In this document: positions 1 through 64,000 of the stretch, piece after piece
Layout: each line of letters opens with the position of its first letter
How positions within the stretch are numbered: position 1 is the first letter of the stretch
Assembly (NCBI RefSeq): GCF_044647545.1
Contig: NZ_CP172818.1
Length of the DNA stretch: 64,000 nucleotides
Source: Escherichia coli
GTDB lineage: Bacteria; Pseudomonadota; Gammaproteobacteria; Enterobacterales; Enterobacteriaceae
Strand: one strand, 5' to 3'
Program-made: the position numbers and the translations under genes
The notes under the pieces: model-generated
Databases searched by the model: none
The model's input: the letters and a program-made list of their open reading frames with translations, nothing else
Told to the model about the DNA's origin: nothing

Positions 1-627
1 GGGATCGTGCCGCGCGTTCCGCCTATCGACGGGATCGATCATCCGAAGGTATTGAGTTATCTCGATGTACTGCGCGACAAAGCGCCGGTGGGCAACAAAG
101 TTGCCATCATCGGTTGTGGCGGAATTGGTTTTGATACGGCGATGTATTTAAGTCAGCCGGGCGAATCCACCAGCCAGAATATCGCCGGGTTCTGTAATGA
201 GTGGGGAATCGACAGTAGCCTGCAACAGGCCGGAGGTTTGAGTCCGCAAGGCATGCAAATCCCCCGTAGCCCACGGCAGATTGTGATGCTCCAGCGCAAA
301 GCCAGCAAACCAGGACAAGGGTTAGGCAAAACCACCGGCTGGATCCATCGCACCACCCTGCTCTCGCGCGGCGTGAAAATGATCCCAGGCGTAAGTTACC
401 AGAAGATCGACGATGACGGGCTGCATGTAGTGATCAACGGCGAAACGCAGGTACTAGCAGTGGACAATGTGGTGATCTGCGCGGGGCAAGAGCCAAACCG
501 CGCATTGGCGCAACCGCTGATTGATAGTGGGAAAACCGTGCATTTAATTGGCGGCTGCGATGTAGCTATGGAGCTGGACGCACGGCGGGCAATTGCCCAG
601 GGAACACGGCTGGCGCTGGAGATTTAA
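1..627 (+). CDS. fadH: 2,4-dienoyl-CoA reductase, C-terminal part (5' end lies outside the window)
   Basis: ORF open from window start; translation ends ...DARRAIAQGTRLALEI, matching the FadH C-terminus; followed by a palindromic REP-like hairpin. Confidence 0.85.
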   Translation, partial: GIVPRVPPIDGIDHPKVLSYLDVLRDKAPVGNKVAIIGCGGIGFDTAMYLSQPGESTSQNIAGFCNEWGIDSSLQQAGGLSPQGMQIPRSPRQIVMLQRKASKPGQGLGKTTGWIHRTTLLSRGVKMIPGVSYQKIDDDGLHVVINGETQVLAVDNVVICAGQEPNRALAQPLIDSGKTVHLIGGCDVAMELDARRAIAQGTRLALEI

Positions 628-640
628 ATCGTTGTTTGAA

Positions 641-665
641 GCGCCGGATGCGACGCATCCGGCAC
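641..665. repeat. REP-like palindromic element / hairpin downstream of fadH
   Basis: gccggatgcg-a-cgcatccggc near-perfect inverted repeat. Confidence 0.5.
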
Positions 666-671
666 GTCGCG

Positions 672-1088
672 TTAATCAATAAACAAGGCGGGAGAAATAC
701 CGAATCGCGTTGCCAGTTTTTTAGCGTGTTCCAGCGTTAATTTCCTCTTCCCGCTCAAAACGCGTGACACCATCGATTTACTGCCTATTTCCGGAAGATC
801 GGAAAGGGTTAAACCATATTGATCCATAAGGGTACGAATCACGGCTATACCGCCAGGCATGGCTTGAGCCATGGCATTAAATTCCACAAATTCGGGCGCT
901 GATTCTTCCCACGCGGTTATTTTGGCACACACCAGATCCAGTAAGGGGTTTTCAGGATCGTTGAGCAGCAGATGATCTACCAGTTCCAGCGCCTGGGTGT
1001 ATTGTTCCTCGTTCTGAATACCCGCCAGAAAAGGTGCCACAGCAGTTAGCTTTTCTCCTGCTTGCAAGATGTCGGCAATCGCAATCAT
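672..1088 (-). CDS. higA: HigA antitoxin (XRE-type HTH)
   Basis: 138 aa ORF; start ATG overlaps the stop of the upstream toxin reading frame (ATGA). Confidence 0.85.
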   Translation of the reverse strand: MIAIADILQAGEKLTAVAPFLAGIQNEEQYTQALELVDHLLLNDPENPLLDLVCAKITAWEESAPEFVEFNAMAQAMPGGIAVIRTLMDQYGLTLSDLPEIGSKSMVSRVLSGKRKLTLEHAKKLATRFGISPALFID

Positions 1089-1398
1089 TTTTTCCCCTTA
1101 GTACGATGAACGGCGGTAAAGAAATCGTATTCTTTATGCGTCATAACTTCACGTATGTAGCACTTTTGCGATTCAAAAAAGACCATTGCTACAACACGTA
1201 ATTCATTGCCCCGACATTGAAAACATAATGCTTATCCAGATATTTGAAGTTATCCAGAGAAGGGAATACTGCTTTTAATGACTCAGGTTTTTTGAAATAT
1301 CCCTTAGCAATCGTGTTCCCCAGAGCCACCAACTCCGTTTTATGTTGCGGGTATTTTTCCGCAGCATCTTTCAATGCTTTTTGAGTTATCAGGTGCAT
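1085..1398 (-). pseudogene. higB: HigB toxin (RelE/ParE-like) disrupted by a -1 frameshift
   Basis: N-terminal 66 residues in one frame (ORF 1189-1398, MHLITQKALKDAAEKYPQHK...), remainder (NELRVVAMVFFESQKCYIREVMTHKEYDFFTAVHRTKGKK) in a second frame ending in the ATGA overlap with higA; frames switch at a C4 run 1209-1212. Confidence 0.7.
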
Positions 1399-1410
1399 TC
1401 TTCATCACGT

Positions 1411-1457
1411 CCGTTGACAAATTGGCAATATGATAACATCCGTTGACAGATTGGCAA
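1411..1457. promoter_or_regulatory. Two 18-bp imperfect direct repeats upstream of higB; putative HigA operator/promoter
   Basis: ccgttgacaaattggcaa (1411-1428) and ccgttgacagattggcaa (1440-1457), each a near-palindrome, immediately upstream of the higB start. Confidence 0.4.
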
Positions 1458-1570
1458 CGAATGAATTTATCTGTGTGACGGAAGAATAAACGTAGAAAAA
1501 CGCTAAACAAGAGAATGTAGAGGATGGTGACAGGAATTTTTTGTTTTATGGAAGCGCGATTCCAGAACTG

Positions 1571-1670
1571 GGCAGACATTGCCGGATGCGACGCTTGCCG
1601 CGTCTTATCCGACCTGGGGGTAATGTGCTGAACGTATGCCGGATAAGGCGTTTACGCCGCATCCGGCAGG
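1571..1670. repeat. REP/BIME cluster
   Basis: gccggatgcgacgc ... gccggataaggcgtttacgccgcatccggca motifs typical of E. coli REP elements. Confidence 0.7.
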
Positions 1671-1682
1671 TAACCCCCAATC

Positions 1683-2819
1683 TTACCGACGACGCCCCAG
1701 CTTCACTGCTTTCAGCACCACAAATTTATTATTCGTGGCGATGGTGGTGCAGTTGCCGAAAATTTTCTTCAGTTTATGGAAGTAATCCAGGTGACGGTTG
1801 GCAACGATATACAGCTCGCCGTTGATTTTCAGGCAGCGGCGGGCGTGGTGGAACATCTCCCAGGCGACGTTATCGGTCAGCGCATGTTGCTGATGAAACG
1901 GCGGGTTGCAGAGCACAGCATTAAAACGGAAAGGCTCCACGCCGGAAAGCGCGTTGTTGATCATAAACTCGCAGCGATCCAGTGCCTCGGGCATGTTGGT
2001 TTCAACGTTCAAACGGCTGGAAGCAACCGCCATCGGTGATTCATCGACAAACACCACTTTCGCCTGCGGGTTTTTATCGAGCAATGTCAGGCCAATAACG
2101 CCATTACCGCAACCGAGATCGACAATCTCACCTTCGAGATTCTCTGGCAGATGTTGCATAAAGAAGCGCGCGCCAATATCCAGCCCGGTGCGGGAGAAGA
2201 CGTTCGCATGGTTGTGGATAGTCCAGTCAGTACCTTCCAGCTTCCAGCTAACGGTCTGCGGCGCATCGGCCAACGGCGGTTCGTTGAAGGTGCAGTTAAT
2301 CAGGCGCGCTTTCTTCCATGCCAGCGTGGTGGTGGTCGGACCGAGCACTTTTTCGAACAGTTCCAGTGTGGAAGTGTGAATGTCACGGGCTTTGGCACCG
2401 GCAATAATACGCGTATCTGGCGTGACCACTTTGCGCAGCGCACGCAGTTGCTGTTCCAGCAATGCCAGTGTTTTCGGCACTTTGATCAGCACCACACCCG
2501 GCTGTTGCGGGTAGTCGGCGGTGCTGTCGAGAAACTTCACGCTCGACTCATCAATCCCGTTGAGGCGTAAATTCTCGCGCGTGGCCAGTTCACTGATGTA
2601 TGAGTCACCAATGCTGTAGGGCTTATGTTCCGCCAGCGCACAGCTTAACGCACCAAAAGCATCATTCAGGATTAACACCAGGCCGCGGATCTCTGTGTCG
2701 TCCAACTGTTGCAGCAAATATTCATCCGCCGCTTCCCACGCCTGTAGCGGGTTAACGTCATCCGTCGCCGGAAAACGTTGTAGTGTCAGTGAACGGAAAC
2801 CGTTGTCTAAGTGGCTCAT
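1683..2819 (-). CDS. rlmG: 23S rRNA m2G1835 methyltransferase
   Basis: 378 aa ORF; class I methyltransferase motifs ([16 protein letters not shown]). Confidence 0.9.
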
Positions 2820-2903
2820 CGGCCCTCCTGAATGATAAAATTTCGACGTTGCCCCTGAAAAGGGTGCGTGAGTATACCCTTTTTCTCTTTTTCGTGGGCG
2901 GTT

Positions 2904-3407
2904 ATGAGCAATCTTACTTATCTTCAGGGTTATCCCGAGCAGCTACTTTCCCAGGTGCGAACGCTGATTAACGAACAGCGTCTGGGCGATGTGCTGGCAA
3001 AACGTTATCCGGGAACACACGACTACGCCACCGATAAAGCCCTCTGGCAATATACTCAGGATCTTAAAAATCAGTTTCTGCGCAATGCCCCGCCGATCAA
3101 TAAAGTGATGTATGACAATAAGATCCACGTGCTGAAAAACGCGCTCGGATTACATACTGCCGTTTCGCGTGTGCAGGGCGGCAAGCTGAAAGCAAAAGCA
3201 GAGATCCGCGTCGCTACCGTGTTTCGCAACGCGCCGGAACCGTTTTTGCGCATGATCGTGGTGCACGAGCTGGCGCACCTGAAGGAGAAAGAGCATAACA
3301 AAGCGTTTTACCAGTTGTGCTGTCATATGGAACCGCAGTACCACCAGCTTGAGTTCGACACCCGGCTGTGGCTAACGCAGTTGTCGCTTGGGCAGGACAA
3401 AATCTGA
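2904..3407 (+). CDS. ygjP: Putative metal-dependent hydrolase (DUF45/WLM-like, HExxH)
   Basis: ORF with internal start [11 protein letters not shown] giving 167 aa; HELAHL motif. Confidence 0.8.
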
Positions 3408-3483
3408 AAATGATGTCAGGCGTTATTTTTTCCTCCTTTAGCGCCTAAAATCGACCTCCTCCCTTTCGTTAAGGATAACGACC

Positions 3484-4176
3484 ATGCTGCGCGCATTTGC
3501 CCGCCTTCTTCTTCGTATTTGTTTTTCTCGCCGGACTCTTAAAATTGGCTGTTTATTGTTGCTTATAGCAGGAGCGACCATTTTTATTGCCGATCGCGTT
3601 ATGGTCAACGCCAGCAAGCAGCTGACCTGGAGTGATGTCAACGCCGTTCCGGCGCGGAACGTGGGTTTATTGCTGGGGGCGAGGCCGGGTAATCGCTACT
3701 TTACCCGACGTATTGATAGCGCCGCAGAGTTGTACCACGCCGGAAAAGTGAAATGGCTATTGGTGAGCGGCGATAATGGACGTAAAAATTACGATGAAGC
3801 GTCAGGAATGCAGCAAGCCTTGATCGCTAAAGGCGTACCGGCAAAAGCCATCTTCTGCGACTATGCCGGATTCTCAACGCTTGATTCGGTGGTGCGTGCC
3901 AACAAGGTGTTTAGTGAAAACCATATCACCATTATCTCGCAAGAATTTCATAACCAACGCGCCATCTGGCTGGCAAAACAGTATGGTATCGATGCTATCG
4001 GTTTTAACGCGCCAGACCTGAATATGAAGCACGGTTTATATACTCAACTGCGGGAAAAACTTGCCAGAGTCAGCGCGGTGATTGATGCGAAAATCCTCCA
4101 TCGCCAGCCGAAATATCTCGGGCCGTTGGTTATGATTGGGCCGTTTAGTGAGCATGGCTGTCCGGCAAAAGAATAA
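3484..4176 (+). CDS. ygjQ: DUF218 (ElyC/SanA-like) family protein
   Basis: 230 aa ORF with N-terminal hydrophobic segment. Confidence 0.8.
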
Positions 4177-4254
4177 TGCGTATCTGCGCACGTCGAAGAT
4201 AAAAAAGGCGTGCTACAGTGACGACAGAATCCCTTTATGGAGTATCCACGCGTT

Positions 4255-5241
4255 ATGATACGTTTCGCTGTGATTGGTACGAACTGGATCACTCGCCAGT
4301 TCGTCGAGGCCGCCCATGAGAGCGGTAAATACAAGTTAACCGCCGTCTATTCCCGCAGCCTTGAACAGGCCCAGCACTTCGCCAATGATTTTTCTGTCGA
4401 GCATCTGTTTACGTCGCTGGAAGCGATGGCAGAAAGCGATGCCATTGACGCGGTGTATATTGCCAGCCCAAATTCCCTGCACTTTTCCCAGACACAACTT
4501 TTCCTTAGTCACAAAATTCATGTGATTTGCGAGAAGCCACTGGCGTCGAATCAGGCGGAAGTGGATGCCGCCATTGCCTGTGCGCGGGAAAATCAGGTGG
4601 TGCTGTTTGAGGCATTTAAAACGGCCTACCTGCCGAACTTTCATCTGTTACGCCAGGCGCTGCCGAAAGTCGGCAAACTGCGTAAAGTCTTTTTCAACTA
4701 TTGCCAGTATTCCTCGCGGTATCAGCGTTACCTGGACGGAGAGAATCCCAACACCTTCAATCCGGCATTCTCCAACGGTTCGATTATGGATATCGGCTTT
4801 TACTGCCTGGCGTCGGCGGTGGCATTATTCGGTGAACCGAAAAGCGTGCAGGCAACCGCCAGTTTGCTGGCAAGCGGTGTGGATGCCCACGGCGTGGTGG
4901 TGATGGATTACGGTGATTTCAGCGTTACGTTGCAGCACTCAAAAGTGAGCGATTCTGTCCTGGCAAGCGAGATTCAGGGCGAAGCGGGATCGCTGGTGAT
5001 TGAAAAACTCTCTGAATGCCAGAAAGTCTGCTTTGTACCGCGTGGCAGCCAGATGCAGGATCTCACCCAGCCACAGCATATTAATACCATGCTCTACGAA
5101 GCAGAGCTGTTCGCTACCCTGGTGGATGAGCATCTGGTGAATCATCCAGGGCTGGCGGTCAGTCGTATCACCGCCAAACTGCTGACTGAGATCCGCCGCC
5201 AGACTGGGGTGATTTTTCCGGCAGATAACGTAAAACTATAA
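4255..5241 (+). CDS. ygjR: Gfo/Idh/MocA-family NAD(P)-dependent oxidoreductase
   Basis: Start chosen at MIRFAVIGTNWI (Rossmann GxGxxG-like N-terminus), 328 aa. Confidence 0.8.
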   Translation: MIRFAVIGTNWITRQFVEAAHESGKYKLTAVYSRSLEQAQHFANDFSVEHLFTSLEAMAESDAIDAVYIASPNSLHFSQTQLFLSHKIHVICEKPLASNQAEVDAAIACARENQVVLFEAFKTAYLPNFHLLRQALPKVGKLRKVFFNYCQYSSRYQRYLDGENPNTFNPAFSNGSIMDIGFYCLASAVALFGEPKSVQATASLLASGVDAHGVVVMDYGDFSVTLQHSKVSDSVLASEIQGEAGSLVIEKLSECQKVCFVPRGSQMQDLTQPQHINTMLYEAELFATLVDEHLVNHPGLAVSRITAKLLTEIRRQTGVIFPADNVKL

Positions 5242-5289
5242 TTGCCAAAGTAAAACAGTGTAAAAGGTATGTAACAGACCATTGACTGA

Positions 5290-5523
5290 CTGAATGGTCT
5301 GTCATACTTTGTTACCTGCAAAGGGGAGTAACTTCATTGTCGGTCGATCGTCATTACGATGTGTGAAAAACCACATCCGGTCACCGGGCAACCCGAAAGG
5401 AATACGCAGACGTATTCCTTTTTTGTTGTAAGTGAGACCTTGCCGGAAGGCGAGGTCTATGCATAAAAAGCAGCGGCTGACGTCTTCCGACGTTGGCCGT
5501 TTTTTTATGTGTAAGGAACTTCT
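5290..5523 (+). promoter_or_regulatory. alx 5' leader (yybP-ykoY-type Mn/pH-responsive leader with hairpin+U-run attenuators)
   Basis: Long untranslated leader before alx; hairpin aggaatacg-caga-cgtattcct followed by a T run at 5398-5426, and a second hairpin + T7 near 5465-5493. Confidence 0.5.
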
Positions 5524-6489
5524 ATGAATACTGTCGGCACGCCGTTGCTATGGGGCGGATTCGCTGTTGTTGTCACCATTATGCTGGCTATCGACCTGTT
5601 GTTGCAGGGGCGTCGTGGGGCACATGCCATGACCATGAAACAGGCTGCGGCCTGGTCGCTGGTCTGGGTGACGCTGTCGTTACTGTTTAACGCCGCTTTC
5701 TGGTGGTATCTGGTGCAAACCGAAGGTCGCGCCGTTGCCGATCCACAGGCACTGGCCTTTCTCACGGGTTATCTGATTGAGAAATCGCTGGCGGTCGATA
5801 ACGTCTTTGTCTGGCTGATGTTGTTCAGCTATTTCTCTGTTCCGGCGGCATTACAACGTCGCGTGCTGGTGTATGGCGTGCTTGGGGCGATTGTTCTGCG
5901 TACCATCATGATCTTCACTGGTAGCTGGCTGATTTCACAGTTCGACTGGATCTTGTATATCTTCGGTGCCTTCCTGCTGTTTACCGGCGTGAAGATGGCG
6001 CTGGCTCATGAAGATGAATCAGGCATTGGCGACAAGCCGCTGGTGCGCTGGCTACGCGGTCATTTACGCATGACCGACACCATCGACAACGAGCATTTCT
6101 TTGTGCGTAAGAATGGTTTGTTGTATGCCACGCCGCTGATGCTGGTGCTGATTCTGGTGGAGTTGAGCGACGTGATTTTCGCCGTGGATAGTATTCCGGC
6201 TATCTTCGCCGTGACCACCGATCCGTTTATTGTGCTGACCTCAAACCTGTTTGCGATCCTCGGCCTGCGTGCGATGTATTTCCTGCTGGCAGGTGTGGCA
6301 GAGCGTTTCTCGATGCTCAAATATGGTCTGGCGGTGATTCTGGTGTTTATCGGTATCAAGATGCTGATTGTCGACTTCTACCATATTCCGATCGCCGTCT
6401 CGCTGGGCGTGGTGTTTGGCATTCTGGTGATGACGTTTATTATCAACGCCTGGGTGAATTATCGGCATGATAAGCAGCGGGTAGAATAA
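5524..6489 (+). CDS. alx: TerC-family inner membrane protein (putative Mn exporter)
   Basis: 321 aa multi-pass membrane ORF. Confidence 0.9.
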
Positions 6490-6812
6490 TTTTTAATCTG
6501 CCTAAGCCGTGTACCCTGTCATCAACATGAGCACCGTTTTCTCCCTCTCCCCAAAAGGGGCGAGGGGACTGACCGAGTACTTTTTTGACGTTGTCATCAG
6601 TCTGGAAGCCGCACGTTGGGCTTTATTTTTATGTCAAATAAATGTAACCATTAAGTTGCAAAATATGACCTCTCTTTAAAATCCAGCATTTTTCGCTTCC
6701 CGAAGCTGTAACTTTCCTTATACTCGACCTTGCAAACACTTTGTTACATCCTGAAAGATGCGTCGACAGAACGCACCAGGGATGTGCGACAACACAATGA
6801 AAGGATCGAAAA

Positions 6813-8057
6813 ATGACTACGCAACGTTCACCGGGGCTATTCCGGCGTCTGGCTCATGGCAGCCTGGTAAAACAAATCCTGGTCGGCCTTGTTCTGGGGA
6901 TTCTTCTGGCATGGATCTCAAAACCCGCGGCGGAAGCTGTTGGTCTGTTAGGTACTTTGTTCGTCGGCGCACTGAAAGCCGTTGCCCCCATCCTGGTGTT
7001 GATGCTGGTAATGGCATCTATTGCTAACCACCAGCACGGGCAGAAAACCAATATCCGCCCTATTTTGTTCCTCTATCTGCTGGGCACCTTCTCTGCTGCT
7101 CTGGCCGCAGTAATCTTCAGTTTTGCCTTCCCTTCTACCCTGCACTTGTCCAGTAGCGCGGGTGATATTTCGCCGCCGTCAGGCATTGTAGAAGTAATGC
7201 GCGGGCTGGTAATGAGCATGGTTTCCAACCCCATTGACGCGCTGCTGAAAGGTAACTATATCGGGATCCTGGTGTGGGCAATTGGCCTCGGTTTCGCACT
7301 GCGTCACGGTAACGAGACCACCAAAAACCTGGTCAACGATATGTCGAATGCCGTCACCTTTATGGTGAAACTGGTCATTCGCTTCGCACCGATCGGTATT
7401 TTTGGTCTGGTTTCTTCTACCCTGGCAACCACCGGTTTCTCCACACTGTGGGGCTACGCGCAACTGCTGGTCGTGCTGGTTGGCTGTATGTTACTGGTGG
7501 CGCTGGTGGTTAACCCCTTGCTGGTGTGGTGGAAGATTCGTCGTAACCCGTTCCCGCTGGTGCTGCTGTGCCTGCGCGAAAGCGGCGTGTATGCCTTCTT
7601 CACCCGCAGCTCTGCGGCGAACATTCCGGTGAATATGGCGCTGTGTGAAAAGCTGAATCTGGATCGCGATACCTATTCCGTTTCTATTCCGCTGGGAGCC
7701 ACCATCAATATGGCGGGCGCAGCAATCACCATTACCGTGTTGACGCTGGCTGCGGTTAATACGCTGGGTATTCCGGTTGATCTGCCCACAGCGCTGCTGT
7801 TGAGCGTAGTGGCTTCTCTGTGTGCCTGTGGCGCATCCGGCGTGGCGGGGGGATCTTTGCTGCTGATCCCACTGGCCTGTAATATGTTCGGTATTTCGAA
7901 CGATATCGCCATGCAGGTGGTTGCCGTCGGCTTTATCATCGGCGTATTGCAGGACTCTTGCGAAACCGCGCTGAACTCTTCAACTGACGTGCTGTTCACT
8001 GCGGCAGCTTGCCAGGCGGAAGACGATCGTCTGGCAAATAGCGCCCTGCGTAACTAA
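6813..8057 (+). CDS. sstT: Serine/threonine:Na+ symporter
   Basis: 414 aa ORF, membrane protein. Confidence 0.9.
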
Positions 8058-8060
8058 TAC

Positions 8061-8612
8061 TTAGCCCCTTTCGTCTACGGCGGAAGGGGTTTTCTCCACT
8101 TTAAACGGATCAATTCCCCTTTTCTGCATCCGCCAGAAACGAATGATATTCAGGCCATTCATTAGCAGAAAACTCCCCTCAATCATCGTGCCGCCTATCG
8201 ACCCCGCCCAGAAGTTGTGAATCACCCAGCAACACGTTGAAAACCACATTACGCAGCGCATGGTCAGCCCTTTACAGCGGAACAGCGCCCAGGTACTGAC
8301 AATCGTGCCGATTACCGGCAGTAGTTCGACAGGATGATGGAACTTCGCGAGGCCAATTCCACCAGTCAGCACAATAAAAATCGCCATTACCCATAAGCTG
8401 CGCGTGCGTAAGGTAATCAATGTACGAATGGCATTAAGGATGGCACTGGCACCGGCAGGATAGGTGCCCAGAAGAAAAAAATGTACGCCAATAACGGCGC
8501 TATAGACCGAAAGTTGCTTTTTGAAGCGACGTTCGTCACGATTGAAAAATGTTGTGATACCAATCAGAAAGGCGATGACACCCACGCCCTGGGCCAGCCA
8601 ATACGCGGTCAT
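8061..8612 (-). CDS. ygjV: Inner membrane protein YgjV
   Basis: 183 aa hydrophobic ORF. Confidence 0.8.
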   Translation of the reverse strand: MTAYWLAQGVGVIAFLIGITTFFNRDERRFKKQLSVYSAVIGVHFFLLGTYPAGASAILNAIRTLITLRTRSLWVMAIFIVLTGGIGLAKFHHPVELLPVIGTIVSTWALFRCKGLTMRCVMWFSTCCWVIHNFWAGSIGGTMIEGSFLLMNGLNIIRFWRMQKRGIDPFKVEKTPSAVDERG

Positions 8613-8640
8613 GATAAATCCTTAGCAGGTATGGAAAAGC

Positions 8641-8676
8641 AAACGGCGCTTCACATTATGAAACGCCGTTTTTTAT
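8641..8676 (-). terminator. Hairpin with flanking A/T runs between ygjV and uxaA (likely uxaCA terminator, possibly bidirectional)
   Basis: aaacggcg...cgccgtttttt. Confidence 0.5.
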
Positions 8677-8694
8677 TAACAACTCATTTCGACT

Positions 8695-10182
8695 TTATAG
8701 CGTTACGCCGCTTTTGAAGATCGCCAGTTCGCGGAAGTCGTTACGCTCGTTGCAGGTTTGTTTACCGTTGGCAAACTCAACGATGGTGTCGATAAATTCT
8801 TCCAGCAACTGCGGCATCGCTTTACCGTGGATCAGCTGACCCGCGTCAAAGTCGATCCAGTGTTTTTTCTTCGCCGCCAGTTCACTGTTGGTGGCGATTT
8901 TCACCGTCGGCACAAATCCACCATACGGCGTACCACGACCAGTACTGAACAGCACCATATGGCAGCCCGCACCCGCCAGGGCGCTGGTCGCTACGGCATC
9001 GTTACCCGGCGCACTTAACAAGTTCAGCCCCGGCGTTTTCAGACGCTCGCCGTAACGCAGCACGTCAACCACGACACTGGAACCCGCTTTCTGGGTACAG
9101 CCAAGCGATTTATCTTCCAGCGTGGTGATACCGCCCGCTTTGTTCCCCGGTGATGGGTTTTCGTAGATCGGCTGGTCATGGGCAATAAAGTACTGTTTGA
9201 AGTCGTTGACCATGGTGACCAGTTTTTCAAACGTTGCTTCGTCGCGGCAATGGTCCATCAGCAACTGCTCTGCGCCAAACATCTCCGGCACTTCGGTCAG
9301 TACGGTAGTACCACCGTTAGCAATCACGTAGTCAGAGAAACGACCGAGCATTGGGTTGGCGGTAATACCGGAAAGACCGTCAGAACCGCCGCACTCCAGA
9401 CCAAACTTCAGTTCGCTGAGTTTGCCCGGCTCGCGCTTGTCGTTGCGCATCACGTTATACAACTGATGCAAATGCGCGATCCCGGCCTCGATTTCATCAT
9501 CCTGCTGTTGGCAGATCATGAAATGAACGCGTTCAGGATCGATATCGCCCAACGTTTCACGGAATGCGGCAACCTGGTTGTTTTCACAGCCCAGACCAAT
9601 CACCAGCACTGCGCCCGCGTTCGGGTGGCGCACCATGTTTTGCAGCATGGTGCGAGTATTGATGTGATCGTCGCCCAGTTGTGAGCAGCCGTAGGTGTGG
9701 CTGAAGAGGAACACGCCGTCGGTACCTTCAGCGTTGTTGGTCTCTTTCAGGAAACGGTTCTGGATCTGCCGCGCGATGCCGTTAACACAACCCACGGTTG
9801 GCAGGATCCACAGCTCATTACGCACCCCGACATCGCCGTTCGCGCGACGATAGATCTGCACTTCACGATCTGCCGCTTGCGCAGGCAGATCCTGAAAATC
9901 AGGTTGATAGCGATACTGATCCAGATCGCTCAGATTCGTGCGCGTATTGTGGGCGTGAACGTGTTCACCCGCCGCAATATCCGCCAATGCATAACCAATC
10001 GGCAGGCCATATTTAATGACGTTGGCCCCTTTTGCGATATCCGTTAACGCAAATTTATGTCCACGAGCAACATCCTGGCGCAGCGTAACAGTCTGGTTAT
10101 CGACACTGACTTCTGTGCCTTCAGCCAAATCCGCTAAAGCAACCGCGACGTTATCCAGCGCATGGATCTTGATGTATTGCAT
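8695..10182 (-). CDS. uxaA: Altronate dehydratase
   Basis: 495 aa ORF. Confidence 0.9.
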   Translation of the reverse strand: MQYIKIHALDNVAVALADLAEGTEVSVDNQTVTLRQDVARGHKFALTDIAKGANVIKYGLPIGYALADIAAGEHVHAHNTRTNLSDLDQYRYQPDFQDLPAQAADREVQIYRRANGDVGVRNELWILPTVGCVNGIARQIQNRFLKETNNAEGTDGVFLFSHTYGCSQLGDDHINTRTMLQNMVRHPNAGAVLVIGLGCENNQVAAFRETLGDIDPERVHFMICQQQDDEIEAGIAHLHQLYNVMRNDKREPGKLSELKFGLECGGSDGLSGITANPMLGRFSDYVIANGGTTVLTEVPEMFGAEQLLMDHCRDEATFEKLVTMVNDFKQYFIAHDQPIYENPSPGNKAGGITTLEDKSLGCTQKAGSSVVVDVLRYGERLKTPGLNLLSAPGNDAVATSALAGAGCHMVLFSTGRGTPYGGFVPTVKIATNSELAAKKKHWIDFDAGQLIHGKAMPQLLEEFIDTIVEFANGKQTCNERNDFRELAIFKSGVTL

Positions 10183-10196
10183 ATCAACCCCAGACC

Positions 10197-11711
<1,515 letters not shown>

Positions 11712-12091
11712 TCAATAAACGTAGTTAAAAAAATTACTCTCAAAGTGGTAAATCTCGCTGCAGGCCGCGCCAGTACTGGCCTCGTGGTCGTCAGGTAATG
11801 TCCCTACAAATATTCGCACATTTGTGATGGCTCTCACCTTTTAAAGTTGTATGACAAGTTATCTTTCTGCCGTCGCAAATCATAAGTCGACGGAATGCAA
11901 ATTGCCGATTCATTCATTTGTTAGATGAATCGGGTTAACCGGTACGGAAGCCGAATTAGCACGAAACTTTCATGGCAACGTTCGGGGCGTGCCGGTTTTT
12001 TTTCGGTTACCCGGTCGTAACTAACATCTTCAGCCTCTGGCGGGATGATGGCCGCGCTTCCTGCGGATATAACAAAACGATGAGGTTTTAC

Positions 12092-13390
12092 ATGCGTAAA
12101 ATTAAAGGGTTACGTTGGTATATGATCGCACTGGTGACGCTCGGCACCGTGCTTGGTTACCTGACGCGTAACACTGTGGCGGCAGCTGCGCCAACTCTGA
12201 TGGAAGAGTTAAACATCTCCACCCAACAGTATTCCTATATCATCGCAGCGTATTCTGCTGCTTATACGGTCATGCAACCGGTAGCGGGTTATGTACTGGA
12301 TGTGCTGGGTACGAAAATCGGTTATGCAATGTTTGCTGTACTGTGGGCCGTATTCTGTGGTGCAACCGCGCTGGCAGGTAGTTGGGGTGGCCTGGCTGTT
12401 GCTCGTGGTGCGGTCGGTGCCGCGGAAGCCGCGATGATTCCGGCGGGTCTGAAAGCCAGCTCCGAATGGTTCCCGGCGAAAGAGCGTTCCATCGCGGTAG
12501 GTTACTTTAACGTAGGTTCTTCGATTGGTGCGATGATTGCGCCGCCGCTGGTGGTATGGGCAATCGTGATGCACAGCTGGCAGATGGCATTTATCATCTC
12601 CGGTGCGTTGAGCTTTATCTGGGCGATGGCATGGCTGATTTTCTACAAGCATCCGCGCGACCAGAAACATCTGACCGATGAAGAACGCGACTACATTATT
12701 AATGGTCAGGAAGCCCAGCACCAGGTTGACACAGCGAAGAAAATGTCCGTTGGTCAGATCCTGCGCAACCGTCAGTTCTGGGGTATCGCGCTGCCGCGCT
12801 TCCTGGCAGAACCGGCATGGGGTACTTTTAACGCGTGGATCCCGCTGTTCATGTTTAAAGTTTACGGCTTTAACCTGAAAGAGATCGCGATGTTTGCCTG
12901 GATGCCGATGCTGTTTGCTGACCTCGGTTGTATCCTCGGTGGTTACCTGCCGCCGCTGTTCCAGCGTTGGTTTGGTGTGAACCTGATCGTTTCCCGTAAG
13001 ATGGTCGTAACGCTGGGTGCTGTGCTGATGATTGGCCCGGGTATGATCGGTCTGTTCACCAACCCGTATGTCGCGATTATGCTGCTGTGTATCGGTGGTT
13101 TTGCTCACCAGGCACTGTCTGGCGCACTGATTACGCTCTCTTCTGACGTGTTCGGTCGTAACGAAGTGGCGACGGCGAACGGTTTAACCGGGATGTCCGC
13201 ATGGCTGGCAAGTACGCTGTTTGCACTGGTAGTCGGTGCACTGGCTGACACCATCGGCTTCAGCCCGCTGTTCGCAGTTCTGGCAGTGTTCGACCTGTTA
13301 GGTGCGCTGGTTATCTGGACCGTGTTGCAGAACAAACCGGCGATTGAGGTGGCGCAGGAATCACATAACGATCCCGCACCGCAACATTAA
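12092..13390 (+). CDS. exuT: Hexuronate transporter (MFS)
   Basis: Start at [10 protein letters not shown] with upstream tgagg RBS gives 432 aa. Confidence 0.85.
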
Positions 13391-13414
13391 CGCTTAATGT
13401 AAGTCGTAATGACG

Positions 13415-13440
13415 AAGCCGCCTCTTCAGGCGGCTTTTTC
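13415..13440 (+). terminator. Rho-independent terminator after exuT
   Basis: aagccgcc-tcttca-ggcggcttttt. Confidence 0.6.
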
Positions 13441-13530
13441 AATCATGCGATTTATATTTTAACAATGGCATACGCATGCATAAAGTGGTATAATAACTTT
13501 GTCTGCCGCATTCCACTCCTGGAGACGCAT

Positions 13531-14307
13531 ATGGAAATCACTGAACCACGCCGTTTGTATCAACAACTTGCCGCTGATCTGAAAGAGCGCATCGAACAGG
13601 GCGTCTATCTGGTGGGTGATAAACTGCCTGCCGAACGCTTTATTGCCGATGAAAAAAACGTCAGCCGCACCGTGGTTCGTGAAGCCATCATCATGCTGGA
13701 AGTTGAAGGCTATGTCGAAGTGCGTAAAGGTTCAGGTATTCATGTGGTTTCCAACCAGCCGCGCCATCAGCAATCGGCTGACAATAATATGGAGTTTGCC
13801 AATTACGGTCCGTTTGAGCTACTGCAAGCCCGCCAGCTCATCGAAAGTAATATTGCCGAGTTCGCGGCAACTCAGGTCACAAAACAGGACATCATGAAAT
13901 TGATGGCCATCCAGGAGCAGGCACGCGGCGAACAATGCTTCCGTGATTCCGAGTGGGATTTGCAGTTCCATATTCAGGTAGCCCTGGCGACGCAGAACTC
14001 CGCCCTGGCGGCTATCGTTGAAAAAATGTGGACCCAGCGTAGTCATAACCCGTACTGGAAAAAACTGCACGAACACATTGATGCCCGTACCGTCGATAAC
14101 TGGTGTGATGACCACGATCAAATCCTCAAAGCGCTGATTCGCAAAGATCCTCATGCTGCTAAGCTGGCAATGTGGCAGCACCTGGAAAACACCAAGATCA
14201 TGTTATTTAACGAAACCAGCGACGATTTCGAGTTCAATGCCGACCGCTATCTGTTCGCCGAAAACCCGGTGGTGCATCTCGATACAGCCACCAGCGGCAG
14301 TAAATGA
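13531..14307 (+). CDS. exuR: GntR-family hexuronate regulon repressor
   Basis: Start at [12 protein letters not shown] gives 258 aa. Confidence 0.9.
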
Positions 14308-14318
14308 AATTCCTGTCC

Positions 14319-14346
14319 GACAGGCGCTACAGTGCGCCTGTTTGTC
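14319..14346 (+). terminator. Rho-independent terminator after exuR
   Basis: caggcgc-tacagt-gcgcctg followed by tttgtc. Confidence 0.5.
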
Positions 14347-14651
14347 TCGTCGGTAAGCGAAAAGTATAAAGTGTCAGCCTGTGTAAATCCTCTCGCCTCC
14401 CTCCCCTGCATTCAGCAAAATCAGACTCCACGGACATGTAATTTTGATAACGAACAACGTTGACCTTTGTTACAATTAGATTCAATTTGAATTTATGCTT
14501 TTGAATGCTTTCTTATCTCACGATTTAACAGGGAATAGTTCAGGCTGTGTTGATGTATCAAACCCGCAAAACATACCAAAACAGCAATAACATTGCGGTA
14601 GTGCATCATTTAAAACCAGCGTGGCGTTAACCGATTCACCAGGAATAATGA

Positions 14652-15314
14652 ATGGAACTTTTGACCCAATTGCTGCAAGCCCTGTGGGCGCAGGATTTTG
14701 AAACCCTGGCCAATCCGTCGATGATTGGCATGTTGTATTTTGTCTTGTTTGTCATTTTGTTCCTTGAAAACGGCTTGCTTCCGGCGGCCTTTTTACCGGG
14801 CGACAGTTTACTGGTACTGGTCGGCGTATTGATTGCGAAAGGCGCGATGGGCTATCCGCAAACGATTCTGCTGCTGACCGTTGCCGCCAGCCTCGGTTGC
14901 TGGGTCAGCTATATTCAGGGGCGATGGCTGGGCAATACCCGCACCGTACAAAACTGGCTATCTCATTTACCCGCGCATTATCATCAACGCGCACACCATC
15001 TTTTTCATAAACACGGTTTATCGGCGCTGTTAATTGGTCGCTTTATTGCGTTTGTCAGAACACTGCTGCCGACGATTGCCGGGTTATCAGGGCTGAATAA
15101 CGCGCGCTTTCAGTTCTTCAACTGGATGAGTGGTCTGCTGTGGGTATTGATCCTGACAACTCTGGGTTACATGCTCGGCAAAACGCCGGTATTTTTAAAG
15201 TACGAGGACCAGCTGATGTCATGCCTGATGCTGCTCCCGGTGGTGCTGCTGGTGTTTGGCCTGGCAGGTTCTCTGGTTGTGTTATGGAAAAAGAAATATG
15301 GAAATCGGGGGTAA
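14652..15314 (+). CDS. yqjA: DedA-family inner membrane protein
   Basis: 220 aa ORF. Confidence 0.9.
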
Positions 15315-15317
15315 GGG

Positions 15318-15701
15318 ATGCAAATACCTCGCATGTCACTTCGCCAGCTAGCCTGGTCCGGCGCTGTTTTACTTCTGGTCAGCACACTATTGCTGGCCTG
15401 GTCCGCGGTTCGCCAGCAAGAGTCTACGCTGGCGATTCGTGCCGTTCATCAAGGGACAACGATGCCAGACGGTTTTTCGATCTGGCATCACCTTGACGCT
15501 CACGGCATTCCTTTCAAAAGTATCACCCCCAAAAACGACACTCTGTTAATTACCTTTGACTCCAGCGACCAGAGCGCCGCCGCAAAAGCGGTCCTCGACA
15601 GAACATTGCCCCATGGCTACATCATTGCGCAGCAGGACAATAACAGTCAGGCTATGCAGTGGCTGACCCGGTTGCGGGATAACTCTCATCGCTTCGGATA
15701 A
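15318..15701 (+). CDS. mzrA: Modulator of EnvZ/OmpR
   Basis: 127 aa ORF with a single N-terminal TM segment. Confidence 0.85.
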
Positions 15702-15847
15702 CTTCCTGTTATCTGAAACAGATCACTCACTTTGGTGATTTCACCGTAACTGTCTATGATTAATGGGGCGGTGGTTAACACGACCGCTTCGTTGTCTGGA
15801 CAATCGTTCCTTTGTAATAGGTCCGAATCACAATGGAAGGTTCAAGA

Positions 15848-16216
15848 ATGAAATACCGCATCGCTTTAGCTGTTTCTCTCTTTGCTCTTAGTGCCGGTAG
15901 TTATGCCACTACCCTGTGTCAGGAAAAGGAGCAAAATATCCTTAAGGAGATCAGCTATGCCGAAAAACACCAAAACCAGAATCGTATTGACGGTCTGAAT
16001 AAAGCCCTGAGTGAAGTCCGGGCCAACTGTTCAGATAGCCAACTGCGTGCCGATCATCAGAAGAAAATCGCAAAGCAGAAAGATGAGGTGGCGGAACGCC
16101 AGCAAGATTTAGCCGAGGCGAAGCAAAAAGGCGATGCAGATAAGATTGCCAAACGCGAACGGAAACTGGCAGAAGCGCAGGAAGAGCTGAAAAAGCTGGA
16201 AGCGCGCGACTACTAA
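15848..16216 (+). CDS. yqjC: DUF1090 periplasmic protein (signal peptide, coiled-coil)
   Basis: Start at MKYRIALAVSLFAL gives 122 aa. Confidence 0.8.
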   Translation: MKYRIALAVSLFALSAGSYATTLCQEKEQNILKEISYAEKHQNQNRIDGLNKALSEVRANCSDSQLRADHQKKIAKQKDEVAERQQDLAEAKQKGDADKIAKRERKLAEAQEELKKLEARDY

Positions 16217-16253
16217 CTCACAATAGTCACTACTTACTCACCTGGAGAAAACT

Positions 16254-16559
16254 ATGTCGAAAGAACACACTACGGAACATCTGCGTGCTGAGTTGAAATC
16301 CCTTTCCGATACGCTGGAAGAGGTGCTTAGCTCATCTGGCGAGAAGTCGAAAGAAGAGTTGAGTAAGATTCGTAGCAAAGCGGAGCAGGCACTGAAACAG
16401 AGCCGTTATCGCCTGGGTGAAACCGGTGATGCCATCGCCAAACAAACCCGTGTCGCGGCGGCGCGTGCCGATGAGTATGTGCGTGAAAATCCGTGGACCG
16501 GCGTGGGCATTGGCGCTGCAATCGGTGTAGTGCTCGGCGTTCTGCTGTCGCGTCGTTAA
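16254..16559 (+). CDS. yqjD: ElaB/YqjD-family ribosome-associated membrane protein
   Basis: 101 aa ORF with C-terminal TM anchor. Confidence 0.85.
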   Translation: MSKEHTTEHLRAELKSLSDTLEEVLSSSGEKSKEELSKIRSKAEQALKQSRYRLGETGDAIAKQTRVAAARADEYVRENPWTGVGIGAAIGVVLGVLLSRR

Positions 16560-16561
16560 TT

Positions 16562-16966
16562 ATGGCGGACACTCATCACGCGCAAGGGCCCGGTAAAAGC
16601 GTTCTGGGCATCGGGCAGCGAATTGTTTCCATCATGGTTGAAATGGTGGAAACACGTCTGCGGCTGGCGGTGGTGGAGCTGGAAGAGGAAAAAGCGAATC
16701 TCTTTCAACTTTTACTGATGCTGGGCCTGACGATGCTTTTCGCTGCATTTGGTCTTATGAGCCTGATGGTGCTAATTATTTGGGCGGTTGATCCGCAATA
16801 TCGCCTGAATGCGATGATTGCCACCACCGTGGTGTTGCTGCTACTGGCACTGATTGGCGGTATCTGGACGTTACGTAAATCGCGTAAATCCACCTTGCTG
16901 CGCCATACACGCCATGAGCTGGCAAACGATCGGCAGCTGCTCGAGGAGGAGTCCCGTGAGCAGTAA
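16562..16966 (+). CDS. yqjE: Inner membrane protein YqjE
   Basis: Start at MADTHHAQGPG gives 134 aa. Confidence 0.8.
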   Translation: MADTHHAQGPGKSVLGIGQRIVSIMVEMVETRLRLAVVELEEEKANLFQLLLMLGLTMLFAAFGLMSLMVLIIWAVDPQYRLNAMIATTVVLLLLALIGGIWTLRKSRKSTLLRHTRHELANDRQLLEEESREQ

Positions 16967-17255
16967 AGTCGAACATGAACGACGTAAGGCGCAACTGCTT
17001 AGCCAGATCCAGCAACAACGGCTGGATCTTTCCGCCACTCGTCGTGAATGGCTGGAGGCAACAGGCGCTTACGATCGTCGCTGGAATATGCTGTTGAGTC
17101 TGCGCTCCTGGGCGCTGGTTGGCAGTAGCGTGATGGCTATCTGGACGATTCGCCATCCTAATATGCTGGTCCGCTGGGCCAGACGCGGTTTTGGTGTATG
17201 GAGCGCCTGGCGTCTGGTTAAAACGACCCTCAAGCAGCAACAGCTTCGCGGTTAA
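16956..17255 (+). CDS. yqjK: Small protein YqjK (GTG start, overlaps yqjE stop)
   Basis: GTG at 16956 gives 99 aa (SSKVEHERRK...); no in-frame ATG at the expected position. Confidence 0.6.
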   Translation: MSSKVEHERRKAQLLSQIQQQRLDLSATRREWLEATGAYDRRWNMLLSLRSWALVGSSVMAIWTIRHPNMLVRWARRGFGVWSAWRLVKTTLKQQQLRG

Positions 17256-17440
17256 CTTCCCTCTGGCCGGAGCCATTCCGGCCTTATCCCTCAAATTTTT
17301 TGAAGATTTTTGACAATTTTCCTTGCTAACAATCACGCTTCGCCACGTTTATGATTCTCTCCATCGACAGCAACGACGCTAATAGCGCGCCCTTGCACAA
17401 AAAAACAATCAGCAGCCTGAGCGGCGCAGTGGAGAGTATG

Positions 17441-17833
17441 ATGAAAAAATTAGAAGATGTTGGTGTACTGGTAGCGCGTATTTTAATGCCGATTCTGTTT
17501 ATTACCGCAGGCTGGGGAAAAATTACTGGCTACGCGGGTACCCAACAATATATGGAAGCAATGGGCGTCCCCGGCTTTATGCTGCCGCTGGTGATTCTGC
17601 TTGAGTTTGGTGGTGGTCTGGCAATCCTGTTCGGTTTCCTGACACGTACCACAGCCCTGTTTACTGCGGGCTTTACGCTGCTGACGGCATTTTTATTTCA
17701 CAGCAACTTTGCTGAAGGCGTCAACTCGCTGATGTTCATGAAAAACCTGACGATTTCTGGCGGGTTCCTGCTGCTGGCGATTACCGGTCCGGGCGCGTAT
17801 AGCATCGACCGCCTGCTGAATAAAAAGTGGTAA
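17441..17833 (+). CDS. yqjF: DoxX-family membrane protein
   Basis: Start at MMKKLEDVG with ggagag RBS gives 130 aa. Confidence 0.8.
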   Translation: MKKLEDVGVLVARILMPILFITAGWGKITGYAGTQQYMEAMGVPGFMLPLVILLEFGGGLAILFGFLTRTTALFTAGFTLLTAFLFHSNFAEGVNSLMFMKNLTISGGFLLLAITGPGAYSIDRLLNKKW

Positions 17834-17856
17834 GCACGCGCTATACTTAACAATAA

Positions 17857-17884
17857 AAAACGAGGAGGAAGCTCCTCGTTTTTG
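17857..17884 (+). terminator. Rho-independent terminator after yqjF
   Basis: cgaggag-gaag-ctcctcg followed by ttttt. Confidence 0.6.
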
Positions 17885-17902
17885 CTATTGGAGGAGAGAA
17901 AA

Positions 17903-18889
17903 ATGGGTCAACTGATTGACGGCGTCTGGCATGACACCTGGTACGATACCAAATCCACCGGCGGTAAATTTCAACGTTCAGCTTCCGCATTTCGTAACTG
18001 GCTCACTGCCGATGGCGCGCCAGGCCCCACTGGCACAGGCGGTTTTATCGCAGAGAAAGATCGTTATCATCTCTATGTTTCACTCGCCTGCCCGTGGGCG
18101 CACCGCACGCTGATCATGCGTAAGCTCAAAGGACTGGAACCGTTTATTTCCGTTTCCGTAGTGAACCCGCTGATGCTGGAAAACGGCTGGACCTTTGATG
18201 ACAGTTTTCCGGGAGCAACCGGCGACACGCTCTATCAACATGAATTTCTGTATCAGCTTTATCTCCACGCCGATCCACACTACAGCGGACGAGTTACTGT
18301 TCCCGTGCTGTGGGACAAAAAAAACCACACCATCGTCAGCAACGAATCAGCAGAAATCATACGCATGTTCAATACCGCGTTTGATGCGCTGGGCGCGAAA
18401 GCGGGTGATTACTACCCACCAGCCCTGCAAACGAAAATTGACGAACTTAACGGCTGGATTTATGACACTGTTAACAACGGCGTGTATAAAGCTGGTTTTG
18501 CCACCAGCCAGCAAGCTTACGACGAGGCGGTGGCGAAAGTGTTTGAATCGCTGGCGCGACTGGAACAGATTTTAGGTCAGCACCGTTACCTGACCGGCAA
18601 CCAGCTAACCGAAGCCGATATTCGCCTGTGGACCACGCTGGTGCGTTTTGATCCAGTGTATGTGACCCACTTCAAGTGTGATAAGCACCGCATCAGCGAT
18701 TACCTGAATCTGTATGGCTTCCTGCGCGATATCTACCAGATGCCGGGAATTGCCGAAACAGTCAATTTCGATCACATCCGTAATCATTACTTCCGCAGCC
18801 ATAAGACCATCAACCCTACGGGGATTATTTCAATTGGTCCGTGGCAGGATCTCGATGAACCGCATGGACGAGATGTTCGCTTCGGTTAA
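17903..18889 (+). CDS. yqjG: Glutathionyl-hydroquinone reductase (Xi-class GST)
   Basis: Start at MGQLIDGVWHDTW gives 328 aa. Confidence 0.9.
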   Translation: MGQLIDGVWHDTWYDTKSTGGKFQRSASAFRNWLTADGAPGPTGTGGFIAEKDRYHLYVSLACPWAHRTLIMRKLKGLEPFISVSVVNPLMLENGWTFDDSFPGATGDTLYQHEFLYQLYLHADPHYSGRVTVPVLWDKKNHTIVSNESAEIIRMFNTAFDALGAKAGDYYPPALQTKIDELNGWIYDTVNNGVYKAGFATSQQAYDEAVAKVFESLARLEQILGQHRYLTGNQLTEADIRLWTTLVRFDPVYVTHFKCDKHRISDYLNLYGFLRDIYQMPGIAETVNFDHIRNHYFRSHKTINPTGIISIGPWQDLDEPHGRDVRFG

Positions 18890-18929
18890 AAAAAGGCACC
18901 TTACGAGGTGCCTCTGATAATTAGCTAAG

Positions 18930-19050
18930 TGCGTGTTGTTCATGTCGGATGCGGCGTAAACGCCTTATCAAACCTACAAAACATTTATATTCAATATGTT
19001 GCAATGACCGCGCAGGCCAGATAAGCGTAGCGCATCTGGCAATTTTGCGC
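18930..19050. repeat. REP element cluster
   Basis: gtcggatgcggcgtaaacgccttatc ... motifs. Confidence 0.6.
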
Positions 19051-19171
19051 TTGCCCTTATCCTTCACAGCGCCTTATTAATTCATCGAGATAATATTTAC
19101 TGCCATTTCATTCACGTCTATTCTTAATTTGCTGCTTTAAAAACAAGTGATTGAGCAAAATTGAGGCAAAA

Positions 19172-19537
19172 ATGGACTGGTATCTGAAAGTACTAAAAAA
19201 TTATGTCGGTTTCCGGGGTCGTGCGCGGCGCAAAGAGTACTGGATGTTTATTCTGGTCAACATCATCTTTACGTTCGTGCTGGGGCTACTGGATAAAATG
19301 TTAGGCTGGCAACGTGCCGGTGGCGAAGGCATCCTGACGACAATCTACGGTATTCTGGTGTTTTTACCATGGTGGGCAGTTCAGTTCCGCCGCCTGCACG
19401 ACACCGACCGCTCGGCGTGGTGGGCACTGCTGTTCTTAATCCCGTTTATCGGCTGGCTTATTATCATCGTCTTTAACTGCCAGGCGGGTACGCCAGGCGA
19501 AAACCGCTTTGGACCTGATCCAAAACTGGAACCTTAA
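19172..19537 (+). CDS. yhaH: DUF805 inner membrane protein
   Basis: Start at MDWYLKVLKNYVGF gives 121 aa; paralogous to the next gene. Confidence 0.8.
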   Translation: MDWYLKVLKNYVGFRGRARRKEYWMFILVNIIFTFVLGLLDKMLGWQRAGGEGILTTIYGILVFLPWWAVQFRRLHDTDRSAWWALLFLIPFIGWLIIIVFNCQAGTPGENRFGPDPKLEP

Positions 19538-19778
19538 AACAAATCTCCTCGCCGGATGTCTGACTCATCCGGCTTTTATCATCATGTTGATGAATGAATA
19601 ATTTACTAATGTTTATTTAAAATATTTCAATATCGTTATATAAATTACCTATAAAAAATAACCATGTATTTATCTTAAATATCAAAACCTTTATAACATC
19701 CGAAAAAGAAAGATACGAATAGCATTTACACAATACCCGGAATAGACTTTCGTCACTTTTAATTAAAGGGATGTTTTT

Positions 19779-20135
19779 ATGCAGTGGTATTTAGCCGTAT
19801 TAAAAAATTATGTTGGTTTCTCTGGTCGCGCACGTCGTAAAGAGTACTGGATGTTTACTCTGATTAACGCCATCGTCGGCGCTATTATCAATGTCATTCA
19901 ATTGATTTTAGGTTTAGAGTTTCCATTCCTTTCTCTCATTTACCTGGCAGCAACAATCATTCCGGTCATTGCTCTGTGCGTTCGTCGTCTGCACGATACT
20001 GACCGTTCAGGTGCGTGGGCGCTTCTCTATCTGGTACCGGTCATTGGCTGGTTAGTTCTGTTTGTATTTGCCTGTTTAGAAGGCAATTCTGGCAGCAATC
20101 GTTACGGAAACGATCCGAAGTTTAGTTCAAATTAA
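19779..20135 (+). CDS. yhaI: DUF805 inner membrane protein
   Basis: 118 aa; shares WY/LxVLKNYVGFxGRARRKEYWMF and RRLHDTDRS motifs with yhaH. Confidence 0.8.
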   Translation: MQWYLAVLKNYVGFSGRARRKEYWMFTLINAIVGAIINVIQLILGLEFPFLSLIYLAATIIPVIALCVRRLHDTDRSGAWALLYLVPVIGWLVLFVFACLEGNSGSNRYGNDPKFSSN

Positions 20136-20145
20136 TCTTAGAATT

Positions 20146-20170
20146 GGGGCGATATTTCGCCCCTTTTTAT
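20146..20170. terminator. Hairpin terminator between convergent yhaI and yhaJ
   Basis: ggggcgatatttcgcccc followed by tttttatt. Confidence 0.6.
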
Positions 20171-20185
20171 TAAAAATAACAAATA

Positions 20186-21082
20186 TTATTTTCCGCTAAA
20201 AAGTTTGGGAATTTCCCGCAGACACCAGGATTTCGCCTCCCCCATACTGTCACGACGCCAGGCCATAATAATATCGATCTCGCTGGTCGATTCCGGGCTG
20301 ACGACACGCAACCGCCCTTCCGCAATATCTTTTTCGACCATCGGATACGGCATCGTCGCCACGCCAAGCCCCGCCAGTAATGCCTGACGTTTATCTTCAA
20401 TCGTGCTCACCGTTAAGCGCGGCTGTTTGTCCAGCAGTTGTACGGTCAATACCGGGCGCTCACGAGCGGTATCCGCCACCGCAATTCCACGATATTTCAC
20501 GCGCGTCACTTCAGATAACGGTTCCGGCTCCTGATGAATCGGGTGATCAGGCGCGGCAACGTAGACGTTCATTAACGTATAGAGCTTGCGCGAGTTGATC
20601 TCCGACGAGGAGCGAAAATGCATATCCGGCGCGATAACAATATCCGCCCGCCCCTGCTCCAGCCGTTCCCACGCCCCTGCCAGCACTTCGGTGATGATTG
20701 CCAGTTGGGTATTGGCTTTTACCGCCAGTTTGTCAATTAACGGGAAAAAGGCAGGTGTCGGTACCAGCGCTTCGGTCACAATGGTGAGATGCGTTTCCCA
20801 ACCGCGCGCGAGAGCTTCCGCATCGGTAGTCAGTTTATCTGCGGCTTCCAGCAAAACGCGCCCTCGCTCCAGCAACATCCTCCCGACATTGGTGAATTTG
20901 GTGCGATGGCCCGAGCGGTCAAACAGCACCACATCCAGCTCTTCTTCCAGTTTTTGCATGGTGTAGCTAAGTGCGGAAGGCACGCGTCCCAGCTCATCCG
21001 CCGCCGCCGCAAAACTGCCCCGGCGATCGATCGCATCCATAACCCGTAGTGCTTCCAGCGTTAATGCCCTTTCTTTGGCCAT
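20186..21082 (-). CDS. yhaJ: LysR-family transcriptional regulator
   Basis: 298 aa ORF with N-terminal HTH. Confidence 0.9.
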   Translation of the reverse strand: MAKERALTLEALRVMDAIDRRGSFAAAADELGRVPSALSYTMQKLEEELDVVLFDRSGHRTKFTNVGRMLLERGRVLLEAADKLTTDAEALARGWETHLTIVTEALVPTPAFFPLIDKLAVKANTQLAIITEVLAGAWERLEQGRADIVIAPDMHFRSSSEINSRKLYTLMNVYVAAPDHPIHQEPEPLSEVTRVKYRGIAVADTARERPVLTVQLLDKQPRLTVSTIEDKRQALLAGLGVATMPYPMVEKDIAEGRLRVVSPESTSEIDIIMAWRRDSMGEAKSWCLREIPKLFSGK

Positions 21083-21186
21083 TTCGTTCTCATTCAGGAA
21101 ATTTGAACATACCGGGCAGAATATCTGGCTAACAATGTAGCGTCCAGCCCCTTACCATAAAAGGAAGTAAAGAGAGGTCAAGAATT

Positions 21187-21888
21187 ATGATTACTACCCG
21201 AACTGCCAGGCAGTGTGGACAAGCAGACTACGGATGGTTGCAGGCCCGGTATACTTTTTCCTTTGGACACTACTTCGACCCGAAATTGTTAGGCTATGCC
21301 TCCCTGCGCGTGCTTAACCAGGAAGTGCTGGCCCCAGGTGCCGCCTTTCAGCCACGAACCTATCCCAAAGTCGATATTTTAAATGTGATTCTGGATGGAG
21401 AAGCTGAGTATCGCGACAGCGAAGGCAATCATGTTCAGGCCAGCGCTGGTGAGGTGTTGCTGCTCTCTACCCAGCCGGGTGTCAGCTATAGCGAACACAA
21501 TCTCAGCAAAGACAAATCGTTAACGCGAATGCAACTTTGGCTGGATGCCTGCCCACAACGAGAGAATCCGCTGATTCAAAAACTGGCGCTTAATATGAGC
21601 AAGCAGCAATTAATCGCCTCGCCAGAAGGTGGGATGGGAAGCCTGCAATTGCGCCAGCAAGTGTGGCTGCACCATATCGTGCTCGACAAAGGCGAAAGTG
21701 CGAATTTCCAGTTGCATGGGCCACGCGCGTATTTGCAATCGATTCACGGGAAATTTCATGCGCTTACGCATCATGAAGAGAAAGCGGCGCTAACCTGCGG
21801 TGATGGGGCGTTTATTCGTGACGAGGCTAACATTACGCTGGTTGCCGATTCCCCACTGCGCGCTTTGCTGATAGATTTGCCTGTCTAG
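21187..21888 (+). CDS. yhaK: Pirin-like cupin protein
   Basis: 233 aa ORF, divergent from yhaJ. Confidence 0.9.
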   Translation: MITTRTARQCGQADYGWLQARYTFSFGHYFDPKLLGYASLRVLNQEVLAPGAAFQPRTYPKVDILNVILDGEAEYRDSEGNHVQASAGEVLLLSTQPGVSYSEHNLSKDKSLTRMQLWLDACPQRENPLIQKLALNMSKQQLIASPEGGMGSLQLRQQVWLHHIVLDKGESANFQLHGPRAYLQSIHGKFHALTHHEEKAALTCGDGAFIRDEANITLVADSPLRALLIDLPV

Positions 21889-21910
21889 TTGTTTTTACAG
21901 GGAGATGATG

Positions 21911-22075
21911 ATGAGTAAAAAATCGGCCAAAAAGCGTCAGCCAGTGAAGCCCGTGGTGGCGAAAGAACCTTCTCGCACCGCCAAAAATTTTGGCTATGAA
22001 GAGATGTTGAGCGAGCTGGAAGCCATCGTCGCGGATGCTGAAACGCGTTTAGCCGAGGATGAAGCTACCGCGTAA
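21911..22075 (+). CDS. yhaL: Small protein YhaL (54 aa)
   Basis: ATG at 21911 to TAA at 22073; translation MSKKSAKKRQPVKPVVAKEPSRTAKNFGYEEMLSELEAIVADAETRLAEDEATA; below the 60-aa cutoff of the ORF track. Confidence 0.55.
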   Translation: MSKKSAKKRQPVKPVVAKEPSRTAKNFGYEEMLSELEAIVADAETRLAEDEATA

Positions 22076-22081
22076 AGACAA

Positions 22082-22190
22082 GTGCCGGATGTGGCGTAAA
22101 CGCCTTATCCGGCCTACAAAACACAACAACATCAACAAATTGTGCAATTCGTAGGCCGGATAAGATGCGCCAGCATCGCATCCGGCACGA
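22082..22190. repeat. REP element pair
   Basis: gccggatgtggcgtaaacgccttatccggcctac ... gtaggccggataagatgcgcc. Confidence 0.7.
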
Positions 22191-22207
22191 TACCCAAAAC
22201 CTGGCGT

Positions 22208-23518
22208 TTATCTGGCCTTGCTCGCCATAATCTCGATAATCTGCCGATCCGTTTGCTGCATCGAATGGCTTGCTAACGCACACAGGTTGGCAATCGACTG
22301 CTCAACATCATGCGCCACGATTCCTTCATTGCCGGTCACTGCGGTATCATCCAGCGCCATTAACACCGCTTTCCACGCAGCCGAAGCACTGGTCGAAACC
22401 TTCATCGCGCAGCTGTTCGACGCTCCATCGCAAATCATGCCGCTGACATCGCCGATCATACTGCTGATCGCCATCGAGATGGTTTCATAACGCCCATCCA
22501 CCAGCCATGCCATCCCGGCGGCGGCCCCCATTGCTGCGGTCGTTGCGGCACAAAGCGCAGACAAACGCGGTAACTGGTTATGGATGTAAATCGCGCTCAA
22601 ATGCGAAAGCATCAGCGCACGCGCCAGCCGTTCATCATCCGCTCCGAAGTGTTCTGCTACCACCACCACAGGCATTGTTGCGGTGATCCCCTGGTTACCC
22701 GAGCCGGAGTTACTCATTGCCGGAAGCGTAGCGCCGCCCATACGCGCATCGGATGCCGCGCTGGTACGAATCACAATGGATGAAGAGAGATCTTTCGCCA
22801 GCAAACCGCGCGCGCACTGTTTTTCCAGCGTCGCACCAATATGCAGCCCCCAGTTACCGCTCAAACCTTCCTGCGATAACGCACAATTTAACTTCGCAGA
22901 ATCGAGAATAAAGCGGATCGCCGCAAACGGGACCTCATTGACGAACTTCAGGATCTCAGCCAGCGTCGTCCTGGAAAGCACCGTCAGCGGCGACTCTTGC
23001 TCGCCCTCTGTCACACACGCCTGCTGGGTAAACACCACACCATTGTGCGTCTCAATATGCACAATGTTGGTATGCCCGCCGACAATGGTGACACACGCCC
23101 ACTTCTCACCGTTCCAGACTTTGGCGCGTGAGAAGAGGATTTCATCGCAAGGTTCCTGGATCTTAACTGAGACTTTCCCCGCCGCCAGCAGTGCTTTGGC
23201 ATCGGCAATTGCCTGCGCAGTTGCATCTTTCAGCACTTCCAGCCCGGCGTTAGCATTTCCACCTAACGCTCCCAGCGCCGCCGCAATCGGCAGCCCCACC
23301 ATTCCCGTGCCGGGAACGGTGACGCCCAGACCGTTCTTCATCAGATTTGGCGAAACCCAGGCTTCTACACGTTCAACCGGACCTTCCAGTTCTGCCGCAG
23401 CAACCGCCGCCGCCAGCGCCAGTGAAATCGGTTCAGTACATCCCAGCGCCGGTTTTACTTCCTCCTGAACGGCGAGGATGTAACGCTGCCATAACGGATT
23501 TAAAGTCGAATCAAACAT
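22208..23518 (-). CDS. cyuA: L-cysteine desulfidase
   Basis: 436 aa ORF (yhaM). Confidence 0.9.
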
Positions 23519-23545
23519 ATTAAAAACCTTAAAATTTCAGGTAAA

Positions 23546-23931
23546 TCAAGAAAATGCCAGGAACGGAGAAACACAAAGCAACAAACCAGTGACGATAATC
23601 AGGTACAGAGACATCCCTTTGTATTTGTGCAATGCCGGTACTTTGTAAACCAGCCACGCCGGGATCAGGCACCCTACCATGCCGAAAATCGGGCTACAGA
23701 TAGAGGTGAAGCTCAACACCGGTGCGTTCAGTACGATGGCGCTCCAGGCCAGCAAAATGGCGAAAATCATGATGCCGCGCTGAACGAGATTTTCGTTAAT
23801 CTTCTCGGCAGGCATCTTGCGACGCAGGATGTTCATTACGATCCCTTGCGTTGCTTCGCGAAAGCCTAAATAGACGCCAAAAAACGCGGTCATTACTGCA
23901 AAGATATTGAGAATGACGCTGACCCTTTCAC
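23546..23931 (-). pseudogene. cyuP: 3' fragment of the cysteine transporter gene cyuP (yhaO); 5' part replaced by anomalous sequence
   Basis: Reading frame ends ...VSVILNIFAVMTAFFGVYLGFREATQG...LLLCVSPFLAFS; upstream of codon ~23931 the frame runs into G/P/W-rich low-complexity translation. Confidence 0.75.
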
Positions 23932-24645
<714 letters not shown>

Positions 24646-24893
24646 TTACCGAAAGCGTCAAAGAAAATGCTTATCTTATCGATCCAAAAATTAATTACAA
24701 TACAGATTTAAACATAGAGGATTCTAGCTCAGAGGAATTCCTTTCAGATAATACACTAGAGAAAGACGAAAATTCTCCTGACAATTGCTTTGAGGTCGTA
24801 AAATATAACACATATGAAGCTTATAACTCAGAGAAGCAATATTTTACCAGAGAGGACTATACGTATGATTACGACCTTTTAAATGCAATATAG
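24646..24893 (+). pseudogene. AT-rich 3' gene fragment, possibly the end of yhaC
   Basis: In-frame translation ...ENAYLIDPKINYNTDLNIEDSSSEEFLSDNTLEKDENSPDNCFEVVKYNTYEAYNSEKQYFTREDYTYDYDLLNAI*; position just upstream of the rnpB terminators; identity to yhaC not verified. Confidence 0.3.
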
Positions 24894-24949
24894 ACTTAAT
24901 AATTTCTTACAAAGTCTATTATTAATACCGTAGATATTTATTCATCTTA

Positions 24950-25025
24950 CTCCAAAAGCAAAAACCCGCCGAAGCGGGTTTTTATAAAGCTCCAAAAGCA
25001 AAAACCCGCCGAAGCGGGTTTTTAC
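24950..25025 (-). terminator. Tandem direct repeats each carrying a hairpin terminator downstream of rnpB
   Basis: Two copies of ctccaaaagcaaaaacccgccgaagcgggttttta (24950-24987, 24990-25025); on the minus strand cccgcttcggcggg followed by a T run. Confidence 0.7.
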
Positions 25026-25032
25026 GTAAAAC

Positions 25033-25409
<377 letters not shown>

Positions 25410-25441
25410 GGCGCGCAGTATAGAGGGTTTGCGCGCCCTTG

Positions 25442-26587
25442 TCACCCCGCGTTGCGCATTCCAATCGCCAGTGTCGCGGCGATATTACGTGAAGCACGGT
25501 AAATATTGTCATAAGCCCCGCGGAATGCTTCGTCCAACGTACCAATACTGGTCAATACGCTGAAGACCGCATCAATGCCATGCTGATGTACAACGCCAAC
25601 ATCATTGGTCAGGCTACCCGCAATGCCAATCACCGGTTTATGGTACTTTTTCGCCACGTTTGCGACGCCAATCGGAACCTTGCCGTGTATACTCTGGCTG
25701 TCAATACGCCCTTCACCGGTGATCACCAGCGTACAATCGTGAATATGTTCCTCCAGATTCAGCGCCGTAGTGACGATTTCAATACCACTTTTCAGTTCCG
25801 CACCAAGAAACGCCATTAGCGCCGCGCCCATACCACCCGCAGCTCCTGCGCCGGGGACATCTTTCACATCAACATGCAGCGCTTTTTTAATGACATCGGC
25901 ATAGTGAGAGAGGTTATTGTCCAGCTCAACAATCATCGCTTCACTGGCTCCCTTTTGTGGGCCAAAGATGCGCGATGCGCCGTTATCGCCCACCAGCGGA
26001 TTGGTGACATCACAAGCGACGCGAATGACGCAATCTTTTAAGCGCGGATCGAGGCCGGAAATATCAATATCATTCAGAGTATTAAGACTACCGCCGCCAA
26101 AACCAATTTCATTGCCGTTGGCGTCGCATAATTTCGCCCCCAGCGCCTGTACCATGCCTGCACCGCCATCATTTGTAGCGCTACCGCCAATGCCGATAAT
26201 AATGTTTGTCGCGCCGCTCTCCAGCGCCTGCAGAATTAACTCGCCTGTGCCGCGTGAAGTGGTCACGAGTGGATCACGTTTTTCCGCAGGTACCAGCTCC
26301 AGCCCACTGGCCGCCGCCATTTCAATAAACGCGGTTTTGCCATCGCCGGAGATCCCCCAACTGGCATTCACCTTCTCGCCCAGCGGCCCTGTAACCCAGG
26401 CGTGACGTTCGGAACCCTGGGTGGCTGCAATCATCGCTTCCACCGTTCCTTCGCCACCGTCGGCAACAGGAACAGAAACGTACTGTGCATCAGGAAAAAT
26501 TTCCCGAAATCCTTTTTCTATCGCCTGCGCAACCTCGCTGGCAGATAAACTTTCTTTATAAGAGTCTGGGGCGATTACGATTTTCAT
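25442..26587 (-). CDS. garK: Glycerate 2-kinase
   Basis: Start at MKIVIAPDSYKESLS gives 381 aa. Confidence 0.9.
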   Translation of the reverse strand: MKIVIAPDSYKESLSASEVAQAIEKGFREIFPDAQYVSVPVADGGEGTVEAMIAATQGSERHAWVTGPLGEKVNASWGISGDGKTAFIEMAAASGLELVPAEKRDPLVTTSRGTGELILQALESGATNIIIGIGGSATNDGGAGMVQALGAKLCDANGNEIGFGGGSLNTLNDIDISGLDPRLKDCVIRVACDVTNPLVGDNGASRIFGPQKGASEAMIVELDNNLSHYADVIKKALHVDVKDVPGAGAAGGMGAALMAFLGAELKSGIEIVTTALNLEEHIHDCTLVITGEGRIDSQSIHGKVPIGVANVAKKYHKPVIGIAGSLTNDVGVVHQHGIDAVFSVLTSIGTLDEAFRGAYDNIYRASRNIAATLAIGMRNAG

Positions 26588-26683
26588 ACCTATGCCTGTT
26601 ACCACATGACGCCGGAGGGCGTTTCTCTTATTCGGCCTGGATTCCAGGCCCGGATTGCAATACGCCATCCGGGCACGACGTCA

Positions 26684-27568
26684 TTAACGAGTAACTTCGA
26701 CTTTCGCCAGTTTTTCGTAGTAGCACGCCAGGGCGCTATGATCTGCCGTTCCTAAACCATCTGCTCGCAGTGCCTGCATCATCTCCATAACCGCAGCTGT
26801 GAGCGGCAGTTGCGCGCCGACGCCGTGGGAAGTATCCAGCGCATTTGCCAGATCCTTAATATGCAGATCAATACGGAAGCCCGGCTTGAAGTTGCGGTCC
26901 ATCACCATCGGCGCTTTGGCATCCAGCACGGTACTGCCCGCCAGTCCACCGCGAATTGCCTGATACACCAAATCCGGGTTAACGCCCGCTTTGGTTGCCA
27001 GCGTTAACGCTTCTGACATCGCGGCAATATTCAGCGCCACAATGACCTGATTCGCCAGTTTGGTAACGTTACCTGCACCAATTTCCCCGGTATGCACCAC
27101 GGAACCCGCCATTGCTTTCATCAAATCATAGTATTTGTCGAAAATAGCCTTGTCGCCGCCCACCATCACTGACAGCGTACCGTCGATAGCTTTCGGTTCA
27201 CCGCCGCTCACCGGAGCATCCAGCATATCAATGCCTTTCGCTTTCAGCGCTTCGCTGATTTCACGGCTTGCCAGCGGTGCGATAGAACTCATATCGATCA
27301 ATACCGTACCAGGCTTCGCGCCTTCAATAATCCCATTCTCACCCAGCGCCACCTCTTTCACATGAGGGGAGTTTGGCAGCATGGTTATGATGACGTCGCA
27401 CTGTTCAGCGATCGCTTTAGCCGTAGAGGCTGTTTCTGCACCTGCAGCAATCACGTCAGCAATAGCTTCTGGGTTACGGTCAGCAACCACCAGCGAGTAA
27501 CCTGCTTTCAGAAGGTTTTTACTCATTGGTTTACCCATAATCCCCAGGCCAATAAAACCAACTTTCAT
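26684..27568 (-). CDS. garR: Tartronate semialdehyde reductase
   Basis: Start at MKVGFIGLGIMG (NAD-binding GxGxxG) gives 294 aa; alternative ATGs 2 to 5 codons upstream. Confidence 0.85.
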   Translation of the reverse strand: MKVGFIGLGIMGKPMSKNLLKAGYSLVVADRNPEAIADVIAAGAETASTAKAIAEQCDVIITMLPNSPHVKEVALGENGIIEGAKPGTVLIDMSSIAPLASREISEALKAKGIDMLDAPVSGGEPKAIDGTLSVMVGGDKAIFDKYYDLMKAMAGSVVHTGEIGAGNVTKLANQVIVALNIAAMSEALTLATKAGVNPDLVYQAIRGGLAGSTVLDAKAPMVMDRNFKPGFRIDLHIKDLANALDTSHGVGAQLPLTAAVMEMMQALRADGLGTADHSALACYYEKLAKVEVTR

Positions 27569-27603
27569 AGTCATATCAATCATCTCTCTTGTTGCGGTGG
27601 TGG

Positions 27604-28374
27604 TTATTTTTTAAAGGTATCAGCCAGTTTCTGAGTGGCAGAGCGGAAGACGCCGAGATCGCTGCCGACAGCCACAAACGTCGCCCCCCATTCCAGATAA
27701 CGACGCGCATCGGCTTCGACCGGTGCGAGGATACCGCTGGGTTTGCCGTGCGCACTGGCACGGTTAAAAATATGCTGAATTGCTTTTTGTACATCCGGGT
27801 GCGAGGCATTGCCGAGATGGCCTAATGCCGCAGCCAGATCGCTGGGGCCGACGAAGATACCGTCTACGCCTTCGGTAGCGGCAATGGCATCGACGTTATC
27901 TACGCCCTGCTGACTTTCTATCTGGACCAGAATGGTGATGTTCTTGTTCGACTGAGCGAAATAATCCGCCACGGTGCCAAACATATTGGCGCGGTGAGAA
28001 ACGGAGACGCCGCGAATGCCTTCCGGTGGGTAACGGGTTGATGCCACCGCCTGCTCTGCTTCCTCTTTTGTTTCTACAAAAGGAATCAGGAAGTTATAGA
28101 AACCGATATCCAGAAGACGCTTAATAATTACCGGCTCGTTGGTCGGCACTCGTACTACTGGCGCGCTGGCGCTGCCTTTCAGGGCCATTAACTGCGGAAT
28201 AAACGTGGAGATATCGTTTGGCGCATGTTCGCCATCCAGCACCAGCCAGTCAAACCCAGCCAAACCAAGAACTTCAGTGCTAATCGGGTTAGAGAGTGCT
28301 GACCAGCAACCAATTTGTACCTGTTTCGCAGCCAGTGCGGCTTTGAATTTATTCGGGAAAACATCGTTATTCAT
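27604..28374 (-). CDS. garL: 5-keto-4-deoxy-D-glucarate aldolase
   Basis: 256 aa ORF. Confidence 0.9.
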
Positions 28375-28389
28375 CGCTTATACCTTTGC

Positions 28390-29724
28390 TTATTTCTGCA
28401 ATTCCATACGTTTAATGTCGCCGACTACGAAGAGGTAGCAGACCATCGCCATCAGCGCTGAACATCCCACGAAAACCAGTGCTGCATTGAAGGAGTGCAA
28501 TTCACTTACCAGGTAGCCAATCACCAGTGGAGTGACAATGGAGGCAACATTGCCAAAGACGTTAAAGACGCCGCCGCAGAGACCAACAATCTCTTTCGGC
28601 GCGGTGTCAGAAATCACTGGCCAGCCCAGCGCACCAAATCCTTTGCCAAAGAAAGCCAGCGCCATCAGCATGACCACCAGCGTGGTGTTGTTGGTGTAGT
28701 TACATAAGATAATGGTGGAAGCCAGCAACATTCCCAGCACAATCGGTAGCTTACGTGCCAGGGTCAGGGACAAACCGCGTTTGATCAGATAATCCGAGAA
28801 GACACCTCCCAGTACGCCGCCCGCAAAGCCACACAGTGCCGGAATCGAGGCGACCAGACCCACTTTCAGAATCGACATGCCTTTTTCCTGAACCAGATAA
28901 ATTGGGAACCAGGTGAGGAAGAACCAGGTGATGGTGTTGATAAAATATTGTCCGAAAAATACGCCCAGCATCATGCGGTTAGAGAGCAATTGCTTGATGT
29001 AATGCAGTTTGGGACCGCTTGCTGCCGCACTGCCCGGCTTTTTGTGGTCCATATCGACCACCGCGCCATTTTCTGAGATAAACTTCAGCTCTTCCGCAGA
29101 CATACGTGGGTGATCTGTCGGGTTATGAATCAACTTGATCCACAGCGCCGTCAGCACAAAACCAATCACCCCCATAACGGTGAAGACGTGCTCCCAGCCC
29201 CAGGCGAAAGTCAGCCAGCCAAGCAGCGGCGAAAAGAGCGCCAGCGAGAAATATTGCGCCGAGTTAAAGATGGCGGAGGCAGTACCACGTTCTTTCGTTG
29301 GGAACCAGGCGGCGACAATACGGGCGTTCGCCGGAAATGATGGCGCTTCCGAGAACCCCAGCATAAAGCGCATAAAGAACATGGAGATCCCTGCCCAGGC
29401 CAGCGGGAACATATCAACAAAGCCTTGCAGGAAGGTGAACAGCGACCAGAAAAAGAGGCTGTAGGTGTAAACTTTTTTCGAGCCAAACTTATCAAGCAGC
29501 CAGCCGCCGGGAATTTGCATCAGCAGGTAGGCCCAGCCAAAAGCGGAGAAGATGTAACCCATCGAAACCGCACTTAACTGCAACTCTTTTGCCACTTCGG
29601 TACCAGCAATAGACAGCGTTGCACGATCGGCGTAGTTAACGGCGGTAACAATAAAAATAATCAGTAATATTAAATAGCGGGTATGCACGCCTTTCTTTTT
29701 TACGTCAACGGTGTCCAGAATCAT
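28390..29724 (-). CDS. garP: Galactarate/glucarate/glycerate transporter (MFS)
   Basis: 444 aa membrane ORF. Confidence 0.9.
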   Translation of the reverse strand: MILDTVDVKKKGVHTRYLILLIIFIVTAVNYADRATLSIAGTEVAKELQLSAVSMGYIFSAFGWAYLLMQIPGGWLLDKFGSKKVYTYSLFFWSLFTFLQGFVDMFPLAWAGISMFFMRFMLGFSEAPSFPANARIVAAWFPTKERGTASAIFNSAQYFSLALFSPLLGWLTFAWGWEHVFTVMGVIGFVLTALWIKLIHNPTDHPRMSAEELKFISENGAVVDMDHKKPGSAAASGPKLHYIKQLLSNRMMLGVFFGQYFINTITWFFLTWFPIYLVQEKGMSILKVGLVASIPALCGFAGGVLGGVFSDYLIKRGLSLTLARKLPIVLGMLLASTIILCNYTNNTTLVVMLMALAFFGKGFGALGWPVISDTAPKEIVGLCGGVFNVFGNVASIVTPLVIGYLVSELHSFNAALVFVGCSALMAMVCYLFVVGDIKRMELQK

Positions 29725-30098
29725 TTTATTTACCTCGGGTACTTATGCTGATTTTTATTATTATGGGGAAGGTGTTATTTATGAGTTTTATTTATGCCGT
29801 TACGGCAATGAACTCGGGAATTAGTATAAGCAGCGCGAGAATAATAATCATTGTGCAAATGCTAATTTAATTAATACTATTTAAATATTATTTTGAGCAT
29901 ATGCACATAAGGTTGCGCGCTAAAGCACAGATTTGCGCTTTACCTTGCCGGACGGCACTGCAATCCCTGAAATGATTGACATTGATCACATTTCTGCGTT
30001 TAAACTCCTGACATTCTTATTTCACCCAATGAAGTCATTTATTTTTAAATGAGACCAGGTCCTCATTTTAATAACCCCTGGCTGGAGAATATTGCACA

Positions 30099-31670
30099 AT
30101 GGCCAACATCGAAATCAGACAAGAAACGCCAACTGCGTTTTATATAAAAGTTCACGACACAGATAATGTGGCAATTATTGTTAATGATAATGGCCTGAAA
30201 GCAGGAACGCGTTTTCCGGATGGGCTGGAATTAATTGAACATATTCCCCATGGGCATAAAGTCGCATTGCTGGACATTCCAGCTAATGGTGAAATTATTC
30301 GTTATGGCGAAGTGATTGGTTACGCCGTGCGCGCAATCCCACGCGGAAGCTGGATCGACGAATCAATGGTTGTACTACCGGAAGCGCCGCCGTTACACAC
30401 GCTGCCACTGGCAACCAAAGTCCCGGAACCCTTACCGCCGCTGGAAGGATACACCTTTGAGGGCTATCGCAATGCCGATGGCAGCGTGGGCACTAAAAAC
30501 CTGCTCGGCATCACCACCAGCGTCCACTGTGTAGCAGGCGTGGTGGACTATGTAGTAAAAATCATTGAACGCGATCTGCTACCGAAATACCCGAACGTCG
30601 ATGGCGTGGTGGGGCTGAATCATTTGTACGGCTGTGGCGTGGCGATTAACGCACCGGCGGCAGTTGTGCCTATTCGTACCATCCACAATATTTCGCTGAA
30701 CCCTAACTTTGGCGGCGAAGTAATGGTGATTGGTCTGGGTTGTGAAAAGTTGCAGCCTGAGCGCCTGCTGACTGGAACGGATGATGTGCAAGCTATTCCA
30801 GTAGAAAGCGCCAGCATTGTCAGTTTGCAGGATGAAAAGCATGTCGGCTTTCAGTCCATGGTCGAGGATATTTTGCAGGTCGCCGAACGCCATTTGCACA
30901 AACTGAATCGACGGCAGCGAGAAACCTGTCCGGCTTCAGAACTGGTTGTCGGCATGCAGTGCGGTGGCAGCGATGCGTTTTCTGGCGTAACGGCAAACCC
31001 GGCGGTTGGGTATGCGTCTGATCTACTGGTGCGCTGCGGCGCAACGGTGATGTTTTCAGAAGTCACGGAAGTGCGTGACGCGATCCATCTGCTGACACCA
31101 CGCGCAGTGAACGAAGAGGTCGGCAAACGGCTGCTGGAGGAGATGGAGTGGTACGATAACTATCTCAATATGGGAAAAACCGACCGCAGCGCCAACCCTT
31201 CGCCGGGCAACAAGAAAGGCGGTCTGGCAAATGTGGTGGAGAAGGCACTCGGCTCCATTGCGAAATCGGGTAAAAGTGCGATTGTTGAAGTGCTGTCGCC
31301 TGGTCAACGCCCGACTAAACGCGGATTAATTTACGCCGCGACGCCAGCCAGCGATTTTGTCTGTGGCACGCAACAGGTGGCTTCGGGTATCACCGTGCAA
31401 GTGTTTACGACCGGTCGTGGTACGCCGTACGGCCTGATGGCGGTACCCGTCATTAAAATGGCAACCCGCACCGAGCTGGCGAACCGCTGGTTTGATTTAA
31501 TGGATATTAATGCGGGCACCATCGCTACCGGCGAAGAAACTATTGAAGAGGTGGGCTGGAAGTTGTTCCACTTTATTCTCGACGTCGCCAGCGGGAAGAA
31601 GAAAACCTTCTCAGATCAATGGGGACTGCATAACCAGCTGGCGGTGTTTAACCCAGCACCGGTGACCTGA
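30099..31670 (+). CDS. garD: Galactarate dehydratase
   Basis: 523 aa ORF, divergent from garPLRK. Confidence 0.9.
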
Positions 31671-31693
31671 TTTCTTTTGGAACGTCCCTCGCA

Positions 31694-31720
31694 AAACATG
31701 GCCTTAGTGCCATGTTTTTA
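31694..31720 (+). terminator. Rho-independent terminator after garD
   Basis: aaacatggc-cttagt-gccatgttttt. Confidence 0.6.
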
Positions 31721-31818
31721 TTGTTTAAAGCCCCCACGACCATTAATAATGCATTTGCATTACCTTAGTTCAAGCTTATAATTTGAGCAGAAAACAGGCT
31801 GTAAAAGGACAGTGAATC

Positions 31819-32154
31819 ATGCCCGCTAATGCTCGCTCTCACGCTGTACTGACCACTGAATCAAAGGTCACGATACGCGGACAAACAACTATCCCCGCGC
31901 CAGTGCGTGAGGCCTTAAAACTGAAGCCAGGCCTGGACAGCATTCATTACGAAATTCTGCCTGGTGGGCAAGTATTTATGTGCCGACTGGGAGATGAACA
32001 GGAGGATCATACTATGAATGCATTTTTGCGTTTTCTGGATGCAGATATCCAGAACAACCCGCAAAAAACTCGTCCATTCAACATTCAACAAGGAAAGAAA
32101 CTTGTCGCTGGCATGGACGTCAACATTGATGATGAGATTGGCGACGACGAATAA
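31819..32154 (+). CDS. prlF: PrlF (SohA) antitoxin, AbrB/SpoVT-type
   Basis: 111 aa ORF; stop overlaps the yhaV start. Confidence 0.9.
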   Translation: MPANARSHAVLTTESKVTIRGQTTIPAPVREALKLKPGLDSIHYEILPGGQVFMCRLGDEQEDHTMNAFLRFLDADIQNNPQKTRPFNIQQGKKLVAGMDVNIDDEIGDDE

Positions 32155-32618
32155 TGGATTTTCCACAAAGGGTTAATGGTTGGGCGCTATATGCTCATCC
32201 CTGTTTTCAGGAAACCTACGACGCTTTAGTTGCCGAAGTCGAGACATTAAAGGGAAAAGATCCTGAAAATTATCAGAGAAAAGCCGCCACAAAGTTATTG
32301 GCGGTAGTCCATAAAGTGATTGAGGAGCATATCACGGTCAATCCATCATCACCGGCATTCCGTCATGGCAAGTCGTTAGGCTCTGGGAAAAATAAAGACT
32401 GGTCACGGGTAAAATTTGGTGCTGGTCGTTATCGTCTCTTCTTTCGTTACAGCGAAAAAGAGAAAGTCATCATTCTGGGATGGATGAACGATGAAAACAC
32501 GCTGCGCACCTACGGTAAAAAAACAGATGCCTATACCGTATTCAGCAAAATGTTAAAAAGAGGACATCCTCCTGCCGACTGGGAAACCCTCACCCGAGAG
32601 ACAGAAGAAACCCATTGA
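32154..32618 (+). CDS. yhaV: YhaV toxin (ribonuclease)
   Basis: 154 aa ORF immediately downstream of prlF. Confidence 0.9.
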   Translation: MDFPQRVNGWALYAHPCFQETYDALVAEVETLKGKDPENYQRKAATKLLAVVHKVIEEHITVNPSSPAFRHGKSLGSGKNKDWSRVKFGAGRYRLFFRYSEKEKVIILGWMNDENTLRTYGKKTDAYTVFSKMLKRGHPPADWETLTRETEETH

Positions 32619-32672
32619 TGGTATTCACAATGCCCGCCGAACGCATTCGTGTTGACCAGCGGGCACCCTTTC

Positions 32673-33482
32673 TCACTCCCCGACCAGAATCACTTCAACC
32701 CCAGCCTTTCGCAGTCCTTCCAGACTATCCGCAGGAATGCCTTCATCAACAATGATCATGTCGATACGTTGAGTATCAATGATCTTATGTAAACTGGAAC
32801 GGTTGAACTTACTGGAATCGGTGACCACGATGATCCGTTCCGCAACTTCGCACATCCGACGGTTTAAACGGGCTTCATCTTCATTATGCGTGCTGACGCC
32901 GCGCTCCAGATCGATCGCATCTACACCAAGAAACAGCATATCGAAGTGGTAATTTTGCAGCGATTGCTCAGCCTGATCACCGTAAAAAGATTGCGACTGA
33001 CGGCGCAAATGCCCCCCGGTCATCAGCAGCTCAACGCCTTCCGCTTCCAGCAACGCATTAGCCACGTTCATACCGTTGGTCATCGCAATTACGTCGGTGT
33101 GCTTGCGCATCAGACGAGCAATCTCAAAAGTGGTGGTCCCGGAGTCGAGGATCACCCGATGACCAGGCTGAATCAACTCAACGGCAGCTTTCGCAACGCT
33201 GCGTTTCATTGCGGTGTTCAGCGCGCTTTTATCTTCCACTGATGGCTCGACTGACGGCGTCGTGCTATCGCAGATCAACGCGCCGCCATAGGCACGCACA
33301 GCGATCCCCTGCTTTTCCAGAAACGCCAGATCGTTGCGGATCGTCACAGTAGATACACCATACAACGCCGATAGATCATTAACTTGCACACTCCCTTGCT
33401 GGCGCAGGCGTTGAATGATCTGCTCTCGTCGCTCACTGGTGCCTGTCACTCGCTTCTCGCCTGAAGCGTCGGTATTACTCAT
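32673..33482 (-). CDS. agaR: DeoR-family repressor of the aga operon
   Basis: 269 aa ORF. Confidence 0.9.
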
Positions 33483-33490
33483 AGTAAGTC

Positions 33491-33700
33491 CTTTCGTAAA
33501 ACTTTCGTTTCATTTCGTTTTGCCTATTAACGCCTTTCTATTAAGCAAATGCAAGCCCACCTTACCCATTGGCGCAAGCTACTCTCGTTTCAGTGGCTTT
33601 CATTATGTTTCTTTTGTGAATCAGATCAGAAAACTATTATCTTTCGTTTTATTTTTATCTCACCATGGCGCAGTATCAACTGAAACAAAACGAAAGATTA
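33491..33700. promoter_or_regulatory. agaR-kbaZ divergent control region with repeated CTTTCGTTT-type motifs (putative AgaR operators)
   Basis: ctttcgtaaaactttcgtttcatttcgtttt (33491-33521), ctttcgttttatttttatc (33641-33659), aaaacgaaagat (33687-33698). Confidence 0.5.
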
Positions 33701-33730
33701 ATATCGCAGTAATCTGAACTGGAGAGGAAA

Positions 33731-35011
33731 GTGAAACATCTGACAGAAATGGTGAGACAGCACAAAGAGGGCAAAACAAATGGGATTTATGCCGTTTGTT
33801 CCGCACATCCGCTGGTGCTGGAAGCTGCAATCCGCTACGCCAGTGCAAACCAAACGCCGTTACTGATTGAAGCAACCTCCAATCAGGTGGACCAGTTCGG
33901 CGGTTATACCGGAATGACGCCCGCCGATTTTCGCGGCTTTGTTTGTCAGCTCGCCGACTCGTTGAATTTCCCACAGGATGCGTTGATTCTGGGTGGCGAC
34001 CATCTGGGGCCAAACCGCTGGCAAAACCTGCCTGCCGCTCAGGCAATGGCCAATGCCGATGATTTGATTAAAAGCTACGTGGCGGCAGGATTCAAAAAAA
34101 TTCACCTTGATTGCAGCATGTCCTGTCAGGACGATCCGATTCCCTTAACTGATGACATCGTGGCCGAACGCGCCGCTCGTCTGGCGAAAGTGGCGGAAGA
34201 AACCTGCCGTGAACATTTTGGCGCGGCCGATCTGGAGTATGTCATTGGTACCGAAGTACCGGTACCTGGCGGCGCGCATGAAACCTTAAGCGAGCTGGCG
34301 GTCACCACGCCGGATGCCGCCCGCGCCACACTGGAAGCCCATCGCCACGCCTTTGAAAAGCAGGGCCTGAATGCCATCTGGCCACGCATTATTGCCCTGG
34401 TGGTTCAACCCGGCGTCGAATTCGATCACACCAACGTTATTGATTATCAGCCAGCTAAAGCGACCGCATTAAGCCAGATGGTCGAAAACTACGAAACGCT
34501 GATTTTCGAAGCGCACTCTACCGATTACCAAACGCCGCAATCGTTGCGCCAGCTGGTGATTGACCACTTTGCCATTCTGAAAGTTGGCCCGGCGCTGACC
34601 TTCGCCCTGCGTGAAGCTCTGTTCTCTCTGGCGGCGATTGAAGAAGAACTGGTGCCAGCAAAAGCCTGTTCTGGTCTGCGTCAGGTGCTGGAAAACGTGA
34701 TGCTCGACCGCCCGGAATACTGGCAAAGCCACTACCACGGTGACGGCAACGCGCGTCGTCTGGCGCGTGGTTATAGCTACTCGGATCGCGTGCGCTATTA
34801 CTGGCCGGACAGCCAGATTGATGACGCTTTCGCTCATCTGGTTCGTAATCTGGCGGATTCACCAATTCCGCTACCGCTCATCAGCCAGTATTTGCCGCTG
34901 CAATACGTGAAAGTTCGCTCCGGCGAGCTGCAGCCAACACCACGGGAACTCATTATCAACCATATTCAGGACATCCTGGCGCAGTACCACACAGCCTGTG
35001 AAGGCCAATAA
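33731..35011 (+). CDS. kbaZ: Tagatose-bisphosphate aldolase subunit KbaZ
   Basis: 426 aa ORF. Confidence 0.9.
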
Positions 35012-35033
35012 GCAAAACAAAGAGGAACACGCT

Positions 35034-35507
35034 ATGCCAAATATTGTTTTAAGCCGGATTGATGAGCGTTTGATTCACGGTCAGGTCGGCGTTCAGTGGG
35101 TCGGATTTGCGGGGGCAAATCTGGTGCTGGTAGCCAACGATGAGGTTGCCGAAGATCCGGTACAACAAAACCTGATGGAAATGGTACTGGCAGAAGGGAT
35201 CGCCGTACGTTTCTGGACGCTGCAAAAAGTCATCGACAACATTCATCGCGCCGCCGATCGACAGAAAATCCTGCTGGTTTGTAAAACACCTGCCGATTTC
35301 CTGACGCTGGTGAAAGGTGGCGTTCCGGTGAATCGCATTAACGTTGGCAATATGCACTACGCCAATGGCAAGCAACAAATCGCCAAAACGGTTTCTGTGG
35401 ATGCGGGTGATATCGCAGCATTTAACGACCTGAAAGCCGCTGGGGTGGAATGCTTCGTTCAGGGCGTCCCGACAGAGCCTGCTGTGGACCTCTTTAAATT
35501 ACTTTGA
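35034..35507 (+). CDS. agaV: PTS GalNAc-specific EIIB component
   Basis: Start at MPNIVLSRIDERLIHGQ gives 157 aa. Confidence 0.9.
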   Translation: MPNIVLSRIDERLIHGQVGVQWVGFAGANLVLVANDEVAEDPVQQNLMEMVLAEGIAVRFWTLQKVIDNIHRAADRQKILLVCKTPADFLTLVKGGVPVNRINVGNMHYANGKQQIAKTVSVDAGDIAAFNDLKAAGVECFVQGVPTEPAVDLFKLL

Positions 35508-35517
35508 GGGATTCATC

Positions 35518-35919
35518 ATGGAAATCAGTCTGTTGCAGGCATTCGCGTTGGGCATTATCGCCTTTATCGCTGGCCTGGATATGTTTAACGGCCTAACCCA
35601 TATGCACCGCCCGGTGGTCCTCGGCCCGTTGGTCGGGCTGGTACTTGGCGATCTGCATACCGGTATTTTAACCGGCGGTACGCTGGAACTGGTGTGGATG
35701 GGGCTGGCCCCGCTGGCGGGCGCACAGCCGCCTAACGTGATTATCGGTACTATCGTCGGCACGGCGTTTGCCATTACTACTGGCGTGAAACCCGATGTCG
35801 CGGTCGGTGTCGCCGTACCTTTCGCTGTCGCAGTACAGATGGGGATTACCTTCCTGTTCTCGGTGATGTCCGGCGTGATGTCCCGCGGCGACCTGGCAAC
35901 AAACCCGTGCCGCGTTTGA
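35518..35919 (+). pseudogene. agaW: Truncated PTS EIIC gene (agaW'), K-12-type
   Basis: 133 aa EIIC N-terminal fragment ending abruptly (...DLATNPCRV*). Confidence 0.8.
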
Positions 35920-35938
35920 CGCTGGTGCCGACGGCCTG

Positions 35939-36442
35939 GTGCATTGCTATAACGGGATGACAGGTTTACATCACCGCGAACCGGGAATGGTTGGCGCGGG
36001 ATTAACGGACAAGCGCGCCTGGCTGGAACTGATAGCCGATGGTCATCATGTACATCCGGCGGCGATGTCGCTGTGTTGTTGCTGTGCGAAAGAGAGAATC
36101 GTGCTGATCACCGACGCGATGCAGGCAGCCGGGATGCCGGATGGTCGCTATACGTTATGTGGTGAAGAAGTGCAGATGCACGATGGCGTTGTCCGTACCG
36201 CGTCCGGTGGGCTGGCGGGCAGTACGCTGTCTGTCGATGCGGCAGTGCGCAACATGGTCGAGTTGACGGGCGTAACGCCTGCGGAAGCCATCCATATGGC
36301 ATCGCTGCATCCGGCGCGTATGCTGGGTGTTGATGGTGTTCTGGGATCGCTTAAACCGGGCAAACGCGCCAGCGTCGTTGCGCTGGATAGCGGGCTGCAT
36401 GTGCAACAAATCTGGATTCAGGGTCAATTAGCTTCGTTTTGA
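35939..36442 (+). pseudogene. agaA: 5'-truncated GlcNAc/GalNAc-6-phosphate deacetylase gene (agaA'), K-12-type
   Basis: 167 aa C-terminal deacetylase fragment with no plausible N-terminus. Confidence 0.8.
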
Positions 36443-36509
36443 TGGTTTGCTCCTTTATTGGGCCTTCACTTCCCCCGTAAGGCCTTTCTTTTTCTTTCTT
36501 TTTGATCTG

Positions 36510-36575
36510 TGCAGCGGTGTCGGATGCGACGCTGACGCGTCTTCTTCGACCTACGGTACGCCGCATCCGGCAATC
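36510..36575. repeat. REP-like element
   Basis: gtcggatgcgacgc ... gccgcatccggca. Confidence 0.5.
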
Positions 36576-36639
36576 GGTGAACATAGCGACGTTATCACGC
36601 AATCCTTTAATCTTCCCTTGTCTTTTCTTTCAATGATCA

Positions 36640-36755
36640 CAAATTTCGTTTTATTTCTTTTTTCTCCATTGAACTTTCAGTTTCTTTTCTATAGATTTTA
36701 ATCAACGAAAGACATCACCAAGTGAAATGAAACGAAAGGTAAGCGAAAGCGACAA
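36640..36755. promoter_or_regulatory. agaS upstream region with repeated GAAACGAAAG/CGAAAG motifs (putative AgaR operators)
   Basis: tttcgttttatttc (36644-36657), aatcaacgaaagac (36711-36724), aaatgaaacgaaaggtaagcgaaagcg (36725-36751). Confidence 0.5.
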
Positions 36756-36792
36756 CGCCCGACGCCAAGTTCATCAGACTAAGGATTGAGTT

Positions 36793-37947
36793 ATGCCAGA
36801 AAATTACACCCCTGCTGCCGCTGCAACCGGTACATGGACTGAAGAAGAGATCCGCCATCAGCCTCGCGCATGGATCCGTTCACTCACCAACATCGACGCG
36901 CTACGTTCCGCGCTCAATAACTTCCTTGAACCGTTACTGCGCAAAGAGAATCTGCGGGTAATCCTGACCGGAGCCGGAACCTCGGCATTTATCGGTGATA
37001 TCATCGCGCCGTGGCTCGCCAGCCATACCGGTAAAAACTTCAGCGCCGTACCGACCACCGATCTGGTCACTAATCCGATGGACTACCTGAATCCAGCTCA
37101 TCCGCTACTGTTGATCTCCTTCGGTCGATCCGGCAACAGCCCGGAAAGCGTCGCCGCCGTGGAACTGGCGAATCAGTTTGTACCGGAATGCTATCACCTG
37201 CCGATCACCTGCAACGAAGCGGGCGCTCTTTACCAAAACGCGATCAACAGCGACAACGCGTTTGCCCTGCTGATGCCCGCAGAAACGCACGATCGCGGCT
37301 TTGCGATGACCAGCAGCATTACCACCATGATGGCCAGCTGCCTCGCGGTTTTCGCACCTGAGACGATCAACAGCCAAACCTTCCGCGATGTGGCAGATCG
37401 TTGCCAGGAAATCCTGACCTCACTGGGCGATTTCAGCGAAGGTGTGTTTGGTTACGCACCGTGGAAACGGATCGTTTATCTCGGCAGCGGTGGCTTACAG
37501 GGCGCAGCACGCGAGTCGGCGCTGAAAGTACTGGAACTGACAGCGGGTAAACTGGCGGCCTTTTATGATTCCCCGACCGGATTCCGTCATGGCCCGAAAT
37601 CGCTGGTCGATAACGAAACGCTGGTGGTGGTGTTTGTCTCCAGCCACCCTTACACCCGTCAGTATGATCTTGATCTGCTGGCAGAACTCCGCCGCGATAA
37701 CCAGGCATTGCGCGTAATCGCCATCGCCGCGGAAAGCAACGACGTTATTACCGCCGGTCCACATATCATCCTGCCGCCGTCCCGTCACTTTATCGACGTT
37801 GAGCAGGCATTTTGCTTCCTGATGTACGCCCAGACGTTTGCACTGATGCAGTCGCTGCACATGGGTAATACGCCGGATACCCCATCAGCCAGTGGCACCG
37901 TTAACCGCGTGGTGCAAGGCGTAATCATTCATCCGTGGCAGGCATAA
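36793..37947 (+). CDS. agaS: Galactosamine-6-phosphate deaminase/isomerase (SIS domains)
   Basis: 384 aa ORF. Confidence 0.9.
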   Translation: MPENYTPAAAATGTWTEEEIRHQPRAWIRSLTNIDALRSALNNFLEPLLRKENLRVILTGAGTSAFIGDIIAPWLASHTGKNFSAVPTTDLVTNPMDYLNPAHPLLLISFGRSGNSPESVAAVELANQFVPECYHLPITCNEAGALYQNAINSDNAFALLMPAETHDRGFAMTSSITTMMASCLAVFAPETINSQTFRDVADRCQEILTSLGDFSEGVFGYAPWKRIVYLGSGGLQGAARESALKVLELTAGKLAAFYDSPTGFRHGPKSLVDNETLVVVFVSSHPYTRQYDLDLLAELRRDNQALRVIAIAAESNDVITAGPHIILPPSRHFIDVEQAFCFLMYAQTFALMQSLHMGNTPDTPSASGTVNRVVQGVIIHPWQA

Positions 37948-38820
<873 letters not shown>

Positions 38821-38986
38821 TCATTAGTTTTTTATGATTTATCCCAATGTACTTCCCGATTAATATCGGGGAGTGCCTTAATGGAAAAGGAGATGACTAA
38901 ACCTTAATAAATACATAAGTACAATATCGCAACAATAATATATTTAAAAAAATTATATTATTCAACTTTATGGTGAGGATTACACA

Positions 38987-39463
38987 ATGAGCAGTCCAAA
39001 TATTCTCTTAACCCGTATTGATAACCGTCTGGTTCACGGTCAGGTTGGCGTGACCTGGACATCCACCATCGGTGCGAATCTGTTGGTAGTCGTGGATGAT
39101 GTTGTCGCTAACGATGATATTCAACAGAAATTAATGGGTATTACCGCAGAAACCTACGGCTTTGGCATTCGTTTCTTTACTATCGAAAAAACCATTAACG
39201 TCATCGGCAAAGCTGCACCGCATCAGAAGATCTTCCTGATTTGCCGTACGCCACAAACGGTACGTAAATTGGTAGAAGGTGGTATTGACCTGAAAGATGT
39301 CAACGTCGGCAATATGCATTTCTCGGAAGGGAAAAAGCAAATCAGCAGTAAAGTTTATGTCGATGACCAGGATCTCACGGACTTACATTTTATTAAACAA
39401 CGTGGCGTGAATGTTTTCATTCAGGACGTCCCTGGCGATCAAAAAGAACAAATCCCTGACTAA
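38987..39463 (+). CDS. agaB: PTS galactosamine-specific EIIB
   Basis: 158 aa ORF; paralogous to agaV (LxRIDxRLxHGQVG N-terminus). Confidence 0.9.
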   Translation: MSSPNILLTRIDNRLVHGQVGVTWTSTIGANLLVVVDDVVANDDIQQKLMGITAETYGFGIRFFTIEKTINVIGKAAPHQKIFLICRTPQTVRKLVEGGIDLKDVNVGNMHFSEGKKQISSKVYVDDQDLTDLHFIKQRGVNVFIQDVPGDQKEQIPD

Positions 39464-39501
39464 ATCTAAAATCGCCTTAATATTGGTTTGAGGTAATAAA
39501 A

Positions 39502-40305
39502 ATGCATGAAATAACCCTACTCCAGGGATTATCCCTGGCGGCGTTAGTTTTCTTTCTGGGGATTGATTTTTGGCTGGAAGCCTTATTTTTATTCCGCCCG
39601 ATAATCGTTTGTACCCTTACAGGTGCTATTCTCGGTGATATTCAGACTGGCTTAATTACCGGTGGCCTGACAGAGTTGGCTTTCGCCGGATTAACCCCTG
39701 CAGGTGGTGTTCAGCCGCCCAACCCTATTATGGCGGGTCTGATGACCACTGTCATTGCATGGTCTACGGGCGTTGATGCCAAAACGGCAATTGGTCTTGG
39801 CCTGCCGTTTAGTTTGTTAATGCAGTACGTCATTCTGTTCTTCTATTCCGCTTTCTCATTATTTATGACCAAAGCCGATAAATGCGCAAAAGAGGCGGAT
39901 ACGGCAGCATTTTCCCGACTTAACTGGACAACGATGCTCATCGTCGCTTCAGCGTATGCGGTGATTGCTTTCCTCTGTACTTACCTGGCACAAGGGGCGA
40001 TGCAGGCGCTGGTGAAAGCGATGCCCGCTTGGCTGACCCACGGCTTTGAAGTGGCTGGCGGTATTCTGCCTGCCGTTGGTTTTGGCTTGCTGCTGCGCGT
40101 GATGTTCAAAGCGCAATATATCCCTTACCTGATCGCCGGTTTCCTGTTCGTTTGCTACATCCAGGTCAGCAACCTGTTGCCGGTTGCCGTGCTGGGTGCA
40201 GGCTTTGCGGTGTATGAGTTTTTCAATGCGAAATCCCGGCAGCAAGCGCAACCGCAGTCCGTTGTCAGTAATAATGAAGAAGAGGACTACAGCAATGGGA
40301 TCTGA
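39502..40305 (+). CDS. agaC: PTS galactosamine-specific EIIC
   Basis: 267 aa membrane ORF. Confidence 0.9.
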   Translation: MHEITLLQGLSLAALVFFLGIDFWLEALFLFRPIIVCTLTGAILGDIQTGLITGGLTELAFAGLTPAGGVQPPNPIMAGLMTTVIAWSTGVDAKTAIGLGLPFSLLMQYVILFFYSAFSLFMTKADKCAKEADTAAFSRLNWTTMLIVASAYAVIAFLCTYLAQGAMQALVKAMPAWLTHGFEVAGGILPAVGFGLLLRVMFKAQYIPYLIAGFLFVCYIQVSNLLPVAVLGAGFAVYEFFNAKSRQQAQPQSVVSNNEEEDYSNGI

Positions 40306-41086
40306 AATCAGTAAAAAAGATATCACCCGTCTGGGCTTTCGTTCGTCACTGCTGCAAGCGAGCTTTAACTACGAAAGGATGCAGGCGGGCGGTTTTACCT
40401 GGGCGATGTTGCCGATCCTGAAAAAGATTTATAAGGACGACAAACCGGGCCTAAGCGCGGCGATGAAAGATAACCTCGAATTTATTAATACCCACCCGAA
40501 TCTGGTCGGATTCCTGATGGGGTTATTAATTTCGATGGAAGAAAAAGGAGAAAACCGCGACACCATTAAAGGCCTCAAAGTGGCACTGTTTGGCCCAATC
40601 GCCGGGATTGGCGATGCGATTTTCTGGTTTACCTTATTGCCGATTATGGCGGGAATTTGCTCATCATTTGCCAGCCAGGGAAACTTGCTGGGGCCGATTC
40701 TATTTTTCGCCGTTTACCTGCTTATCTTCTTCCTGCGCGTCGGCTGGACCCACGTCGGTTATTCAGTCGGCGTGAAGGCTATTGATAAAGTGCGAGAGAA
40801 CTCGCAGATGATTGCTCGTTCGGCAACCATCCTCGGGATCACGGTAATCGGCGGGCTGATCGCTTCGTATGTGCATATTAACGTGGTGACATCGTTTGCC
40901 ATCGACAGTACCCACAGCGTCGCACTGCAGCAGGATTTCTTCGATAAAGTCTTCCCGAACATTTTACCGATGGCCTACACCCTGCTGATGTATTACTTCC
41001 TGCGGGTGAAAAAAGCGCATCCGGTGCTGTTAATCGGCGTGACTTTTGTGCTCTCTATTGTTTGTTCCGCATTCGGCATTTTGTAA
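40295..41086 (+). CDS. agaD: PTS galactosamine-specific EIID
   Basis: Start at MGSEISKKDITR gives 263 aa. Confidence 0.9.
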   Translation: MGSEISKKDITRLGFRSSLLQASFNYERMQAGGFTWAMLPILKKIYKDDKPGLSAAMKDNLEFINTHPNLVGFLMGLLISMEEKGENRDTIKGLKVALFGPIAGIGDAIFWFTLLPIMAGICSSFASQGNLLGPILFFAVYLLIFFLRVGWTHVGYSVGVKAIDKVRENSQMIARSATILGITVIGGLIASYVHINVVTSFAIDSTHSVALQQDFFDKVFPNILPMAYTLLMYYFLRVKKAHPVLLIGVTFVLSIVCSAFGIL

Positions 41087-41953
41087 ATGGAACGAGGCAC
41101 TGCGTCTGGCGGTGCCTCTTTACTTAAGGAATTTCATCCTGTGCAAACCCTTCAACAAGTTGAAAACTATACGGCGTTAAGTGAACGTGCCAGCGAATAT
41201 TTATTGGCCGTGATCCGTAGTAAACCGGATGCCGTGATTTGCCTGGCGACCGGAGCCACGCCATTACTGACGTATCATTATCTGGTAGAAAAAATCCACC
41301 AGCAGCAGGTTGATGTCAGCCAGCTCACCTTCGTGAAGCTCGACGAATGGGTGGATCTGCCATTAACAATGCCTGGCACCTGCGAAACTTTCCTACAACA
41401 GCATATCGTGCAGCCGCTGGGGCTGCGTGAAGACCAGCTCATCAGCTTTCGCTCTGAAGAGATAAATGAGACAGAGTGCGAACGGGTAACGAACCTGATT
41501 GCGCGCAAAGGCGGTCTGGATTTATGCGTTCTCGGATTGGGGAAAAACGGTCATCTTGGGCTGAACGAACCGGGAGAAAGCCTGCAACCGGCCTGCCATA
41601 TCAGTCAACTTGATGCCAGAACACAGCAACATGAGATGTTAAAAACCGCGGGCCGTCCCGTGACTCGTGGGATCACCTTAGGCCTGAAGGATATTCTCAA
41701 TACCCGCGAAGTTTTGCTACTGGTGACTGGCGAAGGAAAGCAGGATGCGACAGAACGTTTTCTCACGGCTAAAGTCTCTACCGCTATCCCGGCTTCTTGG
41801 GGCAACGCCCACACTCTCCCCCTGCTGCTCCAGTGCATACTTATACAGCGCATTTTTCTTCACGCCGTGAATTTCTGCTGCCAGCGCCGCCGCTTTTTTC
41901 AGTGGCAGTTCTGCCTGCAACAGCGCCAGCGTGCGCAGGGCATCGGCGGGTAA
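41087..41953 (+). pseudogene. agaI: Glucosamine-6-phosphate deaminase/isomerase-like gene with altered 3' end (native stop lost; frame runs antisense into rsmI)
   Basis: ORF is 288 aa versus an expected ~251; tail after ~41815 is the antisense of the rsmI 3' end. Confidence 0.7.
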
Positions 41954-42676
41954 GTCTTCTTCCTGTGCTTTATGGCCTTCGACAATCAGTACCATTTCGC
42001 CTTTGCGACGGTTTTCATCTTCTTTGACCCACGCCAGCAGCTCGCCAACGGGCGCGCCGTGAATGGTTTCCCAGGTTTTGGTCAGCTCACGCGCCAGAAC
42101 GACGTAGCGGGATTCGCCTAATACCGCAACGATATCTTCCAGGCTATCTAACAGACGGTGGGTAGATTCATAAAAAATCAGCGTGCGCGGCTCCGCTTCA
42201 ATGGCTTTTAGCGCATCACGGCGGCCTTTTGATTTGGCAGGTAAAAAGCCTTCATAACAAAAACGATCGGATGGTAAACCCGCGGCGCTTAACGCAGTGA
42301 TAGCAGCACACGGCCCGGGTAGCGGCACCACGCGAATCCCCGCTTCACGGCAGGTACGCACCAGATGGTAGCCAGGATCGTTAATTAGCGGCGTTCCGGC
42401 ATCGGAAACCAGCGCAATGTTTTGCCCCTCTTGCAGCTTCGCCAGCAGCGTTTCGGCTTTTTGTTGTTCGTTATGGTCGTGCAGCGCAAACAACCGAGCA
42501 TTAATCCCAAAATGTTGCAGCAATAAACCGGTGTGACGCGTATCCTCGGCGGCAATCAGATCAACGGCCTGTAATACCTCCAACGCACGCTGGGTGATAT
42601 CCGCCAGATTGCCGATTGGCGTCGGTACAATGTAAAGCTGGCCCTGAGAATTATCCGCCGATTGGTGTTGTTTCAT
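41717..42676 (-). CDS. rsmI: 16S rRNA 2'-O-ribose C1402 methyltransferase with a ~32-aa C-terminal extension (native stop lost)
   Basis: ORF 319 aa; residues 1-287 read as RsmI ([30 protein letters not shown] ... ALEQQGE), then [32 protein letters not shown], which is antisense to agaI. Confidence 0.8.
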
Positions 42677-42740
42677 TGTGTCGTCCGTATTGCCGATTTA
42701 ATATTGAGCATTGCGTAAAAAAAATATCACTGGATACATT

Positions 42741-44777
42741 ATGGTACCCTCAACATTTTCTCGTTTGAAAGCCGCGCGTTGTCTGCCTGTTGTTCTGGCA
42801 GCCCTGATTTTCGCCGGTTGTGGCACCCATACTCCCGATCAGTCCACTGCTTATATGCAGGGCACGGCGCAGGCTGATTCTGCCTTTTACCTGCAACAGA
42901 TGCAGCAAAGTTCTGATGATACCAGGATCAACTGGCAATTACTCGCCATTCGTGCACTGGTGAAAGAAGGTAAAACCGGACAGGCGGTGGAGTTGTTTAA
43001 CCAACTACCGCAAGAACTGAACGATTCTCAGCGTCGCGAGAAAACACTGCTGGCGGCAGAGATTAAACTGGCGCAGAAAGATTTTGCTGGCGCGCAAAAC
43101 TTGCTGGCGAAAATCACACCTGCAGATTTAGAACAAAACCAGCAAGCGCGTTACTGGCAGGCAAAAATCGATGCCAGCCAGGGGCGTCCTTCCATTGATT
43201 TACTGCGCGCGTTAATTGCTCAGGAACCGCTGCTCGGCGCGAAAGAAAAGCAGCAGAATATTGACGTCACCTGGCAGGCGCTCTCCTCCATGACTCAGGA
43301 ACAGGCGAATACGCTGGTGATCAATGCCGACGAAAATATTCTGCAAGGCTGGTTGGATCTGCAGCGCATCTGGTTTGATAACCGTAACGATCCCGACATG
43401 ATGAAAGCCGGGATCGCCGACTGGCAGAAACGTTATCCGAACAACCCGGGCGCGAAAATGCTGCCAACGCAGTTGGTTAACGTAAAAGCGTTTAAACCAG
43501 CATCGACCAACAAAATCGCCCTGCTGTTGCCACTGAATGGCCAGGCAGCGGTATTTGGTCGCACTATTCAGCAAGGCTTTGAAGCGGCGAAAAATATCGG
43601 CACTCAGCCAGTGGCGGCCCAGGTAGCTGCCGCACCTGCCGCAGACGTAGCAGAACAACCTCAGCCGCAAACCGTGGATGGCGTTGCCAGCCCGGCACAA
43701 GCCTCGGTTAGCGATCTGACCGGTGAACAACCTGCGGCCCAGCCGGTGCCTGTAAGCGCCCCGGTGGCAACCACCGCAGCGGTAAGCGCACCCGCGAATC
43801 CATCCGCAGAGCTGAAAATCTACGATACATCATCACAACCACTTAGCCAGATCCTCAACCAGGTTCAACAGGATGGTGCGAGTATTGTGGTCGGTCCGTT
43901 GCTGAAAAATAACGTTGAAGAGTTGCTGAAGAGCAACACTCCGCTGAACGTGCTGGCACTGAACCAGCCGGAGAATATCGAAAACCGCGTCAATATTTGT
44001 TACTTCGCGCTTTCACCGGAAGACGAAGCGCGCGATGCAGCGCGTCATATTCGTGACCAGGGTAAACAAGCGCCGCTGGTGCTGATCCCACGCAGTTCAT
44101 TGGGCGATCGCGTAGCCAATGCGTTTGCGCAAGAGTGGCAGAAACTGGGTGGCAGCACCGTTCTGCAACAAAAATTTGGTTCCACCAGCGAATTACGCGC
44201 GGGTGTTAACGGCGGTTCTGGTATTGCTTTAACGGGTAGCCCGATTACTCCCAGAGCGACAACCGACTCCGGCATGACGACCAACAATCCAACGCTGCAA
44301 ACCACGCCAACCGATGACCAGTTCACCAATAATGGCGGTCGTGTCGATGCGGTGTACATTGTGGCAACGCCGGGTGAAATCGCTTTTATCAAACCAATGA
44401 TCGCCATGCGTAACGGTAGCCAGAGCGGTGCAACGCTGTACGCCAGCTCCCGCAGTGCGCAAGGGACCGCGGGCCCGGATTTCCGCCTGGAGATGGAAGG
44501 CTTGCAGTACAGCGAAATCCCGATGCTGGCAGGCGGTAATCTGCCGTTAATGCAGCAGGCGCTCAGCGCGGTGAACAACGATTATTCGCTGGCTCGCATG
44601 TATGCGATGGGCGTCGATGCCTGGTCGTTGGCAAATCATTTCTCACAAATGCGCCAGGTTCAGGGTTTTGAAATCAACGGTAATACCGGAAGTCTGACGG
44701 CTAACCCGGATTGCGTAATTAACAGGAAGTTATCATGGCTACAGTACCAACAAGGTCAGGTAGTCCCCGCCAGTTAA
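42741..44777 (+). CDS. lpoA: Outer-membrane lipoprotein activator of PBP1A
   Basis: Start at [27 protein letters not shown] (lipobox) gives 678 aa. Confidence 0.9.
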
Positions 44778-45130
44778 CCACTAAACAGACCGGCGATGCG
44801 TGGGAAGCACAAGCGCGTCGCTGGCTGGAGAGCAAAGGACTGCGGTTTGTCGCCGCTAACGTGAACGAGCGTGGCGGCGAGATCGATCTGATAATGCGTG
44901 AAGGCCGGACCACCGTTTTTGTCGAGGTGCGTTACCGCCGCTCTGCGCTTTATGGCGGCGCGGCAGCCAGTGTGACCCGCAGCAAACAACACAAATTATT
45001 ACAGACTGCCCGCTTGTGGCTCGCGCGTCATAATGGGAGTTTTGATACTGTGGATTGCCGGTTCGATGTGGTAGCCTTCACCGGGAATGAGGTTGAGTGG
45101 ATTAAGGATGCCTTTAATGACCACTCATAA
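44735..45130 (+). CDS. yraN: UPF0102 family protein (endonuclease-like)
   Basis: 131 aa ORF overlapping the lpoA 3' end. Confidence 0.85.
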
Positions 45131-45149
45131 TTAAGGTTTAAGGATTAGC

Positions 45150-45740
45150 GTGCAAGAAAGAATTAAAGCTTGCTTCACTGAAAGCATTCAAACTCAAATT
45201 GCGGCGGCAGAGGCGCTTCCGGATGCCATCTCGCGTGCAGCTATGACGCTGGTTCAGTCTCTGCTCAATGGCAACAAAATCCTCTGTTGTGGTAATGGAA
45301 CTTCCGCTGCCAATGCACAGCATTTTGCTGCCAGCATGATCAACCGTTTCGAAACGGAGCGGCCCAGCTTACCTGCCATTGCACTAAATACTGATAATGT
45401 TGTCTTAACGGCAATTGCCAACGATCGCTTACATGATGAAGTGTATGCAAAACAGGTGCGGGCGCTGGGTCATGCGGGAGATGTATTGTTAGCCATTTCC
45501 ACCCGTGGCAACAGCCGCGATATTGTAAAAGCGGTAGAAGCTGCCGTTACGCGTGATATGACCATTGTGGCATTAACCGGCTATGACGGCGGTGAACTTG
45601 CAGGTTTGTTAGGGCCACAGGATGTGGAGATCCGCATTCCTTCGCATCGTAGTGCTCGCATTCAGGAGATGCATATGCTGACGGTAAATTGCCTGTGCGA
45701 TCTGATCGATAACACGCTTTTCCCTCACCAGGATGTTTAA
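45150..45740 (+). CDS. diaA: DnaA initiator-associating protein (SIS domain)
   Basis: 196 aa ORF. Confidence 0.9.
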
Positions 45741-45749
45741 GGAGAATAC

Positions 45750-46325
45750 ATGAAGGCATTATCGCCAATCGCAGTCCTTATTTCCGCGCTGCTGTTGCAA
45801 GGTTGTGTTGCCGCTGCCGTAGTGGGTACTGCTGCTGTGGGTACCAAAGCCGCAACTGACCCACGCAGTGTCGGCACCCAGGTGGACGATGGTACCCTGG
45901 AAGTGCGCGTGAACAGCGCATTGTCGAAAGACGAACAAATTAAGAAAGAAGCGCGCATTAATGTAACGGCCTATCAGGGCAAAGTGCTGCTAGTTGGGCA
46001 GTCACCAAACGCTGAACTTTCGGCTCGCGCTAAACAAATTGCGATGGGCGTAGACGGTGCCAACGAAGTGTATAACGAGATTCGTCAGGGCCAGCCGATT
46101 GGTCTGGGCGAAGCGTCTAACGATACGTGGATCACCACCAAAGTGCGTTCGCAGCTCTTAACCAGCGATCTGGTGAAATCGTCCAACGTGAAAGTGACCA
46201 CCGAAAACGGTGAAGTGTTCCTGATGGGGCTGGTGACTGAACGTGAAGCGAAAGCGGCGGCAGATATTGCCAGCCGGGTAAGCGGCGTGAAGCGGGTAAC
46301 CACGGCGTTTACGTTTATTAAATAA
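45750..46325 (+). CDS. dolP: Dual BON-domain outer-membrane lipoprotein
   Basis: 191 aa ORF with lipoprotein signal (LLQGC). Confidence 0.9.
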   Translation: MKALSPIAVLISALLLQGCVAAAVVGTAAVGTKAATDPRSVGTQVDDGTLEVRVNSALSKDEQIKKEARINVTAYQGKVLLVGQSPNAELSARAKQIAMGVDGANEVYNEIRQGQPIGLGEASNDTWITTKVRSQLLTSDLVKSSNVKVTTENGEVFLMGLVTEREAKAAADIASRVSGVKRVTTAFTFIK

Positions 46326-46440
46326 GCCATTGATCGGTCGTTGAAGTAAATATTCACACCTTAGCCGACCTGTTCCCCTCACCCTAACCCTCCCCAAACC
46401 GAAAGGGGACAGATCAGGCTGTATTCAGGAGCATCCAACA

Positions 46441-47481
46441 TCAGGCCAACAGCGCCAACCCGCCGACAATCACACCAGACACTGCCACCATCGCCCCTGT
46501 CAGCCATAAGGCTTTCGCCGGGAACGCTTTGCGCAGCATAATCAGTGACGGCAAACTCACCGCCGGGAGCGTCATCAACAATGCCAGCGCCGGAGCGGTT
46601 CCCATGCCTGCCAGCATCATCGTTTGTACAATCGGAATTTCTGCTGCCGTGGGAATGACAAACAAGCATCCTGCCACCGCCATCGCCACCACCCACATCA
46701 GGCTGTTATCGACAGCACCATCGGCATGGGGGAATAACCAGACGCGAGCGGCACCCAACACCAGTACTGCAAGGATGTAAACCGGGATCGTACTCCAGAA
46801 AAGCGTCCATAGCGCCCTGCCCCAGCGGCTAAAAAATCCTCCCTGTGCTTCCGGTATGTCAATTTCGACCGGTGCCTGCGTTTGCGGTGTTTCACGCACC
46901 CATTTTTGCACCAGCGTCGCAATCAGCAACACCATCACCAGCCCCGCCACCAGACGAATCGCGGCAAAGCCCCAGCCAAGGACAAATCCCATGAATACCA
47001 GCGTCGCCGGGTTTAACAACGGATTCCCCATCCAGAATGCCAGCGCGCCCCCCATCGATACCTGTTGACGCCGCATTCCCGCCGCGACCGGAGCCGCACA
47101 GCAGGTACACATCATGCCCGGCAGCGAAAACAGCGTTCCCAGCAGCGTGCCGCGAAAGCGCGATTGCCCAAGCGTACGCAATAACCAGTCACGCGGGATC
47201 AGCACCTGAATCAACGACCCGAGCAGTACGCCCAGCACCGCCGCTTTCCATACCGCGAGGAAATAGATCATCGCGTAATCCAACGCCGCCTGCCACGGAT
47301 TAGCATCCGCCTGCGCAAGGATAGATTTACCGATACTGTGGGTTTCGGCAGCAGTAAACGCTTTGCCGTAGTAAGGTTGCCATTTCACATACCAGAGACC
47401 AGCAATGACAACGAGAAAGAAAAGCGCGGGTTTCCACCACTGAATGGGCGTTGCCGCCTGAGATGAAGACTGACCAGTCAT
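46441..47481 (-). CDS. yraQ: Putative permease (DUF318)
   Basis: 346 aa membrane ORF. Confidence 0.85.
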   Translation of the reverse strand: MTGQSSSQAATPIQWWKPALFFLVVIAGLWYVKWQPYYGKAFTAAETHSIGKSILAQADANPWQAALDYAMIYFLAVWKAAVLGVLLGSLIQVLIPRDWLLRTLGQSRFRGTLLGTLFSLPGMMCTCCAAPVAAGMRRQQVSMGGALAFWMGNPLLNPATLVFMGFVLGWGFAAIRLVAGLVMVLLIATLVQKWVRETPQTQAPVEIDIPEAQGGFFSRWGRALWTLFWSTIPVYILAVLVLGAARVWLFPHADGAVDNSLMWVVAMAVAGCLFVIPTAAEIPIVQTMMLAGMGTAPALALLMTLPAVSLPSLIMLRKAFPAKALWLTGAMVAVSGVIVGGLALLA

Positions 47482-47553
47482 AGCATTCCCCAGGAATAAG
47501 ATATGATAATTGAGCGCGTGAATATTACGCTCACTATCATTTCTTGGGAATAA

Positions 47554-48199
<646 letters not shown>

Positions 48200-48226
48200 T
48201 TACAGAATTGTCTGCCTTGCGCTCCC

Positions 48227-48303
<77 letters not shown>

Positions 48304-48304
48304 T

Positions 48305-48814
<510 letters not shown>

Positions 48815-48835
<21 letters not shown>

Positions 48836-49258
48836 GTTACGTAGCCAGATCATTTTTTTACCAAAGCCCAGCGTGTTGTCGGTGAATTTGATTTCATCAA
48901 GCCGGATTTCCCACACCGGTGCCGACAGCATTCTGGCAACCGGAAAGCGACGATTGTACGCCTGGCGCGCAAGGTCGCTTTCCTCACCTTCAAGCCTGCG
49001 GATCTCGCCTTTAAATTGCACGCCGCGAATTAACGCTACCGTTTTCGGCTGACCGTTTACCGTTCCGGCAACTGCCGCCTGCGGCCCACTCATCTGCGCG
49101 TGGCGCGTTTTTTCTTCCGTCAAAATGTAGAAGGCGACTTTCTGTGTATCAAAAAGATAAAAGGCATTAGCGCACCAGAGTTCCCCTTCCTGCTGTACAC
49201 ACCAGGTGACAACATGTTGTTTTTCCAGCCAACGGCTGATGGCGGTGAGTGTTTCCAT
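48815..49258 (-). CDS. yhbP: UPF0306 / PNPOx-like FMN-binding protein
   Basis: 147 aa ORF. Confidence 0.85.
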
Positions 49259-49308
49259 TGCTGTTCTCTTTTATACTGTGGGCCTGACCTTAACATGCGA
49301 CGCAGACG

Positions 49309-49611
49309 ATGACACCCTGGTTTCTTTACTTGATCCGTACCGCCGACAATAAGCTTTATACCGGGATCACCACAGATGTCGAACGCCGCTATCAGCAGCA
49401 CCAAAGCGGCAAAGGGGCGAAAGCACTGCGCGGGAAAGGAGAACTAACGCTGGCGTTTTCCGCGCCAGTAGGCGATCGTTCGCTGGCACTACGGGCGGAA
49501 TATCGCGTTAAGCAACTGACCAAACGGCAAAAAGAGCGTCTGGTAGCGGAAGGCACAGGGTTTGCAGAACTGTTGAGCAGCCTGCAAACCCCAAAGATTA
49601 AAAGCGATTGA
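49309..49611 (+). CDS. yhbQ: GIY-YIG domain protein
   Basis: 100 aa ORF; [22 protein letters not shown]-like motif. Confidence 0.85.
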
Positions 49612-50101
49612 AGTGCTCGTGATACTCAACCAGACCAGTTACACCGTTCAGCGCGTCATCCGCTAAACGATGTACCTGGAAGGCACTTTCAGTGCCCGGC
49701 CAGCGGCAACGCAGATCGTGATGTGCCGCCAGTTCAAAGCCGAAACGGCTGTACAGCGCCGGATCGCCCAGCGTCACCACTGCGGCATAGCCGAACTCAT
49801 TAAGCGAATCGAGTCCTTCATAGACCAGTTGGCGTGCCAGCCCCTGTCCACGGTATTTTTCATCTACCGCCAGCGGTGCCATGCCGACCCATTGCAGGTC
49901 TTCGCCCTGCACATCAACCGGACTAAATGCCACATAGCCAATGACCTGACCTTCGTCATCTGTCGCCACCAGCCCCAGCGTCAGAAAGCCATCTTCACGC
50001 AGATCGTGAACCAGCTTCGCTTCCGCATCACTTTCGAATGAACGACGCAGCAGGGCATCAATACCCGGCGCATCAATGGGAATTTCTACTCGAATTAGCA
50101 T
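49598..50101 (-). CDS. yhbS: GNAT-family N-acetyltransferase
   Basis: 167 aa ORF. Confidence 0.85.
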
Positions 50102-50619
50102 GGTTCACCTACCGATGTCTGTTTGGTTTCAGGCGCGGTTTTCATTCCCGCCTCAACAAAATCCGCCAGTTGCAGCAGCATCATGCGTAAGGCTTTCGGC
50201 ATTTGCTCCAGTTCAATGGCGTCCATCAGGTTTTTCACATACAGCCCCAGCTCCGTATCGCCTTCAATTACCAGCCGACGCTGGAAGAAGAGCGTATCCG
50301 GATCTTGTTTACGCGCCGCAATCATCAGCAGATCGCTGGCGTCGGCACTAAAACTCACATCAGCTTGCGCGTTCTGGCTAACGACCAGTTTGCCATTCAC
50401 CACCGAGGTAAACCATTGCAGGTCAATATCACGCACATGAATACTTAACCAGCGGCCTTCAAGAAACTCCAGCTCGCCATCATCCAACGCCTGGCGGAAT
50501 TGCCAGCTTAAGACCTGCTCAAGAACCTGGCGTTTTAGCGCAAATGGCGTCAGTTTTACCGGTACACTCAACAGAGATGGCCCCAAATGCACAATACGGG
50601 AACGCAGTTTATCCAACAC
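50095..50619 (-). CDS. ubiT: SCP2-domain protein, anaerobic ubiquinone biosynthesis accessory factor (GTG start)
   Basis: GTG start yielding (M)LDKLRSRIVHLGPS, 174 aa. Confidence 0.8.
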   Translation of the reverse strand: MLDKLRSRIVHLGPSLLSVPVKLTPFALKRQVLEQVLSWQFRQALDDGELEFLEGRWLSIHVRDIDLQWFTSVVNGKLVVSQNAQADVSFSADASDLLMIAARKQDPDTLFFQRRLVIEGDTELGLYVKNLMDAIELEQMPKALRMMLLQLADFVEAGMKTAPETKQTSVGEPC

Positions 50620-50827
50620 GAGTTTTACTCCCTGTTTCAACAATCATCCTATTTTGCCATATCAGAAAAATAACATAGCGGTATAAATCAACAATTCCAT
50701 ATGAAATTGCTGCTACCACCAATACAACTTTAACTGCCTTAAATCAAAAATTGTCGCAGCAAGGTTAACTAAAATCCCAGTTCGTTAACATTTTTGCGCT
50801 TTGATAGCGCAACCTTCAGGAAAAATT

Positions 50828-51823
50828 ATGGAGCTGCTCTGCCCTGCCGGAAATCTCCCGGCGCTTAAGGCGGCCATCGAAAACGGCGCAGATGCTGTTT
50901 ATATCGGGCTAAAAGATGATACCAATGCCCGTCACTTCGCCGGCCTTAACTTTACCGAGAAAAAATTGCAGGAAGCGGTGAGTTTTGTCCATCAACATCG
51001 CCGCAAACTTCACATCGCGATTAACACTTTTGCGCATCCGGACGGTTACGCCCGCTGGCAGCGCGCCGTGGATATGGCGGCGCAGCTGGGTGCCGACGCG
51101 CTGATCCTCGCCGACCTCGCCATGCTGGAGTACGCCGCCGAGCGTTACCCGCATATTGAGCGTCATGTGTCAGTGCAGGCTTCGGCGACCAATGAAGAGG
51201 CGATTAACTTTTATCATCGCCATTTTGACGTTGCCCGCGTGGTGCTGCCGCGCGTGTTGTCGATTCATCAGGTGAAACAACTGGCACGGGTCACACCTAT
51301 CCCGCTGGAAGTGTTTGCTTTCGGCAGCCTGTGCATTATGTCGGAAGGCCGTTGCTATCTGTCGTCGTATCTGACGGGTGAGTCGCCCAACACTGTGGGT
51401 GCGTGTTCTCCGGCCCGTTTCGTGCGCTGGCAACAAACGCCGCAGGGGCTGGAATCCCGCCTGAACGAAGTGCTGATCGACCGTTATCAGGACGGCGAAA
51501 ACGCAGGTTATCCGACGCTGTGTAAAGGGCGTTATCTGGTGGACGGCGAGCGCTATCACGCGCTGGAAGAACCCACCAGTCTCAATACCCTGGAACTGCT
51601 GCCGGAGTTAATGGCAGCGAATATTGCTTCGGTGAAAATTGAAGGCCGCCAGCGTAGCCCGGCGTATGTCAGCCAGGTGGCGAAAGTCTGGCGTCAGGCT
51701 ATCGACCGTTGTAAGGCCGATCCGCAAAACTTCGTACCGCAAAGCGCGTGGATGGAGACGCTCGGGTCGATGTCCGAAGGCACGCAGACCACCCTTGGCG
51801 CGTATCACCGTAAATGGCAGTGA
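50828..51823 (+). CDS. ubiU: U32-peptidase-family protein, O2-independent ubiquinone hydroxylation
   Basis: Start at MELLCPAGNLPALK gives 331 aa. Confidence 0.9.
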   Translation: MELLCPAGNLPALKAAIENGADAVYIGLKDDTNARHFAGLNFTEKKLQEAVSFVHQHRRKLHIAINTFAHPDGYARWQRAVDMAAQLGADALILADLAMLEYAAERYPHIERHVSVQASATNEEAINFYHRHFDVARVVLPRVLSIHQVKQLARVTPIPLEVFAFGSLCIMSEGRCYLSSYLTGESPNTVGACSPARFVRWQQTPQGLESRLNEVLIDRYQDGENAGYPTLCKGRYLVDGERYHALEEPTSLNTLELLPELMAANIASVKIEGRQRSPAYVSQVAKVWRQAIDRCKADPQNFVPQSAWMETLGSMSEGTQTTLGAYHRKWQ

Positions 51824-51831
51824 GAAGAGCA

Positions 51832-52710
51832 ATGAAATATTCCTTAGGGCCAGTGCTGTGGTACTGGCCAAAAGAGACGCTGGAAGAATTTTATCAGCAG
51901 GCCGCCGCCAGCAGCGCCGACGTGATTTATCTTGGTGAAGCGGTCTGTAGCAAACGCCGGGCAACCAAAGTTGGCGACTGGCTGGAGATGGCAAAATCGC
52001 TCGCCGGAAGTGGCAAGCAGATTGTGCTCTCCACGCTGGCACTGGTGCAGGCATCCTCCGAACTGGGCGAACTGAAACGCTATGTTGAGAACGGTGAGTT
52101 TCTGATTGAAGCCAGCGATCTCGGCGTGGTGAATATGTGCGCTGAACGCAAACTGCCGTTCGTCGCCGGGCACGCGCTGAACTGCTACAACGCGGTGACG
52201 CTGAAAATATTGCTCAAACAGGGCATGATGCGCTGGTGTATGCCGGTGGAGCTTTCCCGCGACTGGTTGGTGAATCTGCTTAATCAGTGCGATGAGCTGG
52301 GCATTCGCAACCAGTTTGAAGTGGAAGTCCTGAGCTACGGTCATCTGCCGCTGGCCTACTCCGCCCGCTGCTTTACCGCGCGTTCGGAAGACCGCCCAAA
52401 AGATGAGTGTGAAACCTGCTGCATTAAGTATCCGAACGGGCGCAACGTGCTGTCGCAGGAAAACCAACAAGTGTTTGTACTCAATGGCATTCAGACCATG
52501 AGCGGCTACGTTTACAACCTCGGTAACGAGCTGGCATCCATGCAGGGGCTGGTCGATGTGGTCCGCCTGTCACCGCAGGGTACTGACACTTTCGCAATGC
52601 TCGACGCCTTCCGCGCTAATGAAAATGGCGCTGCGCCACTACCGCTGACGGCAAACAGCGACTGTAACGGCTACTGGCGGCGGCTGGCAGGACTGGAGCT
52701 GCAAGCCTAA
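51832..52710 (+). CDS. ubiV: U32-peptidase-family protein, partner of UbiU
   Basis: Start at MKYSLGPVLWYWPK gives 292 aa. Confidence 0.9.
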   Translation: MKYSLGPVLWYWPKETLEEFYQQAAASSADVIYLGEAVCSKRRATKVGDWLEMAKSLAGSGKQIVLSTLALVQASSELGELKRYVENGEFLIEASDLGVVNMCAERKLPFVAGHALNCYNAVTLKILLKQGMMRWCMPVELSRDWLVNLLNQCDELGIRNQFEVEVLSYGHLPLAYSARCFTARSEDRPKDECETCCIKYPNGRNVLSQENQQVFVLNGIQTMSGYVYNLGNELASMQGLVDVVRLSPQGTDTFAMLDAFRANENGAAPLPLTANSDCNGYWRRLAGLELQA

Positions 52711-52790
52711 GCAAATAGCTCACTTTGTTAACAACTTTAACTACTCTTTAATGCAGTATTAAAGATTAATCGGTAACAAAGTGAGCTGTT

Positions 52791-53798
52791 ATGACTGATA
52801 AAACCATTCCGTTTTCGCTACTCGATCTGGCCCCTATTCCCGAAGGTTCTTCAGCGCGAGAAGCGTTCTCCCACTCTCTCGACCTCGCCCGTCTGGCTGA
52901 AAAGCGCGGCTATCATCGCTACTGGCTGGCTGAACACCACAATATGACCGGTATTGCCAGTGCTGCAACATCAGTTTTGATTGGCTATCTGGCGGCGAAT
53001 ACCACTACGCTGCATCTGGGGTCTGGCGGTGTGATGTTGCCTAATCACTCACCATTGGTGATCGCCGAACAGTTCGGCACGCTTAATACGTTCTATCCGG
53101 GGCGAATCGATTTGGGGCTGGGTCGCGCGCCGGGTAGTGACCAGCGAACCATGATGGCTCTACGTCGTCATATGAGCGGCGATATTGATAATTTTCCCCG
53201 CGATGTCGCGGAGCTGGTGGACTGGTTTGACGCCCGCGATCCCAATCCGCATGTGCGCCCGGTACCAGGCTATGGCGAGAAAATCCCCGTGTGGTTGTTA
53301 GGCTCCAGCCTTTACAGCGCGCAACTGGCGGCGCAGCTTGGTCTGCCGTTTGCGTTTGCCTCACACTTCGCGCCGGATATGTTGTTCCAGGCGCTGCATC
53401 TTTATCGCAGCAACTTCAAACCGTCGGCACGGTTGGAGAAACCGTATGCGATGGTGTGCATCAATATTATCGCCGCCGACAGCAACCGCGACGCTGAATT
53501 TCTGTTTACCTCGATGCAGCAAGCCTTTGTGAAGCTGCGCCGTGGCGAAACCGGGCAACTGCCGCCGCCGATTCAAAATATGGATCAGTTCTGGTCACCG
53601 TCCGAGCAGTATGGCGTGCAGCAGGCGCTGAGTATGTCGCTGGTGGGTGATAAAGCGAAAGTGCGTCATGGTTTGCAGTCGATCCTGCGCGAAACCGACG
53701 CCGATGAGATTATGGTTAACGGGCAGATTTTCGACCACCAGGCGCGCCTGCATTCGTTTGAGCTGGTGATGGATGTGAAGGAAGAATTATTGGGGTAG
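52791..53798 (+). CDS. yhbW: Luciferase-like (LLM) flavin-dependent monooxygenase
   Basis: 335 aa ORF. Confidence 0.9.
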
Positions 53799-53810
53799 TG
53801 TGTTTTAACG

Positions 53811-53915
53811 TAGGAAGCCTTATCCGAGATGGTAACGCTGTCCTACACAATGCCTGATAAGCGAAGCGCATCAGGCATTGTGTAGGCAGCAGAAATGTCG
53901 GATAAGGCACCGCTG
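53811..53915. repeat. REP element cluster
   Basis: gccttatccgagatgg ... tgcctgataagcgaagcgcatcaggca ... gtcggataaggcac. Confidence 0.6.
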
Positions 53916-53916
53916 A

Positions 53917-55161
53917 TTACTGATACACCGGCAGCAAATTAAAGCTCGATAAGATATGGACCAGTGCGTTGCCAACGCCAAATACCAGAATCAGCATAAT
54001 CATCGGCTTGCCGCCCCAGACGCGGAATTTCGGGCTACCAAAGCGTTTACGCGATGCGCGGGCCAACAGCGCCGGAACAATTGCCGCCCAGATGGTAGCC
54101 GCTAAGCCAGCATAACCAATGGCGTACAGGAATCCGTTAGGAAACAGCAGGCCACCCACAACAGGCGGGGCAAAGGTCAGCAACGCTGTTTTCAAACGGC
54201 CCATAGCCGAGTCGTCGAAACCAAACAGATCTGCCAGATAGTCAAACAAACCCAGCGTTACGCCAAGGAACGAACTCGCTACCGCAAAGTTTGAGAATAC
54301 GACCAGCAGAAGATCCAGGCTACGGCTGTTCAGCACGCCGCTTAACGCCTGTACCAGCACATCAATATTACCGCCCTTCTCGGCGATGCCGATAAACTCC
54401 GGACGAGGGATGTTGCCCATCGTCGCCAGCAACCAGATGGTATACAGCGCCAGCGCCATCAGCGTACCGTACACCAGGCATTTCACGATGGTTTTCGGAT
54501 CTTTGCCGTAATACTTCATCAGGCTCGGCACGTTACCGTGATAACCAAACGATGCCAGACAGAATGGCAGTGTCATCAGCAGATACGGCGCATAAGACGC
54601 ATTGCTTTCGGCGACGTTGAACAATGTCGCAGGCTGTACATGCCCCAGTAGGCTACCGAAGGTGAGGAAGAAGGTAATGACTTTCGCACCCAGCACAATC
54701 GCCGTCATCCGGCTGACCGCTTTGGTGCTCAACCACACCACAAACGCCACCAGCAGTGCAAAACCAAAACCCGCTGCCCGTGCCGGGACGTTCAATGACA
54801 TCTCTGCGAAGGTATGATGCAGAATCGAACCGCTGGCAGAAATATAGGCATAGGTCAGGATATAGAGCACAAAGGCAATGGAAATGCCGTTGACCACGTT
54901 CCAGCCTTTGCCCAGCAAATCTTTGGTGATGGTGTCAAAGCTAGAACCGATTCGGTAATTCAGGTTAGCTTCCAGAATCATCAAGCCGGAATGCAGCATA
55001 CAGAACCAGGTAAAGATCAGCGCCGCCATTGACCAGAAGAACCACGCCCCGGACATGACCACAGGCAGAGAAAACATCCCTGCGCCAATAATGGTGCCGC
55101 CGATAATCACCACGCCGCCAAGCAGCGACGGTGACGTTTGGGTGGTGGTTAGTGTTGCCAT
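53917..55161 (-). CDS. mtr: Tryptophan-specific permease
   Basis: 414 aa membrane ORF. Confidence 0.9.
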
Positions 55162-55214
55162 GAGGGCTTCTCTCCAGTGAAAAATAGTGCGACTGCGTTG
55201 TTATGCATTGCACT

Positions 55215-55232
55215 GTACCAGTACATGAGTAC
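55215..55232 (-). promoter_or_regulatory. Candidate TrpR operator in the mtr promoter
   Basis: gtaccagtacatgagtac, an imperfect palindrome with GTAC half-sites resembling the trp operator, ~55-70 bp upstream of the mtr start. Confidence 0.4.
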
Positions 55233-55240
55233 AAAAGACA

Positions 55241-55272
55241 GAAAAAAAGCCCCGATTGTTAAAATCGGGGCT
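55241..55272 (-). terminator. Rho-independent terminator downstream of deaD
   Basis: Plus strand aaaaaaagccccgattgttaaaatcggggct (A run, then stem), i.e. stem + U run on the minus strand. Confidence 0.6.
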
Positions 55273-55314
55273 GTATATATTATTTTACAGACTGTATTCG
55301 CTGTTCAGCGATGA

Positions 55315-57204
55315 TTACGCATCGCCACCGAAACGACGACGACCGGTAGAGTCATCACGACGCGGTGCGCGGCCTTCACGACGTTCGCCGCTAAAACGAC
55401 GACCATCACCACGGCCACCTTCACGGCGTTCACCGCTGAAGTTACGACCGCCTTCACGACGTTCGCCACCGAAACCACGACCACCGCCACGACGCTCACC
55501 GCCAGTATGCGGCTGTGCATCGCCCAGTAACTGCATATTCATCGGCTTGTTGAGAATGCGAGTACGCGTAAAGTGTTGCAGCACTTCACCCGGCATACCT
55601 TTCGGCAGTTCGATGGTGGAGTGAGAAGCAAACAGCTTGATGTTACCGATGTAACGGCTGCTGATGTCGCCTTCGTTAGCAATCGCACCAACGATATGAC
55701 GAACTTCAACACCATCATCGCGGCCCACTTCAATGCGGTACAGCTGCATATCGCCAACATCACGACGTTCACGACGCGGACGATCTTCACGGTCACCACG
55801 CGGGCCACGGTCGTTACGATCGCGCGGACCACGGTCATCACGGTCACGGAATTCACGTTTCGGACGCATCGGCGCATCTGGCGGAACAATCAGAGTACGT
55901 TCACCCTGTGCCATTTTCAGCAGTGCGGCGGCCAGAGTTTCGAGATCCAGCTCTTCACCTTCTGCCGTCGGCTGAATTTTGCTCAGCAGTGCACGGTATT
56001 GATCCAGATCGCTGCTTTCCAGCTGCTGCTGTACTTTAGCGGCGAATTTTTCCAGACGACGTTTGCCCAGCAGTTCTGCGTTCGGCAGTTCAACTTCCGG
56101 AATGGTCAGCTTCATGGTGCGTTCAATGTTACGCAGCAGACGACGCTCACGGTTCTCAACGAACAGCAGCGCACGGCCAGCACGGCCCGCACGACCAGTA
56201 CGACCGATACGGTGAACGTAAGACTCAGAATCCATCGGGATATCGTAGTTAACTACCAGGCTGATACGCTCAACGTCCAGGCCACGGGCCGCAACGTCGG
56301 TCGCAATCAGGATGTCCAGACGACCATCTTTCAGTCGTTCCAGTGTCTGCTCACGCAGCGCCTGGTTCATGTCACCGTTCAGCGCGGCGCTGTTGTAGCC
56401 GTTACGCTCAAGGGCTTCTGCCACTTCCAGAGTCGCGTTTTTGGTACGAACGAAGATAATCGCCGCATCAAAATCTTCCGCTTCCAGGAAACGTACCAGT
56501 GCTTCGTTTTTACGCATACCCCAGACAGTCCAGTAGCTCTGGCTGATGTCAGGACGGGTAGTCACGCTGGACTGAATGCGCACTTCCTGCGGCTCTTTCA
56601 TAAAGCGGCGGGTAATGCGACGAATCGCTTCCGGCATGGTTGCAGAGAACAGAGCGGTCTGATGACCTTCCGGGATCTGCGCCATAATAGTTTCAACGTC
56701 TTCGATGAAGCCCATGCGCAGCATTTCGTCAGCTTCATCCAGAACCAGACCGCTCAGTTTAGAGAGGTCCAGAGTGCCACGTTTCAGGTGGTCCAGCAGA
56801 CGGCCCGGAGTACCGACAACGATCTGCGGCCCCTGACGCAGGGCGCGTAATTGCACGTCATAACGCTGGCCGCCGTACAGGGCAACCACATTTACGCCGC
56901 GCATGTGTTTAGAGAAATCCGTCATTGCCTCAGCAACCTGTACCGCCAGTTCGCGGGTCGGTGCCAACACCAGAATCTGTGGTGCTTTCAGCTCAGGATC
57001 AAGATTCTGCAGCAGAGGTAAAGAGAATGCTGCAGTTTTTCCGCTCCCCGTCTGGGCCATACCCAGGACGTCGCGGCCATTCAGCAGATGTGGAATACAC
57101 TCTGCCTGAATTGGAGATGGTTTTTCGTAACCCAGATCGTTAAGGGCTTCAAGGATAGGAGCCTTCAGGCCCAGATCTGCAAAAGTGGTTTCGAATTCAG
57201 CCAT
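55315..57204 (-). CDS. deaD: DEAD-box RNA helicase (CsdA)
   Basis: Start at [21 protein letters not shown] gives 629 aa; Arg/Gly-rich repetitive C-terminus. Confidence 0.9.
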
Positions 57205-57383
57205 GTAGTACGTGTGCCTCAAAATTAATGGCGGCCAGTCTACATAACTCATCATGAAATTGATCAGCAATTTTCATTGAAAAGTGTGAACCGGCTCAAA
57301 GTAGGTGTATTAACGAACAACAACGCCCTCACCCGTTAAGGTGATGGCAATCAAAAAAGATTACGGGCTGATGTGTACGTCAG

Positions 57384-58268
57384 CTATTGCTGGTCCGATT
57401 CTGCCAGGTCATCTTGGTCCTGGCCCAGGAGCGATAATTCCAACAATGCGTATCGGTGCTCAACAAAGTTATGAACGTTGTTGGCAACCGCCAGTTTGAA
57501 CAGTGCCGTGGCGCTGTCCAAATCCCCCAGACTTAGGTAGTACTTACCTAAATAGAAGTTGGTTTCACTGAGATGCTCAGCGAGCGAGGTGTTATCCGTT
57601 GCGTCCGCCTTGAGCCTTTCCATTAACGTTTGTTCGCTAATGTTGCCCAGGTAGAACTCGACAATGTTCCATCCCCACTGTTCCTTATCCGATTTTTCGA
57701 AGTGCTGTTTCAACACTTCTTTAGCCTGCTTCTCATCGAGCTTCTGCTCGGCGAGATAAAGCCACAGACTACGGAAAGGATCATTAGGATCGTCTTGATA
57801 AAACGCCAGCAGATCATCTTGCGCTAACTTGTCACGACCGCCGTAATATAATGCGATCCCGCGATTCAAGTGCGCGTAGTTGTAAGTTGGATCAAGCTCA
57901 AGTACAGAATCAAACGCTTCATAGGCAGCATCAAAATTGCCTGCCTGCGTTAAATATATGCCTAAGTAATTGAATACTTCAGGCATATCCGGTCGGATTG
58001 CCAGCGCTTGCGAAAAATCGTTACGCGCTAATGCCCTCAGACCGAGACTATCATACAACACTCCGCGCTCATATAAAAGCTGTGCGCGTTCGTCATCGGT
58101 TAAAGCCCGACTGGCAAGGATTTGTTCCATACGTGCCAGAATCACTTCCTGCTGTAAAGTCGGTTGCAATGGTACCGCGAGGACTTCACTTTTACGCCAG
58201 GAAGTATTACTGCATCCTGCAAGCGTAAGTGCTGTCGCAACGAAACACCAGCGCAAAAAAGGCTTCAT
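57384..58268 (-). CDS. nlpI: TPR-repeat outer-membrane lipoprotein
   Basis: 294 aa ORF with lipoprotein signal (LAGC). Confidence 0.9.
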
Positions 58269-58376
58269 TTCCCACTCCCGAAGACCACGGTTGAATGAAC
58301 GTCCTGTTCCCGGTTGCTAACAAGGCGTCCTGCCCGGTTAAAAGCCCCCCGCCGCAGCGGAGGGCAAATGGCAACC

Positions 58377-60512
58377 TTACTCGCCCTGTTCAGCAGCCGG
58401 AGCTTCCGGTGCTGCAGCAGGTTGAGACTGCTCAGTCGCTTCTTTAATGCTCAGACGGATACGGCCCTGGCGATCAACTTCCAGAACTTTCACCGGTACT
58501 TCCTGACCCATCTGCAGGTAATCGGTCACTTTCTCAACGCGTTTGTCAGCGATCTGAGAGATGTGTACCAGACCTTCTTTACCGCCGCCGATGGCAACAA
58601 ATGCGCCAAAGTCAACGATACGGGTCACTTTACCATTGTAGACGCGGCCCACTTCGATTTCTGCAGTGATCTCTTCGATACGACGAATAGCATGTTTCGC
58701 TTTCTCGCCGTCGGTCGCTGCGATTTTCACAGTACCGTCATCTTCGATTTCGATGGTGGTGCCAGTTTCTTCGGTCAGAGCACGGATAACAGAACCGCCT
58801 TTACCGATAACGTCTTTGATCTTGTCCGGGTTGATCTTGATGGTATGGATACGCGGAGCGAACTCAGAGATATCGCCGCGCGGCGCGTTGATCGCCTGTT
58901 CCATTACGCCCAGGATATGCAGACGCGCACCTTTAGCCTGGTTCAGTGCAACCTGCATGATCTCTTTGGTGATACCTTCAATTTTGATATCCATCTGCAA
59001 TGCAGAGATACCGTCGCGGGAACCCGCAACTTTGAAGTCCATATCGCCCAGGTGATCTTCGTCGCCCAAAATGTCAGACAGTACAACGTAGTTGTCGCCT
59101 TCTTTCACCAGACCCATTGCGATACCCGCAACAGCAGCTTTGATCGGCACACCTGCGTCCATCAGCGCCAGAGACGCGCCGCACACGGAAGCCATAGAAG
59201 AAGAACCGTTGGATTCGGTGATTTCAGACACCACACGTACGGTGTACGGGAATTTGTCCATATCCGGCATGACTGCCAGCACGCCGCGCTTCGCCAGACG
59301 ACCGTGACCAATTTCACGACGCTTCGGAGAACCGACCATGCCGGTTTCGCCTACGGAGTACGGAGGGAAGTTGTAGTGGAACAGGAAGGTGTCAGTACGT
59401 TCGCCCATCAGTTCATCAAGAACTTGCGCGTCACGTGCAGTACCCAGCGTTGCGGTAACCAGCGCCTGAGTTTCACCACGGGTGAAAAGCGCAGAACCGT
59501 GAGTACGCGGCAGCACGCCAGTACGCACATCCAGACCACGAATCATATCTTTTTCACGACCGTCGATACGCGGTTCGCCTGCCAGTACGCGGCTACGAAC
59601 AACGTTTTTCTCGATAGCGTGCAGAATTTCACCCAGTTCGTTTTCGTCCAGGGTTTCATCTTCAGCAAGCAGCGTCGCGATGGTTTCAGATTTGATGACA
59701 TCAACCTGCGCATAACGCTCTTGTTTGTCGGTGATGCGGTAAGCATCGCTCAGACGAGCTTCAGCCAGTGCAGCAACGCGCGCGTTCAGCGCTTCGTTTA
59801 CCGGCTCCGGCTGCCAGTCCCAACGCGGTTTACCGGCTTCTTTCACCAGTTCATTGATGTTCTGAATAACAACCTGCTGTTGTTCATGACCGAACACTAC
59901 TGCGCCCAGCATCTGGTCTTCGCTCAGCAGTTCAGCTTCAGATTCAACCATCAGTACAGCTGCTTCAGTACCCGCAACAACCAGATCCAGTTTGCTCTCT
60001 TTCAGCTCGTCCTGAGTCGGGTTCAGTACGTACTGGTCATTGATGTAACCTACGCGGGCAGCACCAATCGGACCATTGAACGGAATACCAGACAGAGACA
60101 GTGCTGCGGAAGCACCAATCATCGCGACGATATCCGGGTTAACTTGCGGGTTAACAGAAACCACGGTGGCGATAACCTGAACTTCGTTGACGAAGCCTTC
60201 CGGGAACAGCGGGCGAATCGGGCGGTCAATCAGACGCGCGATCAGGGTTTCGCCTTCGCTTGGGCGGCCTTCACGACGGAAGAAGCTACCCGGGATACGA
60301 CCAGCAGCGTAGGTACGCTCCTGATAGTTAACGGTCAGTGGGAAGAAGTCCTGACCTGGTTTGGCTTTTTTCTGGCCAACAACGGTAACGAATACCGCGG
60401 TGTCATCCATGCTAACCATAACAGCGGCAGTAGCCTGACGAGCCATCATGCCGGTTTCCAGAGTCACGGTGTGTTGGCCGTACTGGAATTTACGAACGAT
60501 CGGATTAAGCAA
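58377..60512 (-). CDS. pnp: Polynucleotide phosphorylase (TTG start)
   Basis: 711 aa from a TTG at 60510-60512 ((M)[20 protein letters not shown]). Confidence 0.9.
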
Positions 60513-60711
60513 TGTAATATCCTTTCTCTTTCTTAGACAGTACCTTACGGCACTGGTGTTAATACCCGATCTTCTGCGCATCCTCGCGACTAATGACAAC
60601 CCTAACCCAGCCCAATGTGGGTAAAGCCTCTCATTAGCCGCGCGAACCTCTGCAACGGAAGATCATTCATAGCAACAATACATTAGTTTCCAGTGAATTG
60701 CTGCCGTCAGC
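60513..60711 (-). promoter_or_regulatory. pnp 5' leader (autoregulatory/RNase III-processed region by position)
   Basis: ~200 nt untranslated region between the rpsO terminator and the pnp TTG start. Confidence 0.45.
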
Positions 60712-60745
60712 TTGAAAAAAGGGGCCACTCAGGCCCCCTTTTCTG
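60712..60745 (-). terminator. rpsO rho-independent terminator
   Basis: Plus strand gaaaaaaggggccactcaggcccccttttc, a GC-rich stem flanked by A and T runs. Confidence 0.7.
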
Positions 60746-60758
60746 AAACTCGCAAGAA

Positions 60759-61124
<366 letters not shown>

Positions 61125-61176
61125 TTAAGCGGCAGTATTCTACTCGTAGCGACCTGTTATCGCAAGACGGTTAACA

Positions 61177-62121
61177 TTACGCCGGGTATTCAACCACCAG
61201 GCGACGAGGCGCGACGCGGCCTTCATCGTCAATTTCGCCCATACCGATAAACTTGCCGTTCTCACCCTCTGTAACGCGAACCAGTCCTTCCAGCGGCGCA
61301 CCGGATGTACGAACCGGGTTACCATTTTTGAAGTAAACAGAAGACGTTAACGGAAGATTCACCACCGGGTAGTCCGAAGCTGGACTGTCCATTGGCATCA
61401 GTAATGGATCAAGTAACTCCGCAGCCGGAATATCCTGCTGTTCGGCTTGCTCAACCAGTTCACGCAGATGTTCCAGGGTCACCATCCGTTCAACCGGATA
61501 TTTACTTACCGCCAGACGACGCAAGTAAATAACATGCGCGCCACAACCGAGTTTTTCGCCGAGATCGTCAATGATAGTGCGGATATAAGTGCCTTTTGAG
61601 CAGTGAATTTCCAGCTCCAGCTCATTGCCTTCATGGCGAATAAACAGCAATTCATAAACGGTAATCGGGCGCGCTTCACGTGGAACTTCAATGCCCTGAC
61701 GCGCGTATTCGTACAGTTTTTTGCCCTGATATTTCAGTGCTGAATACATCGAAGGGATCTGTTCGATATCGCCACGGAAGGTATCCAGCGCCGCCGCCAG
61801 TTGCTCTGCACTAAAGGTTACCGGACGTTCTTCAACGATTTGTCCGTCGGCATCAGAAGTATCGGTACGCTGCCCAAGACGCGCAATGACCCGATAGCGT
61901 TTGTCGGAGTCCAGCAGATACTGGGAAAACTTCGTCGCTTCCCCGAGGCAAATTGGCAACATGCCGGTCGCCAGCGGGTCCAGCGCACCGGTATGCCCGG
62001 CACGGTTGGCGTTATAAATCCGTTTCACTTTTTGCAGCGCATCGTTGCTGGACATCCCCTGCGGTTTATCCAGCAACAAAACGCCGTTAATGTCGCGACC
62101 GCGACGACGAGGACGACTCAT
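61177..62121 (-). CDS. truB: tRNA pseudouridine-55 synthase
   Basis: 314 aa ORF. Confidence 0.95.
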
Positions 62122-62522
62122 TAGTCCTCCTTGCTGTCGTCCGGGTTAACACGACGTTCTTCGTCATGTTTGACCACGCTGGTCACCAGGTTTGACATGC
62201 GCATCCCTTCAACCAGAGAGTTGTCGTAGAAGAAGGTCAGTTCCGGCACGATACGCAGGCGCATCGCTTTCCCCAGCAGGCTGCGGATGAAACCAGAAGC
62301 TTCCTGCAACGCTTTGATGCCCGCTTTAACCGCGTCTTCATCTTTGTCGTTGAGGAACGTCACATATACTTTGGCATACGCCAGGTCGCGAGACATTTCG
62401 ACACCGGAAACGGTGGTCATCATGCCCAGACGAGGATCTTTAATTTCACGCTGCAGGATGAGAGCGATCTCTTTTTGCATTTCCTGCGCTACGCGCTGCG
62501 GGCGACCAAATTCTTTCGCCAT
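62121..62522 (-). CDS. rbfA: Ribosome-binding factor A
   Basis: Start at [20 protein letters not shown] gives 133 aa; stop overlaps the truB start. Confidence 0.9.
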
Positions 62523-62597
62523 AATAAATTCTCCTGACAAAAAAGGGGCTGTTAGCCCCTTTTTAAAATTAATTTCAGGTGGAAGGGCTGTTCACGT

Positions 62598-62680
62598 TGG
62601 CCTGATAAGACGCGCCAGCGTCGCATCAGGCAATCCATGCCGGATGCGGCGTAAACGCCTTATCCCGCATGGAACCCTAA
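62598..62680. repeat. REP element between infB and rbfA
   Basis: gcctgataagacgcgccagcgtcgcatcaggca ... gccggatgcggcgtaaacgccttatcc. Confidence 0.6.
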
Positions 62681-62685
62681 AAACC

Positions 62686-64000
62686 TTAAGCGATGGTACG
62701 TTGGATTTCGATGATTTCGAATACTTCGATCACATCGCCAGTGCGGACATCGTTGTAGTTCTTAACGCCGATACCACATTCCATACCGTTACGGACTTCG
62801 TTAACGTCATCTTTGAAGCGGCGCAGGGACTCCAGCTCGCCTTCGTAGATAACCACGTTGTCGCGCAGAACGCGGATCGGGTTGTGACGTTTAACCACAC
62901 CTTCGGTAACCATACAACCTGCGATGGCACCAAATTTCGGTGATTTGAATACGTCACGAACTTCCGCCAGACCGATAATCTGTTGTTTCAGTTCCGGAGA
63001 CAGCATACCGCTCATTGCCGCTTTCACTTCGTCGATCAGGTTATAGATGACGGAGTAGTAACGCAGATCCAGGCTTTCCGCTTCAATTACTTTACGTGCA
63101 GAGGCATCAGCACGTACGTTGAAGCCAACCAGGATGGCGTTGGACGCCGCAGCCAGGGTAGCGTCGGTTTCGGTGATACCACCTACGCCAGAACCGATGA
63201 TCTTCACTTTAACTTCGTCAGTAGACAGTTTCAGCAAGGAGTCGGAGATAGCTTCCACAGAACCCTGTACGTCTGCCTTCAGGACGATATTCACTTCGTG
63301 AACTTCGCCTTCGGTCATGTTGGCGAACATGTTCTCGAGTTTAGATTTCTGCTGACGCGCCAGTTTAACTTCGCGGAATTTACCCTGACGATAGAGTGCA
63401 ACTTCACGCGCTTTCTTCTCGTCACGTACAACGGTAACTTCATCACCCGCAGCCGGAACGCCGGACAGGCCGAGGATTTCCACCGGAATGGACGGACCCG
63501 CTTCCAGCACTTCCTGACCCAGTTCGTTACGCATCGCACGAACACGACCGTATTCGAAGCCACACAGAACGATATCGCCCTTGTGCAGAGTACCTTCACG
63601 TACCAGAACGGTAGCAACCGGACCACGACCTTTATCGAGGAAGGATTCGATAACCGCACCGCTCGCCATGCCTTTACGTACCGCTTTCAGTTCCAGAACT
63701 TCCGCCTGCAGCAGGATAGCGTCCAGCAGCTCATCGATACCAGTACCCGCTTTCGCAGACACATGTACGAACTGGCTTTCACCGCCCCACTCTTCCGGCA
63801 GGATGCCGTACTGGGAGAGTTCGTTCTTAACGCGATCCGGATCGGCTTCTGGTTTATCGATCTTGTTCACTGCAACGACCACCGGAACCTGCGCCGCTTT
63901 CGCGTGCTGGATTGCTTCGATGGTCTGCGGCATTACGCCGTCGTCGGCAGCAACAACCAGGACTACGATGTCCGTTGCCTGCGCACCACGAGCACGCATT
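62686..64000 (-). CDS. infB: Translation initiation factor IF-2, C-terminal part (5' end outside the window)
   Basis: ORF open to the window end; translation contains [14 protein letters not shown]...[26 protein letters not shown]. Confidence 0.95.

Follow-up and report, generated by a model that had tools for sequence, protein, structure and literature searches.

The DNA directly behind rnpB in the window studied here (the whole stretch of Escherichia coli DNA that was analyzed, 64,000 nucleotides long) carries two identical hairpin-forming repeats in close succession, and this raises two questions: what is the repeated unit, and does the second copy belong to the organism or only to its sequence record? 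The analysis described below establishes what the unit is, where it lies and how it folds, and also the uniqueness of the arrangement and the corruption of the sequence next to it. The proximal copy is, as far as sequence and position can tell, the native terminator of rnpB. The distal copy we would attribute, with a probability of roughly 0.55, to an error of the sequence record.

A preliminary description of the locus had reported two direct repeats of about 38 bp, each with the hairpin cccgc-ttcg-gcggg and a U run on the rnpB strand. A repeat search of the window found both copies, with their hairpins, in the place given, while their length had to be corrected: the exact repeat is 35 nt, 100% identical between the copies (CTCCAAAAGCAAAAACCCGCCGAAGCGGGTTTTTA, at 24950-24984 and 24990-25024), and the period from start to start is 40 bp, the copies being joined by TAAAG at 24985-24989. 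The 35-mer occurs at these two sites only, with no other site in the 64-kb window at three or fewer mismatches, and the number expected by chance, judged from 100 shuffles of the window, is 0.00. Tandem Repeats Finder (TRF) did not list the pair, which amounts to only 1.9 copies. Read on the minus (rnpB) strand, each copy gives AAAAACCCGC-UUCG-GCGGGUUUUU-GCUUUUGGAG, with AAAAACCCGC-UUCG-GCGGGUUUUUGCUUUU as the shorter form of the hairpin, and the gap from one hairpin to the other is 16 nt. The repeats lie directly 3′ of rnpB, with garK behind rnpB. The features of the locus, in the direction of rnpB transcription, are the following.

25417 to 25445, minus strand: sigma-70-like promoter match GTGACA-17-TATACT, a consensus match only (10/12), ending 8 nt upstream of the rnpB 5′ end
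25033 to 25409, minus strand: rnpB, RNase P RNA (M1 RNA), class A; Rfam RF00010, 318.6 bits, model positions 1-367 of 367; rnpB in the annotation of all relatives
24990 to 25024, minus strand: proximal 35-nt copy, read as the native T1 intrinsic terminator of rnpB; MS6198 has its only terminator at this position, with this sequence
25000 to 25023, minus strand: proximal extended hairpin, 24 nt
25005 to 25009 and 25014 to 25018: proximal core stem, with the loop at 25010 to 25013
25004 to 25000, on the RNA strand: proximal U-tract, followed by GCUUUU at 24999 to 24994
24985 to 24989, no strand: 5-nt linker TAAAG, with no counterpart in relatives
24950 to 24984, minus strand: distal 35-nt copy, the extra one, which replaces the 7 nt CACTATG of relatives
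24960 to 24983: distal 24-nt hairpin, with its U-tract on the RNA strand at 24964 to 24960
24651 to 24893, plus strand: 3′ remnant of yhaC, convergent with rnpB; 100% identity with yhaC of MS6198 as far as the repeat

Both copies have the build of an intrinsic terminator. A 5-bp G+C stem closed by a UUCG loop (CCCGC-UUCG-GCGGG) is lengthened to 10-12 bp by A:U pairs, with the tract UUUUUGCUUUU immediately behind it, and the whole lies just downstream of a transcribed gene and on its strand, the proximal hairpin starting 9 nt past the end of rnpB. The calculated fold energies are −8.7 kcal/mol for the core stem-loop and −14.0 kcal/mol for the 24-mer extended hairpin. Together with the rnpB 3′ trailer the proximal copy reaches −19.4 kcal/mol (z = −4.65), and the distal copy reaches −15.8 kcal/mol; in context the z-scores of the hairpins run from −4.0 to −4.7, and no shuffled sequence equaled the native stability. 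A consensus terminator scan of the window called neither hairpin, probably because the stem was run on through the A-U pairs, which left a tail, GCTTTTGG, with fewer than five T.

In the K-12 MG1655 genome two segments, 3270060-3270094 and 3270173-3270207, match the 35-nt unit at 100% identity; they belong to two units 3′ of rnpB. We identify the repeat as the core of T1, the canonical Rho-independent terminator of rnpB in E. coli. The proximal copy does not differ from K-12 T1 in any way, and its distance to the mature rnpB 3′ end is as in the relatives; the distal copy differs from it in its upstream context, where the linker UAAAG takes the place of the ACGUAAAA trailer. In its K-12 form the rnpB terminator is a standard part that has been put to use in vivo and in vitro: Cambray et al. 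had it in their panel of terminators and remarked on its extended, A/U-paired outer stem (PMC3643576), and it serves in in vitro transcription templates, for which Kim et al. 1996 is cited (PMC6610125). The preliminary reading of the units as terminator hairpins on the rnpB strand thus agrees with what was found, since the proximal copy occupies the site of the relatives' single terminator and shares its 35 nt with the K-12 core.

Under this assignment, an RNA polymerase running past rnpB would release its transcript some 33-39 nt beyond the mature 3′ end (25033), at about 25000-24994 judging from the geometry of hairpin and U-tract. The proximal copy would be expected to act as it does in any E. 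coli: the hairpin would form in the nascent RNA, release would follow in the U-tract, and the trailer would presumably then be trimmed to give mature M1 RNA. The M1 RNA precursor is about 36 nt longer and is then trimmed, in agreement with the predicted length. The preliminary description had also pointed to 3′-end mapping of rnpB transcripts; the literature searched yielded no usable published statement on it.

It is worth pointing out that the unit has the features of a terminator in either direction: with an A-tract (A5) in front of the stem and a T-tract (T5) behind it, each strand gives a hairpin followed by a U-tract, as expected of a bidirectional terminator. The unit lies between two genes, yhaC (plus strand) and rnpB (minus strand), that are convergent in all relatives; of yhaC, the window keeps no more than the final 243 nt. 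On the plus strand the hairpins read AAAAACCCGC-CGAA-GCGGGUUUUU, and the fold energy of AAAAACCCGC CGAA GCGGGTTTTT is −13.1 kcal/mol there versus −14.0 kcal/mol on the minus strand. In context the plus-strand folds reach −14.8 and −15.4 kcal/mol.

Two hairpins in series invite comparison with the tandem terminators known elsewhere, of which rrnB T1-T2 is an example. The likeness to rrnB T1-T2, and to engineered double terminators, is that two hairpin and U-tract signals follow each other, for which an additive tightening of termination is expected. There are two differences. The signals in the window are identical and only 16 nt apart, so that a read-through RNA may refold into a nested duplex, and the repeat in the DNA is itself a substrate for slippage.

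Such a duplex is also one reason to ask whether the repeats might encode something other than terminators, be it a small protein, a small RNA or a mobile element of the REP type. A read-through RNA could form a long nested duplex of −42.1 kcal/mol, as compared with −29.6 kcal/mol for two local hairpins, and a 44-aa open reading frame spans the units. This ATG frame (24942-25076, minus strand) starts within the 3′ end of rnpB and crosses both terminator copies; it depends on the duplication, being present only through it, and is very likely spurious. Only rnpB passes the Rfam thresholds. A dispersed element of the REP or BIME kind was considered and rejected, as the window holds only two adjacent copies in 64 kb. 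The hairpin sequence itself is generic: the exact 24-mer AAAAACCCGCCGAAGCGGGTTTTT is found verbatim at more than 120 loci in the species-representative genomes scanned, mostly in Proteobacteria, with Pseudomonas, Enterobacter, Citrobacter, Yersinia and Massilia among the carriers. The 24-mer appears to be a general terminator sequence that has arisen repeatedly, and it is uninformative on the rnpB locus. Taken with the lack of dispersal of the unit, these observations make a function of the repeats other than termination extremely improbable.

While the unit is easily named, its second copy is much harder to place. The flanks in the window are 100% identical to ST648-like genomes such as MS6198, and the nearest relatives, which otherwise differ by 0-3 SNPs per 10-20 kb, are all single-copy. 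Their sequence reads ...CATCTTA-CACTATG-CTCCAAAAGC...GGGTTTTTA-CGTAAAAC. Relative to it, the window has lost the 7 nt CACTATG, gained a 35-nt copy, and acquired five untemplated nucleotides, TAAAG. The change is a complex one, which a single step of tandem duplication from the ancestral sequence would not produce.

The arrangement was also sought elsewhere. The junction between the copies (a 51-mer) was present in 0/5,426 complete E. coli genomes, and the left junction CATCTTA|CTCC (a 56-mer) was likewise present in none of the 5,426, the best full-length matches all retaining the 7 extra nucleotides. Two hairpin copies spaced 4-34 nt apart were found neither in 100,044 GTDB species representatives nor in the JGI metagenomes. 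Judged by these searches, a second copy 40 bp on is no feature of any known E. coli lineage.

The idea that terminators behind rnpB sit in repeats of variable number is by no means new. Reed and Altman are said to have described 113-bp tandem repeats in the rnpB 3′ flank in 1983, reportedly in PNAS 80:5359. Terminators in copy-variable repeats downstream of rnpB are thus already known, at textbook level, and were described decades ago. In MG1655 the rnpB 3′ flank holds the 113-bp unit three times at exact 113-bp spacing plus one degenerate copy (about 3.5 repeats), and each unit consists of the terminator together with a duplicate of the final ~50 nt of rnpB. Across E. coli the 113-nt K-12 unit was found at 13,246 places in 5,395 genomes, with 1-9 places per genome and a median of 2. 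The natural copies inspected in sampled genomes were all at the rnpB locus, where the number of terminator-bearing units was as follows.

MS6198, HCM-24C-3, FDAARGOS_1298 and O157:H7 3-5-1: 1 unit
HYM1: 1 unit and a degenerate copy
O157:H7 Balcarce_14.2: 2 units, at 113-bp spacing
K-12 MG1655: 3 units
EC0880B: 4 units

The pair of O157:H7 strains, 3-5-1 with one unit and Balcarce_14.2 with two, shows that the classical repeat has recently changed its copy number in nature. The spacer holds three copies of the rnpB 3′ fragment in K-12, four in EC0880B, one each in HYM1, O157 Balcarce and 2013C-3513, and none in the window. Strain 2013C-3513, whose yhaC-rnpB spacer is 394 bp long, holds its one rnpB 3′ fragment without the exact CCCGCCGAAGCGGG hairpin and represents a putative variant terminator allele. 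Stbl4, with seven places, was considered as a natural high-copy variant and set aside: its extra copies stand beside tRNA genes in what is apparently an engineered cassette. These extra 113-nt units (NZ_CP081009.1, 4539474-4542625) lie beside tRNA-Val, tRNA-Gly and transposase fragments, and they inflate the count of places per genome.

The preliminary description had seen in the repeated units a potential substrate for copy-number variation by recombination, and had proposed a comparison of copy number among E. coli genomes. The comparison bears this out for the locus, and for the 113-nt unit, which varies from 1 to 9 places in 5,395 genomes and from 1 to 4 units at the sampled loci. It does not do so for the 40-bp unit of the window: there is no copy-number series of it, the arrangement being unique to the window (0/5,426), and the unit that varies is the one of 113 bp. 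The recombination part of the claim is weakened further in that the duplication lies some 300 bp from grossly corrupted sequence, so that the record, and not biology, may be the source of the supposed substrate.

The array and the pair in the window do have something in common, namely the T1 hairpin core within the unit and the head-to-tail arrangement of terminators directly downstream of rnpB. They differ in the unit, which in K-12 is 113 bp long and includes the rnpB 3′ fragment, and in the window has a 40-bp period and consists of the terminator only. They also differ in that copy-number polymorphism among strains belongs to the 113-bp unit, whereas the 40-bp arrangement has no other carriers. 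One could still imagine that the pair is the decayed remnant of a K-12-type array, in which an internal deletion took out the rnpB 3′ fragment between two terminators. Both copies do correspond to the core of the 113-bp unit, and degenerate distal copies exist in HYM1 and K-12. Yet the nearest relatives are single-copy and lack the array altogether, what flanks the terminator within the 113-bp unit (CGTAAA... on one side, ...GCCC on the other) matches neither TAAAG nor the left context, and the loss of the 7 nt would be left unexplained. We regard such a remnant as very improbable.

What distinguishes the window from an ordinary genome record is the state of the sequence next to the repeats, and of several other places within it. 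The relevant sites are these.

23937 to 24650, no strand: corrupted low-complexity stretch, C-rich and G-rich, 714 bp, with a G28 run at 24603-24630
13436/13437, 35884 to 35893, 39152 to 39160 and 41796 to 41818: structural sites that are private or K-12-like

The 714-bp stretch ends 299 bp before the repeats, and the intervening 299 bp match the relatives exactly. It stands in place of 12.3 kb that all relatives have, comprising the 5′ part of cyuP, tdcGFEDCBA, tdcR, yhaB and the greater part of yhaC. In the middle of the stretch lies a remnant of tdcE, 75% identical with 16% gaps, nearly all of which are deletions, and a 1-nt deletion is present already at 23925, ahead of the stretch. Foreign DNA was considered as a source and rejected, as a plasmid search showed degraded tdcE instead. 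An exact 36-mer from the stretch had 0 matches in the metagenomes. In all, the 714 bp look like corrupted sequence, either uncorrected or collapsed, and not like a biological insertion.

Several further irregularities were seen across the window, the rest of which differs from MS6198 by a handful of SNPs only. In the dolP-yraQ spacer (46390-46445) a hairpin of the relatives, CCCTCTCCCCAAAGGGGAGAGGG, is destroyed, with six bases deleted and several substitutions within ~50 nt; there are only 2 SNPs in the 22 kb around it, and two of the small deletions match the gap pattern of K-12. Between agaI and rsmI, a 22-nt scar at 41796-41818 takes the place of 108 bp. At the exuT-exuR junction (13436/13437) a 5.3-kb CS1-type fimbrial operon is missing, and no complete genome matched this junction at more than 89%. 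The aga region shows the junction of a K-12-type 2.3-kb deletion though its flanks are 100% MS6198-like, and in agaB the IS1 carried by all close relatives is absent from the window. The combination of near-perfect ST648-like bases with a private or K-12-like structure suggests that the record is flawed, of the assembly, chimera or consensus type. A simple K-12-guided consensus was considered as the source of the record: it explains several of the K-12-like indel states, but neither the many small indels relative to K-12 nor the junk in the tdc region.

It is against this background that the origin of the second copy has to be judged. We favor an artefact in view of two junctions that are private to the window, of the complexity of the change, and of the corrupted sequence that adjoins it; the error-like patches at 41796-41818 and 46390-46445, and the other private or K-12-like junctions, are part of the same argument. 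The error could have come about if the single-copy terminator was reconstructed twice beside the badly assembled stretch, which would have left the distal copy in the record. There are good points on the other side. The copies are perfect and the 299 bp of flank match the relatives exactly, which is unlike noisy sequence, and this locus has been shown to be a hot spot of tandem duplication in nature. In addition, palindromic hairpins favor slippage and template switching, and these can yield complex changes.

The competing possibility, to which we would give somewhat less than even odds, is that the second copy is a genuine and very recent private duplication, that it arose when replication slipped or switched template at the quasi-palindrome of the terminator, and that the two copies form a compact double terminator. 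T1 would then still set the normal 3′ end of the precursor, and the distal copy would catch read-through ~73-79 nt past the mature end, and likewise the yhaC transcripts that arrive from the opposite direction. The 35-nt repeats, only 5 nt apart, would readily collapse to a single copy by a deletion that does not need RecA. Such a duplication would be in keeping with the perfect copies and flanks, with the natural gain and loss of terminator units at this locus (1-9 matches per genome; one versus two in O157:H7, three in K-12, four in EC0880B), and with the ability of each copy to fold independently. Double terminators made by concatenation are, moreover, known as a functional design, having been built by Cambray et al. 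(PMC3643576). Against it stand the searches, with 0/5,426 E. coli genomes and none of the GTDB representatives or metagenomes showing the arrangement, the need for more than one step from the ancestral sequence, and the gross corruption next door together with the several other private, error-like junctions in the window. An error of the record therefore remains our preferred reading of the distal copy.

Whichever the origin, the second copy would be nothing new in kind; an identical second terminator would bring slightly tighter termination at most, together with an unstable 35-nt repeat. There is a more general warning in the locus, namely that the window has corrupted, chimeric-looking stretches, and that its private structural features, the 40-bp duplication included, need support at the level of reads before they are given a biological reading. 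Should the distal copy prove real, it would act as a fail-safe second terminator that catches read-through about 40 nt later, while the normal 3′ end would be unaffected, since the nascent transcript folds the first hairpin alone. In that case the pair would be a minimal tandem terminator of very recent origin, evidence that the rnpB 3′ flank of E. coli yields new unit sizes besides the one of 113 bp, and it would offer a natural pair of single- and double-copy loci in which read-through and repeat instability could be measured.

What the first reader, a model, noticed from the sequence alone, without database searches (positions are those of the whole stretch)
31819..32618. Second type II toxin-antitoxin module (prlF-yhaV) is intact, in contrast to higBA
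prlF (111 aa) and yhaV (154 aa) are full length with the stop/start overlap at 32154. The window therefore carries one intact and one toxin-inactivated TA pair, which is useful for interpreting whether the higB lesion is biological.
Basis: partly seen in the sequence, partly recalled or inferred. Interest (0 to 1): 0.25.

Follow-up and report, generated by a model that had tools for sequence, protein, structure and literature searches.

The report
Intact, ordinary E. coli prlF-yhaV module
This is the well-known E. coli prlF-yhaV toxin-antitoxin gene pair, complete and essentially identical to the laboratory reference strain, so the finding is correct but ordinary.

Summary
prlF (31819..32154, 111 aa) and yhaV (32154..32618, 154 aa) are uninterrupted ORFs on the + strand, and they share one base in a TAATG stop/start overlap at 32154.

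- **YhaV** is 154/154 identical to E. coli K-12 MG1655 YhaV.
- **PrlF** is 110/111 identical. The one change, Q39L, is a common natural allele: the exact 61-mer occurs in 1008 of 5159 complete genomes.
- **Locus and upstream region:** the gene order is garD-prlF-yhaV-agaR, as in K-12. The whole 1002-bp locus is 100% identical to many ST648-type genomes, and the upstream promoter and palindrome are unchanged from K-12.
- **Fold:** an AlphaFold model of YhaV (pLDDT 96) matches RelE, HigB2 and PfiT toxins. The family's conserved arginines (R85, R94, R118) are present.

The contrast with higBA is also real. higB (1085..1398, - strand) carries a net 1-bp loss at a G-run, which leaves a 69-aa ORF. 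higA is intact. The same frameshift allele is in 58 complete genomes, where PGAP annotates it 'frameshifted', so it is inherited rather than a read error.

Nothing here is new: this is a textbook core-genome type II toxin-antitoxin module. The one oddity I saw lies elsewhere: 707 bp of G+C-rich junk at 23937..24643, where the closest genomes carry IS1.

The parts
31693..31718 (+). Intrinsic-terminator-like hairpin (AAAACATGGC-6 nt-GCCATGTTTT, then a T-rich tail). It ends the upstream garD transcript and so isolates prlF-yhaV as its own unit.
   Evidence: identical in K-12
31747..31762 (.). Perfect palindrome TAATGCA-TT-TGCATTA overlapping the -35 hexamer. Candidate operator for the PrlF-YhaV repressor complex (inferred).
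   Evidence: Literature states that the complex binds a palindrome in the promoter upstream of prlF (PMC7781912). The exact operator sequence could not be checked because the Schmidt 2007 paper is not held.
31754..31782 (+). Sigma-70-like promoter: TTTGCA, 17-nt spacer, TATAAT (10 of 12 matches).
   Evidence: This is a consensus match only, but it is identical to K-12.
31805..31809 (+). Shine-Dalgarno-like AAGGA, 9 nt before the prlF ATG.
   Evidence: read directly
31819..32154 (+). prlF, antitoxin and autorepressor, 111 aa. Intact, with the Q39L polymorphism relative to K-12.
32154..32618 (+). yhaV, RelE-superfamily ribonuclease toxin, 154 aa. Intact and 100% identical to K-12 YhaV. Its start overlaps the prlF stop by one base (TAATG).
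1085..1398 (-). higB pseudogene, the contrast case. A net 1-bp loss at the G-run 1209-1212 truncates the reading frame to 69 aa (ORF 1189..1398).
672..1088 (-). higA antitoxin, intact (138 aa, 137/138 identical to K-12).

Best explanation
The region is the canonical chromosomal type II toxin-antitoxin operon prlF-yhaV of Escherichia coli, at its usual place between garD and agaR, and it is intact. The likely mechanism is as follows. A single sigma-70 promoter upstream of prlF drives a bicistronic mRNA. yhaV is translated by coupling through the TAATG overlap. PrlF has an N-terminal AbrB/MazE-like DNA-binding domain and an acidic C-terminal tail, and it binds and neutralises YhaV. The PrlF-YhaV complex represses its own promoter by binding a palindrome that overlaps the -35 hexamer. 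When PrlF is degraded, with Lon implicated in the literature, free YhaV cleaves mRNA during translation and arrests growth. YhaV is a RelE-fold endoribonuclease with conserved arginines. Shown here: gene integrity, identity to the characterised K-12 proteins, family membership, the RelE-like fold of the model, conserved synteny, and an unchanged promoter and palindrome. Inferred from the literature on the identical K-12 proteins: toxicity, neutralisation, autoregulation and the cleavage mode.
For: ORFs and overlap. Pfam and NCBIfam hits above curated cut-offs. YhaV is 154/154 and PrlF 110/111 identical to MG1655 b3130 and b3129. The gene order garD-prlF-yhaV-agaR-kbaZ matches K-12 and FDAARGOS_497. 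The 1002-bp locus is 100% identical to many complete genomes and is present in 5167 of 5426 genomes. The L39 allele 61-mer is exact in 1008 genomes. Invariant family residues, including R94 and R118, and near-invariant R85 are present. The AF2 model (pLDDT 96.3) matches PfiT, RelE, HigB2, RelE1/2 and YoeB with Foldseek probability near 1.0. Two distant YhaV homologues (34-37% identity) also sit directly downstream of a PF15937 antitoxin gene with overlapping stop and start. Promoter, palindrome and terminator. Literature on K-12 PrlF-YhaV covers the PrlF2-YhaV4 complex binding a promoter palindrome, ribosome-dependent frame-dependent mRNA cleavage, and loss of activity on replacing conserved arginines: PMC7781912 and PMC5408214.
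Against: The PrlF Q39L substitution lies next to the predicted DNA-binding hairpin (the AbrB/MazE-type matches end at residue 38) and its effect is untested, although it is found in about a fifth of complete E. coli genomes. The operator assignment for the palindrome is inferred, not checked against the primary footprinting data. The reviews disagree on whether YhaV cleavage depends on the ribosome or not.
Confidence: 0.95

Rival explanations
1. The module is intact by sequence but functionally altered in this lineage. The PrlF Q39L change would weaken operator binding or toxin neutralisation, so regulation differs from K-12.
For: Q39L is the only amino-acid difference. It sits immediately after the stretch matched by the AbrB/MazE DNA-binding profiles, residues 15-38.
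Against: The L39 allele is exact in 1008 of 5159 complete genomes, which is what a neutral polymorphism looks like. The toxin, promoter and palindrome are unchanged. A de-repressing or non-neutralising antitoxin next to an intact toxin would be strongly counter-selected.
Confidence: 0.04
2. The intact-versus-broken contrast is an assembly artefact. The higB frameshift would be a homopolymer miscall in a low-quality assembly, so the window really carries two intact TA pairs.
For: The lesion is at a G-run. The same window holds an obviously artefactual 707-bp junk stretch at 23937..24643 where related genomes have IS1.
Against: The exact 61-mer carrying the frameshift is present in 58 complete genomes from different laboratories and platforms, where PGAP marks higB as a 'frameshifted' pseudogene. 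An adjacent T-to-C substitution accompanies the deletion, which is not typical of a pure homopolymer miscall.
Confidence: 0.02
3. The two ORFs belong to something other than a toxin-antitoxin system, for example PrlF acting mainly as a regulator of protein export or Lon activity, with YhaV as an accessory.
For: prlF was first isolated as a protein-localisation suppressor locus, and its overexpression activates Lon (PMC7781912 and PMC5408214). Deleting yhaV costs about 8% growth rate in LB in one study (PMC5960147), which hints at a physiological role beyond addiction.
Against: Those phenotypes come from the prlF1 allele or from overexpression, and they are compatible with the TA model. The RelE fold, the conserved arginines and the conserved antitoxin-toxin gene pairing in distant taxa all fit a toxin-antitoxin pair.
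Confidence: 0.03

Closest known systems
E. coli K-12 PrlF-YhaV (b3129-b3130), type II toxin-antitoxin system (Schmidt et al. 2007, cited via PMC7781912 and PMC5408214)
   Same: Same locus, gene order, lengths and one-base overlap. The toxin is 100% identical and the antitoxin 99% identical. The promoter, palindrome and upstream terminator are identical.
   Different: PrlF Q39L, one substitution in the intergenic leader (31739), four synonymous substitutions in yhaV and two more in the spacer downstream of yhaV.
RelE/ParE-superfamily ribosome-associated mRNA endonuclease toxins (RelE, HigB2, YoeB, PfiT)
   Same: The predicted YhaV core is a beta-sheet packed on helices and superposes on RelE, PfiT, HigB2 and M. 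tuberculosis RelE1/2, with Foldseek probability near 1.0 and target-normalised TM 0.6-0.79. It has conserved basic residues on the sheet.
   Different: YhaV is about 60 residues longer, with an N-terminal strand pair and extra helices. Sequence identity is only 9-16%. It pairs with an AbrB/MazE-type antitoxin and not a RelB-type one. There is no solved YhaV or PrlF structure in the PDB by sequence.
E. coli HigBA (ygjN-ygjM) at the fadH-rlmG intergenic locus
   Same: Also a chromosomal type II module with a RelE-superfamily toxin, in the same window. Its antitoxin is intact.
   Different: The gene order is reversed, toxin first. Here the toxin is a frameshifted pseudogene. higB is absent from about half of complete E. 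coli genomes: the 61-mer matches in only 2823 of 5426. B2 strains are reported to keep only an orphan higA (PMC7232551). By contrast prlF-yhaV matches in 5167 of 5426 genomes.

Membership tests
PrlF-YhaV type II toxin-antitoxin system | Antitoxin gene directly upstream of the toxin gene on the same strand, adjacent or overlapping (bicistronic layout) | tested here: met
   prlF 31819..32154 and yhaV 32154..32618, with a TAATG overlap. The same layout is seen in two distant homologue loci.
PrlF-YhaV type II toxin-antitoxin system | Antitoxin matches the PrlF family profile above the curated cut-off | tested here: met
   PF15937 139.5 bits (cut-off 32). NCBIfam NF007429 equivalog 168 bits (cut-off 125).
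PrlF-YhaV type II toxin-antitoxin system | Toxin matches the YhaV family profile above the curated cut-off, over its full length | tested here: met
   PF11663 181.9 bits (cut-off 35), profile positions 1-137 of 138. 154/154 identical to K-12 YhaV.
PrlF-YhaV type II toxin-antitoxin system | Toxin arrests growth and the cognate antitoxin neutralises it | not testable with these tools
   Known for the identical K-12 protein from the literature.
PrlF-YhaV type II toxin-antitoxin system | Autoregulation through a palindromic operator in the prlF promoter | tested here: inconclusive
   The palindrome TAATGCA-TT-TGCATTA overlaps the -35 hexamer and is identical to K-12.
RelE/ParE toxin superfamily (YhaV) | RelE-like alpha/beta fold | tested here: met
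   The AF2 model has pLDDT 96.3. Top Foldseek PDB hits are all RelE/ParE-superfamily toxins, with probability up to 1.00 and E-values from 2e-4.
RelE/ParE toxin superfamily (YhaV) | Conserved basic (arginine) residues needed for RNase activity | tested here: met
   R94 and R118 are invariant and R85 and K87 are at least 90% conserved in 67 diverse homologues, and all are present here. The literature reports that replacing two conserved arginines abolishes activity (PMC5408214). I could not confirm which two.
AbrB/MazE (SpoVT-AbrB) swapped-hairpin DNA-binding domain (PrlF N-terminus) | Match to the domain profile above the curated cut-off | tested here: inconclusive
   TIGR01439 scores 26.6 bits against a cut-off of 28.3. 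PF04014 scores 17.5 against 24.7. Both cover residues 15-38 and fall just below cut-off. This is consistent with the literature assignment but is not independently established here.
HigBA type II toxin-antitoxin system (contrast locus) | Full-length toxin ORF (104 aa in K-12) | tested here: not met
   A net -1 frameshift leaves a 69-aa ORF, with only the first 63 residues native. PGAP flags the identical allele as a frameshifted pseudogene.

The most novel reading that the evidence does not exclude
In the ST648-type lineage, retention of an unaltered prlF-yhaV alongside fixation of a higB frameshift, with higA kept, could reflect different selection on the two modules. YhaV would then provide a housekeeping benefit, consistent with the reported growth cost of deleting yhaV. 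HigA would persist as an orphan regulator. The PrlF L39 allele might also tune autoregulation. None of this is excluded by the data, and none is indicated beyond the simple presence and absence pattern.
Probability: 0.05. Interest if true: 0.25.

Novelty: already known. Interest (0 to 1): 0.05.

Why it matters
It matters little beyond correct annotation. The result confirms that this window carries a reference-like, presumably functional PrlF-YhaV module. It also confirms that the neighbouring higB lesion is a genuine, lineage-inherited pseudogenisation and not a sequencing error. This fits the known picture: prlF-yhaV belongs to the conserved E. coli chromosomal TA set, while higB is frequently lost or decayed.

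Tried and rejected
- **Primary paper.** I tried to read Schmidt et al. 2007 (PMC2699681) to get the exact operator and the two mutated arginines. It is not held.
- **Residue search.** A full-text search for 'YhaV' with 'R94A' found nothing. The identity of the two catalytic arginines therefore rests on conservation, not on a citation.
- **Solved structures.** Sequence searches of the PDB with YhaV and PrlF gave only chance-level hits, such as ThreeFoil at E = 0.002 over a 30-residue repeat and Cse2 at E = 0.29. No solved structure exists by sequence.
- **NCBIfam.** It has no model matching YhaV.
- **Non-coding RNA.** Rfam at gathering thresholds finds no RNA family in or next to 31671..32672, so I rejected a hidden non-coding RNA reading.
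- **Antisense ORFs.** The antisense and out-of-frame ORFs in the region, 31915..32166 (-) and 32018..32176 (+), overlap strongly supported genes and have no independent support. I treated them as spurious.
- **higB as a sequencing error.** I considered this and rejected it on the 58-genome recurrence.

Full report
**Observation.** The ORF table lists an ATG-initiated 111-aa ORF at 31819..32154 and an ATG-initiated 154-aa ORF at 32154..32618, both on the + strand. The raw sequence reads ...GACGACGAATAATGGATTTT.... The prlF stop TAA is at 32152-32154 and the yhaV ATG at 32154-32156, so the two genes share one base.

**Identity.**
- Pfam assigns the first protein to PF15937 PrlF_antitoxin (E = 4e-41, 139.5 bits, cut-off 32). 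It assigns the second to PF11663 Toxin_YhaV (E = 8e-54, 181.9 bits, cut-off 35, covering 137 of 138 profile positions).
- NCBIfam's equivalog model NF007429 for PrlF is passed at 168 bits against a cut-off of 125. NCBIfam has no YhaV model.
- A megablast of 31671..32672 against 5426 complete E. coli genomes finds the locus in 5167 of them, almost always once per genome and on the chromosome. Identity is 100% to many genomes of the ST648 type, including FDAARGOS_497, MS6198, 'ST648' and ECONIH1, all annotated prlF/yhaV.
- In both K-12 MG1655 and FDAARGOS_497 the gene order is garD-prlF-yhaV-agaR(-)-kbaZ, as in the window.

**Integrity against the reference.** YhaV is 154/154 identical to MG1655 b3130. 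PrlF is 110/111 identical to b3129, and the only change is Q39L. The 1002-bp DNA alignment has no gaps and 9 substitutions:
- one in the leader (31739);
- the Q39L codon;
- four synonymous changes in yhaV;
- two in the spacer downstream of yhaV;
- one in the 3' end of the convergent agaR gene.

The L39 allele is not private. The exact 61-mer around it is found in 1008 of 5159 genomes. The prlF1-type 3' insertion known from the literature is absent, because the C-terminus is identical to wild type.

**Family-level checks.**
- An exhaustive phmmer search found 980 representatives at E ≤ 1e-3.
- An alignment of 66 full-length, 34-56%-identical homologues has P64, R94, F96, W110, N112 and R118 invariant. 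G72, W83, R85, K87, L95, I106, D113, D125, Y127, F130, P140 and L146 are at least 90% conserved. All are present in the window's protein.
- The review literature says that YhaV carries highly conserved arginines and that replacing two of them abolishes activity (PMC5408214). I could not retrieve the primary paper to confirm which two.
- An AlphaFold2 model built on this alignment is very confident (mean pLDDT 96.3, pTM 0.91).
- Its best PDB matches by Foldseek are exclusively RelE/ParE-superfamily toxins: PfiT 9w3a, E. coli RelE 4fxh and 4fxe, HigB2 5ja8, M. tuberculosis RelE1 and RelE2, and YoeB. Probabilities reach 1.00 and target-normalised TM is 0.6-0.79.
- No YhaV or PrlF structure exists in the PDB by sequence.
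- Two distant YhaV homologues from metagenome and genome contigs are each preceded by a PF15937 antitoxin gene whose stop overlaps the toxin start. The bicistronic, overlapping architecture is therefore a family trait.

**Regulatory anatomy.**
- Downstream of garD there is a terminator-like hairpin at 31693..31718.
- A sigma-70-like promoter, TTTGCA-17-TATAAT, lies at 31754..31782.
- A perfect palindrome, TAATGCA-TT-TGCATTA, lies at 31747..31762 and overlaps the -35 hexamer.
- An AAGGA Shine-Dalgarno lies 9 nt before the prlF ATG.
- All of these are identical to K-12.
- The literature reports that a PrlF2-YhaV4 complex binds a palindrome in the promoter upstream of prlF (PMC7781912). Assigning that role to this particular palindrome is my inference.

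**Mechanism.** The steps shown here are sequence integrity, family membership, the fold and the operon layout. The remaining steps are inferred from work on the identical K-12 proteins:
1. prlF and yhaV are co-transcribed and their translation is coupled.
2. PrlF neutralises YhaV.
3. The complex represses its own promoter.
4. On antitoxin loss, YhaV cleaves mRNA in a translation-dependent, frame-dependent way.

An older report describes ribosome-independent cleavage in vitro.

**The higBA contrast.**
- rlmG is at 1683..2819 (-) and the end of fadH at 7..627 (+), so the window begins at the K-12 higBA locus.
- higA (672..1088, -) is 137/138 identical to K-12.
- In higB, K-12's GTTGGGGGC is GTCGGGGC here, with the G-run at 1209..1212. 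This net -1 frameshift ends the frame after 69 codons, of which 63 are native.
- The exact 61-mer with this lesion occurs in 58 complete genomes, and PGAP labels the gene 'frameshifted'. The K-12-type 62-mer is exact in 1999 genomes.
- Only about 2825 of 5426 genomes have higB at all. This agrees with a report that B2 strains retain only an orphan higA, while yhaV/prlF is among the few type II modules shared with conserved context (PMC7232551).
- The higB lesion is therefore biological and lineage-inherited. That conclusion comes from its recurrence across genomes, not from the state of prlF-yhaV.

**Other readings considered.** Rfam finds no RNA family in the locus. The antisense and out-of-frame ORFs overlapping prlF and yhaV have no support. 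A functional effect of Q39L cannot be excluded, but it is unlikely given the allele frequency.

**Verdict.** This is a known, core-genome toxin-antitoxin module in its reference state. Novelty: already known. Interest: very low.

**Seen in passing.** Between higB and prlF the window is 30.6 kb, against 42.9 kb in K-12 and 47.5 kb in FDAARGOS_497. In the five closest genomes, a 768-bp IS1 joins a truncated cyuP to a yhaC remnant next to rnpB, and the tdc operon is missing. The window has the same junctions. In place of IS1, however, it carries 707 bp of 75% G+C low-complexity sequence (23937..24643) that includes a run of about 31 G and has no similarity to IS1. This is most simply an assembly or consensus artefact over a multicopy element.

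Noticed in passing
window 23937..24643: 707 bp of junk-like, 75% G+C low-complexity sequence (C331 G200 A118 T55, with poly-C tracts and a run of about 31 G). It sits exactly where the five closest complete genomes, such as NZ_AP022098.1 (L005 5939..6706), carry a 768-bp IS1. The flanks match at 99-100% and the interior has no similarity to IS1. It looks like an assembly or consensus artefact over a multicopy IS, not biology.
   Followed up: partly
window ~23546..24890 (junction between the cyuP remnant and the yhaC remnant, next to rnpB at 25033..25409): Relative to K-12 and FDAARGOS_497, the window lacks the 5' part of cyuP, the whole tdc operon, yhaB and most of yhaC. This IS1-associated deletion is shared by only about 5 of 5426 complete genomes. 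The higB-to-prlF distance is 30.6 kb here, against 42.9 kb in K-12 and 47.5 kb in FDAARGOS_497.
   Followed up: partly
window 1085..1398 (-), G-run at 1209..1212: The higB frameshift (K-12 GTTGGGGGC becomes GTCGGGGC) is shared exactly by 58 complete genomes and annotated 'frameshifted' by PGAP. higB is absent altogether from about 48% of complete E. coli genomes, while higA here is intact.
   Followed up: yes
literature (PMC7781912, Fig. 2 legend): The review labels PDB 2KHE as 'YhaV monomer'. In the PDB listing, 2KHE is the Thermus thermophilus RelE solution structure (rank 16), and no PDB chain matches YhaV by sequence. There appears to be no experimental YhaV structure.
   Followed up: partly
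window 24944..25027: Two tandem copies of a roughly 35-nt unit (CTCCAAAAGCAAAAACCCGCCGAAGCGGGTTTTTA), each a terminator-like hairpin, lie just beyond the 3' end of rnpB, which is on the - strand. I did not examine them further.
   Followed up: no
window 25033..25409 (-), 60571..60742 (+), 60972..61086 (-), 62599..62669 (-): Rfam gathering-level hits are RNase P RNA (rnpB), SraG sRNA, the rpsO (S15) leader and naRNA4. All are expected for this part of the E. coli chromosome.
   Followed up: no

What the first reader, a model, noticed from the sequence alone, without database searches (positions are those of the whole stretch)
33491..33700. Arrays of CTTTCGTTT / AAACGAAAG motifs flanking aga promoters
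At least three copies lie in the agaR-kbaZ divergent region, and three more upstream of agaS (36644-36751), in both orientations. The pattern is consistent with cooperative DeoR-type AgaR operator sites controlling agaR, kbaZ and agaS.
Basis: partly seen in the sequence, partly recalled or inferred. Interest (0 to 1): 0.3.

Follow-up and report, generated by a model that had tools for sequence, protein, structure and literature searches.

The report
Known AgaR repressor operators, aga promoters
The repeated CTTTCGTTT motifs are real and far above chance, but they are the already-characterised binding sites of the AgaR repressor at the three promoters of the E. coli N-acetylgalactosamine (aga) gene cluster, so the finding is correct and ordinary.

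Summary
Exact CTTTCGTTT occurs 4 times in 64 kb (0.76 expected), and all four copies lie in the agaR-kbaZ spacer or upstream of agaS. Six of the seven TTTCGTTT octamers in the window lie in 598 bp.

The window is the E. coli aga locus. agaR encodes a DeoR-family repressor (HTH_DeoR plus DeoRC).

The 9-mers are halves of about 20-24-bp operators built from TTTC(R) repeats. I count seven operators: one near agaR, three at kbaZ and three at agaS.

In about 70 other Enterobacterales species these operators sit at the same positions and with the same spacings. TTTCRTTT density there is about 18 per kb, against 0.17 per kb in the flanking DNA. All conserved units are identical to E. coli K-12, where AgaR binding to PR, PZ and PS was shown (Ray & Larson 2004, as cited in PMC3668189 and PMC5018945). 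The sequence at 33502-33520 is the AgaR site used in PMC8667592.

An RNA-hairpin reading is rejected because the arms show no compensatory changes.

Verdict: already known, low interest.

Seen in passing: a K-12-like 2.3-kb agaW-agaA deletion in a non-K-12 background.

The parts
32673..33482 (-). agaR, a DeoR-family repressor gene
   Evidence: ORF. Pfam HTH_DeoR 1.9e-21 and DeoRC 3.3e-55. Annotated agaR in K-12 and FDAARGOS_497.
33499..33522 (+). Operator next to agaR (my label O_R1): AAACTTTCGTTTCATTTCGTTTTG, with units at 33502 and 33512 spaced 10 bp apart. It probably covers +1 to about +18 of the agaR promoter.
   Evidence: Zero mismatches to the 24-bp consensus. It equals the AgaR site of PMC8667592 Table S3. 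The unit at 33502 is exact in 93% of 73 sequences.
33491..33499 (+). Extra copy CTTTCGTAA, 11 bp upstream of 33502. Escherichia-specific.
   Evidence: Two mismatches. Two mismatches or fewer in only 4% of species.
33526..33554 (-). Putative agaR promoter (inferred): -35 TTGCAT (33554-33549), 17-bp spacer, -10 GTTAAT (33531-33526). The spacer contains the conserved unit CTTTCTATT at 33534-33542, which is CTTTCTTTT in most species.
   Evidence: Blocks conserved at 95% or more. Distance from O_R1 fixed at 45 bp in 68 of 70. The unit at 33534 has one mismatch or fewer in 86%. The transcription start was not determined here.
33582..33590 (+). Copy CTCTCGTTT in the unconserved centre of the spacer. 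Probably not a core operator.
   Evidence: One mismatch. Conserved in 3% of species. The surrounding 33558-33596 is unconserved.
33594..33617 (+). Distal kbaZ operator (O_Z3): TGGCTTTCATTATGTTTCTTTTGT. It abuts the CRP-like site.
   Evidence: Two mismatches to the consensus. Units 33597 and 33607 are conserved in 89-95%. Found at -135 from the kbaZ start in 63 loci.
33615..33630 (.). CRP-like site TGTGAatcagaTCAGA (inferred activator site for the kbaZ promoter)
   Evidence: One mismatch to TGTGA-N6-TCACA. Conserved across genera. Not statistically special on its own.
33638..33661 (+). kbaZ promoter operator (O_Z2): TATCTTTCGTTTTATTTTTATCTC. It probably lies over the -35 region.
   Evidence: Exact 9-mer at 33641. 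Exact in 81% and one mismatch or fewer in 96% of species. Exactly 44 bp from O_Z3 in 65 of 70.
33676..33699 (-). Proximal kbaZ operator (O_Z1), inverted orientation: AATCTTTCGTTTTGTTTCAGTTGA. It probably covers the start site and early transcript.
   Evidence: Exact 9-mer at 33688(-). Three mismatches to the consensus. One mismatch or fewer in 97%. Forms a 16-nt inverted repeat with 33639-33654.
33731..35011 (+). kbaZ (agaZ), first gene of the kbaZ-agaV-agaW'-'agaA operon
   Evidence: ORF. Pfam GatZ_KbaZ-like 1.7e-202.
36640..36663 (+). Distal agaS operator (O_S3): CAAATTTCGTTTTATTTCTTTTTT
   Evidence: One mismatch to the consensus. Block 36637-36660 is conserved. The unit has one mismatch or fewer in 78%.
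36669..36697 (+). Putative agaS promoter (inferred): -35 TTGAAC (36669-36674), 17-bp spacer, -10 TAGATT (36692-36697). Operator O_S2 (CTTTCAGTTTCTTTTCTATA, 36674-36693) lies inside it.
   Evidence: Conserved block 36670-36700. The unit at 36674 is CTTTCGATT or CTTTCGTTT in most species, with one mismatch or fewer in 79%. The Oa-Ob spacing is 30-32 bp in 64 of 65. The transcription start was not determined here.
36703..36711 (-). Copy CTTTCGTTG. Escherichia-specific.
   Evidence: One mismatch. Conserved in 3%.
36718..36741 (-). Proximal agaS operator (O_S1): TACCTTTCGTTTCATTTCACTTGG, downstream of the putative -10
   Evidence: Zero mismatches to the consensus. The 9-mer at 36730 is exact in 90%. 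Found at about -75 from the agaS ATG in about 64 loci.
36741..36749 (-). Copy CTTTCGCTT. Escherichia-specific, and differs in K-12 (36744 C versus T).
   Evidence: One mismatch. Conserved in 3%. K-12 difference.
36793..37947 (+). agaS, first gene of the agaS-kbaY-agaBCDI operon
   Evidence: ORF. Pfam SIS domain 2.8e-41.

Best explanation
The motifs are the operator sites of AgaR, the DeoR/GlpR-family repressor encoded at 32673-33482. Each functional operator is about 20-24 bp long and consists of TTTC(R)-type repeats in direct register, with consensus roughly CTTTCGTTTYATTTCNNTTG. Seven conserved operators are arranged around three promoters: one over the start of the agaR transcript, giving autoregulation; three at kbaZ (upstream next to a CRP-like site, over the -35 region, and inverted over the start site); and three at agaS (upstream, inside the -35/-10 spacer, and inverted downstream of the -10). 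When no inducer is present, AgaR oligomers occupy these sites and block RNA polymerase binding or escape. Growth on N-acetylgalactosamine or galactosamine releases AgaR and, together with cAMP-CRP, turns the operons on. What is shown here or in the cited papers: the motif enrichment, gene identities, conservation of sites and spacing, AgaR binding at PR/PZ/PS, and repression through the 33502-33520 sequence. What is inferred: the exact -35/-10/+1 positions, the CRP role, and cooperativity or looping between operators.
For: Enrichment: 4 exact copies against 0.76 expected. Six of 7 TTTCGTTT octamers lie in 598 bp. Spacer-only shuffles reach the observed counts in 0 or 1 of 2000 in all mismatch classes except the single exact copy in the agaS region (30 of 2000). 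The 24-bp consensus gives 6 hits at 3 mismatches or fewer against 0.10 expected, all in aga regulatory DNA. Cognate regulator: agaR has HTH_DeoR and DeoRC. Cross-species: in 80 Enterobacterales agaR loci, TTTC[AG]TTT occurs at 18.4 per kb (agaR-kbaZ spacer) and 17.7 per kb (agaS upstream), against 0.17 per kb elsewhere. Consensus hits sit at fixed offsets (-235, -135 and -55 from kbaZ; -150 and -75 from agaS), with only 1 hit outside the aga control regions in 964 kb. Phylogenetic footprints coincide with the operators. Operator spacings are fixed at 96, 44 and 57 bp, and at 31 and 64 bp. [quoted passage not shown] Tandem binding to repeat sequences is described in PMC5018945. Deleting agaR makes the regulon constitutive (PMC3668189). 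CTTTCGTTTCATTT(T)CGTTT is used as the AgaR site and represses a synthetic promoter at +1 (PMC8667592). All conserved operator units are identical between the window and K-12.
Against: I could not read the primary footprinting paper (Ray & Larson 2004) or Leyn et al. 2012. The match between my seven operators and the published footprints is therefore indirect, and the 24-bp consensus I used is recalled from memory. The sigma-70 scan did not call the promoters I propose, because they fall below its 9-of-12 or A2 rule. Cooperativity is not demonstrated.
Confidence: 0.94

Rival explanations
1. The inverted copies (33639-33654 with 33683-33698; 36644-36657 with 36724-36737) form RNA or DNA hairpins that act as attenuators or terminators rather than protein sites.
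For: 16-nt and 14-nt inverted repeats exist. The kbaZ one folds at -13 kcal/mol with z = -2.9.
Against: Across about 72 species, variation in the arms breaks pairs (80 and 85 broken cells) and there are almost no compensatory changes (4 and 0). The agaS fold is no better than shuffles, z = -0.75. The conserved -35/-10-like blocks lie between the arms, so the upstream arm is probably not transcribed. Direct-orientation copies at 33502, 33512 and 33597 have no partner. No Rfam family matches.
Confidence: 0.02
2. The motifs are bound mainly by another regulator, for example the paralogous DeoR-type GatR, NagC or a nucleoid protein, and only coincidentally sit next to agaR.
For: DeoR-family paralogues exist in E. 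coli. I did not test other regulators' motifs apart from a CRP scan.
Against: The motif tracks agaR in 80 loci and is essentially absent from flanking DNA. AgaR titration represses through this exact sequence (PMC8667592). Deleting agaR derepresses the regulon (PMC3668189).
Confidence: 0.03
3. The motifs are chance clusters in T-rich, low-complexity promoter DNA.
For: The spacers contain 34-35% T. A CT-rich run at 36481-36504 also matches the consensus at 3 mismatches.
Against: Composition-matched shuffles almost never reach the observed counts. The motifs are positionally conserved across genera while the neighbouring spacer sequence is not.
Confidence: 0.01

Closest known systems
AgaR operators of the E. 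coli K-12 aga/gam regulon (Ray & Larson 2004, Mol Microbiol 51:813; comparative analysis in Leyn et al. 2012, JBC 287:28047)
   Same: This is the same locus, the same three promoters (PR, PZ, PS) and the same repeat sequences. All conserved units are identical to K-12. The published AgaR site from PkbaZ equals 33502-33520.
   Different: Nothing substantive differs. The window comes from a non-K-12 strain that is 97.5% identical to K-12 over the cluster, with 5 SNPs in the agaR-kbaZ spacer, none of them in an operator.
GlpR operators of the E. coli glp regulon (DeoR/GlpR family)
   Same: A repressor of the same family. Multiple tandem operators overlap and flank the promoters. CRP acts as co-activator. 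Cooperative binding and looping are described for that system (from general knowledge, not tested here).
   Different: The operator sequence is different, and glp half-sites are arranged as palindromes. The aga units are mostly head-to-tail TTTC(R) repeats plus one inverted proximal site per promoter.
DeoR operators O1, O2 and OE of the E. coli deo operon
   Same: A DeoR-family repressor acting through several separated operators (general knowledge).
   Different: The deo operators are 16-bp palindromes hundreds of bp apart. The aga operators are non-palindromic repeats within about 200 bp.
Streptococcal AgaR / AgaR1 / AgaR2 operators (PMC5018945, PMC4694137)
   Same: The same name, and the same pathway under control (GalNAc/GalN utilisation).
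   Different: Those regulators belong to the GntR/HutC family and bind even palindromes of 18-20 bp. They are not homologous to the DeoR-type AgaR here.

Membership tests
E. coli AgaR (DeoR-family) operator sites | The sites lie in the promoter regions of agaR, kbaZ (agaZ) and agaS. | tested here: met
   Motif coordinates lie inside the agaR-kbaZ spacer 33483-33730 and within 160 bp upstream of agaS.
E. coli AgaR (DeoR-family) operator sites | The sequence matches a published AgaR binding sequence. | tested here: met
   PMC8667592 Table S3 lists CTTTCGTTTCATTTTCGTTT (PkbaZ). Window 33502-33520 is CTTTCGTTTCATTTCGTTT. The two are identical apart from one extra T in the table as stored.
E. coli AgaR (DeoR-family) operator sites | The sequence matches the Ray & Larson 24-bp consensus WRMMTTTCRTTTYRTTTYNYTTKK. 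| tested here: inconclusive
   There are 6 hits at 3 mismatches or fewer against 0.10 expected, two of them perfect. The consensus string is recalled from memory, and the paper is not held, so its wording is unverified.
E. coli AgaR (DeoR-family) operator sites | The cognate DeoR-type regulator is encoded adjacently. | tested here: met
   HTH_DeoR plus DeoRC in the 32673-33482(-) product.
E. coli AgaR (DeoR-family) operator sites | The sites co-occur with agaR orthologues and are positionally conserved (regulon footprint). | tested here: met
   About 100-fold enrichment in 80 loci. Fixed offsets. Per-unit conservation of 80-97%. Fixed spacing.
E. coli AgaR (DeoR-family) operator sites | AgaR physically binds the sites, and repression depends on AgaR. 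| not testable with these tools
   Reported for K-12 and E. coli C in the literature (PMC3668189; PMC5018945; PMC8667592). The window's operators are identical to K-12.
Structured cis-regulatory RNA (attenuator or riboswitch) | Base pairs are conserved through compensatory changes, or a known RNA family matches. | tested here: not met
   4 and 0 compensatory cells against 80 and 85 broken cells. No Rfam hit at E of 1 or below.

The most novel reading that the evidence does not exclude
The seven operators may form one fixed-geometry nucleoprotein complex. The spacings of 96, 44 and 57 bp in the divergent agaR-kbaZ region, and 31 and 64 bp at agaS, are held constant across Enterobacterales, even across a 40-bp stretch whose sequence is free to vary. 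Each promoter is bracketed by a convergent pair of operators. This would mean that AgaR oligomers loop or wrap the DNA and repress PR and PZ jointly. Escherichia has in addition gained four lineage-specific extra repeats (33491, 33582, 36703, 36741). As far as I could verify, this architecture-level conservation is not spelled out in the papers I could read.
Probability: 0.3. Interest if true: 0.25.

Novelty: already known. Interest (0 to 1): 0.08.

Why it matters
It matters little beyond annotation. The result shows that a reader working from sequence alone correctly recognised a textbook-type repressor-operator system. The refined map may help anyone engineering GalNAc-responsive promoters or using the AgaR site as a synthetic part. 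That map covers which copies are conserved core operators and which are Escherichia-specific extras, the constant inter-operator spacing, and the probable promoter elements.

Tried and rejected
Literature access:
- I tried to read Ray & Larson 2004 (PMID 14731281) and Leyn et al. 2012 (PMC3431674). Neither is held.
- Full-text searches for the consensus string, or for 'AgaR' plus the motif, found nothing usable. 'agar' mostly matches the growth medium.

Promoter and activator scans:
- The generic sigma-70 scan gave only two minus-strand candidates in the agaR-kbaZ spacer and none upstream of agaS. I therefore inferred the promoter positions from conserved blocks, and they remain unverified.
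- A CRP consensus scan is not enriched window-wide (32 hits against 25.8 expected). It gives one conserved 1-mismatch site at 33615-33630 and none upstream of agaS at 2 mismatches or fewer.

Rejected readings:
- The RNA-hairpin reading of the inverted repeats was tested and rejected.
- The CT-rich element at 36481-36504 matches the consensus at 3 mismatches. It is present at that position in only about 4 of 71 loci, so I do not count it as an operator.

Full report
**Observation.** The stretch 33483-33730 is the divergent spacer between an ORF on the minus strand (32673-33482) and one on the plus strand (33731-35011). Exact CTTTCGTTT or its complement occurs four times in the 64-kb window: at 33502(+), 33641(+), 33688(-) and 36730(-). 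The expectation is 0.76, and no shuffle out of 100 reaches four. One-mismatch copies add 33512, 33582, 36643, 36703(-) and 36741(-).

Six of the seven TTTCGTTT octamers in the window lie in the 598 bp made up of this spacer and the agaA'-agaS spacer. Hits at two mismatches or fewer run at 40 per kb there, against 3 per kb elsewhere.

Both spacers are T-rich, so I also shuffled each spacer on its own, preserving dinucleotides. The observed counts were reached in 0 of 2000 shuffles for IG1 at all three mismatch levels, and in 1 of 2000 (one mismatch) and 0 of 2000 (two mismatches) for the agaS region. The single exact copy in the agaS region is the exception, reached in 30 of 2000.

**Identity of the locus.** The region is present in 5410 of 5426 complete E. 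coli genomes and is annotated agaR / kbaZ / agaV / agaW / ... / agaS. It is collinear with K-12 MG1655 3,276,816 onward at 97.46% identity. The minus-strand ORF carries HTH_DeoR and DeoRC domains. The two plus-strand ORFs are GatZ_KbaZ-like and SIS (AgaS).

**Anatomy.** The 9-mer is the best-conserved part of a longer unit. Written in register, the sites read as runs of TTTC(R) pentamers:
- 33499 AAAC-TTTCG-TTTCA-TTTCG-TTTTG
- 33594 TGGC-TTTCA-TTATG-TTTCT-TTTGT
- 33638 TATC-TTTCG-TTTTA-TTTTT-ATCTC
- reverse complement of 33676-33699: AATC-TTTCG-TTTTG-TTTCA-GTTGA
- 36640 CAAA-TTTCG-TTTTA-TTTCT-TTTTT
- 36671 GAAC-TTTCA-GTTTC-TTTTC-TATAG
- reverse complement of 36718-36741: TACC-TTTCG-TTTCA-TTTCA-CTTGG

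A 24-bp degenerate consensus that I recall from Ray & Larson 2004 is WRMMTTTCRTTTYRTTTYNYTTKK. This is from memory and I could not verify it, because the paper is not held. It finds six sites at three mismatches or fewer against 0.10 expected. Two are perfect, and all lie in aga regulatory DNA.

Each promoter-proximal site is inverted relative to the upstream ones. This gives 16-nt and 14-nt inverted repeats.

**Related sequences.** A genome scan with AgaR returned 80 loci from Escherichia, Citrobacter, Klebsiella, Raoultella, Enterobacter, Kluyvera, Salmonella arizonae/diarizonae, Yersinia, Serratia, Buttiauxella, Cedecea and others. The findings from these loci are:
- The agaR-kbaZ spacer is 245-251 bp long in 72 of the 74 spacers measured (73 loci plus the window).
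- TTTC[AG]TTT density is 18.4 per kb in that spacer and 17.7 per kb in the 200 bp upstream of agaS, against 0.17 per kb in the rest of the roughly 12-kb loci.
- The 24-bp consensus hits fixed offsets: -235, -135 and -55 from the kbaZ start, and about -150 and -75 from the agaS ATG. Outside the aga control regions there is one hit in 964 kb.
- Column conservation gives footprints at 33504-33557, 33597-33660 and 33670-33697, and at 36637-36660, 36670-36700 and 36722-36738. The centre of the spacer, 33558-33596, is free to vary.
- By unit, 33502, 33641, 33688(-) and 36730(-) have one mismatch or fewer in 94-97% of sequences. Units 33534, 33597, 33607, 33512, 36643, 36674 and 36725 are also conserved. 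The copies at 33491, 33582, 36703(-) and 36741(-) are present only in Escherichia.
- Operator-to-operator distances are nearly invariant: 95-98 bp (mode 96), 44 bp, 57 bp, and 30-32 bp and 64 bp. The distance from the last operator to the agaS ATG drifts between 44 and 60 bp.

**Mechanism.** The conserved non-operator blocks resemble promoter elements, which I infer as follows:
- agaR: TTGCAT-17-GTTAAT on the minus strand (33554-33526). This places operator 33499-33522 over about +1 to +18, and a conserved CTTTCT unit inside the spacer.
- agaS: TTGAAC-17-TAGATT (36669-36697). Operator 36671-36694 lies inside this promoter and operator 36718-36741 lies just downstream.
- kbaZ: a conserved CRP-like TGTGAatcagaTCAGA (33615-33630) sits upstream of the pair 33638-33661 and 33676-33699, which brackets the likely core promoter.

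These promoter assignments are inference. The generic scan does not call them, and I could not consult the mapped start sites.

The picture is classical repression by promoter occlusion or roadblock, with autoregulation of agaR. The constant spacing is compatible with cooperative binding or looping but does not prove it.

**Literature.** Four points bear on the finding:
[quoted passage not shown] It also reports that Pz and Ps are induced 5- and 20-fold by GalNAc, and that deleting agaR makes agaA and agaS constitutive.
- PMC8667592 used CTTTCGTTTCATTT(T)CGTTT from PkbaZ as the AgaR site, which is window 33502-33520, and measured AgaR-dependent repression from it.
- The physiological inducer is stated to be unclear (PMC4694137).

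The window differs from K-12 at five positions in the agaR-kbaZ spacer and at none within 36635-36739. No difference falls in a conserved operator unit. The K-12 experiments therefore transfer directly to this window.

**Rivals.** The three rival readings fare as follows:
- An RNA-hairpin role for the inverted repeats is not supported. Arm variation across species breaks pairs (80 and 85 cells) rather than compensating (4 and 0). The agaS fold is no better than shuffles. No Rfam family matches.
- Binding by a different regulator is unlikely, given the co-occurrence with agaR and the AgaR-titration data.
- Chance is excluded.

**Verdict.** The feature is already known: these are the AgaR operators of the aga regulon. 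Interest is low. The modest additions here are a map of which copies are conserved core operators and which are lineage-specific, and the constancy of operator spacing across Enterobacterales.

**In passing.** The window carries a K-12-like 2,305-bp agaW-agaE-agaF-agaA deletion. Its flanks are 100% identical to strains with the intact cluster, and no complete genome in the collection shares its junction. The window also has a small deletion that removes the normal ends of agaI and rsmI.

Noticed in passing
window 35884-35893 (junction); agaW' 35518-35919 and 'agaA 35939-36442: The window lacks 2,305 bp (agaW 3' part, agaE, agaF, agaA 5' part) relative to FDAARGOS_497, whose flanks are 99.9-100% identical. 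This is the same kind of deletion that makes K-12 GalNAc-negative, but it sits in a background only 97.5% identical to K-12. The junction reads CCCGCGGCGACCTGG here and TCGCTGCGACCTGG in K-12, so the crossover point within the short imperfect repeat (CG..GCGACC) seems to differ. None of 5,426 complete E. coli genomes contains this 60-bp junction. The 370 genomes with a K-12-type junction match a 161-bp probe at 97.5% or less. This suggests a recurrent, independent deletion at a hotspot.
   Followed up: partly
window 41796-41812; ORFs 41087-41953(+) and 41717-42676(-): About 92-108 bp present in FDAARGOS_497 (L083 5574-5681), covering the 3' ends of convergent agaI and rsmI, are missing, and the junction has dense mismatches. 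As a result the agaI ORF is 288 aa (255 in the relative, 251 in K-12) and the rsmI ORF is 319 aa (287 in the relative). Both run past their normal stops and overlap. This could be a real variant or an assembly error.
   Followed up: partly
window 38987-39463 (agaB); 39152-39160: The closest complete genomes (FDAARGOS_497 and the seven other listed top hits, all with the same alignment pattern; only FDAARGOS_497 was inspected) appear to have an IS1 inserted in agaB. The window has an intact agaB, and the 9 bp at 39152-39160 correspond to the IS1 target-site duplication in FDAARGOS_497. As in those strains and unlike K-12, no yraH-K fimbrial operon follows agaI.
   Followed up: partly
window 36505-36620: A GC-rich palindromic, REP-like element lies between the agaA' stop and the agaS promoter. 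Almost all differences from K-12 in this spacer, including indels, cluster here, while the operator/promoter part 36635-36739 is identical.
   Followed up: no
window 36481-36504: The CT-rich run GGCCTTTCTTTTTCTTTCTTTTTG, just downstream of agaA', matches the AgaR consensus at 3 mismatches. It is found at that position in only about 4 of 71 loci. It may be a weak extra AgaR site or just low-complexity DNA.
   Followed up: partly
L002 (E. coli E69) and L020, L030, L036, L040, L044, L048, L053, L056, L062, L069, L072, L078, L079: In these loci agaS starts about 1 kb closer to kbaZ than in the intact E. coli cluster. In L016, L017, L023, L059 and L076 it is closer still. The gene content between kbaZ and agaS therefore varies among Enterobacterales, while the operator architecture at both promoters is kept.
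   Followed up: no

Follow-up and report, generated by a model that had tools for sequence, protein, structure and literature searches.

The 2.3-kb agaW'-agaA' deletion of Escherichia coli K-12 has reportedly been known since the work of Brinkkotter et al. in 2000, and we take the agaW' and agaA' remnants that it left to be the pseudogenes b3134 and b3135. The lesion makes K-12 Aga- Gam- and has been explained by recombination involving sites within agaW and agaA (Hu et al. 2013, PMC3668189); a passage of PMC2808357 also describes the K-12 aga deletion, citing Brinkkotter 2000. The intact aga/gam cluster, found in E. coli C, B, O157 and ST648-type strains, has the order kbaZ-agaVWEFA / agaS-kbaY-agaBCDI. 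Here we analyze a stretch of E. coli DNA of 64,000 nucleotides ('the window') whose aga locus has a gap shaped like that of K-12. The gap is a specific structure and not a chance pattern, and the structure is already known; most likely, it is not a feature of the organism itself.

The aga locus of the window

The genes, remnants and junction of the aga locus are as follows (window coordinates, strand in brackets).

32673..33482 (-): agaR, repressor of the aga/gam regulon, intact; a 269-aa ORF at the same position as the annotated agaR of K-12, REL606 and IMT16316
33731..35011 (+): kbaZ, intact (NF012002 KbaZ, 897.8 bits, full length)
35034..35507 (+): agaV (EIIB-Aga), intact, with ATG at 35034 (NF008508, 319.5 bits, profile positions 1-157 of 157)
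35518..35919 (+): agaW' remnant ORF of 133 aa; as far as the junction it consists of agaW codons, and its tail is agaA DNA read out of frame, ending in ...SRGDLATNPCRV and a stop
35884..35893 (+): deletion junction, the 10-mer CGCGGCGACC, equal to the agaA-side copy of a near-repeat (blastn segments overlap by 10 bp)
35894..36442 (+): agaA' remnant, the C-terminal third of the deacetylase; 100% identical to the 3' DNA of nagA/agaA in IMT16316
36793..41086 (+): agaS, kbaY, agaB, agaC and agaD (second operon), all intact and 100% identical to IMT16316
41087..41953 (+): agaI, whose 3' end is missing because it runs into a garbled spacer at 41797-41819; the ORF is prolonged to 288 aa and overlaps a stop-less rsmI ORF

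Both remnants match only part of the corresponding protein models. The agaW' ORF covers profile positions 1-116 of 249 of the AgaW model NF040757 (E 6e-57, under the full-length cut-off), and the longest ORF inside the agaA' remnant (35939..36442, (+), 167 aa, GTG start) covers positions 218-379 of 380 of the nagA/agaA model TIGR00221 (E 2e-40). The two ORFs lie 19 nt apart, neither agaE nor agaF was found between agaV (35034..35507) and agaS (36793..37947), and the remaining genes around the gap give full-length profile matches. A sequence-only reading of this DNA had described exactly such an arrangement, with an agaW ORF ending at 133 aa, a partial C-terminal agaA ORF behind it, and agaE and agaF absent, and on these points it was borne out. 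Alignment with the intact loci of REL606 and IMT16316 agrees: exactly 2,305 bp are missing, comprising the 3' half of agaW, agaE, agaF and the 5' two-thirds of agaA, and no full-length copy of any of the four genes is found at the locus.

The breakpoints fall within the 10-bp near-repeat at 35884-35893, and extent and register are those of the K-12 deletion. The agaW-side copy of the near-repeat reads CGATGCGACC in IMT16316 and CGCTGCGACC in REL606 and K-12. Between the agaW and agaA breakpoint regions no extended homology was found beyond the 10-mer, and the local background of such pairs is dense, with ~9,600 10-mer pairs matching at 8 or more of 10 positions within 6 kb, and ~40 perfect pairs. 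An 8-bp inverted repeat was also seen by eye and judged insignificant.

Haplotype of the window

Over all 64 kb the window is 96-97.8% identical to K-12 and 99.9-100% identical to IMT16316, with 100% identity to the latter over stretches of 13.4, 6.1 and 15.3 kb. IMT16316 (NZ_CP023815.1) belongs to a set of ST131/ST648 wild-type strains (PMC4794485). With the genome group typified by IMT16316 and FDAARGOS_497 the window shares 99.9% identity over 24 kb; these two, which were inspected, have intact agaW, agaE, agaF and agaA and are naturally without yraHIJK. More than 160 near-identical complete genomes span ~2.4 kb or more of extra sequence at the position of the aga gap. IMT16316 itself we take to be ST648 specifically.

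The same holds next to the gap, where 9.9 kb on the left and 5.9 kb on the right are 100% IMT16316 and the sole difference is a dinucleotide in the junction (2 mismatches). In the 3 kb round the junction, the window differs from IMT16316 at 2 positions and from K-12 at 133, and the nearest K-12 SNPs flank the junction on either side at a distance of 1-3 bp. Across the junction, identity to K-12 is 97.5%, and the best full-length match among 5,426 complete E. coli genomes reaches 98.0%. Searching with a 40-nt junction probe gave the K-12 form in 369 genomes and the window's form in none of the 5,426 complete E. coli genomes. Outside laboratory strains, the K-12 junction stood on the K-12 haplotype in the carriers examined, with 0 differences in 3 kb for TUM12357 and A134_1EC and 4 for HS-01.

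TUM12357 (NZ_CP134370.1) is a chicken-meat isolate of 5.03 Mb that carries the K-12 aga deletion in a haplotype equal to K-12 over 3 kb. At the aga locus, judged from these 3 kb, this isolate may be naturally related to K-12, and it would help to date the real K-12 deletion.

The K-12 marker structure and the ST648-type SNP haplotype of the window disagree, and a lineage call from structure alone is therefore wrong. The sequence-only reading had made such a call, holding that the deletion pins the window to K-12-like strains, which is contradicted by the identity to K-12 over the 64 kb and by the flanks of pure IMT16316 sequence.

K-12-shaped anomalies across the 64 kb

IMT16316 and K-12 have just six structural differences in the window's span, and the departures of the window from IMT16316 fall almost exclusively at five of them.

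13436/13437: in IMT16316, exuT and exuR are separated by a CS1-type fimbrial operon of 5,342 bp, which K-12 lacks; the operon is absent from the window
24955-24990: K-12 has ~475 bp of extra tandem repeats beside rnpB; the window has a 33-bp duplicated terminator hairpin (AAAAACCCGCCGAAGCGGGTTTTT) that is absent from IMT16316
35884-35893: IMT16316 has the 2,305-bp aga block, which K-12 is without; the block is absent from the window
41797-41819: K-12 has yraHIJK and IMT16316 its own spacer of about 99-108 bp; the window has 15 garbled bp
46393-46442: the dolP-yraQ spacer, non-homologous between IMT16316 and K-12; the window has IMT16316-like edges and a scrambled center

Traces of K-12 letters accompany several of these sites. 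The CS1-type operon of IMT16316 encodes a chaperone, major subunit, usher and tip adhesin; beside its boundary, in otherwise 100% IMT16316 sequence, the window has the K-12 alleles A at 13492 and a CTG insertion at 13503-13505. In the agaI-rsmI spacer a C-run is lengthened, agaI is without its last ~19 codons and rsmI without its stop codon, such that the agaI ORF (41087-41953, (+), 288 aa) overlaps the rsmI ORF (41717-42676, (-), 319 aa). A search with these two ORFs found neither on record. In the dolP-yraQ spacer, nine clustered substitutions or indels destroy a perfect hairpin of IMT16316, CCCTCTCCCC-AAA-GGGGAGAGGG; the yraQ stop is TGA as in K-12, with a K-12-like 2-bp state at 46442, and the surrounding 22 kb are otherwise almost identical to IMT16316.

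A further anomaly is a low-complexity block of C and G, 714 bp long (23937-24650; C12, C12 and G28 runs; up to 96% G+C), preceded by a 1-bp error at 23924. It stands in place of ~12.3 kb that are present in both IMT16316 and K-12, holding the 5' part of cyuP, tdcG to tdcA, tdcR, yhaB and part of yhaC. The block is not E. coli sequence and looks like filler from assembly or polishing. The window thus has what marks a template artefact: large blocks absent from K-12 are missing, differences sit at structural sites together with leftover K-12 alleles, and there is non-biological filler.

Other assemblies with the same gap

The aga gap was found on four haplotypes, namely those of K-12, of BS-04 and BS-01, of CP147423.1, and of the window. 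The junction of CP147423.1 is the window's, and that of BS-04 and BS-01 is one base shorter.

The chromosome CP147423.1 (GCA_037201865.1) measures 4.55 Mb and shares 99.9% identity with the LS45/XH992 clade. The LS45 clade records listed measure 4.9-5.5 Mb, and LS45, the one inspected, has 5.12 Mb and an intact aga locus. CP147423.1 is the only public contig encoding the exact AgaW' protein of the window, to which it is identical from -90 to +101 bp round the junction. Its agaI-rsmI spacer has an intermediate form, in which exactly the K-12-alignable parts are kept and the 72 bp that K-12 lacks are dropped, and two of nine substitutions are leftover K-12 alleles. The genome collection has no de novo assembly of this strain on record, and a literature search found no mention of CP147423. 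Descent of CP147423.1 from the window's strain, as a mutator or error-laden derivative, was considered and rejected, as its changes comprise 107 synonymous and 28 non-synonymous ones and a different natural clade matches it at 99.9% identity.

In CP147423.1, kbaZ and garP moreover carry premature stops or frameshifts of their own. An identical truncated GarP of 367 aa, from a garP broken into 367 + 75 aa, is present in 39 collection blocks, including the Logan records ERR3712698, SRR26400277 and ERR11566325, on backgrounds that are ~1.5% diverged from CP147423.1 and have intact aga loci. This truncation looks like a pseudogene polymorphism of garP that is widespread. As a marker of relatives of CP147423.1 the truncated GarP proved uninformative, the contigs that share it being only 98.5% identical.

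BS-04 (NZ_CP172819.1) is a RefSeq 'complete genome' of 4.52 Mb, 100% identical to YA-1-type genomes (~4.85 Mb; YA-1 itself 4.84 Mb, intact), and was compared with YA-1 and K-12 over 50 kb. It is without agaWEFA and without the CS1 operon, and ~160 bp of poly-T junk fill its exuT-exuR spacer. Where YA-1 has two REP copies, BS-04 has the single copy of K-12 in garbled form, and the rnpB-yhaC repeats are scrambled. These anomalies lie at 6370-6527, 15230-15249, 29909-29940 and 40816 of the compared stretch, and outside the garbled sites of structural difference between K-12 and YA-1 the identity to YA-1 is 99.9-100%. BS-04 is probably a K-12-guided assembly. BS-01 (NZ_CP172816.1) has a junction of the BS-04 type, as seen by BLAST only. 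Read from their sequences, the window, BS-04 and CP147423.1 are one signature on three backbones, consisting of the sample's letters, the architecture of K-12 and filler at unresolved sites.

Source of the gap

The gap is very probably an artefact of the reconstruction of an IMT16316-like genome on a K-12 template. The window is a mosaic of sample letters on K-12 architecture, and this mosaic recurs in two other assemblies; the templating procedure itself we infer from sequence patterns alone. For example, reads of a wild strain could have been mapped or polished against a K-12 reference, in which case SNPs and small indels of the template would be corrected to the sample and template segments without read support would be removed. 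Sequence that K-12 lacks could not be added in this way, so that the 2.3-kb agaW-A block would stay missing and the K-12 aga deletion would persist. The junction bases would be fixed by agaA-side reads aligning across the 10-bp near-repeat, which would give CG and not the CT of K-12. Several features count against templating. Simple templating does not predict that the tdc region, whose 12.3 kb K-12 and IMT16316 both possess, would be lost, few K-12 alleles are left over (3 sites in the window), and the aga junction is clean, as in a real deletion. In addition, the ~120-bp dolP-yraQ spacer, which is not that of K-12, is largely recovered, and the procedure would therefore have been more than plain consensus calling. 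Prompted by the low-complexity block, we also considered that the sequence of the window was machine-generated. This is less likely than templating, given 13-15 kb of exact single-strain haplotype and the presence of the signature in deposited assemblies, and if true it would lead to the same verdict on the aga gap.

One could instead suppose that these 2,305 bp were genuinely and independently lost from an ST648-type strain, when slippage or illegitimate recombination acted on a near-repeat that is a true hot spot, in line with the 'site-specific recombination' proposed for K-12. A clean junction in the K-12 register would then be expected, the agaA version of the repeat is what slippage in the opposite direction would leave, and the gap does stand on three non-K-12 haplotypes (window, CP147423.1 and BS-04). 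However, all three of these carriers are K-12-sized assemblies, and each of them is garbled either in the agaI-rsmI spacer, which K-12 lacks, or at other boundaries specific to K-12; the window and BS-04, in which the CS1 site can be examined, are each also without the CS1 operon and contain homopolymer junk. Among the 5,426 complete genomes, none of normal size has the gap on a non-K-12 haplotype, and scans of metagenome contigs gave no non-K-12 junction, whereas the positive control, the K-12 junction on the K-12 haplotype, was recovered in 4 contigs. The near-repeat is also no better than thousands of neighboring pairs and is without extended homology, so true recurrence at this agaW/agaA pair is not expected; microhomology alone cannot explain a hot spot, and a dedicated mechanism would therefore be needed. 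We consider an independent deletion improbable for these reasons, and there is likewise only a slim chance that the agaW/agaA near-repeat is a site-specific deletion hot spot, with independent losses in K-12, in at least one wild strain of ST648 type and possibly also in the lineages of BS-04 and CP147423.1. Were it one, use of GalNAc and GalN would be repeatedly abolished. With an ordinary repeat, and with every non-K-12 carrier both K-12-sized and affected by other K-12-shaped defects, recurrent hot-spot deletion was rejected as the main explanation.

It is very improbable that an ST648-type chromosome received the deletion allele through homologous recombination, in a short patch whose donor was K-12-like or CP147423-like. 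A patch of up to ~190 bp from a CP147423-like donor would leave no SNP trace, but the K-12 SNPs that flank the junction on either side at 1-3 bp exclude a K-12 donor, and CP147423.1, the only possible donor type and sole public carrier, shows the template signature itself. Import would also leave the other K-12-shaped anomalies of the window unaccounted for. Finally, descent of the window from K-12, or from a close relative that inherited the classical deletion, has almost no probability left. The remnant ORF lengths (133 + 167 aa) and the missing genes are those of K-12, yet the window sides with IMT16316 over the whole 64 kb, has neither yraHIJK nor the K-12 REP insert, differs in its junction bases, and shows 133 differences in 3 kb where true carriers of the K-12 haplotype show 0-4. 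K-12 ancestry is already refuted by this comparison of sequences.

Implications for phenotype and data quality

Neither K-12 lineage nor an Aga- phenotype should be derived from the window, because the gap was probably inherited from the template. To infer that this strain cannot use GalNAc is unsafe for the same reason, as the gap would reflect the K-12 template and not the sequenced strain, and the gap is weak evidence of an Aga- strain. If it were real, EIIC-Aga, EIID-Aga and the shared EIIA (agaF) would be lost, and by analogy with K-12 the strain would be expected to be Aga- Gam- (PMC3668189), with agaS, kbaYZ and agaBCD as unusable remnants. As biology the gap matters little, and as a flag for data quality it is useful. 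BS-04 and BS-01 (by its junction), both RefSeq 'complete genomes', and CP147423.1 in GenBank have the K-12-shaped pattern, which could mislead analyses of pangenomes, gene presence and absence, or deletion hot spots.

Comparison with known systems

In architecture the gap is that of K-12, and to this extent its description as the characteristic K-12 deletion stands. The same 2,305 bp are missing, with breakpoints in the same 10-bp near-repeat and in the same register, remnants of 133 and 167 aa are left without agaE or agaF, and in both cases agaV and agaS are kept and the downstream agaS-kbaY-agaBCD operon is intact. The description does not extend to the junction bases or to the flanking haplotype, neither of which is that of K-12. 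The near-repeat copy at the junction is that of agaA in the window (CGCGGCGACC) and that of agaW in K-12 (CGCTGCGACC); in longer context, the window reads …GTCCCGCGGCGACCTGG… and K-12 …GTCTCGCTGCGACCTGG…, and the dinucleotide within the junction is CG in the window and CT in K-12. AgaW' consequently has 133 aa in both but not the same end, the tail being ...SRGDLATNPCRV in the window and ...SRCDLATNPRRI in K-12 (P0003), with the C-termini ...RGDLATNPCRV and ...RCDLATNPRRI respectively. K-12 also has the yraHIJK operon and, downstream of agaA', a REP insert, both absent from the window.

Compared with the intact cluster of E. coli C, B, O157 and ST648-type strains, every base kept at the locus is the IMT16316 allele, whereas the 3' half of agaW, agaE, agaF and the 5' two-thirds of agaA are lacking. 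There is a further likeness to BS-04, BS-01 and CP147423.1, which share with the window a wild SNP haplotype on K-12 architecture, a genome size near that of K-12, and the lack of insertions that K-12 does not have. They differ in that the filler is C/G-rich in the window and poly-T in BS-04, and in that the window is moreover without the tdc region.

Follow-up and report, generated by a model that had tools for sequence, protein, structure and literature searches.

Does the segment at positions 50095–52710 of a 64,000-nt stretch of Escherichia coli DNA (contig NZ_CP172818.1 of assembly GCF_044647545.1; hereafter the window) encode the genes for O2-independent ubiquinone (UQ8) biosynthesis, and are these genes arranged and controlled as the original prediction had proposed, with ubiT divergent from an overlapping ubiU-ubiV pair and Fnr-dependent promoters in between? 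Our analysis identifies the segment, with near certainty, as the E. coli ubiT / ubiU-ubiV locus, and nothing was found that contradicts this identification. The gene cluster and its Fnr control are ordinary, well studied and published before. The prediction had rated the region as a known system, which is fair, as genes, biochemistry and Fnr control have all been published for K-12. Because the biology of the locus is published, its occurrence in a window of E. coli DNA contributes no new knowledge; one practical result is a corrected gene model in which ubiU and ubiV are placed without overlap.

Identity and layout of the locus

Several annotated E. coli chromosomes match the DNA of this segment with 100% identity, and 5424 of 5426 complete genomes contain the locus. 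We used the gene models of RefSeq and of the K-12 record throughout (Table 1), and the outer coordinates that had been predicted for the three open reading frames (both ends of ubiT and ubiU, and the end of ubiV) are exact. Alignment to the characterized UbiT, UbiU and UbiV of K-12, which had been proposed as a check of orthology, revealed 0, 2 and 1 residue differences, respectively. The predicted orthology is thus borne out by near-identity to the K-12 proteins, by scores of all three proteins above the NCBIfam equivalog cut-offs and by the presence of the Fe-S cysteines. The same holds for the divergent arrangement of ubiT and ubiU, which is kept in 79 of 79 Enterobacteriaceae loci; ubiU and ubiV are directly adjacent with ubiT beside them, and this layout recurs in all 79. 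A survey of ubiTUV locus architecture has been published (PMC6747719). Gene identity, coordinates, start codons, cysteine ligands and both Fnr sites were observed in the window itself, and the biochemistry, Fnr dependence, co-transcription and prephenate as donor are taken from published K-12 experiments. The K-12 proteins behind these functional claims are 99–100% identical to those of the window.

Table 1 Features of the ubiT / ubiU-ubiV locus and its surroundings, in window positions.
Feature	Positions	Strand	Description
yhbS	49598–50101	−	GNAT acetyltransferase gene; 7-nt overlap with the ubiT stop (ATGCTAA)
ubiT (yhbT)	50095–50619	−	174-aa SCP2-domain protein, GTG start; RefSeq and K-12 annotation
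Fnr site F2	50678–50691	−	TTGATTTATACCGC on the minus strand; exact match to published mutagenised site
Fnr site F1	50734–50747	+	CTGCCTTAAATCAA; minus strand TTGATTTAAGGCAG; exact match to published mutagenised site
Probable ubiUVp −10 hexamer	50770–50775	+	TAAAAT; inferred from conservation profile and published start-site distance (PMC10470549)
Candidate ubiUV 5′ leader hairpin	50794–50812	+	Stem 50794–50800 / 50806–50812, loop 50801–50805
ubiU (yhbU)	50828–51823	+	331-aa U32-family [4Fe-4S] protein; RefSeq and K-12 annotation
ubiV (yhbV)	51832–52710	+	292-aa U32-family [4Fe-4S] protein; RefSeq and K-12 annotation
Nested palindrome, candidate RNA structure	52714–52790	+	Outer arms 52714–52730 and 52774–52790

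UbiT is identical to its K-12 counterpart in the protein comparison and clearly exceeds the cut-off of NCBIfam NF047962 (SCP2_dom_UbiT; 153.4 bits, cut-off 46.9). It also matches Pfam SCP2 (71.4 bits), and a PDB sequence search with UbiT returned generic SCP2 proteins only. By analogy with K-12, UbiT would act as an accessory factor of O2-independent ubiquinone synthesis. The GTG start that had been predicted for ubiT (50619–50617, minus strand) stands, with the homologous position kept in 78 of 79 Enterobacteriaceae loci. Given this conservation, we rejected a longer open reading frame of 182 aa from TTG 50643, whose N-terminal extension is poorly conserved and whose start would fall 1–2 nt from the inferred start site of the proximal ubiT promoter, ubiTp2. 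Co-transcription of ubiT and yhbS has been demonstrated by RT-PCR, and phenotypes indicate that ubiquinone synthesis does not need yhbS (Arias-Cartin et al. 2023, PMC10470549).

UbiU aligns over residues 1–331 with positions 1–331 of NCBIfam NF047963 (quinone_UbiU; 559.7 bits, cut-off 440), and UbiV scores 362.8 bits against NF047965 (quinone_UbiV; cut-off 275). Relative to K-12, UbiU carries the two substitutions V158I and I190V and UbiV the single substitution T26A. The cysteines C169/C176/C193/C232 of UbiU (CX6CX16CX38C) and C39/C180/C193/C197 of the 292-aa UbiV (CXnCX12CX3C) are present, the former shown by experiment to be [4Fe-4S] ligands and the latter Fe-S ligands (Pelosi et al. 2019, PMC6747719). 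By analogy, UbiU is expected to form one subunit of the O2-independent hydroxylase, with UbiV as its partner. For UbiU and UbiV, a PDB sequence search returned no relative.

Both proteins match Pfam Peptidase_U32 (PF01136), and the RefSeq product of ubiV is termed ‘U32 family peptidase’, a name that PRK15447 also bears, so that the pair could be read as collagenase-like proteases of the U32 family instead of ubiquinone hydroxylase subunits. We consider this reading extremely improbable. The U32 peptidase name is historical, and genetics and biochemistry demonstrate that the near-identical K-12 proteins are required for anaerobic UQ hydroxylation and assemble into a heterodimer that carries two [4Fe-4S] clusters (PMC6747719, PMC10470549). 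In addition, 18O labelling identified prephenate as the oxygen source (Kazemzadeh Ferizhendi et al. 2024, PMC10990095).

Assignment of the U32 pair to the RNA-hydroxylating branch (TrhP/YegQ, tRNA ho5U34; RlhA/YdcP, 23S rRNA ho5C2501) has hardly any likelihood either. It draws on a secondary match of UbiU to the TrhP model (NF011996; E = 1.5e-48), but this match amounts to 165.8 bits with a cut-off of 534, whereas the UbiU model is matched with 559.7 bits over a cut-off of 440. UbiV reaches 23.7 bits on the TrhP model, below the same cut-off. Moreover, the proteins are K-12 UbiU and UbiV give or take 1–2 residues, and ubiT adjoins their genes in all 79 loci.

The ubiU-ubiV junction

The original prediction had placed the ubiV start inside the 3′ end of ubiU. 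This overlap is not supported: the ubiV ATG lies at 51832, 8 nt past the ubiU stop codon (51821–51823), and both RefSeq and the K-12 record use this start. An overlap appears only when the ubiV open reading frame is extended to the ATG at 51814, inside the last codons of ubiU (AAA TGG CAG TGA). That earlier gene model gives a protein of 298 aa whose gene would share its first 10 nt with the end of ubiU, with overlap-type translational coupling. The frame is indeed open from 51814, and in 63 of 80 related loci the upstream ATG likewise lies in the ubiV frame with no stop in between. However, this ATG is conserved because it forms part of the conserved ubiU KWQ-stop codons, and it is unusable in the other 17 loci: in 10 it falls into another reading frame, and in 7 an in-frame stop comes after it.

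The spacer between the genes points in the same direction. Among the 80 related species, both its sequence and its length (5, 7 or 8 nt) change freely, like those of non-coding DNA, whereas the ubiV start ATGAAATA is invariant in 80 of 80. Likewise, NF047965 begins at residue 8 of the 298-aa open reading frame, equivalent to residue 2 of the 292-aa protein, and both NCBIfam UbiV-type profiles start at residue 7 or 8 of the long frame. The published numbering of the UbiV cysteines fits the 292-aa protein only. Finally, the ribosome-binding sequence GAGAAGAG precedes the ATG at 51832, whereas the ATG at 51814 is without such a sequence upstream. We thus regard the 51814 start as very unlikely. 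Judged by conservation and curated annotation, ubiV most probably starts at 51832, leaving ubiU and ubiV without overlap.

The divergent control region and candidate RNA structures

The bounds that had been predicted for the divergent intergenic region, 50620–50827, are exact, but the region spans 208 bp and not ~180 bp. The expectation that it holds Fnr-dependent promoters was correct, as the published Fnr sites F1 and F2 are both present letter for letter (Table 1). F1 activates the ubiUV promoter and F2 the proximal ubiT promoter ubiTp2, and mutation of these sites abolishes the Fnr-dependent induction of UbiV and UbiT (Arias-Cartin et al. 2023, PMC10470549). The F1 sequence also corresponds to an FNR ChIP-chip site (Grainger et al. 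2007, PMC1802558). Across the Enterobacteriaceae loci, the F1 pattern CTGCCnnnnATCAA is kept in 78 of 79 and the F2 half-site ATCAA in 79 of 79, at 57–60 nt from the ubiT GTG.

The Fnr motif scan that had been suggested for this region recovers both sites, but only among matches that occur at chance frequency. Relative to the consensus TTGATnnnnATCAA, F1 and F2 each deviate at 3 positions in total, with one of their half-sites matching perfectly, and the window holds 271 such 3-mismatch matches (234 expected). The Fnr sites at ubiTUV are consequently not recognisable from a consensus scan alone, and their assignment rests on published mutagenesis, ChIP data and conservation.

The centre of F1 would lie ~42–43 nt upstream of the ubiUV start site, which we place near 50782–50784. 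The probable −10 hexamer of this promoter sits in an almost invariant 18-mer block of the conservation profile, GGTTAACTAAAATCCC, which is also found downstream of F1 in related loci. On the other strand, published distances put the ubiTp2 start site near 50644, probably preceded by the −10 element TGgCAAAAT (50659–50651). A generic sigma-70 scan missed the published promoters, and its single promoter-like match, at 50801–50829, was rejected for overlapping the ubiU start codon and disagreeing with the published start site. A conserved GTTAAC pair inspected by eye fitted none of ArcA, IscR, NarL and IHF; ArcA, IscR and NarL are not mentioned in Arias-Cartin et al. 2023 (PMC10470549).

Downstream of the probable ubiUV start site, the leader contains a candidate hairpin that stops 5 nt short of the AGGA ribosome-binding site. 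A hairpin of −6 kcal/mol or lower is predicted in 64 of 71 unique leaders, compared with 3 of 53 for an adjacent control segment. A MAFFT alignment of the ubiUV leaders was replaced by a covariance-model alignment because it was not in structural register, and the resulting bias was accepted. In the latter alignment, 88.4% of cells are paired and 6 of 7 pairs changed on both sides, and the covariation score was reached by 0 of 500 shuffles, with the caveat that the model itself guided this alignment. This pattern suggests that the hairpin is kept as a structure and not as a sequence. The sole intergenic difference from K-12, a SNP at 50799 (C here, T in K-12), falls into its stem and replaces a G-U pair with a G-C pair. 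The covarying, GC-rich hairpin could have a role in mRNA stability or in translation of the anaerobic hydroxylase.

A nested palindrome fills the spacer between ubiV and yhbW; it adjoins the cluster and is not part of it. Its 3′ arm ends directly before the yhbW ATG at 52791, and its predicted folding energy is −29.1 kcal/mol (z = −5.6). In 72 of 74 loci the stem retains 12 bp or more, with loops ranging from 43 to 161 nt. In the window, the 17-bp stem pairs a conserved upstream segment of the spacer with the ribosome-binding region of yhbW, which encodes an O2-requiring flavin monooxygenase homolog. If yhbW transcripts driven by mar/sox/rob/RamA start between the arms, their ribosome-binding site would be free, and Fnr-driven ubiUV read-through transcripts containing both arms would then be translationally silent for yhbW. 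Alternatively, the 3′ stem might have no role beyond stabilising or terminating the ubiUV mRNA. A scan for intrinsic terminators after ubiV gave no convincing candidate. The 5′ arm was also considered as a marbox, but its 11/14 match is by itself at chance level (138 found, 132 expected), which leaves this reading as no more than a lead. Direct activation of the yhbW promoter by RamA is known and lends the marbox lead some support.

Rfam searches of 50000–53000 at gathering and permissive thresholds returned nothing credible. That the leader hairpin and the 3′ 17-bp stem represent two undescribed post-transcriptional elements of the ubiUV transcript is a tentative proposal, which we consider possible but rather doubtful. 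These two RNA-structure candidates are the only potentially new material at the locus and, if real, would be modest regulatory refinements.

Proposed working and comparison with known systems

Taken over from K-12, the system would work as follows. The two divergent transcription units would share the intergenic control region. Under micro-aerobic and anaerobic conditions, ubiU-ubiV would be switched on by Fnr bound at F1, in a class-II-type position, while ubiT-yhbS would be expressed from two promoters, a constitutive distal one and a proximal one that Fnr activates at F2. Translation of ubiV would begin at its own ATG, 8 nt past the ubiU stop; since a purine-rich ribosome-binding sequence overlaps this stop, the two genes would be closely coupled without overlapping. 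UbiU and UbiV are each expected to bind one [4Fe-4S] cluster through four cysteines and to form a heterodimer that would hydroxylate the ring in ubiquinone synthesis without O2, with the oxygen atoms derived from prephenate. UbiT, an SCP2 lipid-binding accessory factor, is the proposed handler of hydrophobic intermediates, as UbiJ is aerobically. The locus allows enterobacterial ubiquinone synthesis over the whole O2 range, is needed for nitrate respiration and for anaerobic pyrimidine synthesis without menaquinones, and draws its oxygen from prephenate, an unusual organic donor.

The closest known system is UbiT/UbiU/UbiV of E. coli K-12 (YhbT/YhbU/YhbV; b3157–b3159). The K-12 locus agrees in gene content and order, strands, start codons and intergenic length (208 bp), has the same yhbS and yhbW neighbours and identical Fnr sites, and encodes all Fe-S cysteine ligands. 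The two loci differ by allelic variation only; ubiT, ubiU and ubiV show 2, 23 and 22 nucleotide changes, respectively, most of them synonymous.

More distantly, TrhP/YegQ and RlhA/YdcP share the Peptidase_U32 domain, the four-cysteine [4Fe-4S] motif and O2-independent, prephenate-dependent hydroxylation. In contrast to the UbiU-UbiV heterodimer, they are single proteins without an SCP2 partner, and their substrate is RNA and not a prenylated quinone precursor. UbiJ resembles UbiT as an SCP2 lipid-binding, non-catalytic accessory factor of ubiquinone synthesis. However, UbiJ belongs to the O2-dependent pathway (aerobic Ubi complex), whereas the window protein matches the UbiT equivalog and not UbiJ and, unlike UbiJ, is encoded by a gene that is partly under Fnr control.

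Gene content and layout of the ubiTUV locus

The ubiTUV locus is a known, well-characterized system carried by essentially every E. coli genome. Listing the ORFs of 50000-52800 and reading its sequence directly revealed three reading frames, one on the minus strand ending at 50095 and two on the plus strand (50828-51823 and one ending at 52710). Several E. coli chromosomes match these 2.8 kb with 100% identity, and a genome search located the locus in 5424 of the 5426 complete E. coli genomes. Two genomes gave no match, one carries a second copy, and one match lies on a plasmid record.

Coordinates of the ubiTUV genes, the RNA-structure candidates and the Rfam matches
Feature	Position	Strand	Remarks
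ubiT	50095-50619	-	174 aa; annotation of identical E. coli records and K-12 MG1655; yhbS downstream
ubiU	50828-51823	+	331 aa; same annotation
ubiV	51832-52710	+	292 aa; same annotation; yhbW downstream
ubiUV 5' leader hairpin (candidate)	stem 50794-50800 / 50806-50812	+	folding and covariation
Nested palindrome	outer arms 52714-52730 and 52774-52790	+	fills the 80-nt ubiV-yhbW spacer
RNase P RNA (rnpB)	25033-25409	-	Rfam
SraG sRNA	60571-60742	+	Rfam
Ribosomal protein S15 leader	60972-61086	-	Rfam
naRNA4	62599-62669	-	Rfam

The UbiT translation is identical to that of K-12, while UbiU and UbiV differ from their K-12 counterparts by two substitutions (V158I and I190V) and one (T26A), respectively. 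All three proteins exceed the cut-offs of their NCBIfam equivalog models: UbiT scores 153.4 bits (cut-off 46.9), UbiU 559.7 (440) and UbiV 362.8 (275). The model of the paralogous tRNA hydroxylase TrhP reached only 165.8 bits (cut-off 534). Pfam assigns an SCP2 domain to UbiT and Peptidase_U32 domains to UbiU and UbiV. All cysteines that bind the two [4Fe-4S] clusters (UbiU C169/C176/C193/C232 and UbiV C39/C180/C193/C197; Pelosi et al. 2019, PMC6747719) are present. Together, the near-identity to K-12, equivalog scores, domains and cysteines therefore uphold the UbiTUV orthology proposed in the original prediction, against the alternative that these are other proteins. A PDB sequence search returned no solved relative of either UbiU or UbiV, and UbiT matched only sterol carrier protein 2 entries.

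For comparison, 79 Enterobacteriaceae loci were retrieved with UbiU as query. As predicted, ubiT lies on the minus strand and starts with GTG (50619-50617), preceded by AGGGAG 8 nt upstream; it is divergent from ubiU in 79/79 loci, 78 of which also have GTG at the homologous start position. A longer ubiT ORF from TTG 50643 was rejected: its extension is poorly conserved, and its first codon would fall 1-2 nt from the proximal transcription start of ubiT derived from published distances. At its other end, the ubiT stop overlaps the yhbS start by 7 nt (ATGCTAA, 50095-50101, minus strand), in agreement with the published co-transcription of the two genes, of which yhbS is not required to make ubiquinone (Arias-Cartin et al. 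2023, PMC10470549). At its 3' end, yhbS in turn overlaps the 3' end of yhbQ, a convergent gene (49598-49611).

The original prediction further had ubiV begin inside the 3' end of ubiU, which is not supported. Such an overlap requires ubiV to be read from ATG 51814, made of the last codons of ubiU (AAA TGG CAG TGA), whereas the curated start, ATG 51832, lies 8 nt past the ubiU stop. On the long ORF, the matches to both UbiV-type NCBIfam profiles do not start until residue 7/8, and the published UbiV cysteine numbering is compatible only with the 292-aa form. Across 80 species, ATGAAATA (Met-Lys-Tyr) at the ubiV start is invariant, while the spacer ahead of it varies freely in sequence and length (5, 7 or 8 nt); the upstream ATG therefore falls out of frame in 10 species, and in 7 a stop codon blocks it. 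The likely ubiV ribosome-binding site is the purine-rich stretch across the ubiU stop, which reads TGAGAAGAG here and TAGGAA in others. Thus, ubiU and ubiV are tightly coupled but non-overlapping. A second correction concerns the divergent intergenic region, which was rightly placed at 50620-50827 but measures 208 bp instead of ~180 (205 to 245 bp in related species); otherwise the original observation was largely right, and so was its interpretation.

Fnr control of the divergent promoters

The predicted Fnr-dependent promoters in this region have already been demonstrated experimentally (Arias-Cartin et al. 2023, PMC10470549). In that work, site F1 (TTGATTTAAGGCAG) precedes the ubiUV start site by 36 nt, and site F2 (TTGATTTATACCGC) precedes the proximal ubiT start site by 33 nt and follows the distal one by 19 nt. 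Mutation of F1 abolishes anaerobic UbiV production, and mutation of F2 abolishes anaerobic UbiT induction while a constitutive basal level stays (PMC10470549). The F1 sequence is also the predicted site beneath an FNR ChIP-chip peak (Grainger et al. 2007, PMC1802558).

We found the exact 14-mers of F1 and F2 at 50734-50747 and 50678-50691. The F1 pattern CTGCCnnnnATCAA is retained in 78/79 related loci, and the perfect F2 half-site ATCAA in 79/79, 57-60 nt from the ubiT GTG. The motif scan suggested in the original prediction is not decisive alone: F1 and F2 each have 3 mismatches to the Fnr consensus TTGATnnnnATCAA, and matches of this quality occur in the window at chance frequency (271 found vs 234 ± 16 expected). 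A generic sigma-70 scan missed the published promoters. Placed from published distances rather than measured, the ubiUV start site would lie near 50784, with a TAAAAT -10 element at 50770-50775, and the start of the proximal ubiT promoter, ubiTp2, near 50644, with TGgCAAAAT on the minus strand.

Two near-invariant GTTAAC hexamers (50764-50769 and 50784-50789), 20 bp apart and part of an inverted repeat (50755-50772 / 50781-50798), flank the inferred ubiUV -10 element and start site on both sides. A second regulator might use this pair as its operator; on visual comparison, the pair does not fit the ArcA, IscR, NarL or IHF consensus.

Candidate RNA structures

Of everything at the locus, only the conserved RNA-structure candidates might merit further work. 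A whole-window Rfam scan at the gathering threshold returned only known RNAs.

The ubiUV leader hairpin has no Rfam match and is not described in the 2023 regulation paper (PMC10470549). It stops 5 nt short of the AGGA ribosome-binding site and is nearly always present, although its stem differs widely among genera (e.g., TTGCGC/GCGCAA, GCGATC/GATCGC, GCACCC/GGGTGC, ACCGCCC/GGGCGGT). The segment folds at ≤ -6 kcal/mol in 64/71 unique leaders (median -9.4), compared with only 3/53 for an adjacent 39-nt control segment (median -2.8). In a covariance-model alignment, which was fitted to the structure and whose covariation figures are to be read accordingly, 88.4% of cells are paired and 6/7 pairs show both-sided changes; in this structure-fitted setting, 0/500 shuffles attain the covariation score, and paired cells drop to 10-52% in slid controls. 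The only intergenic SNP relative to K-12 (50799 C/T) changes a G-U to a G-C pair in the stem. Comparative sequence evidence thus indicates that the hairpin is conserved as a structure, with compensatory changes across Enterobacteriaceae. Candidate roles are mRNA stabilization, control of ribosome access or, in Klebsiella and Raoultella, attenuation, since a U-run follows the stem there.

The outer arms of the ubiV-yhbW palindrome (17 nt) are 94% complementary, and it folds at -29.1 kcal/mol (z = -5.6). In 72/74 species the arms keep an uninterrupted stem of 12 bp or more (core GCTCACTTTGTTA / TAACAAAGTGAGC), with inter-arm distances of 43 to 161 nt; because both arms are conserved in sequence, little covariation is testable. 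In most loci 3-4 nt separate the 3' arm from the yhbW ATG, and in the window the two abut, so pairing of the arms would occlude the ribosome-binding region of yhbW. The yhbW gene is known to be controlled by MarA/SoxS/Rob/RamA, with RamA binding and activating its promoter in vitro, and YhbW rises 77-fold upon vanillin exposure; the 5' arm matches the marbox at 11/14 positions, which taken alone is chance level. In one possible scheme, transcripts from yhbW's own promoter would start between the arms and be translatable, whereas ubiUV read-through would contain both arms and leave yhbW untranslated, its ribosome-binding site possibly sequestered. Alternatively, the stem may mark or stabilize the ubiUV 3' end.

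Several genera (Klebsiella, Raoultella, Kluyvera, Phytobacter, Kosakonia and others) carry a ~63-nt element with a GC-rich hairpin (…GCAGCTTTTCTGGCCGG…CCAGGCTGGAAGAAGACCTTCAATCTGATGAC…) between the arms. Citrobacter, Salmonella and Pseudocitrobacter instead have GC-rich, REP-like repeats that follow the ubiV stop and precede the 5' arm. Such spacer inserts and repeats were observed at comparative loci L010-L016, L023, L026, L032, L035, L040-L044, L047, L049, L052, L057, L062, L066, L071 and L074.

Relation to the characterized pathway

The genes ubiT, ubiU and ubiV co-occur in alpha-, beta- and gammaproteobacteria, with ubiU and ubiV adjacent in most genomes (PMC6747719). In work on near-identical proteins, UbiU pairs with UbiV in a heterodimer whose subunits each carry one [4Fe-4S] cluster (PMC6747719), and prephenate is the source of the oxygen atoms (PMC10990095). 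The SCP2 protein UbiT is proposed to bind lipid intermediates (PMC6747719), in which it is likened to its aerobic counterpart, UbiJ.

Follow-up and report, generated by a model that had tools for sequence, protein, structure and literature searches.

The 3' end of the Escherichia coli cold-shock DEAD-box RNA helicase gene deaD (csdA) encodes an arginine- and glycine-rich tail built of four degenerate repeat units, and the repetition that can be seen in its DNA is a by-product of this protein repeat together with a strong CGT/GGY codon bias. The explanation that best accounts for the observations, and that we regard as very probably correct, is that of an old duplication held in place by selection on the protein, yielding a disordered tail that would act in RNA tethering and condensation and that only rarely gains or loses pieces in frame; the functional steps are our inference, since no paper accessible to us assigns annealing, RNA tethering or condensation to residues 568-629 in particular. 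The tail itself is already known, as a curated Pfam family of a well-studied helicase, and the significance of the analysis beyond annotation is small. It does illustrate that a repeat in coding DNA can be wholly accounted for by codon bias and a repeat in the protein, and that repeats explained in this way should not be taken as slippage hotspots. Positions are those of the window, by which we mean the whole stretch of 64,000 nt that was analysed, and are collected in Table 1.

Table 1. Window positions of deaD, its C-terminal tail and associated features
Feature	Position	Strand	Basis or remark
deaD (csdA) CDS, 629 codons plus stop	55315..57204	minus	ORF list, NCBIfam PRK11634, Pfam
Arg/Asp-rich linker, DeaD residues ~444-487	55744..55875	minus	low complexity, DRGPR sub-repeat
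DbpA-type RNA-binding domain, residues 489-558, immediately 5' of the tail	55531..55740	minus	Pfam PF03880, PDB 5B88
C-terminal Arg/Gly/Glu-rich tail, residues 568-629, predicted disordered	55318..55503	minus	Pfam PF12343
Repeat unit 1, 11 residues, 33 nt	55471..55503	minus	
Repeat unit 2, 11 residues, 33 nt	55438..55470	minus	
Repeat unit 3, 15 residues, 45 nt	55393..55437	minus	
Repeat unit 4, 21 residues, 63 nt	55330..55392	minus	most degenerate unit
C-terminus GGDA (conserved) and TAA stop	55315..55329	minus	
GGCGGTG direct repeats, 55497-55503 and 55482-55488	55482..55503	minus	flank the 15-nt unit GGCGGTGAGCGTCGT
GTCGT direct repeats, 55456-55460 and 55444-55448	55444..55460	minus	flank the +12 insertion site
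GCGTCGTG direct repeats, 55488-55495 and 55356-55363	55356..55495	minus	end points of the 132-nt deletion
ORF of 122 codons overlapping the tail	55256..55624	plus	ORF list
Alternative-frame ORF of 71 codons overlapping the tail	55305..55520	minus	ORF list
Intrinsic terminator of deaD	55241..55272	minus	10-bp stem (6 G-C pairs), 5-nt loop, run of seven T

Identification of deaD and its C-terminal tail

The gene is deaD, as the initial annotation had proposed, and RefSeq places the same name here. The protein translated from the ATG at 57204 begins MAEFETTF and has 629 aa, the same length as the K-12 protein WP_001295553.1, and the RefSeq CDS length in K-12 (1890 nt) is consistent with this start. 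The protein passes the DeaD equivalog model NCBIfam NF008642/PRK11634 with 1397.5 bits against a cutoff of 989, residues 1-629 aligning with profile positions 1-628 of 628. Its Pfam domains follow the order expected of DeaD/CsdA, with the disordered tail last: PF00270 DEAD (30-196), PF00271 Helicase_C (232-340), PF25399 DeaD_dimer (374-443), PF03880 DbpA (489-558) and PF12343 (568-629). The ORF that contains deaD in the ORF list is longer (55315..57270, minus strand, with its stop codon at 55315-55317), and runs mechanically for 22 codons 5' of the accepted ATG, across window positions 57204-57270, up to a TTG at 57270.

The window DNA at this place is 100% identical to that of E. coli FDAARGOS_497, and a match was found in 5,425 of 5,426 complete E. 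coli genomes, every match being annotated deaD with mtr immediately downstream. A single genome gave no match, and in one genome a second copy of the deaD 3' region is carried on a plasmid. In the window, an ORF at 53917..55161 on the same strand as deaD looks like mtr, a name taken from the RefSeq neighbours, and another at 57384..58268, also on that strand, is one that we take to be nlpI, the upstream neighbour of deaD in E. coli.

The assignment of the region to the Arg/Gly-rich tail of DeaD is borne out by a match to PF12343 (DeaD_C, the DeaD helicase C-terminal disordered region) that scores 45.6 bits against a gathering threshold of 23.3 and extends over the full profile (positions 1-62 of 62) at the C-terminus of the protein. 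As in the Enterobacterales DeaD/CsdA proteins of this family, the tail stands after a DbpA-type domain at the very C-terminus, and the GERR units, APRRDD and RRRFG(G)DA are common to both; nothing of substance separates them, and the tail described here represents the family in its E. coli reference form. The PDB entries named DeaD cover residues 6-210 (5GJU), 218-445 (5GI4) and 481-564 (5B88), and none of their chains reaches beyond residue 564, leaving 565-629 uncovered. In an AlphaFold model of residues 472-629, built on a 23-sequence alignment, the RNA-binding domain is folded, with pLDDT values of 70-80, and residues 567-629 have values of 39-46 without secondary structure. On this model the tail is predicted to be intrinsically disordered, in line with PF12343.

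DeaD contains a second low-complexity stretch, the Arg/Asp-rich linker between its dimerization and RNA-binding domains. Tandem Repeats Finder reports a weak period-9 match within it, at 55860-55883; the length of the linker differs between genera, and it lies outside the coverage of the solved structures.

Organization of the repeat

The 62 codons of the tail specify 19 arginines, 20 glycines, 11 acidic residues (Glu plus Asp) and four phenylalanines. The imperfect repeats named by the initial annotation are present in the protein, where translation resolves them into four degenerate units, each beginning with [G/S]GERR and finishing in F; GERR recurs at tail residues 8, 19, 30 and 45, and F at 17, 28, 43 and 64. 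Unit 4 holds the APRRDD and RRRF motifs, which are kept across genera.

Self-comparison of the DNA gives identity peaks at lags of 33, 45, 66 and 78. Tandem Repeats Finder describes a period of 33 with 2.9 copies and 71% matches at 55408-55503, and a repeat search found a 42-nt family of three copies, 74-86% identical and spaced by 45 and 33. A periodicity of the kind anticipated is present, but its period is 33-45 nt (11-15 codons) and not the short one that had been suggested. The interval given for it earlier, 55315-55520, has correct coordinates but is slightly too wide on its 5' side, the repeat proper occupying 55330-55503.

Selection on the protein and variation across genera

The action of selection was examined in seven equal-length E. 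coli alleles, chosen by their spread across the identity range, on which the count of synonymous and nonsynonymous changes rests. Thirteen of the 14 variable sites among these seven are synonymous and one is nonsynonymous, indicating that what is maintained is the repeat in the protein. The sole replacement, of Gly by Ser, makes the start of unit 2 like those of units 3 and 4, and the identical protein WP_001295553.1 is encoded by several divergent DNA alleles.

A homologue search with the 158-aa C-terminal region as query returned mostly gene fragments, which are suited to the comparison of tails and not of full-length proteins; the genera compared were Klebsiella, Enterobacter, Yersinia, Serratia, Pantoea, Hafnia, Proteus, Plesiomonas and Arsenophonus, together with metagenomic relatives. 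Across them the RNA-binding domain is almost invariant, and the tail varies from 52 to 91 aa, with between none and four GERR motifs and many indels. The Klebsiella tail contains two identical 11-residue units and a duplicated APRRDD motif, and homologue P0014 has the same REGG duplication as the +12 nt allele of E. coli described below.

The net charge of the tail is nearly constant across genera, with a mean of 7.96 and a standard deviation of 0.91 in homologues P0003-P0114, and values of +7 to +8 in most. A standard deviation of 3.5 would be expected if the basic and acidic counts were independent, and the observed correlation between them is r = 0.93; these figures are descriptive and do not constitute a formal test, because the sequences are phylogenetically related. 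Neither of the inserted pieces, REGG and APRRDD(A/S), alters the net charge. Within E. coli, the net charge is +7 for both the reference tail and the +12 allele, +8 for the +15 allele, +9 for the +30 allele and 0 for the -132 allele. That the charge should stay so nearly constant despite such differences in tail length makes this a clean small case of a disordered region in which a bulk property is under selection.

In one metagenomic DeaD fragment, P0040, the tail sequence GGERRGGGR is followed by some 30 out-of-frame residues, VSAASVVKAVAVEGGRVKVVVSPASVVKPW, before a return to PRREEGTSRRRFGDA. The shifted stretch reflects either two compensating frameshifts or sequencing errors, and it shows that stops are missing from the alternative frame of this codon-biased tract.

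Proposed origin and function of the tail

We propose that an 11-residue unit, [G/S]GERR[E/G]GGRxF, gave rise to the tail through internal duplications long ago, and that the units would later have diverged by way of small in-frame insertions, with selection on the protein probably preserving the motifs, the range of lengths and a net charge close to +7 to +8. The product may be an arm, flexible and polycationic, next to the folded RNA-binding domain; this arm would tie the dimeric helicase in a non-specific manner to structured RNA, for example ribosome precursors and mRNA in the cold, and would favour ATP-independent strand annealing; its spaced Arg and Phe residues may provide the multivalent contacts behind the RNA-dependent condensates of DeaD. 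Replication slippage, or microhomology-mediated recombination, between direct repeats of 5-8 nt would on rare occasions add or remove pieces in frame.

Strand annealing by DeaD is independent of ATP, and in other DEAD-box proteins annealing has been traced to basic tails (PMC3590231). In vitro, DeaD/CsdA separates into liquid condensates that depend on RNA and on salt, and in cells it forms foci (PMC12758526, PMC12796366). According to PMC11850223, which summarises Xu et al. 2017 on this point, the dimeric core of DeaD is active by itself, and a construct comprising the core, the dimerization domain and the RRM but not the tail surpasses this core in both ATPase and unwinding activity. The activity of a construct without the tail indicates that the tail is not part of the catalytic machinery, and since the helicase works in vitro without it, the contribution of the tail may be modest or conditional. 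The second disordered linker could also contribute to the same properties.

The closest functional parallels are with other DEAD-box proteins. The basic tails of Mss116p and CYT-19 are likewise unstructured Arg-rich extensions placed after the helicase core and an accessory domain, and tethering to large structured RNAs and assistance in annealing have been proposed for them, as cited in PMC3590231. They have no sequence homology with the DeaD tail, however, and DeaD differs in being a stable dimer, in having a DbpA/Hera-type RNA-binding domain before the tail, and in that the tail is a mixed-charge GERR repeat and not a plain basic stretch; tethering by it is something we infer.

With the RGG regions of the eukaryotic DEAD-box ATPases LAF-1, DDX4 and Ded1/DDX3X the tail has in common its Arg/Gly-rich composition, its spaced aromatic residues, its predicted disorder and its attachment to a DEAD-box core, and full-length DeaD forms RNA-dependent liquid condensates (PMC12758526, PMC12796366). 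In those proteins the RGG regions drive phase separation, whereas for DeaD condensation is known for the full-length protein. The DeaD tail is also rich in Glu and Asp, and it lies outside the formal RGG-box patterns: an RGG/RG domain is defined by at least two RGG or at least three RG with spacers of 0-4 residues, and the tail has one RGG, three RG and one di-RG (RGGGRG), with tri-RGG, di-RGG and tri-RG absent. By analogy the tail may work like an RGG region, though it has no canonical RGG box.

It is also conceivable, but in our judgement unlikely, that the tail acts as an evolutionary tuning knob, the in-frame gain and loss of GERR-type units at the short direct repeats altering its length, selection holding the charge near +8, and the resulting alleles shifting DeaD function. 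This reading draws on two charge-neutral changes, the REGG insertion of about 3% of E. coli and the APRRDD duplication of Klebsiella, and if it is true the +12 allele and the alleles with one, two or three copies of GGERR should measurably shift condensation, RNA tethering or the threshold for growth in the cold. The natural allele series (+12, +15, +30 and -132) provides ready-made variants for studies of cold adaptation, ribosome assembly and condensate formation.

Length alleles within E. coli

The length polymorphism between strains that had been predicted for this region does exist. With the tail (216 nt) as query, the 5,425 matching complete genomes divide into 5,263 at 95% identity or more and 162 at 90-95%, the latter being the band that a gap of 12-15 nt produces, and three matches cover less than 80% of the query. 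The tail is of the reference length in about 97% of these genomes and differs in about 3%.

Four length alleles were characterized, all of them in frame, retaining the conserved C-terminus and bounded by direct repeats of 5-8 nt. The +12 nt allele (633 aa) is an insertion of REGG associated with GTCGT repeats 12 nt apart, and is found in about 161 genomes, including those of strains 042 and PCN033. The +15 nt allele of XYEH3314 (634 aa; GGERR twice) and the +30 nt allele of CFIAFB20180511 (639 aa; GGERR three times) are perfect tandem duplications, both associated with GGCGGTG repeats 15 nt apart, and depending on the strain the 15-nt unit GGCGGTGAGCGTCGT is present in one, two or three tandem copies. 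The -132 nt allele of FXCREC035 (585 aa) lacks exactly the DNA between two copies of GCGTCGTG that lie 132 nt apart.

The +12 allele matches at 99% identity or more in its approximately 161 genomes, the best 40 matches being identical over the 228-nt query, and this fits a single event inherited by a lineage. The +15, +30 and -132 alleles were each seen once; for the +15 allele this count is the difference between the 162 genomes in the identity band and the 161 with the +12 allele, as BLAST breaks the +15 duplication up into a pair of overlapping segments, which reference alleles match at 100% as well. Two of the three matches with coverage below 80% are left out of the allele series given here.

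The existence of four different alleles, each lying between short direct repeats, and of a one-, two- and three-copy series of a perfect 15-nt unit, might be taken to mean that the tract is a slippage-prone hypervariable repeat in which polymorphism of tail length is routine, as at a contingency locus or in a coding minisatellite. Variation between genera in tail length and in the number of units, and the REGG duplication that homologue P0014 shares with the +12 allele, would fit such a reading, but we consider it improbable. The sole perfect tandem run of 8 nt or more in the reference tail is (CGT)3, the units being only some 70-86% identical to one another, and the great majority of genomes have one length; nearly all variants are the one +12 allele, whose near-identity points to inheritance from one event, and the other three are singletons. 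No frameshifting on/off variants occur among the alleles examined.

Contingency loci and coding simple-sequence repeats resemble the deaD tail in being repeats inside a coding region, with rare length variants between direct repeats. They consist, however, of several perfect short copies arranged head to tail, whereas the units of the tail are long (33-63 nt) and degenerate, those of 33 nt matching at 71%; and they show frequent, recurrent and often frameshifting variation, whereas in deaD frameshift switching is absent from the alleles examined and variants are very infrequent, with 162 of 5,425 genomes in the indel band. For these reasons we rejected the contingency-locus interpretation. The view of the tract as notably slippage-prone was thus too strong: its indels carry the signature of slippage or microhomology but are rare, and the tract is weakly slippage-prone.

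Origin of the repetition in the DNA

The codon usage of the tail is extremely restricted, with arginine encoded by 17 CGT and two CGC codons and glycine by GGT and GGC only, and when codon order is shuffled 108 of 1000 shuffles reach the observed whole-tail lag identity, which is therefore not significant. Both observations favour the idea that the repeat is mere low-complexity Arg/Gly codon composition without true periodic units, an idea that we nevertheless hold to be very improbable. In 500 codon-order shuffles the best local self-alignment, of 42 nt at a lag of 78 and including 18 nt of exact identity, was never reached, and the longest exact repeat (18 nt) was reached five times; GERR and F recur at the tail residues given above, and the same units align across genera. 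Low complexity alone was accordingly rejected, being refuted by the codon-order shuffles. The maximum lag identity was also matched by none of 1000 dinucleotide shuffles, a control that is weak because it ignores codon periodicity.

The relation between the repeat in the DNA and that in the protein is seen in shuffles that permute synonymous codons while leaving the protein unchanged: of 500 such shuffles, 284 reach the observed DNA self-match, so that the DNA repeat is what the protein repeat and the CGT/GGY codon bias predict. These synonymous shuffles, and the presence of (CGT)3 as the only perfect tandem run, give no sign of a recent DNA duplication in the tail.

Least credible of all is a second gene overlapping the tail, in either of the two ORFs listed in Table 1; both are open, and the plus-strand ORF and deaD have wobble positions in common, so that on a reading of the coordinates the synonymous pattern is compatible with this ORF too, but the runs of GGY, CGY and GAR codons are by their composition enough to keep stops out of the other frames, the plus-strand ORF begins at a TTG within the deaD terminator hairpin, and the conservation across genera all follows the DeaD motifs, and we therefore rejected such a gene and find both ORFs most simply explained by codon composition.

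Sequences downstream of deaD

The terminator sits 43 nt past the deaD stop codon, within the 153-nt gap that precedes mtr. An Rfam scan of 54900-58500 returned nothing beyond a match to anti-hemB on the terminator hairpin, which at 22.8 bits against a threshold of 49.5 was treated as chance. An imperfect palindrome, GTACCAGTACATGAGTAC, lies at window positions 55215-55232, just upstream of the mtr start. Expression of mtr is regulated by TrpR and TyrR, and on the minus strand the palindrome agrees at 12 of 18 positions with the trp operator consensus.
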